A stretch of 59,531 nt of DNA from assembly GCF_001194135.2 (NCBI RefSeq), contig NC_068985.1, positions 17,417,707 to 17,477,237 on the forward strand, in the 5' to 3' direction. The DNA comes from Octopus bimaculoides (Eukaryota). Below, piece after piece: positions 1 to 59,531 of this stretch. Numbering within the stretch: position 1 is the stretch's first letter; every line of letters begins with the position of its first letter. The translations under genes were made by a program, and so were the position numbers. Below the pieces are notes generated by a model. That model saw only the letters and a program-made list of their open reading frames with translations. It did not search any database and was not told the origin of the DNA.

Positions 1-78
1 CACCAGAGAGTCTACAAGTTGTTATACAACTTTGTATATAAAATAAATTTTACAAACAAACTTTTTAAAACATGAAAA

Positions 79-91
79 GATAGATAGATAT

Positions 92-131
<40 letters not shown>

Positions 132-151
132 GTAGATAGATAGATAGATAA

Positions 152-215
<64 letters not shown>

Positions 216-260
216 GTAGATAGATAGGTAGATAGATAGATAGATAGATAGATAGACAGA
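79..260. repeat. (GATA)n microsatellite
   Basis: Long near-perfect gata run; explains the YLSI-repeat ORFs at 12-301. Confidence 0.97.
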
Positions 261-533
261 TATGTATGAAGTGTTAGTGGTATCACTAATAACAAGCACA
301 TATAGGGCTCAAGACATTAAAATACCAAGCATTTACATCTGTTTGCACAAAATCATAAGATTATTAGATAAATATTTACATGTGCACACAAACATGCATG
401 CATGCACACATACGTACACATAAACGTGCACACACACGCATACACACACATACTCACATGCACACATGAATCGGATGAGTGTTTTATTTGAGTGCTGGAG
501 AGAAATTCTTTGTAATATTCCATATGCCATTAA

Positions 534-750
534 GGCGGTGGGCCGGCAGAATCGTTAGCAAACTGAGTAAAATGCTTTGCGGCATTTCATCCATCTTTAC
601 ATTCTGAGTTCAAATTCTGCTGAGGTCAACTTTGCTTTTCATCCTTTTAGGGTCACTAAAATAAGTGCCAGTCAAGCACTTGGATTGATGTAGTCAACTT
701 AGCCCCTCCCCTGAAATTACTGGCCTTGTGCCACAATATGAAATCAATAT
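534..750 (+). mobile_element. tRNA-related SINE, family B
   Basis: ggcggtg..ggcagaatcgttagc head, ttctgagttcaaat B-box-like motif and ctttcatcctttt..ggtc..taaaataagt core, shared with many copies in this window. Confidence 0.85.
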
Positions 751-1929
751 TACATATGTCACTGACTACATACACATAGAATTGTATGTGTGTGTGTGTT
801 TATGTGTGCATATATGTATCTGTGTGTGTGTGTGTGTGTATGCATGAGTATGAGAGAAAGAGGAGGGGAGATAGAGAGACTAATAAGAATTTCAGTTTGC
901 AGTTAAATTTAAACAATAATATTCTTGAATCAAATAGAATATTTATATAACCTTCATTTTAATTACCTTCTATACATGTTTGGCCCCTCTTTTAATTAAT
1001 TAGCTCTAGCATCAGAGCCCTTAATGATTTCATTGTCAAGTTCACTTGATTATAAAATTAGTTTTCAGAACATCTGACTTGTATGGAAACTGGTTTTGTT
1101 AATGCAAGCTACATAACTAAGTGTACCAATCAGTGAGGGAAAAAAATAATCAGTTAATAAGACTCCTTTATCAGTACCACTTCTCAAATTACAGTTATTC
1201 AGTAGATAAAGCCACTCAAGAAAAAAACATATTTGTTGCATGTTATTTATAACATACACAAATATCTTTTTAATGTATTGTCAGGATCTTTAGAGCAATG
1301 AATACTGTCATACAGTATTTTAGTTCTGGTCATTAAAAATTTTGAGTTGCAATGCCACCTTGGACAATTTGGTTTCCATCTTTCTGGAGTTGATAAAATG
1401 AAGTGCCAGTCAAGTACTGGAATTAATTAATTGACTATACTTACCCTTCATCCCTAATCTTTAATTACTTTTTTGTGCTAGTGATAGAAATCCTTTATAA
1501 ATCAGATAAAAGATGAGTAGCATGACCTAATTACAAAAGCATTGTTTATTTGCTGTCTAAGTCTGGCAGAAAGGACTCTCTGCCTATATCCTTTATAATT
1601 TAGCTGAGACTAATGAAACTGATACCATTGATATTCCACTTAAAGTAGTGCTAGTTAACAAGCGCAGGAATTCCAAAATACTGGGAAAGAAGTCAACTCA
1701 ATTGGGGCCAACTCAGTGCTAAATAACATACTGCCTTGATTCCATCTTCTAGGAAAATATTGAGTTGTCAGATAAGTTCCTTTGTTTCTCTCCAATGTTA
1801 TTTGAATTAATGCAAAAAATATTTTTACCATAATGTTATTTCGCTTTCTCTTGTAGCTTTATTCTTCCTCTACAACTTTTGTTTATCACTTTTAAAATTC
1901 TAATAAATTTTACTTCTTTTCAAGATTGA

Positions 1930-2105
1930 AAAGACGAGCATTTTCAACACCTGCTTCTCCTTGCTTTCAATCAAGATTACTACGGTACCAAAGTCATTTA
2001 AGACATTTACACTGTGTATGGAAAGGATGCTATTACTGTAAGAATGGTACAGAAATCGTTTCCATGTTTTAAGGCAGGGAAATTCAACATCACAAACTCT
2101 ACACA
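1930..2105 (+). mobile_element. Mariner transposase N-terminal (HTH) fragment
   Basis: YGKDAITVRMVQKSFPCFKAGKFNI matches the mariner motif YG..A...R....WF.RF..G.F. Confidence 0.7.
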
Positions 2106-2184
2106 TTTATACTATATCACCGTCTCTCACTTTCTCTTATTATTTTCCTATCTCCTCTCTTTCGATATATATATATATATGTCT

Positions 2185-2500
2185 TGTAGCTCCAAATGAT
2201 GTCATCTGTGGTGCAGTGTTATATTGTCTAATTTTGTTTTGGAACTGCTTGGAATCTTGGTCAGTTGATGACAACAGTTTTTTCAATGGCTCTGGAGGTT
2301 GGGTAATTGCAGGGAATTTAACCTTTCCACCACTGCAGCACAGTGCAGGTATCTCTCCAGGCCACTTCCTTGCTTTACAATATGTATGCACTCAGTTGTC
2401 ATTGCCTAATGGAAACTAGTGTCATTTGTATAATGGACTGCTGGATCATAATTGAAAGCTGCTTCACTGAAGTTGCTTCTCTGAGCTGTTGCAACTGCTC
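2185..2500 (-). mobile_element. Helitron Rep-helicase N-terminal fragment
   Basis: C.YCKARKWPGEIPALCCSGGKVKFPAITQPPEPLKKLL...FQNKIRQYN..QMTSFGA, preceded (frameshifted) by AAFNYDP; characteristic animal Helitron pre-Rep segment. Confidence 0.85.
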
Positions 2501-2639
2501 TTCATTCTGCAGTGGAGATCCTATTCCTTGTCAGCTGTGCATATCCCTGTTCATCACTTTGAGATGCTCTGACTTTTGTAGTGCACAGTCTGTCTGTTTC
2601 TTGGTATGCTTCCCTTTCCGCAGCTGTGTCTCTTTCCCT

Positions 2640-2872
2640 GGACACAGATGAAATACTGCTAAGCATTTCGCCCGGCATGCTAACATTTCTGACAGCTTGC
2701 CGCCTTCTGTTCTGTGCCCATTTCCTTCCTCTTAGCAGTTCGGCAAAAGAGACCGATAGAATAAATACTAGGCTTACAAAGAATAAGTCCTGGAGTCAAT
2801 TTGCTTGACTAAAGGTGGTGCTCCAGCATGGCCGCAGTCAAATGACTGAAACAAGTAAAAGAGTAAAAGAGT
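2640..2872. mobile_element. Juxtaposed SINE fragments: family B head (minus, about 2640-2705) and family C tail (plus, about 2731-2872)
   Basis: Matches to other copies in the window; the family C tail ends in gagtaaaa repeats. Confidence 0.7.
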
Positions 2873-2934
2873 AATCATCTTCTAGCATAAAGCACCCAAC
2901 TTCTTGGGATTTGTACTCTAACATACTGCATGGC

Positions 2935-3125
2935 AACCTCACTAGTGCTGGCAGCATGATAAAATGCACAAGTACATGCTTGAAAGTGGTTGGCATTAGA
3001 AAGGGAATTCAACCATAGAAACTATGCCAAAGAAGACATTGGACCATGATGCAATCCTTGGATCCATCTGATCCTATCAAACCATTCAGCCTATGTCAGT
3101 ATGGAACATGGACATGGAAATAATG
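2935..3125 (+). mobile_element. Degraded 3' end of (GAT)n-tailed retroelement, family D
   Basis: gtggttggcattagaaagggaattcaaccatagaaac...catggaacatggac, similar to copies at 5.7, 6.9, 23.6 and 54.3 kb. Confidence 0.65.
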
Positions 3126-3537
3126 CTAAGAATACGAAGTGAAACTATTGAAGCCAGTGGGATTGTAATTTGCCAGTGCCTTAGCAGTGAACCAAAAGTA
3201 AAAGAATTATTTTCTTTGCAATGAAATGAAAGTGATATAAACCTGATGTAACAAAATGGTAATTGCATAATCTGAGATTTTGTAAAATGTTTTTGATTTA
3301 TTTTATTTTATTATTTTTTCAATAATAAACTACAACATAAGAATTTGACAGGATAATACTGTTGAAGGCATTTAACTGCTGTCCAGCAGTACATAAGCTC
3401 TACAAAACATTGTGCAGTGTTTTACCAAACACATTAGTTCATTACAGCATACCACTGAATTACAGCATACCTAGAATTCACACCTGGGTCCCTATCTGAT
3501 GCAAATAAACAACTAAGAACCATGAACATGATTCACC

Positions 3538-3585
3538 TATAGGAAAGTGGTTATACACCATTAGGTGTACACCCGCTTTCCTATA
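3538..3585. repeat. 48-bp imperfect inverted repeat (22-bp arms, 4-nt loop)
   Basis: tataggaaagtggttatacacc-atta-ggtgtacacccgctttcctata; 3 mismatches between arms. Confidence 0.85.
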
Positions 3586-3599
3586 TTAAATTCTAAATA

Positions 3600-3925
3600 A
3601 TAACGGAACGCAGAACTCTGAACAATCAACACAACAATATTTATTTATGGAGGAAATAGGCAGCCTTAATCTTGGTTGCTGAGACGTTGGAATGTTGGAA
3701 TGAGCTGTCCCCAGAGCTGGAATGCTAGAGAGACAGCTTGACGCGACCATGCTCATGGCCGGCCGGCCGAGAAAGAGAATGAAAAAAACGGGAACGTTTA
3801 GATGTTGAATTCCACGCATGCGCATGGGACTCTTCCTGTGTTCCTTCCAGAACTATTCCCTGCGCATGCGTAGATGAAAACGCAGCAATGGCGACTGTAT
3901 TTTGGCACCAAATGACGTCACTACA
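3600..3925. other. CpG-rich segment: solo LTR-like or promoter-like
   Basis: Minus strand starts TGTAGTGAC and contains AATAAA; two gcgcatgcg motifs and tgacgtca (3913-3920). No clean TG..CA pair with TSD found. Confidence 0.4.
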
Positions 3926-5692
3926 CACCCAAAATATTGTTGATGTCATCAAAACTTTAACCATTCAAAACTTCTGGTGAAACAGGATTAAATCTTTGAT
4001 GCACTTTTTCTGACCAAGAGCATTGGCTATATATTTTGTGCATTTTTAACCACTAAGAGTGGGAACCAACAACAGAGAGCAGACCAGTGTCACTGCGCCA
4101 AAACAATGGACAATGATGATAATGGTGGCAGCATGCCGTAGCCAGTTAACTCCAACAAACACGACAGTGGCTACTATTATATCTGATCCAACAACATCTC
4201 ATATAAACTTCGAATTTACTTATGTAAACATCTTTTCTTTGTCATCTATTATAATGACAACATTTATTTGTTAACAATAAAAATGAATACTTTTGCACAA
4301 AAAAAAACTCAGCAGAATTTGTGTTCTTTTGATACTGAATTGTAACACCATTCACACACACAGAAACATCTTCTCACTACATATTAATCCCAATGATGCA
4401 AGTTAACTGTACTTTCAATGTTTATCATATCAATACAAATATCAACTATAACATAATTCCTTCCAGTCAGCTCATCAATGTTAATATAATGTCCACAATT
4501 CTCAGAGTAGCTTCTTGTACAAAAGAGTCAACCATTTTCTTCTATACAGAAACAACTTCAAAATAAACTTTTAGTTCCAAAGAAAACCATTCCTCCAGTT
4601 GCATTTCATTCCAGAGTATAATTTAGTACTACCAAACATAATTGAACTTTTATTTTATTATGCTGATTTCTGATGACTTCAGTAGCTTCCCTTTCTGAAT
4701 CATAAGCCTAAATATCACCCATTTTCATTCAGTTTTAGTTACATTTTCTTGCTAATCTTCATGATGTGAAATTATAGTGAAGCTTCTTGGAAGCTATTTC
4801 TCTATAGCACACCCATTTTGAAATTCTTTCAGCAGGAAATTCTGTTACTATGATGTTCTCAGATTACCTTTATATTTCCTGTTCACATTTCATCCAGTTG
4901 AAAGCCTGTGAGGCGGTGCTCTATATAGTCACTCGATCTACTAAAAACAGTAGTCAAATGTCACCCAAATCACACCATGCTGGCTTCGAAAAAGAAAAGA
5001 CATATTGGATTATGTAGTTCTAGATATATTGAGGTCTGGAAAAAAAAAAAGAAAAGAAAAAGATGAGATGTATGGTCATGTCTGAAATATCTTTGATTAT
5101 AAGTCAGATTGGTCAGAGCTAACCCACAAGGAAACAACAGCAAAAGTAATTAATTACATCCTGTTTATATGATCCTGTTTTGATTTTTACAATGAAGATT
5201 ATTTGTTTACCAGGCCATATCGTGTTTCCTGTTGGTAGGTTTTTATTGAAGTAGGGTATCTTAAATGGAAATCAGATAGACAAAGGTTAAAGAAAACTAA
5301 TACTATCCTTAATTCATAGCTTTGATAGATTTGCAAATGTGTTCAAGAATGATAGTTAGAGAAAAGGTTGTTACGGATACAGGAAAATGCTTTTGTGAGT
5401 TCTATTTGTAAATGGCAATAATCAATATCTGTTAAGGAAAAGCAGAAGAGGTAGGGAAATTCTAAAACATGCAGGGTTAATAGGTTGTAAATCACTGATA
5501 TATTCTGTGATTGCTGAAGAGTGTTAGCCAAAGAAAATAACTTGGTAATACACTAATCTACTGTAGTATCTCAGAGGATAGTGGAGTGAGAACCTGGCTG
5601 AGATTCAAACCATAGTTCTCAGATTTTCTCAGTCTAGAATCACAACTTAATATATTAGCATAAAAGGAAAAGGTTGCCAATAAAGGTATTAA

Positions 5693-5730
<38 letters not shown>

Positions 5731-5970
5731 CCATCATCATCGACATCATTTAACATCTGCCTTCCATGCTGGCAAGGGTTGGATTTTCAGACAGGAGCTG
5801 GCAAGCTTGAGAGCTGCACCAGGCTCCAATTGTCTCTTTTGGCATGGTTTCTTCAGTTGGATGCCCTTTTTAATGCCAACCACTTCACATAGTATACTGG
5901 ATGCTTTTTATGTGGAAGCAGCACAGAGAGCTTTCCCCATGGCACCAGCATTTGTGCTTTTTACATGGCA
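5693..5970 (-). mobile_element. Family D retroelement 3' end with (GAT)n tail
   Basis: (tca)n at about 5693-5745 followed by tttaacatctgccttccatgctggc...gctgcaccaggctcc...ggatgcccttt. Confidence 0.8.
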
Positions 5971-6589
5971 CTAGCACAGGTGTTTTTCACATGGGTGCTT
6001 TTTATGTGGCATCAGCAAATATAGTTTGACCAATTAACACTGACAGATTTATGGCCAGGGCAGCATCTTCATAGGAAGTGCACAAGCTTTCTTGCCAAAT
6101 GGATTCTAGAATTTTCATGGCTGATAGCTATTCAAAGGTGAACAAATTCAATTTAGAGGAGACCTATTTTAAGATTTGCATGGGTAGTTCATTTTTTACC
6201 TCATCTGATAGTCATTCATCTCTTTCATCTCCCTTTCCCATTTACAGGCTTAACAACAACTATTAATGACAATGATAACAATGATGGTAATGATGGCAGT
6301 GGCGGCAGCGCTGGTGACAGTGGTGGTGGTGATGAATTCAAACTGGGACTAAGCATTCAATATAAATGTGATGGCAGATCCTAACATTTGAACTGAGAAT
6401 CCATACATCAACAACCATGATCTGTGAGCTGGGATGTGGACGACAAGTCTGTTCCATCATTAACTAAATTCAGTCTACAAACCACCTCCAATGTATTTGT
6501 TCACACTTATGAGATATTTGGCCTCACTGCCAGCAGACTAAAGGCAAATATTCTTGCACAATATCCACTTGGAACTATCAGAAGACTTC

Positions 6590-6900
6590 TTCAAATTACT
6601 GTCGATGGTGATCCAGTTGAAGAAGTTTCATTCTTCACCTATTTTGGCTCTGTGTTGTCTAAAACCTGCTCTCTCAAAGATGGTATCACCAATTGATTGC
6701 AAGTAGCCCATAAAGTCTTTGGACACCTCTGACAAATGTAACCTTAGGTTCAAAGCAAAGGTTCTGGTATCTCCAGCTGCTGTATTCTTTGAAATGAGGA
6801 CAGCATACCATCAACAACAAAGGCATCGAATTAAGGCATTTTATCAAGCTCAGCTGCAATCAAACTTGAATTTTAAATGAGATGACTGTGTCACAAACAA
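6590..6900 (+). mobile_element. Decayed RTE-clade LINE RT fragment
   Basis: ITVDGDPVEEVSFFTYFGSVLS...ITN*LQVAHKVFGHL resembles the post-YADD RTE motif (V..F.YLGS..Ri.kA..aFg.L). Confidence 0.7.
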
Positions 6901-7140
6901 CAATATACTGGCAATGATAAAATGTGTGCAAATTTTGAACAGTGGTTTGTGTTGGGAAAGGCATCCAACTGTAGAAACTTGGCCAAAACTGAGACAGCAC
7001 TAACTCCAAATAAAAACCAAGACCATAATGAACCATTCAACCCCATGGGAAATGGATGTAAAATGATGCTGATGATGATGCTGACGATGACAGCAATGAC
7101 AGTAATGGTGATGACAACAATGATGGTGCTGGGGGTGGGT
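6900..7140 (+). mobile_element. Family D retroelement 3' end with degenerate (GAT)n tail
   Basis: gtggtttgtgttgggaaaggcatccaactgtagaaac...atggatgtaaaatgatgctgatgatg. Confidence 0.7.
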
Positions 7141-7144
7141 GATG

Positions 7145-7169
7145 ATACACACACACACACACACACACA

Positions 7170-7203
<34 letters not shown>

Positions 7204-7230
7204 TATTATGTATGTATATGCATATATATC

Positions 7231-7274
<44 letters not shown>

Positions 7275-7297
7275 AAGAGAGAGAGAGAAAGAGAGAG

Positions 7298-7372
<75 letters not shown>
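7145..7372. repeat. Compound (CA)n/(TA)n/(GA)n microsatellite
   Basis: Direct inspection; source of the THTH/RERE ORFs. Confidence 0.95.
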
Positions 7373-7373
<1 letters not shown>

Positions 7374-7469
7374 AGACCCCCTTCGGTCATGAATGATCAT
7401 GGGATGCAAGTAGAAAGTCCACACAAACACACACACATACACACAAGGCACAAGTCTAGGCAAGATTGT

Positions 7470-7702
7470 TTGTAGAAGACCAGCAGTTGCCCATGCATAC
7501 CAGTCTCCCCTCTGCGCAGCACCGATGTTATCCAAAGGAAGGGCAAAGACTGATACAGCTTGGCACCAGTGAAACTGAGTGAACTGGAGCAATGCAAATA
7601 AAGTAAAGTGTCTTGCTCAAGAACACAGCCTGGTCTGGGAGTCAAACTCAAAAATCTCATATTGTAAGCCTTACACTCTAACCACTGAACCATGTGCCTT
7701 CA
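7470..7702 (-). mobile_element. tRNA-derived SINE
   Basis: Minus strand reads tggttcagtggttagagtg (A-box-like), gagtttgactccc (B-box-like), then ttcttgagcaagacactttac. Confidence 0.7.
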
Positions 7703-7871
7703 CACACACACACGTACGCATGCACACATGCACACATGCAAGCATGCATGCACACACACCCACACCCACACACACGCACACACATTCCCCCTGTCCCCAT
7801 TTGTTTACTAATCCTTTTGTGTGACATGGTTTTATTCTAATCTGGTGTCTATTAAAACATAATAATAATGA

Positions 7872-7915
<44 letters not shown>

Positions 7916-7918
<3 letters not shown>

Positions 7919-8345
7919 TAGTTTTATTTTTATAACGTGCTTTCACTTCACTACCGAGTGCAGCTCTGTGCGCCTTGGGTATGTGCTGTGGTTTGCTGTG
8001 GTGCTCTTATGTTTACTGTATTGAAAGTGTTTTGCGTAGAATGTGTGCAGTACCCAGGAGTGCAATTTTCTGTATGTTATATATATTTGTAAGTCCTGGT
8101 GTTTTTGTTATGTATTTGTCTGAATATTTTTTTATTATACCTAAGGCACCTACTATGATAGGAATTGTTTCTGTTTTTAGACTCCTCATTCGAGTTATCT
8201 CTATTTCCAGGTCTTTGTATTTTGAAAGTTTTTCCATTTCTTTTAGAGAAACGTTGTCATCTGCTGGTATTGATACATCAATTAGAAAGCATTTTTTTTC
8301 TTCATGATCTTTGACAACTATATCTGGTCTATTTGCCTTAATTTC
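7916..8345 (-). mobile_element. 5'-truncated R4/Dong-clade non-LTR retrotransposon (restriction-like endonuclease end)
   Basis: NRPDIVVKDHEEKKCFLIDVSIPADDNVSLKEMEKLSKYKDL...IIVGALG...QKIALLGTAHILRKTL; PD..D RLE motif; (TAA)n on both sides. Confidence 0.85.
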
Positions 8346-8564
8346 TTCTTCTTATTATTATTATTATCATTATTATTATCATTATTATTATTGGAGCGTA
8401 AAATCCGTCTTCATTGATTTTAATTTGTATATTATTCTTAATAACTCAACCATGAATTAGGATTTGGTACCTAATTATTTTTTTACTGAGATAATATCAA
8501 TAATATCAAGCTGTCAAGAGTGCCTCTACATGTTCAATTGATCTACTAGAAATAACAGCTAATC

Positions 8565-9052
8565 CCAGGACTTATTCTTTGTAAGCCTAGTACTTATTCT
8601 ATCGGTTCCTTTTGCCAAACCACTAAGTGACAGGGATGTAAATACACCAACATCAGTTGTCAAGCGATGATGGGGGGTCAAACACAGACACAAATAGACT
8701 GCGGCCATGCTGGAGCATCGCCTTGAAGAATTTTAGTTGGATGAATCAACCCCAGTACTTTCTTTCCAGCCTGGTACTTATTCTATTGGTCTCATTTGCC
8801 AAACTGCTAAGTTACAGGGATGTAAGCACACTAACACCAGTTGTCAAGCGGTGGGAGTGGGGAGCACAGACACAAAGACACACACACATAGATATATACA
8901 TATTTACATATATATACAATGGGCTTCCTTCAATTTCCATCCACTCACAAGGCTTTGGTCAGCCGGGGGCACTTACCCAAGGTGCCATGCAGTGGGACTG
9001 AACCCGGAACCATGTAAGCAAGCGTCTTACCACACAGCCACATCTGCGCCTC
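8565..9052 (-). mobile_element. tRNA-derived SINE, family C
   Basis: Rearranged copy; head ends ttaccacacagccac; body taagcctagtacttattctatcgg...gttgtcaagcg. Confidence 0.85.
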
Positions 9053-9147
9053 TGTGTGTGTGTGGGGTGCATGTGTGTGCATGGGTGAATATTTATATAT
9101 ATGTATATATGCATGTGTAAGTGTATTTTTGCTGGTGTGGAAGAGAA

Positions 9148-9190
<43 letters not shown>

Positions 9191-9194
9191 ATAC

Positions 9195-9340
9195 AGGTGC
9201 AGGAGTAGCTGAGGTGAAAAGTTTGCTTCCCAAGCACATGGTTCCAGGTTCAATGCCACAGTGTTTTCTGTTACAGCCTCAGGCCAACCAAAGCCATCTG
9301 AGGGGTTTTAGCACATGGAAACTGAAAGAAGTTTGTCGAG
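9195..9340 (+). mobile_element. Family C SINE head fragment
   Basis: aagtttgcttcccaagcacatggttccaggttcaatgcc...gaaactgaaagaag. Confidence 0.7.
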
Positions 9341-9943
9341 TGTGTGTGTGTGTGTGCACGCGCGTGTATTTTCACTGAGTTAAATAAGTGGAAGACAGTG
9401 TTCATACAGTGTATCTCTTTCATGAATTATTCATGTAAACATGTGTGTATGAATGCATGTATGTATATGTGTCATTTTGGAACAATGCTTTTGTGTTAAC
9501 TTATTTGCATACTTATGAAGAATTGACATGAAATTTTCTTTTTGTTTGCTTTTTTACTTTTTTTTTTTTACCTAAACACGCATTGTAACTTGGCACTGCC
9601 TACTGTTTTCCATTGTTGTTTTGTGAGATTTGAGTAAATAGGTTACAGAAAAATTTCTTCTTACATGTCCTATCCTTCACCTAGAAAAAGGCAAAGAAAA
9701 CATTCTTGTAACCTCCTCTTGAGAAGAAGAAGAAAACAGATTTAAAATTTAAAGAAAAAAAAAAGCACTAATTGATTTCAAAATACATAACCATATAAAA
9801 ATAATATTGGAGCAAAAGATAACTATAAATTTACAAAAAAGGTGAAAAAGAAAGTAAAAATATTCCTATGGCTTAAATTATACAGAAAACATGATCTATT
9901 AACAACAGCATTACCAGCAGTCGCAGCAATAACTACTACCAGG

Positions 9944-9944
<1 letters not shown>

Positions 9945-10016
<72 letters not shown>
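9945..10016. repeat. (AAT)n microsatellite
   Basis: Direct inspection (poly-Ile ORF artefact). Confidence 0.95.
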
Positions 10017-10019
<3 letters not shown>

Positions 10020-10199
10020 CAATATATCATAAACAAAAACAAGATCATTACATAATTGTTATGTATTTTGGAGGGAAAACATTTCTGAGGTAAAGAATGT
10101 ACGTGGTGTTATTTCTACAATAACTACCTCTATGTGTTTGTTCGACCTGCTAGAAATAACAGCTGAATTCTTTCAAATCACTCCCTATTGACTTTTTTC

Positions 10200-10585
10200 T
10201 TTTACTTGTTTTCAGTCATTTGACTGCGGCCATACTGGGGCACTACCTTTTGTCGAACAATTCGACCCCAAGATTTATTCTTTGTAATCCTAGTACTTAT
10301 TCTATCGGTCTATTTTGCCAAACCGCTACGTTACAGGTACATAAACACACCAACATCGGTTGTCAAGCGACGGTGGGAGGACAAACACAGACACACAAAT
10401 ATACCCACACACACACATATACGATGAGCTTCTTTCAGTTTCCATCTACCAAATCCACTCACAAAGCTTTGGTTGGCCCGAGGCTATAGTAGAAGACACT
10501 TGCCCAAGGTGCCACGCGGTGGAACTGGACCCGGAACCATGTGGTTCGGAAGCAAGTTTCTTACCACACAGCCACACCTGTGCCT
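10200..10585 (-). mobile_element. Near full-length family C SINE
   Basis: Runs from tttcagtcatttgactgcggccat to ttaccacacagccacacctg; CpGs retained, so relatively young. Confidence 0.9.
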
Positions 10586-10854
10586 TGTAAAAAGAAATAC
10601 ACATTGTGCGACATATTCCTAATTTTGCAAACATTTGGGATGGTCACAGCTGGATTGCCTTTGATTCTTGATCATAGGTTTGCCAACCTGAAGTTAAACA
10701 ACAATGTTTTCTGACAAATTCTTGAGCCTGCACTAGAAGTCTTCCTTTATAATAGTGGTTCTCAACAGGGAACCACATGATCCTTGGGGTCCACATGACC
10801 CTTGGGTGGGGGTCCATGTAAGATTTTATAGCTAAAGTTTCTTTTATCATTTAT

Positions 10855-11045
10855 GTTTTACCTGTTTCAGTCATTAGACAGTGGCCATGCTGGGGCACTG
10901 CCTTGAATTTTTAGTCGAACGACTCAACCTCAGTACTTCTTTTTTAAGCCTAGTACTTAATCAATCAGTCTCTTTTGCTAAATGCTAAACTGCTAAGTTA
11001 CTGAGATGTCAAGTGGTGATGGGGGGACAAACACACACACACACA
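10855..11045 (-). mobile_element. Family C SINE 3' part
   Basis: tttcagtcattagacagtggccatgctggggcac...taagcctagtactt. Confidence 0.8.
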
Positions 11046-11384
11046 GAGAATATAACATATTATGGATTAAAGCTAAACTGAAAGATATATACCAAAGAAA
11101 TATATGGAAACAGTAGAACACATTAAGTCAAATGAACAGGATCACTAGCCTAATGATTGTGTGTGGAGGAAAGAGCAGGGGTCATTGGAGTCGTAGTTCA
11201 GAACCAGGTCAGAACTGACTCAGGCAGACATATTACCAAAGGCATTTTGGCCATGACCATCTTATCTTTTCCTAACATGCAATGAACCCAAGCCAACATT
11301 AGCCAATATGACTTTTTCCAAAACAGCAGTGTATAACTTGAGGAAGATTTAGTTGCTATTTCTAGCAGGTTAGACGACCACATA

Positions 11385-11601
11385 CGAGAGGGTGCTGAAA
11401 AATTCCTGGTTTTAAGAGTATCTTGAAAGGCCTGGTTGGAGGCCCAAACTTCCAAGTTCTTTTATTGGGCTTAGAAAAAATGAAGGACGACTGCAATAAA
11501 TGTGTGAATCTAAGAGAAAAACATGTTGAATAAAATTATAATTAACTGATCCTCCTGTATTTTCTTTAACTCAAAACAAGGAACTTTTCAGCACCCCCTT
11601 A
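11385..11601. mobile_element. Mariner-derived MITE (about 217 bp) with TIRs and TA target duplication
   Basis: TA-cgagagggtgctgaaaaattcc ... ggaacttttcagcaccccctta-TA; internal remnant resembles a mariner C-terminus (..KCV.L..). Confidence 0.8.
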
Positions 11602-12002
11602 TAAAGGTGCTTTGTGGTTGACTCGAAACTAGTTGTTGTTTTAATTTAACTTTTTTAAACATATCTTCTAAATTATTCGCTAATGTTAAAAGAGATATAA
11701 TTATCTACAACTTTGGTGACATCTTGATTTATTGTGCAGTTATGTTTACATCCTGTTTCTTCTTATATCCTGGTTACTTTGAGATTGGTTTGAATATAAT
11801 TTTGTTGTTACCATTGTATGAGTACAGGCCAATAGATGTTTTAGAATAAGGCTAAAAATACTTCCTGATATAAAATTAATTCATGTTCTCTACACTGTGT
11901 AGTATACTGAAACTAGTATGAGAGTAGCATTAGTAACACTAAGTGCCAAATCTACACCACTAAATGAAATATTCTATATATTGCTTGTGTGAGAGATCAT
12001 GA

Positions 12003-12385
12003 GGAGGCGCAATGGCCCAGTGGTTAGGGCAGCGGACTTGCAGTCATAGGATCGCGGTTTCGATTCCTAGACCGGGCGTTGAGTGTTTATTGAATGAAAA
12101 CACCTAAAGCTCCACGAAGCTCCGAGAGGGGATGGTGGCGAACCCTGCTGTACTCTTTCACCACAACTTTCTCTCACTCTTACTTCCTGTTTCTGTTGTG
12201 CCTATAATTCAAAGGGTCAGCCTTGTCACACTGTGTCGCGCTGATTATCCCCGAGAACTATATTAAGGGTACACGTGTCTGTGGAGTGCTCAGCCACTTG
12301 CACGTTAATTTCATGAGCAGGCTGTTCCATTGATTAGATCAACTGGAACCCTCGACATCGTAAGCGATGGAGTGCCAACAACAAC
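12003..12385 (+). mobile_element. tRNA-derived SINE, family A, full length
   Basis: ggcgcaatggcccagtggttagg (A box), ggtttcgattcc (B box), (caa)n tail; approximate TSD gagatcatg/gagatcgtg. Confidence 0.92.
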
Positions 12386-13442
12386 GGGAGATCGTGTATA
12401 GTTTTGCTCTTTTCTTTTTTTTATGAGATGGTAAAGTAAAAGGAGATGAATCGATGACCATCACCTCTGAAGGCCCTTCTGGTCTGGTGAGATTGATGCT
12501 GGTGTGATCTGTTGGAAAAACATGGTTTGGGTTGAGAAATTTCAGTGAATTGACACTTGGGAAAGGAAGGGTTGGCTAAAGTATTTAGGGCAGGTACTGA
12601 TGAAATAGAATAAGTTTGATGAGAGAAGGAAAAATGGGTAGGATTAATTAGCCTGAAAGGGGAGAGTAGCTAGTTTAGAGGAGCAGGAAGAAGTCATTGC
12701 AAAAGTGATATAATAATCAGAGTGGGAAGACATCTTGCCTTCAAGCTAGAAGTTGTAGGAGTGTATTTGGTATGTGGATCATCACCAGTAAATAGATAGC
12801 CTCCGTTTTGATGTGATGTACAATGTTTGTGTATGTAGAGGCAGCCCCAGCCCCAGATATATGAGCAGTATTTCTTTGAAAGTTTTATTTGAAGCTCCTA
12901 ATCAGGACCAAAGTATTTCTTTGCTCTAAAGAGGAATCTTAGTCTTTGTAATACAGTTTCGGCAACGTTACATATGTGAGGTCACCCAGAGAAAAGATTT
13001 GTAGTGATTTTGAAAGTTTTAGTTGTTATTTTTAATTCCTGAAAATGGTGGGGTATAACACTGATGTGTTCTTGTATACTTGCTACTCATGCATTATATA
13101 TACATGCAAATATGTATGTAGAAGTTTGCATTTGCATATAACTTATGCACATAAGAAATCTGTACAAAAAGAGACTGAACTTTTAAAGCAGTGTGCTCAT
13201 GACTAGTGCTGTGTGGGTGATTTTGACCTTCAGTTTAATAATAGCCACATCATGCCCATGTCAGTTACTGAGCTACATGTGCTAGAGTGAATATGTGCTT
13301 AATGCATTTGGCAATTTGTCACAAATTTTAAAAAATGAAGGATTTGGAAGAGCAACAATTTGTTTCAGATTTGTTTCAGATTGGAAAAAAAAAACTTTTC
13401 CAGATGTATTATTCATGTTGTATCAGACTTATGAAGAGGTTT

Positions 13443-13828
13443 GTGGAGGCGCAATGGCCCAGTGGTTAGGGCAGTGGACTCGCGGGCATAGGATCGTGGT
13501 TTCAATTCCCAGACCAGGCATTGTGAGTGTTTATTGAACGAAAACACCTAAAGTTCCACGAGGCTCCGGCAGGGGATGGTGGCGAACCCTGCTGTACTCT
13601 TTCACCACAACTTTCTCTCACTCTTACTTCCTGTTTCTGTTGTGCCTGTAATTCAAAGAGTCAGCCTTGTCACACTGTGTCACGCTGAATATCCCCGAGA
13701 ACTATGTTAAGGGTACACATGTCTGTGGAGTGCTCAGCCACTTGCACGTTAATTTCACGAGCAGGCTGTTCCGTTGATCGGATCAACAGGAACCCTCGAC
13801 GTCATAAGCAACGGAGTGCCAACAAGAC
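13443..13828 (+). mobile_element. Family A SINE, full length
   Basis: Same consensus as 12003; TSD atgaagaggttt at 13431-13442 and 13829-13840. Confidence 0.93.
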
Positions 13829-14186
13829 ATGAAGAGGTTTATCAGAGCCAAACTCAATGTGACAAGTGGTGCCAGCATTTTAAAATAGAAATAACCTCCA
13901 CTGAAGACAATCCCAAATCTTGATAACTTTCCACGAAAATGAAAGTTGATCAAATTGCAAAAGTATGTACTGTGATCTGTGAAAGGTGTTGCTTGATTGT
14001 CTGTAAAGTTCCTAAAGGAGTGGGAATCTGTAATAGTTTGTGGCATATGATTTTAAAAGAAAAAGTTAAGATGCATTGAGTTGCTGCAAAATTTGTGTTA
14101 CATCTATTGACAGATGAATAAAAGGAGAACTGAGTTACAGTCAGTCATGAATCATTGGATTATTCATATACTGAAGCAAACTTTCT

Positions 14187-14419
14187 CATTTCTTTACTGC
14201 CCACAAGGGGCTACACACAGAGGGGACAAACAAGGACAGAAAAAGGGATTAAGTCAATTCCATTGATCCCAGTGTGCAACTGGTACTTATTTAATCGACC
14301 CCGAAAGGATGAAAGGCAAAGTCGACCTCGGCGGAATTTGAACTCAGAACGTAGCAGCAGACGAAATACCGCTAAGCATTTCACCCAGCGTGCTAACGTT
14401 TCTGCCAGCTTGCTGCCCT
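14187..14419 (-). mobile_element. Family B SINE, full length
   Basis: 18-bp TSD tactgaagcaaactttct at 14169-14186 and 14420-14437. Confidence 0.93.
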
Positions 14420-14999
14420 TACTGAAGCAAACTTTCTGAAAAGTGTTGTAAGAGGTGATGAAACAAATGTATAGTAACAATGTTGAAACAAAAGAGATTG
14501 TCATTGCAATAGACTGAATCATCATTGCCATGCCTGAAGAAGCCCATCAGAATCATTCAAATGTGAAAATGATATCGATAATTTTTTTTTATTATTAGAC
14601 AGATGTTGCTTGACATAAGTTTGTTCTGTGTGGCAGATAATCAATAAAGAGTTTTAGCTGGATCTCCAAAAGCATTCGAGTGAGGTCTGAGGTATGGACA
14701 AACAAAACCTGAGTAGTTCCGCACAACAACTTACCTGTTCATGCACCACTCTTTATGTCACTTACTCTCCCACCACCCATCTCATCAAATCTGTCCTCAA
14801 AGTTGAAATCACCCCATTAAGGTTATTTGATATCATATGTTAGAAGAGATCATAGAAGATTTGCTACATGAATTGCACACTATGCCTGAAAACATGACTG
14901 AAGATGTATTCTGAAACTGGAAAAAAAATGCAAATGGAAATTATTGTGTAGGAGATACGTTTGACTAAATTCTAAATAAAGCAATAAATTTGTTTTATA

Positions 15000-15801
15000 T
15001 AAGTTCAATTTCTTTTTTGAACAGACTTCATACATGAACCATGTCAATGGGTGTAAATATGTGTATCTGTATAACAAAAGAAATGACAGATGGTTATGTG
15101 TAGACCCTTCTGAAGTTCCAAGTGTTATGCATACAAAATTTCCTGTAGCTGTCATGGTTTTAGGGGTTGTCAGCAATGAAGGACATGTGATGCCNNNNNN
15201 NNNNCTGTCATGGTTTTAGGGGTTGTCAGCAATGAAGGACATGTGATGCCTCCTTACTTCTTTCCACAAGGCCTTAGAGTTAACTCTGCTGCCTACATTG
15301 AGGTCCTGGAAATAGTTGTTAAGCCCTAGATAGACAGTGTTTGCAATGGAAGGTCATATGTGTTTCAGTAAGACTCTGTACTATCACACATGGCTCTAGT
15401 AACACAGGAATGGCTGGCTGAAAATTTTCATGATCACATAACCCCTAATATTTGGCCTCTTAATTCCCCAGATCTCGATCCATTGGACTATTACATGTGG
15501 AACATTGTTGAGAGAGAGGTCAATGAACACACCCATAACACCAAAGATTCTTTGAACGGTGTCATAGTCAGAATAATGTCCAAAATCAACCAGGAACACT
15601 TCATTTGAACATGTACATAATTTAGATCTCATATAGAAGCATTTGTGGAAGCTGAAGGTGGCTTTATTGAATAACATTATAGAAAAGAAAGTTTATTTTT
15701 ATCCTCATAGCATTTTTTGATAAATAAAGTTATTATCTGTTATTATATATCTGTTTTTTTATAAACATAAATCTGTCCTCAAATATCTTACACACCCTCT
15801 A
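15000..15801 (+). mobile_element. Tc1/mariner DD37D (maT-type) transposase C-terminal half with right end
   Basis: VMVLGVVSNEG...FQ*D-x37-D (..WPLNSPDLDPLDYYMW); 37 residues counted between the second and third D. Confidence 0.85.
15195..15204. other. Assembly gap (10 N)
   Basis: N run flanked by an identical 46-bp duplicate. Confidence 1.
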
Positions 15802-16249
15802 TATTTCAATATATGTACCTATACATGTAGGCGGTGTGTAATTATATATAAGCATATAGTGGTTAAGCAGCTGCTACACAGTGTGTAGTTCTCATGAAAC
15901 ATGAGAGGAGATTAGATAGTAAAGCTTATCCATTAAAAAATTTTGTATTTGTTATTTTGACAGTGAAATCCATTCAGAGACCACTCATCAAAAATGAGAA
16001 CATGATCACTCTGTGTAAATTGGCTCCCATCATGAGATCAGGCATTTTTTCTCACTTAGCTCACACTTATATAAACATCTTACATATCAATATATACATT
16101 CATAATTACATAAATATATATATACACATAGACATACATACATACAGACAGTCAGACAGAGAGATAGATAAACTACAATATCTTGAATATTGTTTGGATG
16201 TAGAACCCCTGGACATCTCATCACCACTTTTTATTTCCTTAGAGATACA

Positions 16250-16960
16250 TATATTAGGTTGTCCGGAAAATAATGGCTGATTTTTAAAATAAGCCTATAT
16301 TTTTTGAAAAAGTGAACTTATACAAAGGTTTAAATATTCAAAATAGGATCCATGAACAGCTATGCATTTCTCCCATCGATTATCAAGGTCTCTTATGCCT
16401 CTTCGATAAAAATCCAAAGGTTTTGATGCCAAGAAATCCTTGAATTCAGTTTAGACTTTGGTCTTGGAATGGAAGGTTTTTTTGCCCTAAAAAAGTGTCT
16501 AGATACTTGAAAAAATGGTAGCTGGTAAGTGAAAGATCAAGAGACTATAAAAGATGTGGTAATGTCTCATATTCCAAGTCTGCAGTCTAATCCTGGAAAC
16601 ATGCAGTCAAATGTTGCTGTGGAGCAGTATTGGACCACGTTGATTAACAAGTGCAGGTCACATTTCGTTCAAGTGAACAGGCATTTCTTCCAAATGCTGA
16701 TCATCATGAATGGATGCACGTTCTCTATCTTCTTGATTTTCAAGGCTCTCATCCTCACTACAAAATCAAACCACCAATTTACTGTCCAATCACTAGTGGA
16801 CCCTTCACCTTCATGCCCTGTTGATATTGATGGTTGTTTGGGAAGCATTATGTCCAAGCTCGAATTCATGCAAAAAAAGTAAACACAGTTGAAGTGAACA
16901 AAAATAAGCCATGAGTTATCATAAGAAATGCATGAAGAAAATGGTTAATAATATTCAAGA
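16250..16960 (-). mobile_element. Internally deleted mariner element
   Basis: C-terminus KDFLASKPLDFYRRGIRDLDNRWEKCIAVHGSYFEY* and TIR-like tattaggttgtccggaaa at about 16252. Confidence 0.75.
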
Positions 16961-17159
16961 AAAAAAGGGTAAAACATGGTTGGTGAAGGTGTTTTATTGT
17001 GTGTCTGATAATTTATTTGGTTTCTTCTAGACCACTTCTTCTCTTCTGTCCATGTTTATTGCATGGAAGTGTCTGTTGCAAAGTTCACAAGGGATCCATG
17101 GTGGTTTTGGTTGTTACAACCTCCATTTTCTTTCTTGTCATTTCTCTTCTTCTTTCCTC

Positions 17160-17625
17160 TGTTGTTCAGCTTCAAAATGATCTGTCACAGTGGAGATGGA
17201 ATGATGCTGAGCCTGTCTTGAGCTTCAATGTCCCAGGCTTTGGGATTGATTCCAGTCAGCTTTAGACTTTGCTTCATCTGATCCTTGTATTGGCAGAGGG
17301 GATGGCCATGGAGCTTCCTTCCAGTGGAAAGTTCACCGTATAAAATTTGATGTAGTAGCCTGATTTCTTTCATTCTTGCTACGTGACCCACTCATCTCAG
17401 ATGATGTTTCAGGATGGTGGCCTCAATGCTGTTACTTTTTGTTCTCTCCAAAATGGAGACATCGGTCACATAGTCATTCCATTTAATATTCATAATAGAG
17501 TGAAGCTTCTGTTGATGAAATTGCTCTAGTTTTTTGACATCACTTCGGTAAAGAGTCCAGGTTTCACAACCATATAGGAGAGTGGAGATCACAGCTGCTT
17601 GGTAGATACTCAATTTTGTTTTGTG
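17160..17625 (-). mobile_element. RTE/BovB-like LINE C-terminal fragment
   Basis: YQAAVISTLLYGCETWTLY...LEQFHQ...LR*MGHVARM...ILYGELSTGRK..GHP...YKD. Confidence 0.9.
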
Positions 17626-18141
17626 GTTCAGATCCTTGTTCTTAAAGATCCTTTTTGCTTAGAAATCAAATATTAAGAGTGGAAGAGAGAAAAGTGAAAT
17701 TTAAAATTTTGATGATACTCTCAAGTTTTGCTTGCTCTGTGGCATAACATAGATAATGCTTCCATGTTACTCAGGGATGTTAACTGATTTATTTCCTCCT
17801 CTACACTATTTTTATTGTCATATGTCTATGTCTACAATTATGAATCCATAGCTCACCACACTCCTCCTTGCTCTCTACTTCTTTTACTTATGACTTTTTC
17901 TGATTACTCCTTCACTCCACTTCATCCATCTCTTCTAATAACTCAAATTGTTTCATATATAATCCCATAATATAGGAAAACAATTTGGAGCAGTCATTAG
18001 AGTGTCAGATAGAAAGCTTTATAGTAATCATTCTGACATTTTGCATTCTGAGTTCAAATCCCACAGAGGTCAACTTCATGCATTTATTTGTAAAATTAAG
18101 GAAGTTATTAATTGAAACCCATCAGTGACTTTTGGGACACC

Positions 18142-18172
<31 letters not shown>

Positions 18173-19159
18173 CTCTTACTGCTACTGTTAACATGTAACC
18201 CAGTACATCCTGTTGCATGTTTGGGCCAACAATGACTAAACCAACCCTACTAAGCCTGCTCGGCAAGGAAGGTGGTTTTCATTGGACACCTTGTAGGACG
18301 AAAAACAAAACTTGTCCAAGGCTGAATGAATCCAGTCAAGCCAATGGCCATTCCACAATTGGGGATGAGAGACCCCCTAGTCTTTATTTAGATATCTCTC
18401 TAGGAGTAGAAAATTCTGAAATAACACCCACTTCATTGCAAAGCTGGAGATCTTGCTCTCACTCGCGTTTGGACCACTTGGCTTTGTAGGTTAGAGTCTT
18501 AGCAGTGTTGTGCAAGCAGTCATTGATTTTAAATTTCAGCACAAACCTTGCTGAGGAGCCATTTTCTTAAACATCTAGGATAAGATAATTTGTCAGTGAT
18601 GGTCATACTTGCCTATGAGTTGACAGCAATCATGTATGTATGTGTGAGCGTGTGTAAGTCTGTGTATATTATCAAAAGAGATATACATTGGTGAGAAAAT
18701 TGCTGATAAACCAATGTGTTGAACAAAAATACTTTGCAGTGTTTATTTCATTTACATATGTATTCTCTTGTCCATGCTAACCTCAAGAAATGCATTGCGC
18801 TAATAATTGGTCCATTGAGAATACGTGTAATTAACAATACTATTGCTTACAAAATGCATGATATGAAATAAAAACAATAAAAATGATATAACAAACACTC
18901 ATTTTTTGCTACACTTGAGCCAAGACAAATTTGCAACAGTCAGAGAATTCTTTAAACTATTGGAGATATGCCTGTCATGTCTACAGGAGATGTGGATTTG
19001 TGTTCCATTGGCAGCCTTTGACTTTTTCTATGCAAAAGGGATTTTTTGACCCAATTTTTATTTGCTGTTATTTAAAGCTTTGTTTGTGCTTTGAGACTCA
19101 CTATTCCAAAAATAAAGATAATAATTTTGATGTAAGCCATTACATATTGGTTCTAGGGG

Positions 19160-19335
19160 GATAGGAGAAGTGGATTACATCTACCCCAGTCCAAAACTAG
19201 TACTTAATTTATCAACCCCAAAAGGATGAAAGGCAAAGTGGACCTTGGCAGAATTTGAACTCAGAACATAAAAACAGATAAAATGCCACTAAGCATTTTG
19301 CCCAGCATGCTAACGATTTTGGCAACTCACCAGCT
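19160..19335 (-). mobile_element. Family B SINE
   Basis: aaggatgaaaggcaaagtggacc..gaatttgaactcagaac..ttgcccagcatgctaacg. Confidence 0.85.
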
Positions 19336-19785
19336 TTAAGCCATTAAATATCAGCTGTCTGTCATACTTCCATTCAAAAAGCATGAGTATCAGATTATAT
19401 GTGTTATCTCTTTATCAATTATCTTCAAACTGGGGCACCAATTTTGACTTGAGCCTAATTGTGTTGCAGAATAGCTAAGTTACTACTCTGAGTTTAGCTT
19501 AAGTTTTCAGTTGCACTAGTTTTACTTACAAATGAAAGTGACTACATGTTTAATCGTTTTTTTCTAGACATTGGCTTTATTTGAAATTCATTGTTATTGA
19601 TTTGGAAGGTTTAATGAGGAGGTCTTCATGTTGTTTCCATATGAAAAAATGCTGTTTTTTCATTGGCTCAGAAATTCAAGAATGCATGCAACATTCAGAG
19701 TCAAATACTAGCATTTGACCAGAGCATATAAACCAGTTAATGCATATCTTTCTATTAGGCTGAGATATGTCAACAAAACCCCAAT

Positions 19786-19786
19786 G

Positions 19787-19862
<76 letters not shown>
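19786..19862. repeat. (CT)n microsatellite
   Basis: Direct inspection. Confidence 0.95.
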
Positions 19863-19865
<3 letters not shown>

Positions 19866-20974
19866 CCTCCCTCCCTTACCACTACTCAAATCAGTTTTCC
19901 TGTCTCCAATTCTTAATCTCTTTCTGGAAAAAGAAATCACTTGTGGTCAGGCCTGAAGAGGGATAGACAAAGTTGGTGCAGATGTCCAAACATGCTACAT
20001 GTCAGGAGCTGAGGACTCAGGGCAAAGGAAGGCATCATAGAACCAGTTGTACCACTTGACATAGAATCAATGTATTAAAGAATTAATTCTTAACCCTATG
20101 ACAACAGTTGTTTATCAGGCAGCCAGGCCGTACCAATGGTAGACATTCGCACAGTGGCCTCTATTATTGACTCTGTGAACTACAGCAGATATTTACATCA
20201 ACCAGTACAAAACCAGAGCAGATAAGGTTGTGTATATTTACACGATCCAATTTAAAGCAAATACACAGCAAATGTAAATTAATGTCAACCAATGTCATGG
20301 GATTAAAAGCATTATTAAGTCAATGAGGAAACTTCTATATAGTTGCTCCCAATTAGAAATAACAGTGAAATATTCTTCATGGCATGCCCTACCCTCTTAA
20401 TAAAGAATGGACATATTGAATAACTTAGTCCTATATATTATGTCTGAAGAAAAGATGAGATTGTCAGAACTGGAATGCATTTGTAACAGACAGGTCTGCT
20501 GCTCTGCTGCATCAGAGCAGATTTATGGCTAAACAACAAATTGCTTCAGCAAAAATAAGGCAAAACAAAGCAAAAGAAACACAGGCAATAAAAAAGAAAA
20601 GAAAAAGAAGCAGAAAAAAAAATGTGACAGGAGAAGCAAGAGACAAGAGGGAATAAGACAATAAGACACTTGAAAAATGGAAAACAAAATTCTGAAAAAT
20701 GCATAAAATTTAGGGAAGAGATAAGAGAAAGAAAGAATTGAAGAAGTATAAAGGGTTGAAAACTGGAACCCTTAAGAAAGAAATTTATTTTTAAGCAAAG
20801 AAGAAAGAAAATAAACAGTCTTAAATTACTGCTCTCTCTGTCTATCTGTGTGTGTGTATGTGTGTGTGCGTGTGTGTGTGCATGCATGCATGTGTGTGTG
20901 TGTGTGTGCATACATGCATGTGTGTGTGTGCAGTTATATAATGAACCAAAAATCTGCTAATTAGTATTTTTCAT

Positions 20975-21235
20975 TCTTTTATTTGTTTCAGTCATTTGAC
21001 TGCGACCATGCTGGAGCACTGCATTTTAGTCGAACAAATCGACCCCACGACTTATTCTTTGTAAGCCTAGTACTTATTCTATCAGTTTCTTTTACCGAAC
21101 TGCTAAGTTACGGGGACGTAAACACACCAACATCGGTTGTCAAGTGATGGTGGGGGGACAAACACAGACACACAAATATATACAATGGGCTTCTTTCAGT
21201 TTCCGTCTCATAAGGCTTTGGTCTGCCCACAAGGC
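20975..21235 (-). mobile_element. Family C SINE (head truncated)
   Basis: Matches the 10200 copy. Confidence 0.85.
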
Positions 21236-21879
21236 TTTTGCCTCTTCTTTACTCCTCAGTTATCATCCAAATGCATCACATGTTTATGTCGATGCAGTCA
21301 CCTCTCTTACATATAAGAACTGATTCCTCTCAGACCCAGTTTTTGTCTCTGTTCATCTGTACCATGTCACTCACAAACACTAACATTCAAACAACACACA
21401 TAAGAAAATGCTTGTTTCTTTCTTTCCAACCATTTCATATTCTCTGCATTCAATGTCTACATCCTTACTTCTTTATTGCCCACAAGGGGCTAAACATAGA
21501 GGGGGAAAACAAGGACAGACAAAAAATCCCAAATTTTATTTAATTTGCTTTGCGGGAAGGACTGTTTCAATGAAGTCACGTATTGTCCTTGCCTTTGAAA
21601 CGTGGAGTAGATGAAACAGGGACAACTGACGAAGGGGTATACTCTATATGTTGCATGTCTCGTTTCTCTGTTTGTTTTTTTTCGTTGTTTGAAAAAAGTT
21701 TGTTTTCTATGTTTTCGTTTCTCATTGTGTTTAACGTTTTTTTTATGTCATGTACCCATATATGCATGTATGTATACATATAGATGTAGGTATATACATA
21801 TATGTATGGATATATGCATATATTTATATATTATATATATTATATATATATGTGTGTGTGTATACATATCTTATATCTT

Positions 21880-22262
21880 TTACTTGCTTCAGTCATTAGA
21901 CTGTGGCCATGCTGGGGCATCACCTTGAGGAACTTAAATTGAACAAATCAGTCCCAGTGCTGTAAGCCTGGTACTTATTCTAACAGTTCCTTTGCCAAAC
22001 TGCTAAGTTACAGGGCCATAAACACATCAACACCCACTGTGAAGCGATGGTGGAGGTCAAAAACAGACACAAACATATAGACACATATATATGTGCATAT
22101 ATATATACGACAGGCTTCTTTCAGTTTCCATCTACCAAATCCATTCACAAGGCTTTGGTCAACCCAAGACTATAGTAGAAAACAATTGCCCAATGTGCCA
22201 CACAGTGGGATTGAACCCGGAACCATGTTGGGAAGCAAACTTCTTACCACACAGCGACGGTT
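21880..22262 (-). mobile_element. Family C SINE, near full length
   Basis: Matches the 10200 copy through ttaccacacagc. Confidence 0.87.
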
Positions 22263-22799
22263 GTGCCTATTAAAAATAAATAAGAAATAATTGTAAGCAT
22301 ATGTATTACGGTTTATTTTTTTATGGGTTTGGTTTGGAGGAGAGGCGCATAAATGGCCCTTACTGGGCCTATGAGAGTCAAGAGAGATCAATGTGGTTGA
22401 TGATCTGCTTGGACAACTGCAGGAAAAAACATAGCAAGGGAGGGAACTTCAGAGTGTTAACATTCTGGAGAGGAAGAAATAGGTGAAATAATGAGTACAC
22501 GTAATGTGTGTGTGACAAGAGGCAGAAAGACAGAGAGAGAGAGAGAAAGAGACAAGTGAGTAAAGTAGACTTGAGTGGAGGCTACTGTAGCAGCAGTGAA
22601 AAAGACAGAATAAAGTGAGTTTGTCTGTGAGTGAAATATTGGAGAAATGTTAGTAAGTAGTACCATGCCAATTAGGCAAATAGGCTCTTTTGTTCTGTTT
22701 TTCTATGCAGTCAAGGATGATTCTATGTGTAGCAACAGCACTGATCCAAATGAGGAAGTAGTATTCTATTGTGTGTTTTATTTGAGCATAATAGAGAGT

Positions 22800-23150
22800 T
22801 ATCAACTGTCATAGCAGTGTGGCAGACACATATCTCATACTCAAATCTTCAGTGATAATGGACTGAACTGAACCGTAACTAATTTGCACATCCTCTAATA
22901 ACTCGTAGATGGTAATTTGATGATTTCCCCTTGCAGCTGCATGCACATCTGCAATGTTTTTCTCAGTTCTGCTGGTTGTAGGTCTCCCAGAACGTTCATC
23001 AATATTGATGTTTTTCTGACCATCTTGGAAACGTCTGAACCACTCATACACTTGTGTGTGGCTCATACACTCCTCTCCATACACCTGCAACTTTGTGTTG
23101 GTCTCTGAGCAGGTATCACCATGACAACTTTCTCTGCCATGGTCAATGCA
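22800..23150 (-). mobile_element. Mariner transposase N-terminal fragment
   Basis: QVYGEECMSHTQVYEWFRRFQDG...DERSGRPTTS...ISYGSVQSIITEDLSMRYVSA. Confidence 0.9.
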
Positions 23151-23604
23151 ACAATCACATGCTACACGCCTTCCTTCCAAGTACGGCTGTAAACAGCAGA
23201 AGTGAGTTAGAATGTTCAAACTTAGTGTGCATGCACAGCAGAATTCAAGGTCGACATTTGCCAAGCAACTTGACTCAATGTGTTTTAGCTTTGTCACTAT
23301 GGCAACAGTCTGGATACTTATTGATCAGACCTTTGAACACTTAATAATACATTCAAAAATACACTACGCTGGAATATAATATGGGGTGGTCATTGTGGGA
23401 ATGTCTCTGATCATAGATCCACTCTAATTTCAGTTGATTTGGAGTTAAGAAAAGCACAACTCATTAGTAGTTTGGTAAACTCTGAAAATACATATCACAT
23501 TACAGAAGAACCTATTTTGGAGACTCTCTCTAGTATTAGTTCCATCCAGTAAATCTCATAATGATAATTCTTAATACAAAAACCTAGCTAAAATTAATTA
23601 CAAT

Positions 23605-23808
23605 GTACTGGTGCCATGTAAAAAGCATCCAGTACACACTGTAAAATGGCTGACCTTAAGAAGGACATCTAGCCATAGTCACCTTGCCAAAGCAGACAAT
23701 AGGAGCCTGGTGCAGCTCTCTGGCGTGCCAGCATCTGTCAAACAGTCCAACCCATGCCAGCATGGAAAAACAGAGGTTAAATGATGTTGGTGATGATGAC
23801 GACGACGA

Positions 23809-23842
<34 letters not shown>

Positions 23843-23858
23843 GGTGGTGGTGGTGATG
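23605..23858 (+). mobile_element. Family D retroelement 3' end with (GAT)n/(GGT)n tail
   Basis: aaagcatccagtacacact...ggagcctggtgcagc...aacccatgccagcatggaaaa..gttaaatgatg. Confidence 0.8.
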
Positions 23859-25509
23859 ATGGCAAGGATTTTTTTTGGTATCATATGTATAAGCAAAAAT
23901 CATTAATATACACCTTCAAAGACAGATAAATCATATTTTAATAATTGAATACTAGTACAAATAGCATGGTATAATCCACCCAGACCCTCCTTAAAGGTGG
24001 AAGGAGAGGGACCTGGTTGTTAAAACTAGTCTAAGAAAAAATAACCATCAAAAAGGTGCTCTTTGGCTCTTTTGCTATACAGGCAGGTGACAAGGGATTT
24101 TGACAAGTGATAAAATCCACCTAACCCATGCCAGTATGGAAATACGGACATAAAACGATTATGAAACAAGTCTACTATAATTTAATTATAGTATTAAAGG
24201 TCTATTATAATTTTTACCTAATTTCGTTATTCAAAAATGTGACATTTTCTCAAATAATATTACTTGTTTCATGCTTTAAGTTCAATTTATATGCAACAAG
24301 GTTAGAGAAATTTGTTTTTTGGTTCTTTTTAATATATAACTTTTTTTTTCTTTTCGTAACCTCTGGTTTTTATATTATTACTTACACATTTTTTTTTTTC
24401 AAAACGAGTAGAAAACTCATAAAGAAATATTCGACAATTGTGAAGCTACTTTCAGAGTTAACACAAGGGAAGTAACTAGGATTTCTTTAACACGTGAAGC
24501 CGTTCGAGAAAACCCAATATTGACTAAGTTAATAATAAAAACTAATATTTCATTTAAATCCACTTGAGTATATGATAGCACTAAAATAAAATCCCACACT
24601 TCGAACAGCTTTTAGCAAAAATCATGGTCTTTTACGAGAAAATAAATTGACGATATTACGTTTATGTATTTGGTTGGCAAGACAACTGGTATGAAATCGT
24701 GTATTGAAACAGATACTATATATTTGGGGATGGTCATATTTTTACCAGTTAACCACACGCACTATATACTTGGTATTATCATTATTTTTATTTCAGTGTC
24801 CTTTGAAATCTTTCGTCACACGTCCAGTGACTTCTTCAACGGCTGTCCATGCTACGTGTTTCCTCTTGTTCTGTTTAGTCCATTCTGTCTTCCTGTCAGA
24901 ATCGACAATAGATAGGATAAAATAGTAAAAAAAAAAAAAACACCCCTCATTCAGTGAATCTCTTAAACTATCACAAATTGTTGAAATATAAAGCAATATC
25001 TAAATTAAAAGGCTGTCAAAATTTACTATGCACGTTTCTATAATCATCCATGTGTGCAAAAACATTATCAACTTAGCGAAGTTTTTCCTGCTAGGTTACT
25101 CAGTTTGCTAGAAATATCAACCAAAGCTCCCTCAAATCACATCCTACTGCCTGGGAAAAAATAACCTTTTTAAAAATCAATCCTAAAAGACATTATACTT
25201 TATAAATTGTAGATAAATCCCAGCTTGAAAACCAGTCATTGTACACATGTTGATTAGGGCTGAGAAACAAAAATAACTTTATATTTTTCTTGATTATTTG
25301 AGTTCTTTGAAATGTCAAAAATTTGAAGAAACCTGAGAAATAATCAAAGAATTTTTTTTTTCTTTTTTGCATATCTACCACCACATATACATGGTCATGA
25401 GGTAAAAAGTTTGCTTCCCAACTGCAAGGTCTTGAGCAAGTGTCTTCTACTATAGCCCTGGGCCAACCAAAGACTAAATCCTTGTGAATGGATTTAACTC
25501 AAAGCTCAT

Positions 25510-25546
<37 letters not shown>

Positions 25547-25589
25547 ATGTGTTTCTGAGAGTTTTAGTTAAGTTCTCTAAAGAGAGTTC

Positions 25590-25850
25590 AAGCTGGTCAC
25601 AAACAGTACAAGTGCTTTTTATGTGGTGCATAGTGTGTAAAAGACCTGCCTGCATGCATGGATAGCCATAGTTTTATTCAGCTAGCTGTGTGTTCTCAAG
25701 TACAACAAATTGCCAGAAGTCTCAGTCCTTCATCATATCCTTAGTGAGGCCCAACATCTGCAGATCCTTTCTCACCACTTCATCCCACATTTTTCTGGGT
25801 CTACCCTTTGAACACGTTCCCTCTACAATTAGAGATCAACCCATGCAATA
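25590..25850 (-). mobile_element. RTE LINE 3' end
   Basis: Minus strand GTCSKGRPRKMWDEVVRKDLQMLGLTKDM, followed by a 3' UTR motif shared with the 48.4-49.2 kb copy. Confidence 0.7.
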
Positions 25851-27180
25851 ATATGTAAATTAAGGTAAATAGCACAAAGTGATTTTTATTTTATTTCTTT
25901 GTCTTAGGAAATACACTGGTTGAAACATTAAAACTGATTATACAGTACCTTAACCTCATAATTATTGTCTTACACTGAGTATACATACTTCCCTAGAGCC
26001 AAAGTCAAAAGGTGTTGACACCTTTTCACAAATGAATCTGACAGTGAAGTGAAGCAATTAACTCTTTATCATAAGATTATAATTTTTCAGATTATCCTCC
26101 TCATTTGTGGTGTTGAAAGCTTGATCTCCACTGTCGACAAGTGCCTTATATGTACACAGTAGCAAGTTGGATTCAAATAAGAAATCTTTATTTTTAAACA
26201 ATTTAAATCTAAGGTTCTTTTCTGTTAAAAAAAAAATCCAAATTCAGTAATAAGATATCCAGATGATGATCAGAGATGAAACAAATCTTCATACATAAGG
26301 AGGAACGTTGTCTGAAAATTATAATCTTATTAACTCATCTCAGCCATTTAATATTTTTATCCTATTTGCATGAGATAAATAGTGATTAATATAACAAATA
26401 GACTTCACAACATAAAACTAATGTGTTATGCATGATACAGAAGAATGGGGGCGTAAGTTTTAGTAAAAGCAACAATTTAGACAGAGTAATTTACATGACA
26501 TTAAATATTACATGTATTAATTTAATGCAAAAAAAACAAAACAGAGCCCACTGTTCATCAGTAGGCCTAATGTTATTTTCTGTTTTAAGTTGATGATTAT
26601 AATGTCTATATAATTTACATTGCAGTTAATTTCTAATCATTCACATGCTAGAATAAATGTATTCATGACAAACTATTTGAGATGGCAAGAAAATGTATTT
26701 TATTTGATTTCATATCATATTCAGCAAATGGTCTAGTGCCAAAATTTGAAACAATATTATATTCAACAATGCAAAAAAGATGTATAAAAAATAAAATTTT
26801 CTGTAATGACTGAGTAAACACTTGAAAATAACTTGTTTAAAAACACTGAAATCCAGATTCCAAATATGGTTATTGCAATTTAAAATGAATCAACATTGTC
26901 CACAGTCTCAGAAATTTCAAACAAAAACCGTAATTGTTCTCCCATATTGGAAAGTAGAAAAACAAAAGGTGATGAAACTAATCGCCCTGAAGTAAATTAA
27001 TTATTTCAAATAATTTTTTTGATTTTCACAGAACTCTAATAGGCACAGCAGACAAACTTTCAAATACACTCCACTCAGCAGTATGGAAGGAACTGCACCA
27101 AACTCTGCAAGCTGAACCTTAACATCTACAGGGTGTCACAAAATAGTGTAGACAGTTTCTGACACAAGTTGTAAATATTT

Positions 27181-27921
27181 TCAATAATAACAGCACAATT
27201 GCCAAATGTTGTGTATATAATAACGGAAAAGTTCTCCGGTTCTAGAATAAAACAGCAATAATTGGCTCCCGTAGCCTATCAATGTTATGACAGTGGCTGT
27301 AAAGTAACCATAATTACAAATCACTCTAAGTACTTGAATTTTTGATAAATGAATGAATAGTTGGATCAAAGCACAACACCAGCCTCTGTAATTTTCACCC
27401 CATAAACTAACCAATGGAATAAATACATTACAAAGAAAGTAGGAGAAAAACAGTCCTGTTAAAAGTGGTTTCATTCCAGGATGAGGGATTTTCACTAAAT
27501 CACTATACATCTTAGAAAGAAAGACAATAACCAAAACCCCAGTAATTTGTTCTAAAGCAACTTCTACAAACATATACAAAAATTCTGTTACCAAAATTGT
27601 ATAAAATTCTGCATCAGGATTGTTCCATTTTGAAATCACTTTTGATGAATTGATCACTCTTGCAAGTGTTTCAATAAGCAAAAATGTCAATGTTATTTTC
27701 CATACTGTTTTCCGACTACGATTGTGCAAGATATGGCGAAAAGCTTGTGTTTTAAGAAGAAGAGCATCCAAAAATATTAAAACAGAATCATGTTCAATGT
27801 ATTTATCAACTACTTCATTGCAGTTACTACAAACACATGTCAGTAGGCCTGAAGACAGTTTATGGAATAAATCTTTGACTCTTGTACCACAATTTATGCA
27901 TCGATAGTTATTATTCGACAT
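27181..27921 (-). CDS. ARV1: ARV1 (ER sterol homeostasis / GPI-GlcNAc transferase-associated membrane protein), 246 aa, single coding exon
   Basis: Arv1 homology domain YRCINCG...CVCSNCNEVVDKYIEHDSVLIFLDALLLKTQAFRHILHN (two CxxC), then hydrophobic segments. The first ATG is at 27921; the ORF track starts at an upstream TTG. Confidence 0.95.
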   Translation of the reverse strand: MSNNNYRCINCGTRVKDLFHKLSSGLLTCVCSNCNEVVDKYIEHDSVLIFLDALLLKTQAFRHILHNRSRKTVWKITLTFLLIETLARVINSSKVISKWNNPDAEFYTILVTEFLYMFVEVALEQITGVLVIVFLSKMYSDLVKIPHPGMKPLLTGLFFSYFLCNVFIPLVSLWGENYRGWCCALIQLFIHLSKIQVLRVICNYGYFTATVITLIGYGSQLLLFYSRTGELFRYYIHNIWQLCCYY

Positions 27922-27968
27922 TTTCAATATTTTACGATAAAGCAAAATATTTTAAGAACCCTTGACTC

Positions 27969-28499
27969 CTAGAGGTGTAATAGTTGTAATAGATGTAATC
28001 AATAATTAGACGATCAAAAATTACTCTTGCACCAAGATTTTTTTCTTTCTGGTTTCATATAAATACTAAATAACTGATTTCAAAAAGCAACATTGCTAAA
28101 TATTTAATGTTTATGTTAGTTCAACTGTCAGTCTATTCAAAGGACATTTCAACCGGGTAAATTTGGTAGTATTTCTGCCTGAACCCGGCAGGATGGAAAG
28201 AATTGGACGCCTTCCAAAGAAATGAACGAAACGGTTAGAATGGTGATATTGGCATCTGAGCAAAAACCGCGGGATTGTGCGAGTAAACTCATCTTCATTT
28301 GGAAAAAATATATATTTGAGCCACTCAGATACAACACAATACAACTCAAGTTTATCTCGCTCTCGTTATTTTCTGTCTCAATATGCCATAAGACATAATT
28401 AAAGCCCAAGTTGTCAATGATACCACATCAGACGCAGAACACCAGAACCATGGACAGTTATTCAACTTATATACTGCAATTAGGAATTGCTTCCCTTAC
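27969..28499 (-). other. Putative 5' UTR intron of ARV1
   Basis: Minus-strand donor aat|GTAAGG at 28499 and acceptor ttacacctctAG|g at 27969; predicted from motifs only. Confidence 0.4.
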
Positions 28500-28754
28500 A
28501 TTATCACTCTTTCGTACAACATTTGAGACAACTACGGGGACATTCTTATCCACTAGAAATAGCAGTCAAATCTTTCTCTCTAAAATTACACACTACAGTC
28601 TTTAATAAAGGGGAGGAGAGATTTCGGGGTTTCTTAGTTGTCTAAGAATATGGTTTTGATTCGAGTATAAATATATTTTGAATGGCATAAATATATGTTG
28701 TTTGAGGTGCATCTCGGAAAGTGAAACAGTTACAATATTAATGCTTTCGTTTAA

Positions 28755-28950
28755 GACAAGCTAGCAGAATCGTTAGCACGCCGGGCAAAGTCCTTAACGG
28801 CATTTCGTCCGTCCTAACGTTCTGAGTTCAAATTCTGCCTTTCATCCTTTCTGGGTCGATAAAATAAGTACCTGTTGAGCACTGAGACGACGTAATCAAC
28901 TTACACTCTACCTCGAGCCTGCTAGTTTTGTGCCAAAATTTGAAACTAAT
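28755..28950 (+). mobile_element. Family B SINE
   Basis: gcagaatcgttagcacgccgggc...ttctgagttcaaattc..ctttcatcctttctgggtcgataaaataagtacc. Confidence 0.85.
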
Positions 28951-29489
28951 ATTAATGCTTTCATTATTGAATTCACATTGCTATAAAATAGATTCTGTAA
29001 AAAACGGGATTGTAACCGTAGGGATAAGCTTGCTAAATCAGGGTTGACACTTTCACATAATTCTGTAAATTTTTGACATTTTTTTTCTAATCAGCATATA
29101 AATCTTGTCTTGGGAGGGTCATTACGCCAATAATAATAATAATAATAATCACGCACTGGTACAGCTGCTGCAACTCTGCAAACACGTGAAAGATGTAGTT
29201 GCTTCGAGAAATTAAAATCTAGGGGGGCTACTTTGACGGGGAGAGATTAGTCAATTTCAATCGACGCCAGTTCTTTGCCGATACTTTATTTCATCAACTC
29301 CCGAAGGATGAAAGACAAACAGCTGTAACGTACATTTAAAATTATATTGAACTACACGAAATTCTGCAAGTCATTTGTATATATTTATAGTTCAAACTGA
29401 AAGATCAAGAGAAATCGAAGAATTTTGCTTAAAGATATTATTTCATCTTTAAGTAACAAGTATTTGACCCCTGTATTTGTCTAATTAGA

Positions 29490-29910
29490 AATATTCCGGT
29501 CTTATCCGCGATAGCTTCAACAGAACTGATCGGCTGGTGGGCATTCCATCAAGACACGCTGACTCCTCTCACTTTCTCTCTCTCTTCTATCGCTACTATA
29601 ATGGCCTCTGCCCCTCAGAGCTCAATGGTCTTGTACCTCCATCTTTGAGGTACTCTTGACACACTCATTTCTCCAAATTTCGTTTCCCTTGGTGCATCCA
29701 GTCCTCTCCTTTTTTCCCTGCATCAAGCGCTATTCCAAATGCTTCATCTCCAGAACATCGGTCCTCCGGAACCTCCACCCGCTCGTCTCTCCTGCTTGGG
29801 TTGATCTGTCACAGTTTAAATGAAACATTAACGGCATTGATTATTTCTGTCTCGCAGAATCTGCAAGGATTAAGGGCTCTGGTTCTTCCTCCAGCGACAA
29901 AAAAAAAAAT
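29490..29910 (+). mobile_element. CR1/L2-group LINE 3' end with poly(A)
   Basis: LSLFYRYYNGLCPSEL..LVPP...RT..L.NL.P...FK*NIN remnants; A-tract at about 29899-29909. Confidence 0.7.
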
Positions 29911-30933
29911 GGAAAGATTGTTTCGTTTTTTTATATATATATATATATATATATAAAAAGTCAAAAGGTAGTCAATGTGACTATGATGAACGTTCTCAAA
30001 TTAAAGGCGTGTATAAATCTATAAAGGTATTCCTATAGAATAGGATCGAAAATATCTAGTTGATCAAAAACCGTAATTTCTTCAGATGTGCTCTGAGCAT
30101 CTGGGATTAAAATAAAATTTAAAAATTAGGAACATATTTTTGTTCCCCACCACCTTCCTAATTTTTCAAATTTTACTGTCTTTCGAAAATATTTTTCTGT
30201 TTTATACATTAGATATCTGATATTATGATTCTTAAAAAACATCATAATCAAATTAAAATATGTACGACTTTTTAAAACATAAATTTGAAAATTTTTTTTT
30301 TTTTCAATATCGGAAAAGGGCAAGCAAAGAATTCCCCTTCCCACCTTCGTCCTTTTCTTTTTTCTTATTTTTTGTAGAATCATAAACTGCGACGCTTTTA
30401 AAAAAAAAAAAACATCCTTGCAATTATGATCTGGGTGGACTAGAGAATTATTTCCAAAGATATTCTATATGCACACCACCTCTATATATTATACTGTGTC
30501 AAAATATTTTCCTTGTTTTAATGTGTTATTCAAATATCAACTCAGTTTTACTGAACAGCATTGTATTTTAAAATGTTGCCATTATTAATGTTTAAATATC
30601 AGGAAAACGATTAATAGAATTGGTAGAGCATGGTACCAAAAAAATGTCTGCAGTTAATAGTTAAGGGCTCTTAACAGAGTTCAACCACACCGAAGTCAAT
30701 GGTACTTGCTTTATCAGAGACGATAAAATAAAGTTCCAGACAAGTACTGGGTGGTAAAGTATTCCAGATGTAAATGGAATTATAAGTGAAGATGGTATTG
30801 AAGTTATCAATAGTTGACAGATGTAGAATACGAGTGTACAAGATGTAACAGGGGAAGGAAAAACACGGGAAGAGAGAGAGAGAATTAATGCTATCTTCTC
30901 TGCCTAAGCTGATTTGATGTAGTGTGACCTGAT

Positions 30934-30941
30934 CACTTCCG
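30934..30941. promoter_or_regulatory. ETS-like motif in candidate Nova promoter
   Basis: cacttccg (reverse strand CGGAAGTG), about 400 bp upstream of the ATG in a CpG-retaining region; a single short motif. Confidence 0.3.
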
Positions 30942-31338
30942 TTTGCTGAATTAACAATTCAGTATATATTAATATTTGTTAGTTAAATACACACAGATAT
31001 TATAAAAATAATTAATTGTACTATTAATGTTTTTAAGAACATGTCTAATGGATTTTAAAATTTCGCTACATTTTATTTTTACTTCTTTTAAGCAGAAAGT
31101 CACTGCAGGAATGCAGGAAGCTACAGCGCCACCTTTCGTAAAATCTAAGGATGAATAACTCTTACGCTCAAGAAATTTGAGGTTTGTCTTGCTCTACAAG
31201 AAAGCTGTTTGCATGCAACACAAGAGAAAAAGAGGAAAATTTAACTAAGCGTCGCCGAACTAATCTTGAGGGCGACAGCAGAAAAAAGAAACACTGACGT
31301 CCTTCCTTACAGAAAGTTTTCTCCTTACATAAAGCAAG

Positions 31339-33009
31339 ATGAACGCTAGTCAGAGCGGAGGCGGTGGCAGCATGGGGTCCGATGAAATATATACCTGTGA
31401 CTATAAGTCTGGAGACAGTAGTTCTGGCGGGGCTATTAGTCTCAAGATATTGGTGCCAAACGCAATAGCAGGAGCTATCATTGGCAAAGGTGGCGAAACA
31501 ATAGCTCGAGTTCAAAATGAAGCTGGTGCTAAACTGAAAATGTCCAAGTCCAACAATTTCTATCCAGGCACGACTGAAAGGGTGTGCTTGATTACTGGGC
31601 CATTCGAAGCCGTCCGCAAAGTACATAACTTTATAATGGAAAAGATTCGTGAAAAACCAGATTTGAATACTAGATGTGACGACTATCGTGGACCTTACGA
31701 ACGAAATCAACAAATCAAAATCCTCGTCCCTAACAGCACTGCCGGTATGATAATCGGTAAAGGAGGCAATTTTATTAAACAGATTAAGGCAGAAAGCGGA
31801 GTATCAGTGCAAATATCACAGAGCCAGAAAGGTACATATATACCAGAACGATGTGTTACAATTGCAGGCGATGTGGATGGTAATAGAACGGCAGTCGATA
31901 TGATCTTACGAGTTATAGCTGAAGATCCTCAGAGTGGCTGCTGCCCTAATATAAGTTATGCTGAATTCTTGGGTCCCATGTCAGGAAACAATTCAAATGC
32001 TTTACCCTTCACTCACATGAACTATAGAAACCAAGATCAGATGGGTTTAGCAGCGAATAACAACTTGGGAACTTTCAATTTCGGATTTAACAATTTCGGA
32101 AATAATTCTAACTCTAATGTATCTAACATGAGTGTAAACAATGCTAACCTTGGTGGTGGAGGTTCAGGAGGAGGTGGTGCTGCCGGAGGAGCAATCAACA
32201 GCTCAGCACTAGAAAACTTAAAAGTAACACTTCGTAACTATGGATTCACTGACATGGCAATTGAAGAGATAGGAGCAGCGATGAGTACACTGGCTAATTA
32301 TGGTATTCTCACCAATATTGGTTTAAACCTAGGAGCCCTTAACAACTTAGGCACTGGAAGTGGTGGACTCAACCTGCAAGGCCCACAAGGTTCAAATATG
32401 ATGTCTGGTTGCAACACGCCCACTACCAGTGTTAGCAACCCGTTTGTCAATAGCAGTAACAATAACTGTATTTTTGGTCCCGTTGGCAGCTGCCCGTCAG
32501 CGATGGAGAATTTTGCATCAACATGCGCTAGTACCAGTCCCTTCAATAATTCCTCAGCAAATATGAACAGCGAGAGGTTTGGTGGTAGCCCAATGTTAAG
32601 TGATTCATTTGGCACTGCTGTCAACTACTCAATGAATAATCCAGTTTTTGCAGCAGGTCCAAGTACTTCTGGTGACCAAATGAAGAATCAAATGTCTTTT
32701 GGACATAATTCATCTGTGTACAGCCCTACAGAAGACAAGTCCGGACCGACAACGAAGAATGAAATAGAGGTTCCAGAAACAATTGTTGGAGCCATCCTCG
32801 GACCAGGTGGCAAGGGAATTGTCGAACTTCAACAGATGACCGGAACAAACATTCAGATATCAAAGAAGGGTGTGTACGTCCCTGGTACTCGAAATAGAGT
32901 GGTTACTATTACCGGTACGCCCAATAGCATCACAAAGGCTCAGATACTTATTCAACAACGTTTACAACAGGAAGAAATGAAACGGGCGCGACAACCACTG
33001 GCTCGTTAA
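31339..33009 (+). CDS. Nova: Nova/pasilla-family three-KH RNA-binding protein, 556 aa, single coding exon
   Basis: KH1 LKILVP..AGAIIGKGG...FYPGTTERVCLI; KH2 IKILVPNSTAGMIIGKGG...EDPQSG.C.NISYA; KH3 EVPETIVGAILGPGG...QISKKG..VPGTRNRVVTITG..EE.KRARQ. In-frame TAA at 31330 precedes the ATG. Confidence 0.96.
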   Translation: MNASQSGGGGSMGSDEIYTCDYKSGDSSSGGAISLKILVPNAIAGAIIGKGGETIARVQNEAGAKLKMSKSNNFYPGTTERVCLITGPFEAVRKVHNFIMEKIREKPDLNTRCDDYRGPYERNQQIKILVPNSTAGMIIGKGGNFIKQIKAESGVSVQISQSQKGTYIPERCVTIAGDVDGNRTAVDMILRVIAEDPQSGCCPNISYAEFLGPMSGNNSNALPFTHMNYRNQDQMGLAANNNLGTFNFGFNNFGNNSNSNVSNMSVNNANLGGGGSGGGGAAGGAINSSALENLKVTLRNYGFTDMAIEEIGAAMSTLANYGILTNIGLNLGALNNLGTGSGGLNLQGPQGSNMMSGCNTPTTSVSNPFVNSSNNNCIFGPVGSCPSAMENFASTCASTSPFNNSSANMNSERFGGSPMLSDSFGTAVNYSMNNPVFAAGPSTSGDQMKNQMSFGHNSSVYSPTEDKSGPTTKNEIEVPETIVGAILGPGGKGIVELQQMTGTNIQISKKGVYVPGTRNRVVTITGTPNSITKAQILIQQRLQQEEMKRARQPLAR

Positions 33010-34264
33010 TGTAATTATATATATGTATATATATATACACATATATGTGTATATATATATATTGTATGCGTGTGAAATCAAATCTCACGAGCTTCATTCT
33101 TCAAGTTTTCATTGATTATTGTGGGTTTACAAACAGGATAAAATGTACTAGATTAGAATGTTTTTAGATATTCACCACACGTGTTATAGAGGAGGTTAGC
33201 TGGTCGCTGTCATTTTCAAAAAATATCCTTTGAACATCTTTTAACTCTTCAATTTATATGTGGATAATTGTCTATATAACGGTGTAGTACTATTTCTCAC
33301 TAACATTTTTTTAGAAGTTTATTCAGTTGAAGAATTTTGGTGGCAATTTATAATGTGCCGGATCACCAGAAATATTTACACACATTACTCACACACATAT
33401 TCACACAGAATGTGTTTTATTTTCTTCATTTTTTTTTCTTTTTGCAAATAGTTTTATTTCACTTCCACTAGATAAATTGTTATTATTTATTTGTGAGTTA
33501 ACGAGAATCAGTTGGATTCTTTCCGCCAAATTTGTTTTAAATGTAATCATCTTTCTCTAGTGACTTCTCACTTAAATGGCTTGTTCATAAACTTGTTACT
33601 GTATTCATTTTGCTACAATTATTATTATTATTATTTTATTTTTTTGTTAGTGGCAGCTTTTTGCTTAATCATTTTTCATCACCTGCCGAAGAACGAACAG
33701 GACTAGGTTAGAACGAATGTTTCCCATCAAAATTTCAATTTTTTCAACTATTTTGTAAGTTCCTCTTAATTTATTAATTAGCAAAATGAAATTTGTTAAA
33801 TATTTAACTTGTGTGCGTATTGTATGTAAATAATAGTTTTTAATGCTTGTAACCATGGTATTTTCAAGTGTGGTCCCCAACTCTTATACTTTCACTTTTG
33901 ACAAACATATGTATACAGACAAATAATATTAGTTTGCAAATAAGGACTTGTGTGGTTGTACATGTGTATACACACGTGTACGTATATTTATATATATATA
34001 TGTGTGTGTATGTGTATATAAGTACGTGTGTATTCATAAGTAGTTGAATATTCAAATATATATATATATATGTTTGTACAGCGTGTATATTTGAGTGTGT
34101 GTGTATGTATATAAACGCATGTGTATACATATTTATGGGTTTATTCATATAGCTATGTATATATACTTACATTTGTGTTTATAGTCCAACCCAATCCAGC
34201 ATGGAAAAATGTACGTTAAAAGAGGATTATATATGTACACACACATTCACAAAATTATATATAT

Positions 34265-34297
<33 letters not shown>

Positions 34298-34939
34298 CTG
34301 CACACGAAGGTGAGTCATTATTTACAATGCACTTAATTTTTTCCCTACTGGCAGGAAGGTTGGTTGTGTGTTTCTCACTAGACGTGGTCTCCCTCAAATC
34401 ACTATGGGTTAGGTTTGAACTGGAAATACCAGTTAAGTAGTTATGTTCACCATGGCCACTTTGCTTTCTGTTTGCTCAAAGAAGAGCAACTTTCAGTGAT
34501 CCATTTTCTGTAGGCTAAGGGTATATCAGGGAGTGAAATCTAGTGAAAACTTTTGGCACAGTATGAGAACAGTGTGTTGTTGCAACAGACTACATAAGAA
34601 TCAGTTGAATTCAAAAACGGTTGCACAAGTGTCATGCATCAATGAGAATCTGGATGCCTGACCAACTCTCTTGTGATGACAACATTGAACTAGCTCATGA
34701 CCTAGAGCTACCAGTGAAACTGTTTGCAACTGATTTGACCTTAGTAAAGTGTATGCAAGTTGGATCATAGAAATTAAGGAACAGTTATAAGTGCATTGTG
34801 AAAATTTATTGACTCAGTCTTGTGTGTGTGTGTATATATATATATACACGCACACACACACACATGCATATGCAAATGTGTGTATGTGAAACAGGTTTTG
34901 CACAAAAACATATTTCAATATAAGTTAACATTTAGTGTT

Positions 34940-35140
34940 ACAAGGCAGCAAGCTAGCGGAATTGTTAGCACACTGGACAAAATGCTTATTAGCATTTCTT
35001 CTATTAATTCAAATGCTGCCGATGTCAACTTTGCCTTTCATCCTTCTGGGCTTGATAAAATAAGTACCTGATTAGCAATGGGGTCAATGTAATCGACTTC
35101 TCCCTTCCCTCAAAATTACCGGCCTTATGCCAAAATTAGA
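34940..35140 (+). mobile_element. Family B SINE
   Basis: gtcaactttgcctttcatccttctgggcttgataaaataagtacc...gccttatgccaaaatt. Confidence 0.8.
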
Positions 35141-38100
35141 ATTTAGATAGTGTTGAATGGATCTTCTCACTGAAATTGGTCTGTTTTTATTTATGAAAGA
35201 TTAAACCTTAAAGGACATTTTCTTCTTCCTTCATATTTCTATAAGAAGTTAGGATAAAATTATATCTGAAATTTCTATTCAAATTCTTATGACCATTAAA
35301 CATACTTTCTATCTGGTTCCATTCTTCAGTTTGTTCACAGATGAATTCTCACAAAAACCAATCATTTCTGTATTTCATTACATAATCTCAATTCTTTCAA
35401 CATATTTGTTTCTTCTATTCCTTTATCAATTATATGTTTATTTGACAGATAAAATAGGTGGTGATTATAACATCTTAACATTTGAAATAGTCCTTGTATT
35501 CCTGCTGAAAGTTATGTCCATTTTTAAAGAGATAAGTTTTTTTTTTTTTTTTTTAGTTTTTTTTTTAAACATAATTTTCATTAAAAAGTTGCTTTTGATT
35601 TCATGGAAAGCATTTAAATATATGGTTGAAAAATACATTACAAATATTCTGGTATGGCATTACCATTGTCTTTCAAGTCTATTCTTAGAAGTGTTTCATA
35701 TATTTACACATTTTTTTGTTCATTCCAATACACCAGATTGTATCGAACATTGACACATGTTAATACAAAAAATATTTCTAATTATAACTTGAATAAGACA
35801 TCTTACATTGATACTGAACTTTAATGTAAAGTATACACATTTAGTCATTGTAGGAGCCATGCTTAATCTCTTAAATATATGCAGTTTTTGCTTGCCTACT
35901 ATTTATTTCATATAGATATATGGCTAAAAGTTACCCTCATCTTACAAGGATCTGACAGTTTATTTTCATCCATAGTCTATTAAGATACATCTAAATATGG
36001 CTGGTAATTCTGAAATCTGTGAGAATAATTAAACACCACACTAATTATTGAAGAACACAGCTATGTTTTCCTTTCATTTGCATTGATTATATATCCATGA
36101 TATACAAATATTCACTCATAATAAACAAGAAATGAAACAATTTAGCTGATGATTTAGGTGATTTAATATTCATTAAATATATCAAACTATGTAGAAAATT
36201 GTATTTTAATTTACACAAATTAATCATTAAATTAGTTATATGTTACATCTTCAGTGTTACCATCCACCAAAAGTTTTTATCTTTATACTTACACAAACAC
36301 ACACACACACATATATATATATATAGATATGAAATGATCACTTTTTGTTCGAATATTTATAGTCTGAACTCAACAGACTGTAACTGTTGAAAAACCTGGA
36401 ACTCTATAGACATTTTATTATGTATGTGATAAATGCTACATTTTGTTTTTAATTTTGCTCTTTCACCTAACACATCTAGTCATACTTTTCCCTTTATACA
36501 TCATCACCATCATCTTCTAGTTTATCTATCTCTTTGATGTTCACTACTATTGGAGCTCCTCCTAATGGCTTTTATAAATCCTGATTTCAAGGAGTTGGTG
36601 ATAGCAGACATAAGATTTGAGCCTAGTTTACTTTTCTCTGGTTAAATTTTAAGGTGCTGTTGCCTGCTTTGGACTTGAAGGGTTTATTTAAAGTTTTGGC
36701 ATTTTTATATACATAATATTCTATTAACTCACTAACATACAGAAAACAAATTTCCACTTCATTGTAAATGTTTCAAACAATATTTATTATTTTATCAGAT
36801 TAGTTTTCATGCAATTCAGTGTAACATCCTTTAAGTTACACAATAAGCCTCATAATCCTTAAGTTTACAAGTTCTATTCATTCATTAAAAGAGCATTAAC
36901 TGTGATATTTATTTCTAAGACTTGGTCTCATAAACAGTTGCCTTCTTAGACTAGGTATCTTACAGATCTTTTTCATTTGTTATTTTTTAACTGCTTCACT
37001 TTGGTGGGCTATTGCATGTACTGTTAAGCGTTTTAAATCATTCAGCTTCTCTTATTTTCTTTTTTCTTTTTATAGAAGGAAAAAAATGTGTAAATGACAT
37101 TGAACTGCCAACATAATGAATGAATAGATGTTATTTCTAAAATTATGCCTGGGAGATGTATATCCTTTATAGCAATTATATTGCTATTAAACAACACTAA
37201 AAGTTTTGAGATTTAAATTTATTTGAGAATCAACAAAATTTATCCACCATTCTACTACATTGTAAATAGCCCACACTAAGACAACTTAACTTATATACAG
37301 AAGCATTTTCACATAATATCAAATTACTGCCAAATTTATTGACAAAGTCCAAGTTATCTTCTATTTTAAATCACATTTTGTAATCACTAAATTTAATATT
37401 TGTTGAATGTGAACACCAAGTACAGAAATTGACTCCTTAGACAAAAACAATCTTGGTTTAGTACATATATTCGATGAAGGAAAGGAAAAAATAACTAACT
37501 TGATTCTAAAATGTTTCATTTTATATTTTGTAAAAATATTGTAATTTTTCTTCCATTTTTTTTTTTTTTCTGTCTTAGTTAAATTTATGAGCTGCACTTA
37601 TTTCACAAATGATTTAATCTGAGATTGTATTGAAATTAAAATAATTGCATCATGGAAGAATGATACTAACTATTTAAAATATATACACACTTTTATATTT
37701 TTCTGTTGTAATTTTGTAATAATAGCATGTTAATAATATATGTGTATTAATTACATATATATATATATTATGTACACTTGCTATCATTACAAAAATAATA
37801 ATGCAGATGTGAGTATAACATGTGCATGTGTGTTTTAATCGCTACTATGATTCTACAACAATACTATTGTGTTGGTTATACTTAGTTATATAGAGATATA
37901 TGAGTACTTAGTTTATTTCCTAGAGTCTGTACATTTGAAGTGGCTGACCACTCTACTGGACATAGCATTTCATTTAATGTTTGATGTTTATCAAGTATAT
38001 AGGTGTCATTGAGCTACATCTGATGTGGAGTAATATGTAGTAGAACATGTGCAAAATAGAGAACAGATTTTGTAGCTGTATGCCATTGATGTCAAATATA

Positions 38101-41100
38101 ATACATTAGGAGAAAGACAGTGAGAGAAATAATGAAAAAGTGTATATATATATGTATGTATATATATAATCATAAGCTAATTAGATAACTTACAATTAAC
38201 AATTCTATATTGACGAATTAAAATATTTATGAACATCTACATTACCCACCAAAAAAAATCTTTTTTTTTTCAATGTGTCAATGTGTATATGCATTTGTAC
38301 ATAGGTATAACATTATATATGTGTGTGTATATATACACATACACACGTGTGTGTGTGTGTGTACACATATATATATGTATGTATAATATGTTGTTGTATA
38401 TTGTGTTTGTAATACTTTTATATTCATTTATAATACATTTATATGTATACACATAAACTATATGCAAACAAGTCTACATATGTAACCTACAATTACATAT
38501 ACATGTATATATATTTATACATAAACATGTGTGTGTATTCATAAAATGTTAGTTTAGTGAGTCAGATCCTTGTGTTCTCAAGCTTAACATTTTTCTTATT
38601 TTTTTGTCCGATTTAAAAATTACTTTCCTGTTTCTTTGTCTTGAGTGAGTTTGTCCTAAAAACAGTTTCCTGTTTTATGTTAGGAGTTTAGAAAACATTT
38701 TTTAATTTTTTTTATTTAATTCATTCTTTATAATCTTGTTCTTCACACTTGATTTCTAATGTTTTGTGCCAAAGTGTATGAACTCTTATTACAGAAGATG
38801 GCAATAATTACAGTGCTATGACAAATATAATTACTTGCTTGTAATCAAAATATACTCATCATTTTATAGTCACTTAATCTAGGAAGACCATTCCTGTATA
38901 TATATATATTTATATATATATATATATATAGGTTTAATATATAACCTATTAAATCATTTATTAAATTGTTTTCCTTCAAATTTTAAAATTAAAACCATAA
39001 TTAAAAGGCTTGCCATGACAATCTTTCTTGGCTGACACTGTTAGAAATTATTTATGGTTCAATAAAAATAATATAAATTATATCCCTACACACACACACC
39101 CACCCACCTTTTCATATTTTGTCAATGTTTGGTTTCTGTTGTTTAAATTCATATATGCAAATTAACATGATGGTGCATATTATCATAAAATTATAACAAT
39201 ATAATTGTGTCTTCTCTCACAAAATAAGTTTTAAATGCTTTTCAAGATTATCTCTAAAGCCTTCATTGCATTATAACAATTAAATTATAAGTATGTTATT
39301 TGTTGATAATATATCCCTCCTTGTCATGTTGCTGTTCCCTTTTAAAGAATTTTATAAAACATCATACTGTTCCATTTATGTTTCCTTTTTAATCAGCAAT
39401 GCTTTCTTTCTTGGAATTTCAAGGCCAACTATTTCAATTTTGAGAAGACAGTCTGTTGCTTTCATTTGTCTTCTAAATATATTTACTGATGCAATAAAAA
39501 TTCAGGATATTTTACATTTAGTTCATATTAATTAATCTTGTTCAGCATTTTGTTAAGATCTTCACACTACAGATGTACACACATTTACTAATCATAAAGC
39601 TGTTGCTTATTGCAAGTCTTCATATTTTAATTTGTGCATCCAACTAACAATTAAAAATTGTGAGTTCTTTCATTTTCTTTATCTACATAAGTAATCTTTG
39701 TTGACATTTGTATTTAGCCTATATATTCAGAGAAATACATAATGCCTACATGGTTTTCATAAAAAAATAAAACTAGATAATATATGGATATGAGTTTGAT
39801 GGAAAGTTTATTTTTTACAAAAACAAAAGTATATTGAAGATTTTTACCATTAAAAGAACTTATCTATCTACACAGTTACTTTTTTAGATTTCTTTTAATA
39901 AACAAATGCCACCTTTTTCTTCTTTTTTTTTTTAATTCTTATATAAGTGTTAATAACTATGAAATAGTCAACTATATAAACTTGTTCTGTAGGATTCTGC
40001 TCTATAATTGCATAGAGATCAATTACTAAGTATAGAGAACTCATGAAATTTGCCATAGTATTTTATAATGTAGTTCTAAGTATTGTAGGTTTCTTTCTAT
40101 AAAATATTCTCATGTTTTGTTATTGTAGCTGGCAAGGTTATACAATTTTCTTAAATACATTTTTTTTTATGAGCTATCATGATCTATGCCTATTTTTAAG
40201 TATTGATATTTGATTAAAGTAGAATTTCAATGTACATGTTTTTAGATATGATTTTTGTATTCGAATACATTTTTTACAAACTAGATGATAAAATCGTTTT
40301 TAATTATTATTTCTAATTAACTAAAACACATTATTTTCTATTGCAAATTTTGGGGAAATGGCAATGTAAAACTAGTTGTTGCAGTCATTTGAGAGTGCCT
40401 ATCTTGTAAATATATCTCACAGTCATTACTGAAAATTTGAAACATTTGTGTTTAAAAAGGAAAACTAGTATTTGCTTCTTTGGTAAATCTCTTTTCTATG
40501 TGGAAAAAATATATCACAGATTTAAACTACTGTTCTATGTGCTTCTATGTAGAACTGCATTAATTTTCATTTTATTTTATTTTTATTTTTATTCTGTCGT
40601 TCATAAAATTATTAATATATGAAGAATAGCATGTTTACAACTTTTAATTTCCATTTTATTATGGCATATTTGTAACGACATATTTACATATATCATTATT
40701 TTTAACTCATTGTTATTTATTAACTTTCTGAGAAAAATATTTTTTTATTTCCTTCTGTCACTATAATTTTTTTTTTATTTTGAAATGTTTTCTACAAGTT
40801 CCATTAATTCCATGAAATTTTGATTCCATGTGAAAAGAAATAACTATTGAAAACTTTCATTATTTCATTAAGGAACTAATTTCCCTTCATTTCCTTATTG
40901 CTTTACCTTTTAACATTACGACTTATAAGAGGCTTCAGTATTTAATCTGCATTAAGGAAATCCTGTGGTTTTATATATGTAATGAGAAAAAAAATTAGTT
41001 TTATATTTAAAATTTTATTTCTGCTGTTGGCTGTTTCATTACATCTTCATGCATAGCAAAAAACAAGCAAACAACATGTATTCCTCTGTTAATTGTTGAT

Positions 41101-42279
41101 GTGGAATATTTGTTGTATATCATCCTTCACAGCATTTATATAGTGATATTCTTTATCTTAGGGCATAAACATTATATCTAGCATTTTTATTTCATTTCCA
41201 CTGGTTTCCTTTTATTTGAAAAAAAAAAAAAAAAATTCCAATAAAGTATGAAGCATTTTATGATTGTAATGATTATAATTTCTGTGACAAATTTGTTGGA
41301 TTTAATGATGGAGGGAAAACATCTTTTGTTGTTGTGGGAATAGCTTATGCACACAATTCACTATTATTATCTGCTCAAATATATGTTATATTCGTATGCA
41401 TTATGTTTTTTCAAATATTTGGTGTGAATTCTATGATAGACAGAAATGGTATTATATTACGCTTATATGCAGGTTGTTTAGAATAAGGAAATATCAAAAA
41501 ACTTCCATAAATTGTTAAAAGTTTTGTCTGACTATGAACCAAGTGAATTAAAATGTGTTGGAAATAATATTTTACTATTAGATTCTTGTATACATTTAAA
41601 CATATGTACTTTGAATATTACAGTTATTTGTTGAGACTAATAATCCATAGAATCAATACATTATTTAAGTGCATTGTTGATTGTAATTTCTTTTTCTTCC
41701 AATTTGGTTGAATTCCATATATCCACAGCTGTTTTATAATTATATAATAATCAGGAAATTTACTAATGTTCTTATTGAATACTTTTCAATTTTTAATTCA
41801 ATATTTAATTATTCTTAGATCATTATGGCATTTTTATTTGGTTGTGATAATGCTAATCAGAACATTGTACCAGAAAAATCAGATATATGTATGCATTCAT
41901 ACACAATCACACATCATATGACAAATGTTTTGAAACAACAAGTTGGTACAAAAATGTTATTTCACTCTTCATGTTTTGCAATGATATTTGATCAAAAATA
42001 TGGTCAAATCTTCTAGAAAGGGGTTTTCTTTAAAATCTTTAATGTACGTCTTCTCAATTATAATGGATATACCCAGGTCTGCCAAATCACTCTACCATTT
42101 GAACTCTAACAAAATATCCCATAAATATTGCTTGAATGATAAATTAATTTGAGACACTTTTTTATATTTGATCTCTATTGTAAATATCTGTTGGTCATAT
42201 TTGTCTGTTGCTAGGGAAATAATAGATATTTAGATAACTTTTAATATTCAAATATCAAGTGTTCATAAAAGTATTTCAT

Positions 42280-42760
42280 CTTATTTTAACAATAACTTCA
42301 AGAAGTATAAAATCTTTTCATAATCTAAAGCAAGGAATATGACTGTCATGTATACTATTTGAGTATTGATCACATTGTTATGAAGTGATTCAAATTTAAT
42401 TTGGACAAATGTTGAACTCCTTACTAGCACTAAAGAACCTGCTATAGAGTTCTTTGCTTTCACCAGTTCTTTCTACTTTAATGTCCTCAGGAATTTGGAT
42501 CATCATCACCTCATATTGTTAACCACATAATCGTTATCATAATCCAGCAATACTCTTATGGTCATGTGATGTTGTCACTAACGCTTTGGGATTGAAAGTT
42601 TCAAAACAGCTCTTAGAGGCTATATATGGCTTGGAATATCCCAAAAGTATTTTGTTATGTCATCCACTGTACCTAAGGTTTTATGTATTTCTTCAGTTAT
42701 TGCAAAATTGTCATCAATACTTACTTCTATGGAATTAATTCCCGAAAACCTGATTAATTC
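42280..42760 (-). mobile_element. Possible highly decayed LINE RT remnant
   Basis: SIDDNFAITEE (YADD-like) and KAKNSI..L...IKFESLHNNVINTQIVY (KA..L..K..LY..V..LLY-like); weak similarity. Confidence 0.3.
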
Positions 42761-45700
42761 CATATTGAAGTAAATTTTTATCTTTAAAAAAAAGTCAAAA
42801 AGAATGCTATTATCTATTCGAAATATAATTATCAAAGAGTTTGTTTTAAAACAAAGAAACAAAAAATGGATCCAAACTAATGCCAGTGCAACATCTTTTT
42901 TGTTAATTTTACTGAATATAAATTATTTTCAAAATAGTTAATAGATTTCTCAGTTGTCATTTGTTTTTTGTTTGTTTGTTTTTTTATTTTTATTTTTTTT
43001 ACATGCCTATTCATCAGAAAAGAGGGGCCGGCATTGTCTTATTGTTTTAAGAACGACTTTGTTGTTACTCTTTGTAACTTTTTCAAAGGGAAGTTGATAT
43101 AAATCGAAATTTTATAATTCTGGAAGGAAATGGGTTTGCTCTCTTTCACACACTCACACATACAAACATATGCACATAATTGAAAATATTCTATAAAATT
43201 CAACTTTTCTCATTTATTACATTAAATATATTTTGTTTATAAAATTTCCAAGATTTTTTTTTTCTTTTTTTTTCTACAAACACATAACATTATTCTTGTT
43301 ATTCAAACATTTTGAACTTTACACAATTTGGTTTTCATTTGTTAGTATTTTATTTTAACCGTCCCATTACAGAAATCACATAACCACATTTTAAGCCTGG
43401 ATAACAGTTTTGTCGTGTTTTCGATACCCTCAGATATTTGCTTTGATGCTGTTTATAGGATAGTTTAATGCAGATAATACTGAATCTAGAAACTCAGCTT
43501 CTTAGGTGATAATTACTATTCTCAATCATGAGAGCAAACTGACGATTATTAGAATTCAAACAAACCATAGTTTACTTTTAAGTATTGGCAAGCGGTGACA
43601 TAATTCTTAAATATGTATCTCCTAAGTGTTTAGTGATTTTAATATAATGAAAGTAAAGTGAAAGAAATTTCGATATTGCATGTATTGTTTGTGCCTATGA
43701 ATATTTCTTTCCTTTCATATAAAAAAAATCATTTTAACTTTCCCTCTACATTAGCAAAATGAGATATGTGTGATGGAGAGAGAGAGAAAGATGCAGGTAC
43801 CATAGACCAGATCATATTACTCTCTTTTTCTAAAGAAATGTTTTTGATACTTGTCATCCATCAACTGATAAAATTAGTTTGATATATATCTACTTACTTT
43901 TATGTTATAAACTTTTAGCAAAACCATTTGATTTATTATATGAAAGGAGTGATTGAATTGAATCCACTTTCAATAGATACATTTATTATTGACTGTTGAT
44001 CAATAAGAACGCAAGTGTAATCCTGACCTTATCAATTAAAGTCATTGGATCAGTCTCATTTGAATATTGGTTTCTTTTATGTATTCATTATGTATAGAGT
44101 ATCTGAAATTGCATCAGATCTTCATCATAACTGGACTACTAAAGCTAAGTGTTTCTATAGATTTAATTTGAGGAGAATTGTCAGTTATGTTAATTCTGAT
44201 GCAATTTTTAGGCCTTGGTTAATGTTGTTTAAATATCTAGCATATGTAATCAGGATCCTTTTCTAAAGTGAATGTTAATGAAAAAGGCATGGAAACAAAT
44301 CTGTGCTTGTAAGGTTGTAAAGCTTTTTCTCGCATAATTATTGAAATAGACTGGCATTTATTAATCAGGTTGGAAAAATTGACAGTTTGCACATACAGCA
44401 CTACTATCATCATTCTTTCCATCCAGAATATTAGGTACCGCTGTTTTGCCATTTGTTTACCAGAATTCTTGTTTCTCTGTCTGTTCCATTATCTCAGAAA
44501 ACGCTAAAACTAGGCAGTTTAAATCTTTTTATGAAATGATTACTGAATAAAGTGGGGTGGTAGATTGCAGAATTATTTGAAGTCCACAGTATTACTCTTA
44601 CTGTTTTATTTGCTAATCAAACTAGATGATGTATCAAAAGAAATAAAAATATTCCTTCTGATAGTGGTAGCTACAAAAGGGTTAATTAATAGTGGGAAAT
44701 ACTAACTGTATTATGTAAAAAAATTATATTTTTATCATATATTCTTAAAAGAGAATGGTAAGGGAATCACATCACAGCCCAACTTGTAAAAATATATAAG
44801 CAACCCTAAATGACTAGAAATTTACAAGAAAAAAAAGATTGGTTAAAACCCATCTTTTATTTTTATCAGTTTTTTTTTTTAAGTTTGCATTTTGACAATT
44901 TTTTTTTTTCTTTGTTTAATGTCCTCAAAAATAATATTCCTACACTTTGTACAACACAAAATTTCAGTCTAAAATCTGCTTTCATTTTGATGCTTTTGGC
45001 AGTATTTTTTGTTTGTAAACTACTTCTCACAATAATTATTTTTATTTATTTAATGAATTTATCTTTCATTCTACTTTATATAATATTTTAATTTTGATAT
45101 GCATTTAGCAGATTTTTATCAGGTTTCATATTTTCTTTGAGTCGGTTATATTTTTGTTGGCTTCCATGAGGAAATGCAGGGTGTCTTTTTTTTTTCCGCC
45201 TTCCCCCCATTTTGTCTTTGGCTCTCGTTCTCATTTAGGGAAACATGCTAGTTAAAGACAACAAAATACTTTACTGAAGGACATAATCCAATAGCTGCAG
45301 TGGAATGTTAATTTTCACTATTACTTCAGCTAATCAATCATCAGAAATTTGCATTTTTTTTTTTTTTTTTTTTAATAGAAAAAACTCCCTGAACCAAGAC
45401 TATTTTATACATTCTGAAAACACTTTTCCCTTCAGTTTCATATGTGTATGAGCATTCACCATCATCCTTTTCAAGATAAAAATTGTGTTAATGCTTCATG
45501 CGTGTATGTGAGGTTGTGTGTGTATATGTGTATATATACTTATATGTATATATACACACATATATATGAATGCGCATCAGTTATATAATGATTGAATCTT
45601 AATATCATTCATATAGTTATATATCAACTTGTGTTAAAAAAATGTTCCTCAATTTGCTAACGAGTTATTATGCAGAAGATGAAGCAGTTCTGTTTACACT

Positions 45701-46499
45701 TTAGTTTATTTCACAATAATGAGGTTTTCAACCTTTTTCTGTTTTTGTTTTTTTTTTTTACCTCTTCAATATTTTCAATTGAACCATTTACAACATGCAC
45801 TTGGATTGTTTTTCCATTTCCTTCCAGATATCTCTTGTTTACAGGATAAAGTATTGTTGTCTTATTGTTATGTTCACTTAAGACTAATATTTTGAAACAT
45901 TAAAAAAGGTAAATATTCTGTCATTCTCTAGACTTTTTTTGTCGTGCTTTTATTTGTCAGCAATAACCTTGTTTCTCTCTTTTCATTCTGATCAGTGACA
46001 CCATATGTGTATTTGATCTCTTATACATCACTGGTTCCAGTAAACAAACCAGTGCATTGGAATGCAGTATGCTTTTGGCATATAGAATGGGTTTTATGTA
46101 ACTACATTGCAGTGTAGTTGGAATAATAAATACAGTATTTTTATTGTATAGCCCTTGATCTGCCAGGATATCCTAGATCCAACTCACATTATTGTTACAG
46201 AAAAACTAGACAGCACCACTATATAATGCACTCATGCTACAGTCTCTGACATGCAGTATATATATATATGGGAGTTCAGTGTGACAGTCTAGATACGTTG
46301 TACACTCTTTCCTGTTCTATTTCTGTACAGTGGCTACAGTTGATGGAGGTGAAGTTGAGGATTGATCAAAGTATAATAATTATTGTTCCCGTTCATATTT
46401 ATAAATATTAACATTCCTATTTAGATTTGACAGTCTGCTATAGATTATGTCTCTAATTACAAGTGTAATGATTTTATTATTCAGCCAGAATTATTTTGA

Positions 46500-46930
46500 A
46501 CATTAAGCTTCAAGTCCATTAATAATGAAGTATATGTCCTCTTTAATCAGTGCTTGTGTTTCACTATCAGGCAACATCCCACTTCGCACACAAGCATCAT
46601 GTAACTGATCTTTGAACATTTTCCAAACAGTTTTTACTTTTTGCAATGGTCTCAGAACACCTGCTGAATTCTCTCCACTGCAAAATTCGGACCATCTTTT
46701 CTGCTGGTCTAAATTGTAGGTGTAAATTTCATTTGGTAAGGAGCCGGAAATAGCAAATGCTATAATCAATAACTCCGTTTACAATAATTTTTATCTCGGT
46801 GCAAGATAATGGTCAGTGTCAAACATAGTTATTTCCCTTGTATGTAACTACATTGTTTTTACCTCCCTTGTATTGATAAACCATGTAATATCATTTTGCA
46901 ACTGTCGGTCATTCACTCTCGCCCCCGGGT
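46500..46930 (-). mobile_element. Decayed LINE ORF2 remnant (end of APE endonuclease plus linker)
   Basis: ..FDTDHYLA (SDH-type motif), followed in the same frame by TVWKMFKDQLHDAC (W..FK..L..A linker); several stops. Confidence 0.55.
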
Positions 46931-48414
46931 ACTAACCCGTTTGTAGTACCTGCATATCCGATAATTTTATTCACGAAATATTTTCAGTATGATTCAATCT
47001 ACCTTCAAGGCAAACCTCACACAATCCTTATTAATAATTGTTCATAACATTTATACAGATTTAGTCTTGCGCTACAGTTGTTAGTTTGAGATTCAAATGT
47101 GTCGTTTTGTGTTGACATATTTAAAATAGTAATGATGAAAGTCTTTGATGCAATACCTACATTTACAAAATGGAAGTTCTATCTGTAGAAAGCTTCCATC
47201 AGTTTCTGCTGTAGGGTTGAAGAAACTAAGAATACTGAGTGAATTCATATATAAAAGACAATTACTACTTAGAAAAGTTTTCTCGATAAAATTTTTAGTG
47301 AATTCTCTCAGCATTACATTTGTTTCAGATAATAATCTTTGTATTCTTCCTAACTAAGGTGTTCAGGGCCTGTTCAAATTTGCATTCTAGGTAAACATTT
47401 GATCTTTTCCAAATGATTACAGGTATAAAATAAGGGAGTATCTTTCAATACTGTGTGTATTTGAAGATAACTTTCCAATGGTTTCCATCATCAACTTTCT
47501 TTTTGCTGAAAGCTTTAGAATTCAGATCAAAGATATCTTTGGGTATCAGAGAGGTCACATTGATGATAGTGCTTGTGTTTAGGAAAAACATGGAAATGAA
47601 TACATCTTGGTTCTAAAGTACTTGTCTGAAAATCATTGACTAAAACAGGCTCAAAAGAGATAGCCATCAACTTGAGTCCATGGTTTCAATATTGAACCAA
47701 TTTTTTTCTTTCTTTACAATTAGTTGCAAGCCTCTCAACTACACAGGCTCAAGTTCAAATAAGGGAAATATTTAGAAAATTCTCATCTTGACTAGAGTGT
47801 GTCATAGAATAATAGATATAATGTAAAAGCAACAAACAATTTTCACACTTAAGTGATGTTTCAATAAAGATAATCTTCTTGTGTGGATTTTCTGAGATAG
47901 GGAATTTAATATACACCAATGTATTGAAATTCATGTTGTTGTCTTGGTTATAGGCACACCAGCTGAAATGTGACTATAATCATCATTTCCTGTCTGCTTT
48001 CCATGCTGGCATGTGTTAGACCCTTCACTGAATGGAGTTATAGTTGAAAGGTGTTGATGTCCAGTAGTGAGACTGGTGCAAGTGTCTTGCTATCAAGGAA
48101 ATACATGGCTGCCCTGAATTGGTGTCATTCAAATATGCAGACCTTGTTCATTGCTAAACCACTTTCACTATGTACTCCAGGGGGGGGAAAAAAGCCATCA
48201 GAAAGGTTCAATATGGTTTTTTTAATATATTGGGGATAACAACCAAATGTCCTTTCAAAGCAAAGTACTGGATTTATATCTTGGGGAGGAAAATAATGAG
48301 CTGGTCACATCTGGAATGCTTTTAATCATAATGAAGATTGGGGTTTAACAACATATTGGACATTCTCTTCAGTAGAACAACTATAGGGGTTTTGATCTTA
48401 TAAAGGGGATTTAA

Positions 48415-49255
48415 TCATTATATTGCTTCAGTCTCACCAGCATCCGTTTTCCATGCTGGCATGGGTTGGACGGTTTGACTAGGGCTGGTAAGCTGAGGTG
48501 CTGCACCAGATCCTAGTCAGTTGGTTTCTATGGCTGGATGCCTTTCCTAATGCCAACCACTCAGTGTAATGGGTGCTTTTATGACACCAATATCTGCTAT
48601 GACTATGATTTCACTTGACTTAATGGGTCTTCTTCTCAAGCACATCATTTGTCATTGCCTCCATGAATCCCAGCACTCGGAAGGTGCTTTTTATGTGCCA
48701 CCAGCATCATCCACATTGCCTCTGTGAAAGCCAATGCTTGATAGGTACCATTTACGTGCCACCGATAACAACCACAGCTATGATTTCACTTGGCTTAACA
48801 GGTCTTCTCAAGTACAGCACATCACCAAAGGTCTTGGCCACTAGTCATTACCTCCATGAGGCCCAACATTTGAAAATCATGATCCACTACCTTGTCTCAT
48901 ATCTTCCTGAGTCTCCCTCTTCTACAGCTTCCTTCTACTGGTAGAGATCGACGCTTCACACATCTGTCCATATCCATATGCATCACATGACCATACCAGC
49001 ACAGTCATCTCTCTTGTACACCACATCTGATGTTTCTTATGCCCAACTTTTCTCTCAAGATGCTTTACACTCTGTTGTACACACACACTGATGTTACACA
49101 TCCAGTTGTGCAAACTAGCTTCATTTCCTTCAAGCCTCCACATGTCCTCAGCAGTCACAGCCCATGTTTCACTGCTGTGTAGCATGGCTGTTTGCACACA
49201 GGCATCATGCAGTCTGCCTTTCACTCTGAGGGAGAGGCCCTTGGTTACCAACAGA
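48415..49255 (-). mobile_element. RTE LINE C-terminal fragment and 3' UTR with (GAT)n-type tail
   Basis: GLSLRVKGRLHDACVQTAMLHSSETWAVTAEDMWRLE; the 3' end is identical in type to family D (tttccatgctggcatgggttggac). Confidence 0.85.
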
Positions 49256-49529
49256 GGTAGGAGCTCTCTGAAATTGGCCCAACCTATGCTTATTCTAACA
49301 GCCTCACTCTTAGAACTTCCACCCCCACTACTGACTTGATCACCTAGGTAACAGAAGCTAGATGCAGGAGGAGAGAGTAAGTTGTGGCAAAGGATTCAAC
49401 GGAAGTTTACTTTTACCTTCTGCTAGAGTCACGTGGAGCTTAAGTGTTTCGCTCATAAACACACGCATTGCCCCTGGTCTGAGATTCAAACCCGTGAGCC
49501 CACTTCTCTTACCACTAGGCCATGTGTCT

Positions 49530-49576
<47 letters not shown>

Positions 49577-49744
49577 ATTTTTTTGTGTGAAGAGTACAGT
49601 AAAGTTTCCATCTACTAAATTCTACTGATAAGGTATTGGGCCAATTAGAGGCTATGATAGAAGACACTTCAAGGTGATGGTATTGAACCTGGAAACTATG
49701 GTTGCATAGTGAATTTCTTATCCGCTTGGCCATGTCAGTAAATA

Positions 49745-50125
49745 AAAGAGGATGACCAGGTGATTCTGCAGATCTTTTGTTTGTTTCACTCATTAGACTT
49801 TGGTCATACAAGAGCACTGCCTTGAAGAATTTTTAGTCAAATGAATTGACCCCAGTACTCTCTTTTTTTTAAGTCTGGTACTTCTATTGTCAGGCCTCTA
49901 AGTTATGGTGATGTAAACGCACAAACACCAGTTGTCAAGTGGTGGTGATAATAGACATGCACACTCACACACACACAAGCATATATACAACAGGATTCTT
50001 TCAGTTTCCATCTACTACATGCACTCTGAAGGCTTTGGTCAGTTTGAGGCTACGCCAAGGTGCTGTGCAGTGGGACTGAACTCAGAACCATTTGGTTGAG
50101 AAGCAAACTTTTTTATCACACAGCC
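49745..50125 (-). mobile_element. Family C SINE
   Basis: Diverged copy ending tcacacagccacacct. Confidence 0.8.
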
Positions 50126-50349
50126 ACACCTAGTTCAATTTTATGTAATAATCCCATAGAAAAGGCTAGACAAACCAACAAATACAAGAGATTTAGCCTT
50201 TTTAAGTTGATGATGTTCAATGCAGAAAATGTACAGTATTCAAAATATTTTATCAGAAATTAAAAAAAAAAAAGAAAAATCGATGATATAAAAAGATTCA
50301 ATGAATGATTGAAAATCTGTTAACTGATCAGACGATCCCAATATCCAAT

Positions 50350-50635
50350 ATGCTGTTCACTTCTACTACAACATTGAAATACTACATGGAACAAACTACC
50401 TGCATCAATTGTTAGTTGCTGAGACATCGCATCCTTTAAGACCTTCATGCTTCCTGAAATTCGTCAACACAACACCTGATATCCTCCCCTCCATACACAT
50501 GCATACATCTATATCATGACTCATATTCTGTTCACTTACCTGACATTTGTACATAATTCTATGCACCTTTGATGAGTTGTAGTGCACCTGAGCACTATAC
50601 ATAATAATTTCATTATTATTATATTATATTATTAG
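50350..50635 (+). mobile_element. CR1-like LINE 3' end
   Basis: About 85% similar by eye to 57190-57410 (catggaacaaactacctgcatc...gagcactatac..taatttcattatt). Confidence 0.85.
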
Positions 50636-50639
50636 TTTC

Positions 50640-51263
50640 AAAATTTTGGCACAAGGCCAGCATCTTTGGGGTAGGGGGTCAGTTGATTACATTGACCCCA
50701 GTGTTCAACTGGTACTTATTTTTTTGATCCTGATAGGATGAAAGACAAAGTTAACCTTGATGGAATTTGAACTCAGAGCATAAGGACAGATGAAATGTTG
50801 CAAAGTATTCTACCCAACATATTAACAGTTCTGCCAGCTTCCCACCTTTATCAAATTTTGGCACAAGGCCAGCAATTTCAATGGAGGAGGTAAGTTGATT
50901 ACATCGACCCCAGTCCTCACATGGTACTCATTTTATTGACCCAGAAAGAATGAAAGTCAACCTCAACAACATTTGAACTCAGAACATAGATGGACAAAAT
51001 TCTGCAAAGCATCTTGCCCAGCATGCTAATGGTTTTTCTAACTCATTGCCTTAAATACAGGAAATATTTATTTTTTTCTTGCCCACAGTGGGGGGCTAAA
51101 CATAGAAGGGAGAAACAAGGACAGACAAAGGGATTATGTCAATTACATCGACCCCAGTGTGTAAGTGGTACTTATTTAATCGACCCCGAAAGGAGGAAAG
51201 GCAAAGTCAACCTCAGCAGAATTTGAACTCAGAATGTAACGGCAGACATAAATACAAGAAATA
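50640..51263 (-). mobile_element. Three head-to-tail family B SINE copies
   Basis: Copies at about 50640-50848, 50850-51049 and 51070-51263, each with gaatttgaactcaga and ggatgaaag. Confidence 0.85.
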
Positions 51264-51821
51264 TTGGAATCTGTCAACAAGCAGAAAAACTACTTAAAAT
51301 GGTTAAAATTTAAGACTGCAAGACATTTTGGTGCTGACTACTTTACATCACTAATTCAACACTAATTTGATTTTAGGTATTTTAATGTTTCCCTCCCTCT
51401 CTCTCTTTCTGTCTATCTGTATTATATATATTTCTACATGCATGTGTGTACCTCTAGTGCCAAACAGTAGTCACCAAAAACAGACAATAGCCAGTCAGCC
51501 GTGCCAAATCATCAGCGTCCACATAGCTGTACCCAAGTGTCTCATTCGAAATAATTTAAACTACAAGCACATCATAGTTTCAGATCCCTTATTTTGAAGG
51601 TATGTTTTTTACCTTCTTAGTGTTACTTAATCTTAGAGGAAGACAGCGGAAGCCACACAGTCACAAACACACATATATATATGGAGAGAGAAAGAGAAGA
51701 GCTGTTATGAAATTGTCCTGGGTGTACAACAATCATGGAAGTCCCACATCTATGTCCCTGTGTCAACCATATGGTGAGCAATGTACCACTCTGATATATA
51801 TATATATACATAGGTACAGGT

Positions 51822-52192
51822 ATGGCTGTGTGATAAGAAGTTTGTTTCCCAACCTCATGGTTCCGGGTTCAGTCCCACTGCATGCCACCTTAGGCAAATG
51901 TCTTCTAACTATAGCTTCAGGCCAGCCAAAGCCTTGTGAATGTATTTGGTAGATGGAAACTGAAAGAAGCCCATAATATGTGTGTGTGTGTGTCTGCATT
52001 TGTCCCCCACCACCACTTGACAACCACTGTTTGTGTGTATATGTCCCCATGACTTAACAGTTCAGCAAAACAGACTGATAGAATAAGTACTAGGCTTTAA
52101 AAAGTATCAAGGTTGATGCGTTCAACTAAAATTTTTCAAGGTGGTGCTCCAGAATGGCCACAGTCTAAATGACTGAAACAAGTAAAAGAAGA
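51822..52192 (+). mobile_element. Family C SINE, full length
   Basis: tggctgtgtgataagaag head to gactgaaacaagtaaaag tail. Confidence 0.88.
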
Positions 52193-52199
52193 TATATAT

Positions 52200-52332
52200 G
52201 ACAGGCTTGTCTCAGTATCTGTCTACCAAATCCACTCACAAGGCTTTGGTCAGCCTGAGACTATAATAGAAGACACTTGCCCAAGGTGCCACACAGTGGA
52301 ACTGAACCTGGAACCATGTGGCTGGTAAGCAA
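52200..52332 (-). mobile_element. Family C SINE head, inverted relative to the adjacent copy
   Basis: ctaccaaatccactcacaaggctttgg...ttaccacacagccat. Confidence 0.85.
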
Positions 52333-52689
52333 GCTACTTACCACACAGCCATTCCTGAATCATAAGTATATTTTTTCTTAACTAAATCATTGCTTTACAA
52401 ATTTCTTAAAATATTTAGTTTTTGTACTAAATATCAATCTTGGCTGCGTGGCTAAGAAGCTTGCTTTGTAACTATATGATTTTGGGTTCAGTCCCACCGC
52501 ACAGTATATTTGATGTCTCCTATTATAGCCCCAGGCTAGTCAATGCCTTGTGAGAGAATTTGATAAATGGAACCTATTTGGAAGCTCATTGTATACATAT
52601 ACACATGCACACTCACACATATGTTGTGTGTTCATGTGTAACCCATGCCAGCATGGAGAATGGATGTTAAACGATGAGGATGATGTGCA

Positions 52690-53280
52690 GGCATGGCTCT
52701 GTGATAAGAAGCTTGCTTCCCAACCACTTGGTTCCAGTTTAGTCCCACTGCATGGTACCTTTGGCCCCAGGCCAACCAAAGCCTTGTGAATGGATTTGGG
52801 AGATGGAAATTGAAAAAAGCCATTTGTGTATACATATATGTGTGTGTGTGTGTTTGTCTCCCACCACTTCTTAAAAACTGGTATTGGTGTGTTTACATCC
52901 CCATAACTTAGCAGTTTGGCAAAATAGACTGATAGAATAAGTACCAAGCTTAAAAAACAATAAGTTCTGAGGTTGATTCATTCGACTAAAAATCTTTCAG
53001 GGTGGTGCCCCAGCATGGCCGTGAATAAAAATCCTTTAAGGTGGTGCCCCAGCATGGCTGTGACTAAAAATCCTTCAAGGTAGTGCCCCAGCATGGCCGC
53101 GACTAAAAATCCTTCAAGGTGGTGCCCCAGCATGGCCGCGACTAAAAATCCTTCAAGGTAGTGCCCCAGCATGGCCGCAACTAAAAATCCTTCAAGGTGA
53201 TGCCCCAGCATGGCCGCAACTAAGAATTCTTCAAGGTGGTGCCCCAGCATGGCCGTAGTCCAATGAATGAAACAAGAAAA
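52690..53280 (+). mobile_element. Family C SINE with internal tandem amplification
   Basis: Normal head and body, then seven copies of a 39-bp tail segment. Confidence 0.88.
52984..53256. repeat. Minisatellite, 7 x 39 bp
   Basis: Unit gactaaaaatccttcaaggtggtgccccagcatggccgc; 0-4 substitutions per unit, no spacers. Confidence 0.95.
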
Positions 53281-53694
53281 AGGTTAAAGAGAAATTGTAT
53301 ATCATTTAATATATTAAGTAAAACCCTCATAAATTGTAATGTAGTGTTTTGAATTGTTAAAAACATCTTGTTTGTATTATAGTGGGGTTTTTTTTCAGAA
53401 AAGTTATATTGTTCAAGAGTTATGTAACATGATATCTTTCTAGATAGCATTTGAAATTGGGTTCAAAATGATTCCTCGAGAAATCTGCTAACAAAACAGG
53501 TCAAGAGACAGTCTGTTAGTAGATAAGAAACAGCATCATCATAAACAAGGTGGCTGCAGAAAGCTATTTAGAGTAGGATGTGCCATTCCTAAGCATTTAA
53601 CAGCAACCAGCAATAAAATTTTCTCATCGACTACACATTTTATTTTCTAAGTTCTGTTTAAAAAAACATTCAACTAAATAACTAAATAGGTACA

Positions 53695-54070
53695 AGGCGT
53701 GGTTTTGTAGTGAAAAGTTTGCTTCCCAACCACATGGTTCCAGGTTCAGTCCCACTGCATAACACCTTGGGTAAGTGTCATTTGCTATAGCCTTGGACCA
53801 ACCAAAGCCTTGTGGATGAACTTGGCAGATGGAAACTGAAAGAAGCCCATCATATATATGTGTGTGTATGTGTCTTTGTGTATGTGTTTGTTTTCCACCA
53901 CTGTTTCACAACCGGTGTTGGTGTGTTTACATCCCATTAGCTTAAAAGACTGATAGAATAAGTACCAGACTTTACAAATAGTAAGTAATGAAGTTGATAC
54001 ATTCTATTAAAGATTCTTCAAGGCAGTGCCCCAGCATGGCCGCAGTTTAATGACCGAAGCAAGTAAGATA
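53695..54070 (+). mobile_element. Family C SINE
   Basis: aagtttgcttcccaaccacatggttccaggttcagtcccactgc...gtgccccagcatggccgcag. Confidence 0.85.
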
Positions 54071-54299
54071 AAGAACATAAAAGATAAATTGTACTAGGCA
54101 CAGATATAGAAGCTCACTATGTAACCACATGATCCCAGGTTCAATTCTACTCCACTTCTCCAGGGACAAATGCATTTCCTGTGTGTTGACTGATTCCAGG
54201 ATTTCAATGTTGAGGTGGGAGTAGACAATATATTGGACATAGGGAATAGCTGATCTGAGTTAAGGAACTTTCAAGAAATGTAAGATGTTGATGCAGATA

Positions 54300-54500
54300 C
54301 CGATGTCACGCAAATGGCACCCATATCGGTGGCATGTAAAAACACCTATTACACTCTTAGAGTGGTTGGTGTTAGGAAGGACATCCAGCCGTAGAAAACC
54401 ATGCCAAATCAGACTGGATCCTGGTGCAGCCTTCCTGCGTGTCAGCCTAGTCAAACTGTCCAACCCATACCAGCAGGACAACAGACGTTAAATGATGATG
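54300..54500 (+). mobile_element. Family D retroelement 3' end
   Basis: ggtggcatgtaaaaacacc...gttaggaaggacatccagccgtagaaa...gacgttaaatgatgatga. Confidence 0.82.
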
Positions 54501-54783
54501 ATTTAGATTCTGGGATCCAGTTAATGTTTGTATGATGAAGACATTAACATTGTCTCTGTTAATGATAACTAACTTGCTATACCAATGTTTCTACTTGGTA
54601 CTTAGTGAACAAGCTATGGAAGTGTAGTAGTTTAATGAGGAGACAATGCCTGTAACTTATGCAGGCCCTTAGAGATTGGTATGATCAATGCAATTGATGT
54701 AAAGTTTGATCAGAAACAAGGAAGTATTGGCAGTGACCTAAGATTCACTGATTGGTTGATGGAAACTAAGTCCATTATGTGTG

Positions 54784-54793
54784 NNNNNNNNNN
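54784..54793. other. Assembly gap (10 N)
   Basis: N run within (TG)n sequence. Confidence 1.
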
Positions 54794-55541
54794 ATGTGTG
54801 TTTCTGTAGACTGGTGTAAAGCAATGTAGCAAATTATAAGCCTTTATATCGAAGGGTAACTTAGGCATTTGATAAACGGAGATTGATGAAATTTAGGCCA
54901 AATTGAAATAAGTATGGAAGGATTGGTCATGGGTTTGAATGATCAGAACTGACTGAGGGATAAATAACACCTGTCTATACATTAGTAATCATATCAGTGG
55001 TGTAGTAAAGGTTCTTAACACCCAGGGGCAAAAACACAATTGCTTCTCTCACATTAATTAACTGATTTGATAAGCAAGAGAAAAGTTTGCTCCCTTTCAC
55101 ATTTTTGCCTAGGGGTGACTGCCTGATCCCCAACACACTCTGGCAACACCTCTCCATATCTTCCTGGAAAAAAAATGTTCAGATAGACAATGTAAAAAGT
55201 TTATATTATGATTCTGGCATGCATTTAATGTTTGATGATGACATTAATGTTATCCCTGTTAATGCCCTCGTGAGCTTTTTATCAGAATCTTCTCTGTTGC
55301 AAACATGAAAACCTGGTCTCTAGCAAGAAGAGAACTTGAACTCTTGATGAGCTGCTTCTTATCACAGCAACCCATGAATTGTCTTTTTCTTTCCCCAACC
55401 AGTCCTGAAGGCCCTGCAAAAGGATTATAGGTGCTACCTTTCCTTCTCTATATAAACAAAAAAAATGAAGACTACAGAAATTATGTGTTCCCTTTTTTAT
55501 AATTCTCGATGAGGCATTTATATATCTGCTAAGTGCCATGA

Positions 55542-55906
55542 GAGTGGAGGCGCAATGGCCCAGTGGTCAGGGCAGCGGACTCGCAGTCATAGGATCACGG
55601 TTTCAATTCCCAGACTGGGTGTTGTGAGTGTTTATTGAGTGAGAGGCTCCGGCAGGGGATGGTGGTGAACCCTGCTGTACTCTTTCACCACAACTTTCTC
55701 TCACACTTACTTCCTGTTTTTGTTGTGCCTGTAATTCAAAGGGTCAGCCTTGTCACACTGTGTCATGCTGAATATCCCTGAGAACTACATTAAGGGTACA
55801 TGTGTCTGTGGAGTGCTCAGCCACTTGCATGTTAATTTCACAAGCAGGCTGTTCCGTTGATCGGATCAACTGGAACCCTCGACATCGTAAGCGACAGAGT
55901 GCCAAC
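55542..55906 (+). mobile_element. Family A SINE (small internal deletion)
   Basis: TSD ctaagtgccatga at 55529-55541 and 55907-55919. Confidence 0.92.
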
Positions 55907-56529
55907 CTAAGTGCCATGACAAGCTCTTTCTTCAAATTTTCAAAAGGCAAATATTGTGTGTATTAGATAGATTACAGGAATAATAATTCAGTGTATTTAT
56001 TTATTTTGAAATGTGCTAACACATAGAATAGCAGTGGAACTTTGGTTGTTCTGTCACAGCATAATGGCCCAGGAACAGTGAAAGCAGAATGTTCAAGCAC
56101 ACCCACTAAAATTGTTCACCAATGCACCGTTCTTCTGAAAGAATCACGAAGGCAAACAAGCATAGAAACATTTTGGGGCTGATTTGAAACATTTCTTTTC
56201 CATTATTGGATTTATCTGAACTGACTGGTGTACAAATATAATCACTATACCTATGTTGAGTAAGTAGATGTAAGACAAAAAGAGATGATCAAATTGGTGG
56301 TGGAGTTTGGATGAATTTAGAGTTTGTAAAGGTAGTATATGAATTTAGAGGATTGAGGAAGGGAGTATTTGAGCCAGAGTAACTAGAAGTCCTTGTTGCT
56401 GACATCTATGCATGAGATATTAATAGTGACAAGAGGGGATTCTACATTTCCACCTTCCAAAATGAAATTTGAATACAGAGTGCAGAGATGACTTAATGAT
56501 AAAGGATAGATTTGTCTGGGAGAAGGAAC

Positions 56530-57410
56530 AAGATGTATGGTTTGTACATTGTAGGTGATGTATGAGAGTCCAGATTGAATCAGACTCAAGCTGGCTGTAG
56601 ACAAGTGTACCACCATGCATTTTGGGAGGAAAAACACACTGTCCACATACTCTTTCTATAACATTGATATCAAGAAGTCTTCTTGTGGACATGACCTGGG
56701 CATTGCTGTCAGCAGCGATTTGTGCTGGACAAAGCACATCTCTAAAATTGTCAAGAAGGCTGGAAGTGTCTTGGCATCACTCAGCAAGACCTTTGGCAGC
56801 CGCTCTCCAGCTATCTATTTAAGGTTGTATATGGCTATGATGCAGCCACACTTGGAATTAGCATCACCAGTCTGGAGCCCCTACCTGGCTCAGGACATTG
56901 ACCTCCTGGAAACTGTTCAGAGACATGCAACCAAGCAAATACCCTCCATCAGGCATCTGCCATACTTTGAACATCTTGTTTCTCTGGGTATAGATACATT
57001 GAAGCTCCAACGTCTGGCAACTGACTTGGTAAGCACACACAAAATTATTAACCATCGTGCCAACAACCACCTTGAACACCTTTTTGAGCTCCATGTGTCT
57101 AACACACGTGGGCATACATACCTACAAAGTCAGAAAACAATACAGCCCCCATGACTTTCAGAAACATTTTTTCATACTCAGAGTTGCTGAAGCATGGAAC
57201 AAACTACCTGCATCAGCTGTTAGTTGCCAAGCCATTGCATCCTTTAAAACCTCCATGCTTCCTGAAATTCGCCAACACTACACCTGATATTGCTCCCTCC
57301 ATATGCATGCACACATGTATATCATGGCTCATATACTGTTCACTTTCCTGACATTTGCACTTTTGATGAGCTGTAGTGCACGTGAGCACTATACACAATA
57401 ATTTCATTAT
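56530..57410 (+). mobile_element. 5'-truncated CR1-clade LINE (RT C-terminus and 3' UTR)
   Basis: DKC..MHFGRKN...DLGIAVSSDL.W.KHI...PHLE.ASPVWSPY...DIDLLE.VQR.ATK...KHFF..RV.EAWN.LP; frameshifted. Confidence 0.92.
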
Positions 57411-57419
57411 TGTTCTTAT

Positions 57420-57635
57420 AAAGGTGGTGAGCTGGCAGAATCGTTAGCATGCTGCACAAAATGCTTAAGCAGTATTTCGCCTATCTTTACGTTCTGAGTT
57501 CAAATACTACCAGGGTCAACTTTGCCCTTCATCCTTTTGGGGTTGGTAAATTAAGTACCAGTTACACACAAAGGTCGATGTGATCAACTGGTCCCCTACC
57601 CCAAAATTTCAGGCCTTGTGCCTATAGTAGAAAGG

Positions 57636-57682
<47 letters not shown>
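57420..57682 (+). mobile_element. Family B SINE followed by (TTA)n
   Basis: ggtggtgagctggcagaatcgttagc...ggccttgtgcctatagtagaaaggattattatt. Confidence 0.88.
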
Positions 57683-57684
<2 letters not shown>

Positions 57685-58752
57685 TGTTTTTAAATGTTCA
57701 TCAAAATGGTGGAATTCACCAGCAGATTTAACATTACTTCATATTTCAGATTTTCACATAGTATTTGATTTTGGTTTCGTTTGATTTGGTAACAGATGGT
57801 GAATAGCAGTCCTTGATTTCTGGGTTGTCACCAGCCGTTATGCTGATCTCTGTTTGTAAGTAGCCCAGCTAGAGGCTTGTAGGTACAGACATGCTTCTCA
57901 AAATGCTATACTTATAGGAGAACCAGCCATGTGGGTTGGGAGAATAGAATACAGAATCATGTGCCATCTGGTAGAACAGCTTCCTGAGACATTCTTCTTG
58001 TATTATATGGCAGCAAGCCTTTGCACCTGCACTCTCAGCAAACAATGGTACAATGCATAAATATTGTGGAAATCAGCTGAAGGAATCATGATATCTGCCT
58101 GGCTCGAATTTTTGCAATAGAATGAACTCTGCTAAAGACCCAAAAATTCTAAGGAACTTGTATTAAACTTTGTGGACTTTATGACTGCTCAGTTAACCAT
58201 AGTTTAGTCAACATTTCTATGGAATTGAATATAACAGTTGGAGGCCTTGGCAAAGTGTTGAGAAAGAGAATCAGATGTAAATAGGTTTCGGTTCTAATAA
58301 TGAAGAATTCTTTGATGCACCCCCATCTTGTCCTTTTTTTTTCTGCCAAAATATTTAACGGTTACACATTTGTTCAGCAGAAGTTTCTGAGGAATCCATT
58401 AAAAAAATTTGTGTTTCCATGAATTTAGGCTGACAACTAGTTTCCTTAACTCATTTCAGTACCAACTGAGATCATCTGTACTAAATTATTCATATTTGAT
58501 TGAAATCTCAATCAAAATCTCAATATAACATTAATGGTTCTTCTACCCCCCTTTGTTTCTACTTGCCTTGTATCTTGAGGTCCACATAGACACCTCATCA
58601 CTACTATTTCATTTCAGTTGCCCCCTACCTGACCCTCTCTTTTAAAATGCAAATAACCATGTCTCTCCTCTATGGTTATCAATCTGCTCTGCTGTGGCCC
58701 CTTCTCCCATACTTTAATTTCAGTTTGTTAACACCAACATAAATATACTGAT

Positions 58753-59140
58753 GGAGGCACAATGGCCCAGTGGTTAGGGCAGCGGACTCGTGGTCATAGG
58801 ATCACGGTTTCGATTCCCAGACCGGGCATTGTGAGTGTTTATTGAGTGAAAACACCTTAAGCTCCACGAGGCTCCGGCAGGGGATGGTGGCGAACCCTGC
58901 TGTACTCTTTCACTACAACTTTCTCTCACTCTTACTTCCTGTTTCTGTTGTGCCCGTAATTCAAAGTGTCAGCCTTGTCACACTGTGTCACGCTGAATAT
59001 CCCCGAACTACATTAAGGGTACACGTGTCTGTGGAGTGCTCAGCCACTTGCACGTTAATTTCACGAGCAGGCTATTCCATTGATCGGATCAACAGGAACC
59101 CTCGACGTCGTCAGCGACAGAGTGCCAACAACAAAAAACA
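58753..59140 (+). mobile_element. Family A SINE, full length
   Basis: TSD aaatatactgat at 58741-58752 and 59141-59152. Confidence 0.93.
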
Positions 59141-59531
59141 AAATATACTGATATATAAAATTTAGGAATGTCATTCTAAACTTCTCCACAAATCTTAATT
59201 ACAATGAAAATTAATTGAAACACAAAGTTTACTCATTAGAAATATTGTTATGAAAGAGTTAAGGCTATATTGGTTAGAAGCTTTATATAGACTTAGACAT
59301 TAACACAACCAGTGTGTCTTAAGTGTGAAGGTCATTGTCTAATTATTCTCCAAAACAAGTTGCTGAGTACTTTCCCACAGTATAAAACCTTTTATGCTCC
59401 TACTCTGCTCTTTCTTCTTTCAGGTTAACTTTCTCTTTAGCAATGTTTCAAATATTCTCAGAATAAATAAATAGATAAATATATAAAAATATAATAAAAT
59501 GAAATAAACAAAAGGATTAGAAGAGTTGTCA

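What the first reader, a model, noticed from the sequence alone, without database searches (positions are those of the whole stretch)
31339..33009. Fully intronless Nova-family gene: candidate retro-derived paralog of a neural splicing regulator
Seen: one 556-aa ORF holds all three KH domains with intact GxxG loops. Conserved Nova segments are altered, e.g. ISYAEFLGPMSGNNSN where NOVA1 has ISYANVTGPVANSNP. Established: vertebrate NOVA1/2 and fly pasilla have introns, bind YCAY and regulate neuronal RNA processing. Inference: an intact, diverged retrocopy under selection, adding a Nova-type regulator in a lineage with a large nervous system.
Basis: partly seen in the sequence, partly recalled or inferred. 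Interest (0 to 1): 0.75.

Follow-up and report, generated by a model that had tools for sequence, protein, structure and literature searches.

The report
Ancient intronless Nova retrogene in octopus
This is an intact, expressed, intron-free extra copy of the neuronal RNA-binding gene Nova in Octopus vulgaris, made long ago from a spliced mRNA, kept under strong selection in octopuses, argonauts and cuttlefish alongside the normal multi-exon Nova gene, and lacking that gene's N-terminal nuclear-import segment.

Summary
Window 31339-33009 (+) is a 556-aa ORF with three KH domains whose closest solved relatives are NOVA1 KH1/2 and NOVA2 KH3. The window is Octopus vulgaris chromosome OX597818.

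The retrocopy interpretation is supported. A canonical Nova gene with six GT-AG coding introns lies on another chromosome. Five of those intron positions fall inside the uninterrupted window ORF, and two are shared with the limpet Lottia, so they are ancestral.

Intronless orthologues exist in O. sinensis, Argonauta hians and the cuttlefish Acanthosepion pharaonis (80% identity). The canonical gene coexists with them, so the copy predates the octopus-cuttlefish split.

Selection is strongly purifying: dN/dS is 0.03. RNA assemblies from several studies show one unspliced transcript starting at about 31119-31170, at a promoter/5'UTR block conserved to cuttlefish.

The protein starts just after the conserved N-terminal NLS region. 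KH3 is unchanged at invariant sites. KH1, KH2 and the post-KH2 motif carry fixed lineage-specific changes.

Tissue expression, YCAY binding, localisation and presence in Nautilus could not be tested. I found no paper describing it. I rate it a new member of a known kind, of moderate interest.

The parts
31103..31230 (+). Conserved promoter/5'UTR block at the transcript start
   Evidence: blastn gives octopus vs cuttlefish 78% over 78 nt, E 3.6e-10. The three-species alignment A1 shows invariant runs such as ACTGCAG.AA..C.GGAAGC and TTGCATGCAACAC. RNA contigs begin at 31119, 31155, 31169 and 31170.
31119..31338 (+). 5'UTR, unspliced, with start sites spread over about 31119-31170
   Evidence: Contigs from X1, X2, X8 and X10 end at 31119-31170 with no joined upstream exon. 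Raw reads (X24) have zero depth at 30752-31191 and no joints.
31339..33009 (+). Single-exon CDS, 556 aa, Nova/Pasilla-family protein (identical to CAI9722860.1)
   Evidence: The parental intron positions map to uninterrupted sequence at about codon 9/10, about codons 23-29, 31567|31568 (YP|GT, phase 1), 31713|31714 (QQ|IK, phase 0) and 31867|31868 (IA|GD, phase 1).
31432..31653 (+). KH1 (aa 32-105), GKGG at aa 49-52
   Evidence: The AF2 model has a beta-alpha-alpha-beta-beta-alpha fold with pLDDT 78-89. It matches 2ann_A with TMt 0.95, rmsd 1.6 A. Nine retro-specific changes fall at invariant mollusc sites.
31714..31923 (+). KH2 (aa 126-195), GKGG at aa 140-143
   Evidence: There are ten retro-specific changes; five lie in the variable loop (K162, S163, E165, N167, L168) and three at the end of the last helix.
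31924..32043 (+). Post-KH2 motif (aa 196-235), strongly diverged
Evidence: It is 45% identical to the canonical octopus gene, whereas that gene is 90-92% identical to other molluscs here. Twelve retro-specific changes were counted.
32200..32316 (+). Conserved two-helix module in the linker (aa 288-326)
   Evidence: AF2 predicts helices at 288-300, 305-320 and 323-326 with pLDDT about 80. Invariant columns L298, R299, G302, I311, A314, L318, Y321 and G322 hold across 20 bilaterian Novas.
32752..32988 (+). KH3 (aa 472-550), GPGG at aa 488-491
   Evidence: It matches 1ec6 (NOVA2 KH3-RNA) at E 1.2e-22 and with TMt 0.92, 59% identity. There are no retro-specific changes at invariant sites, and it is 87% identical to the canonical octopus gene.
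33010..34018 (+). 3'UTR, minimum extent (may run to about 43.2 kb)
   Evidence: RNA contig 33032-34018. Identity to Argonauta is 75% over 33014-33797. No AATAAA or ATTAAA occurs in 33010-34300. Collinear RNA contigs continue to about 43.2-44.9 kb, but repeats break them and the strand is unknown.

Best explanation
The locus is an old, functional retrogene of the cephalopod Nova/Pasilla gene.

Origin. A spliced Nova mRNA carried the cephalopod-type exon 2 and skipped the alternative exon 3. It was reverse-transcribed and inserted on another chromosome before octopods and decapodiforms diverged. That split is roughly 250-300 million years old by my recollection of published dates. The copy acquired or retained its own promoter, which is conserved from octopus to cuttlefish, and it is transcribed as a mono-exonic mRNA.

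Protein. It keeps the Nova architecture: KH1, KH2, a disordered linker with a small helical module, and KH3. KH3 is essentially unchanged, so the protein most likely still binds YCAY-type RNA elements (inferred).

Divergence. After duplication the copy went through a burst of change that then became fixed. The N-terminal 33 residues, which hold the Nova bipartite nuclear-import signal, were lost. Substitutions accumulated in KH1, in the KH2 variable loop and in the otherwise near-invariant post-KH2 motif. Since then it has been under strong purifying selection.

Likely role (inferred). The most likely consequence is a division of labour with the canonical gene. The retrogene escapes the canonical gene's alternative splicing, and it may be biased toward cytoplasmic RNA regulation or toward different partners and targets.
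For: Shown by tools:
- The 556-aa ORF has three KH domains. Its nearest solved relatives are NOVA1 KH1/2 and NOVA2 KH3 by sequence and by fold.
- The canonical paralog lies on a different chromosome and has six GT-AG CDS introns, identical in O. vulgaris and Argonauta.
- Five of those positions are uninterrupted in the window ORF, and two are shared in position and phase with Lottia.
- Intronless orthologues occur in Argonauta (L005) and Acanthosepion pharaonis (L003, 564-aa ORF, 80% identity).
- The canonical gene, with its intron, is in the same cuttlefish run ERR3431203.
- The exon-2 signature DDYSCEYKSDS / DEIYTCDYKSGDS is shared only with the cephalopod canonical gene.
- The retro clade has 100% bootstrap support. 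Mollusca including the retro clade gets 97-100%, and retro plus cephalopod canonical gets 69-96% with gamma-corrected distances.
- dN/dS is 0.031 (dS 0.54) for O. vulgaris vs Argonauta, and dN is only 0.088 vs cuttlefish.
- Unspliced RNA contigs occur in runs from several studies.
- A conserved 5' block sits at the transcript start.
- The start codon sits right after the NLS-equivalent KR, with an upstream in-frame stop in octopus, Argonauta and cuttlefish.
- The NOVA1 NLS is at aa 24-40 (PMC3842248).
- Domain-wise substitution pattern: KH3 has 0 changes, KH1 9, KH2 10 and the post-KH2 motif 12 at invariant sites.
Against: - Retroposition scars are absent. There is no poly(A) remnant, no target-site duplication and no residual homology to the parental UTRs. 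That is expected at this age but means the mechanism is inferred from intron absence.
- Uncorrected NJ places the retro clade outside the other mollusc Novas. The retro plus canonical clade gets only 40% without gamma correction and 0-46% on sub-regions. The cephalopod-lineage origin therefore rests partly on the exon-2 signature and on the absence of retro-type sequences in other molluscs.
- A C-terminal KRAR fits a monopartite NLS consensus and occurs in all mollusc Novas, so loss of nuclear import is not established.
- RNA binding, tissue specificity and localisation are untested.
- The 3'UTR structure is unresolved, so an intron there is not excluded.
Confidence: 0.85

Rival explanations
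1. It is an ancient DNA-level paralog. It arose by segmental or whole-gene duplication at or before the base of Mollusca, lost all its introns one by one, and was lost from every non-cephalopod lineage.
For: Uncorrected NJ puts the retro clade as sister to all other mollusc Novas, including the cephalopod canonical gene (58% vs 40%). Only 2 of 10 canonical-gene-specific residues are shared. The third octopus paralog shows that intron-poor Nova copies retaining an ancestral intron do exist.
Against: All five mapped introns are absent at once and the locus is on another chromosome with no flanking homology. The exon-2 signature is shared only with the cephalopod canonical gene. KH3 is closer to the cephalopod canonical gene (87%) than that gene is to other molluscs (76-81%). 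Gamma correction moves support to retro plus canonical (69-96%). No retro-type hit from any non-cephalopod appears among 811 homologues.
Confidence: 0.07
2. It is a transcribed processed pseudogene or a dispensable redundant copy with no function of its own.
For: Expression in the one raw-read run is low, at depth 2-7 with 6% of the run read. No tissue or protein evidence could be obtained.
Against: The ORF is intact in at least five species across the octopod-decapod split. dN/dS is 0.03, as low as the canonical gene's 0.037. KH1 is 97% identical between octopus and cuttlefish. The promoter/5'UTR is conserved.
Confidence: 0.02
3. It is a retrogene but functionally equivalent to canonical Nova: a nuclear splicing regulator that differs only in where and when it is expressed. 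It would enter the nucleus through the C-terminal KRAR or by dimerising with canonical Nova.
For: KH3 is unchanged at invariant sites and all GxxG loops are intact. The predicted KH1/2 tandem superposes on NOVA1 at 1.6 A. The C-terminal KRAR is present. The gene has its own conserved promoter.
Against: The whole conserved N-terminal NLS region is missing in all orthologues. Fifty substitutions fall at sites invariant in eight other molluscs plus the canonical gene, 36 of them fixed across coleoids, and they concentrate in KH1, the KH2 loop and the post-KH2 motif. That argues for changed rather than merely relocated function.
Confidence: 0.3

Closest known systems
Vertebrate NOVA1/NOVA2 and Drosophila Pasilla (Nova family of KH-domain neuronal splicing regulators)
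   Same: It has the same three-KH architecture and intact GxxG loops. KH1/2 is 51% and KH3 is 57-63% identical to the human domains, with near-superposable predicted folds. The helical linker module is conserved.
   Different: It has no introns and lacks the N-terminal bipartite NLS region. The post-KH2 ISYA..GPVA..NPTGSP motif is diverged. It is a lineage-specific extra copy made by retroposition, not by genome duplication as for NOVA1/NOVA2 (the latter from my own knowledge).
Canonical cephalopod Nova gene (O. sinensis XP_029648571.1 and isoforms; O. vulgaris locus on OX597829)
   Same: It is the closest relative overall, at 64-66% identity on conserved columns and 87% in KH3. It shares the exon-2 motif.
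   Different: The canonical gene has 7 coding exons, at least 10 annotated isoforms, the N-terminal NLS region and an alternative exon 3. Its dN is 3.4 times lower and its dS 4 times lower than the retrogene's.
Functional retrogenes of RNA-binding proteins in mammals, such as the retroposed hnRNP and PABP paralogs (recalled from my own knowledge, not tested here)
   Same: These are intronless copies of multi-exon RBP genes on another chromosome that are expressed, stay under purifying selection and diverge asymmetrically from a slow-evolving parent.
   Different: This one is much older (coleoid-wide). It lies in a mollusc lineage where retrogenes are little described, and it involves Nova, for which I found no report of a retrogene.

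Membership tests
Nova/Pasilla family | Three type-I KH domains arranged KH1-KH2-long linker-C-terminal KH3 | tested here: met
   Pfam finds KH_1 three times. AF2 secondary structure shows beta-alpha-alpha-beta-beta-alpha at 32-105, 126-195 and 472-550.
Nova/Pasilla family | Nearest relatives by sequence and fold are Nova KH domains rather than PCBP, hnRNP K, IMP or FUBP | tested here: met
   By sequence, 2ann scores 7.7e-48 against the next family at 1.3e-15. Foldseek gives 2anr/2ann at 5.6e-19 to 9.2e-19 and 1ec6 with TMt 0.92. All top database hits are named Nova or Pasilla.
Nova/Pasilla family | Intact GxxG RNA-binding loops in all three KH domains | tested here: met
   GKGG at 49-52, GKGG at 140-143 and GPGG at 488-491. 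The GPGG form is shared by all mollusc Novas.
Nova/Pasilla family | N-terminal bipartite nuclear localisation signal (DSRKRP...KR) preceding KH1 | tested here: not met
   The protein starts at the residue after the second basic cluster, and an in-frame stop lies upstream in octopus, Argonauta and cuttlefish. NLS position is taken from PMC3842248.
Nova/Pasilla family | Sequence-specific binding of YCAY clusters | not testable with these tools
   Only inferred, from KH3 conservation: 0 changes at invariant sites.
Nova/Pasilla family | Neuron-enriched expression | not testable with these tools
   The RNA runs are coded without tissue labels. Searching the run accessions in the literature found nothing.
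Functional retrogene | All parental introns are absent from the region copied | tested here: met
   Five parental CDS intron positions are uninterrupted in the ORF, and the 5'UTR is unspliced. The 3'UTR is unresolved.
Functional retrogene | A multi-exon parent exists elsewhere in the same genome and its introns are ancestral | tested here: met
   The parent is on OX597829 and the copy on OX597818. The same structure is found in Argonauta. Lottia shares the phase-0 and phase-1 introns.
Functional retrogene | Poly(A) remnant and target-site duplications | tested here: inconclusive
   There is no parental UTR homology. The only A-run (A17) is 8 kb downstream at 41219. Such scars are not expected to survive at this age.
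Functional retrogene | Transcribed and under purifying selection (distinguishes it from a processed pseudogene) | tested here: met
   RNA contigs and reads; dN/dS 0.031; intact orthologues across coleoids.

The most novel reading that the evidence does not exclude
Coleoid cephalopods split the two roles of Nova between two genes. The canonical, heavily spliced, NLS-bearing gene would keep nuclear splicing control. The NLS-less retrogene, fixed more than 250 million years ago, would specialise in cytoplasmic or dendritic RNA regulation (localisation, stability, translation) or in modulating canonical Nova by heterodimerisation. Together with the octopod-specific third paralog, this would be an expansion of a neuronal RNA regulator in a second large-brained lineage, convergent with vertebrate NOVA1/NOVA2.
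Probability: 0.2. Interest if true: 0.7.

Novelty: new member of a known kind. Interest (0 to 1): 0.5.

Why it matters
Nova proteins are master regulators of neuron-specific RNA processing. Vertebrates have two and flies have one. Coleoid cephalopods are the classic independent case of a large, complex nervous system, and they are known for unusual RNA-level regulation such as extensive A-to-I recoding.

This work shows that they carry a second, retro-derived Nova that has been conserved for hundreds of millions of years, and that octopods carry a third copy. That gives a concrete, testable candidate for lineage-specific rewiring of neuronal RNA regulation.

The loss of the nuclear-import segment, combined with an unchanged KH3, makes a clear prediction about localisation and function. 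It can be tested with tagged proteins, CLIP or RBNS, and existing octopus brain atlases.

It also flags annotation problems. The cuttlefish gene model is mis-spliced, the gene names are inconsistent (Nova-2-like, Pasilla-like isoform X8), and a neighbouring gene does not appear in the gene calls returned for these loci.

Tried and rejected
1. A "fossil" of the parental N-terminal NLS coding sequence upstream of the ATG. A frame-shifted KRRRTNLEGDSRKKK looked suggestive, but tblastn and blastn give E of about 1-10 and it is not conserved in cuttlefish. Rejected as unsupported.
2. Residual homology between the parental 5' flank or 3'UTR and the window flanks. Only simple-repeat hits were found.
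3. Uncorrected NJ trees on the whole protein and on sub-regions. They placed the two fast paralogs basally with weak support, and I treat that as long-branch attraction. Gamma-corrected NJ without the third paralog gives retro plus canonical at 69-96%, depending on alpha. The parsimony-moment estimate of alpha is 1.67, which is likely too high. No ML software was available.
4. Counting shared derived residues. There are too few informative columns: 10, of which 2 are shared and 5 are not.
6. Tissue labels. The word filter accepts only SRA library terms, and run accessions were not found in papers.
7. The name "isoform X8". It suggested alternative isoforms, but the O. sinensis RefSeq entry has a single product and the RNA shows no joints. 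It is a transferred label.
8. Rfam scan of the window. No matches.
9. Literature searches for a cephalopod Nova retrogene found nothing relevant.
Full report
**1. What is at the coordinates**

One search lists an ORF at 31339..33009 on the + strand, 556 aa, starting at ATG. An in-frame TAA lies three codons upstream.
- Pfam finds three KH_1 domains (E 1.7e-45).
- The best solved relatives are NOVA1 KH1/KH2 (2ann, 7.7e-48, query aa 30-198) and NOVA2/NOVA1 KH3 (1ec6 at 1.2e-22; 1dt4), well ahead of PCBP, IMP, FUBP and hnRNP K.
- An AlphaFold2 model built on a 20-sequence alignment gives three beta-alpha-alpha-beta-beta-alpha domains at aa 32-105, 126-195 and 472-550. It also gives a confident two-helix module at 288-326, with disorder elsewhere.
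- Foldseek returns 2ann_A (TMt 0.95, rmsd 1.6 A, 51% identity) and 1ec6_B (TMt 0.92, 59% identity).
- The GxxG loops are intact: GKGG 49-52, GKGG 140-143, GPGG 488-491. The GPGG form is shared by all mollusc Novas.

**2. Source organism and other Nova loci**

The protein is 100% identical to CAI9722860.1 of Octopus vulgaris. The window is the reverse strand of chromosome OX597818.1 at about 48.66 Mb.

O. vulgaris has two more Nova-family loci:
- **Canonical gene.** It lies on OX597829.1 (L002) and corresponds to the O. sinensis "Nova-1" isoforms X1-X10.
- **Third paralog.** P0145 lies on OX597826.1 (L011).

The label "isoform X8" on the window protein is a transferred name. The O. sinensis RefSeq orthologue XP_036359094.1 ("Nova-2-like") has a single product.

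**3. Intron mapping**

The canonical gene has six GT-AG introns in its CDS. In P0003 coordinates they fall after aa 39 (phase 1), 56 (1), 94 (1), 141 (1), 190 (0) and 241 (1). O. vulgaris and Argonauta hians are identical in this.

Projected through an alignment, five of the six positions fall inside the uninterrupted window ORF:

| Position in window protein | Context |
|---|---|
| about aa 9 | N-terminal region |
| about aa 23-29 | two introns flanking alternative exon 3, which is absent from the window gene |
| aa 76 | YP\|GT, phase 1 |
| aa 125 | QQ\|IK, phase 0 |
| aa 176 | IA\|GD, phase 1 |

The limpet Lottia gigantea shares the last two positions, with the same phases, so those introns are ancestral and the intronless state is derived.

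The evidence for retroposition of a spliced mRNA rather than DNA duplication is:
- all mapped introns are absent at once;
- the locus is on a different chromosome;
- there is no flanking or UTR homology to the canonical locus.

Classic scars (poly(A), target-site duplications) are not detectable, as expected for an old event.

**4. Age and distribution**

Intronless orthologues occur in:
- O. sinensis and a further octopus, both 556 aa;
- Argonauta hians, 554 aa (L005, a single tblastn match);
- the cuttlefish Acanthosepion pharaonis (L003 8001-9695, an uninterrupted 564-aa ORF, 80% identical);
- several Logan assemblies of decapodiform type.

The deposited cuttlefish model (P0004, 334 aa) removes KH2 and the linker with a spurious intron, although the ORF is continuous.

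The canonical gene's last exon, preceded by a separate KH exon and an intron, is in the same cuttlefish run (ERR3431203) as the retro gene. Both genes therefore coexist in octopods and in a decapodiform, and the retroposition predates their split. No Nautilus sequence was available.

**5. Origin within the cephalopod lineage**

Three lines of evidence support it:
- **Identity.** On conserved columns the retro clade is 64-66% identical to the cephalopod canonical gene and 56-62% to other molluscs. In KH3 it is 87% identical to the canonical gene, whereas that gene is only 76-81% identical to other molluscs.
- **Exon-2 signature.** The N-terminal motif encoded by canonical exon 2 (TIGTPDDYSCEYKSDS) matches the retro protein (SMGSDEIYTCDYKSGDS). 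No other mollusc in the alignment has this form.
- **Distribution.** No retro-type sequence from a non-cephalopod appears among 811 homologues.

The trees are less clear:
- Uncorrected NJ pulls both fast paralogs to the base of the molluscs.
- With the third paralog removed and gamma-corrected distances, Mollusca including the retro clade gets 97-100% bootstrap.
- Retro plus canonical-cephalopod gets 69% (alpha 1.67, a parsimony-moment estimate that is probably too high), 76-77% (alpha 1-1.2), 86% (0.8), 92% (0.5) and 96% (0.3), against 40% with no correction.

I regard the cephalopod-lineage origin as likely but not proven.

**6. Selection**

Nei-Gojobori estimates:

| Comparison | dS | dN | omega |
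|---|---|---|---|
| Retro gene, O. vulgaris vs Argonauta | 0.538 | 0.0165 | 0.031 |
| Canonical gene, same species pair | 0.129 | 0.0048 | 0.037 |
| Retro gene, octopus vs cuttlefish | saturated | 0.088 | not estimable |

By region, omega for the retro gene (O. vulgaris vs Argonauta) is 0.016 for KH1+KH2, 0.032 for the linker and 0.046 for KH3.

The retro gene evolves about 3.4 times faster than the canonical gene at non-synonymous sites, but it is under equally strong purifying selection. It is not a pseudogene.

**7. How the protein diverged**

Of 255 columns invariant in eight other molluscs plus the canonical octopus gene, the retro clade differs at 50, and 36 of these are fixed in all five retro sequences.

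| Region | Retro-specific changes at invariant sites |
|---|---|
| N-terminus (alignment unreliable) | 5 |
| KH1 | 9 |
| KH2 | 10 (five in the variable loop 160-169, three at the end of the last helix) |
| Post-KH2 motif | 12 |
| Linker | 14 |
| KH3 | 0 |

- The post-KH2 motif is 45% identical to the canonical gene, whereas the canonical gene is 90-92% identical to other molluscs there.
- KH1 is 97% identical between octopus and cuttlefish.
- The pattern is an early burst of change followed by a freeze, which is typical of a duplicate that acquired a modified role.

The protein begins at the position corresponding to canonical aa 34. It lacks MAMSFDGMNGSDMDTSDSRKRPSDAESDSGVTKR, a segment conserved from brachiopods to molluscs in the alignment. 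By position this segment corresponds to the NOVA1 NLS at aa 24-40 (PMC3842248). The truncated start, with an upstream in-frame stop, is conserved in octopus, Argonauta and cuttlefish.

The helical linker module is retained. By my recollection of the human sequence it corresponds to the region of the NOVA1 NES (aa 318-335); I did not verify this mapping.

A C-terminal KRAR could still act as a weak monopartite NLS, so a cytoplasmic bias is an inference, not a result.

**8. Expression and gene structure**

Eighteen runs of the same organism, from six studies, hold 100% of the sampled words of the CDS. Fourteen of them, from five studies, are typed as RNA and four are of unstated type.
- Contigs collinear with the genome span 31119-33049 (X1, depth 71), 31169- (X2), 31155- (X8), 31170- (X10) and 31282- (X4). 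None has a joint or an attached upstream exon.
- Raw reads (X24) cover the CDS at depth 2-7 with 6% of the run read. They drop to zero at 30752-31191 and show no splice joints.
- The transcript starts coincide with a block (31103-31230) conserved in Argonauta and cuttlefish (blastn E 3.6e-10; alignment A1).
- Contigs break at the (TA)n repeat just after the stop codon. A 3'UTR contig covers 33032-34018, and the sequence is 75% conserved with Argonauta over about 0.8 kb.
- There is no AATAAA or ATTAAA within 1.3 kb of the stop. Collinear RNA contigs continue to about 43-45 kb, and in X10 the depth peaks at 41.2-43.2 kb. That fits a 3'UTR of up to about 10 kb, but it is unproven.

**9. Comparison with what is known, and novelty**

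The gene passes the structural and sequence tests for the Nova/Pasilla family but fails one conserved feature, the N-terminal NLS region. It passes the tests for a functional retrogene except for scars, which is inconclusive.

The gene is present in public annotations under inconsistent names. Five literature searches found no description of a cephalopod Nova retrogene or a Nova family expansion in cephalopods.

I classify it as a new member of a known kind: a conserved retrogene paralog of a well-known RNA-binding protein family. It is of moderate interest because of the lineage, the age, the NLS loss and the parallel with the vertebrate NOVA1/NOVA2 pair.

Noticed in passing
window 27181-27945 (- strand; likely ATG at 27921): A single-exon Arv1-family gene (Pfam PF04161, E 1.5e-30) lies head-to-head with the Nova retrogene, with their 5' ends about 2.3-2.8 kb apart. 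It is expressed as an unspliced RNA contig at 26808-28848 (depth 163 in X1). The same arrangement is conserved in Argonauta (84% aa identity, dN/dS 0.064), but it was not found within 8 kb upstream in cuttlefish. It is absent from the gene calls returned for L001 and L005. It may be a second intronless (retro?) gene.
   Followed up: partly
L011 3001-5706 (O. vulgaris OX597826.1), protein P0145: This is a third Nova-family paralog, 551 aa. It keeps exactly one ancestral intron (phase 0 at RQ|VKIL, with a 25-aa exon extension), lacks the KH1 and KH2 introns, and has a novel phase-2 intron in the linker. It was found only in octopods (O. bimaculoides 93%, Argonauta 66%) and evolves fast. It cannot derive from the intronless gene.
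   Followed up: partly
L002 and L010 (canonical Nova CDS, O. vulgaris vs Argonauta): The canonical Nova gene has an unusually low synonymous divergence. Its dS is 0.129, against 0.538 for the retrogene and 1.26 for the Arv1-like gene in the same species pair. This suggests strong constraint on synonymous sites, possibly from splicing signals, RNA structure or editing.
   Followed up: no
L003 8001-9695 (Acanthosepion pharaonis CAHIKZ030005499.1): The deposited 'NOVA' gene model (P0004, 334 aa) splices out KH2 and most of the linker, although the genome has a continuous 564-aa ORF identical to P0002. It is a probable annotation error.
   Followed up: yes
window 31213-31248 (and 31151-31180): The 5'UTR has short upstream ORFs. 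The uATG inside the TTGCATGCAACAC block at 31213 is conserved in Argonauta and cuttlefish, so it is a possible site of translational control.
   Followed up: no
window 33060-44900: There is collinear RNA signal for about 10 kb downstream of the stop. The first 1.3 kb has no canonical poly(A) signal, an A17 run sits at 41219, and depth in X10 peaks at 41.2-43.2 kb. This is either a very long 3'UTR or separate transcripts.
   Followed up: partly
window 22809-23297 (-), 56615-57154 (+), and many (TG)n/(TA)n tracts such as 33010-33060 and 34257-34655: These are transposon remnants and microsatellites. One ORF has a Mos1-type HTH domain (PF17906, 1.7e-05). Another looks to me like the C-terminal part of a LINE reverse transcriptase but has no Pfam hit. 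The dense microsatellites attract huge read depth and break the RNA assemblies.
   Followed up: partly
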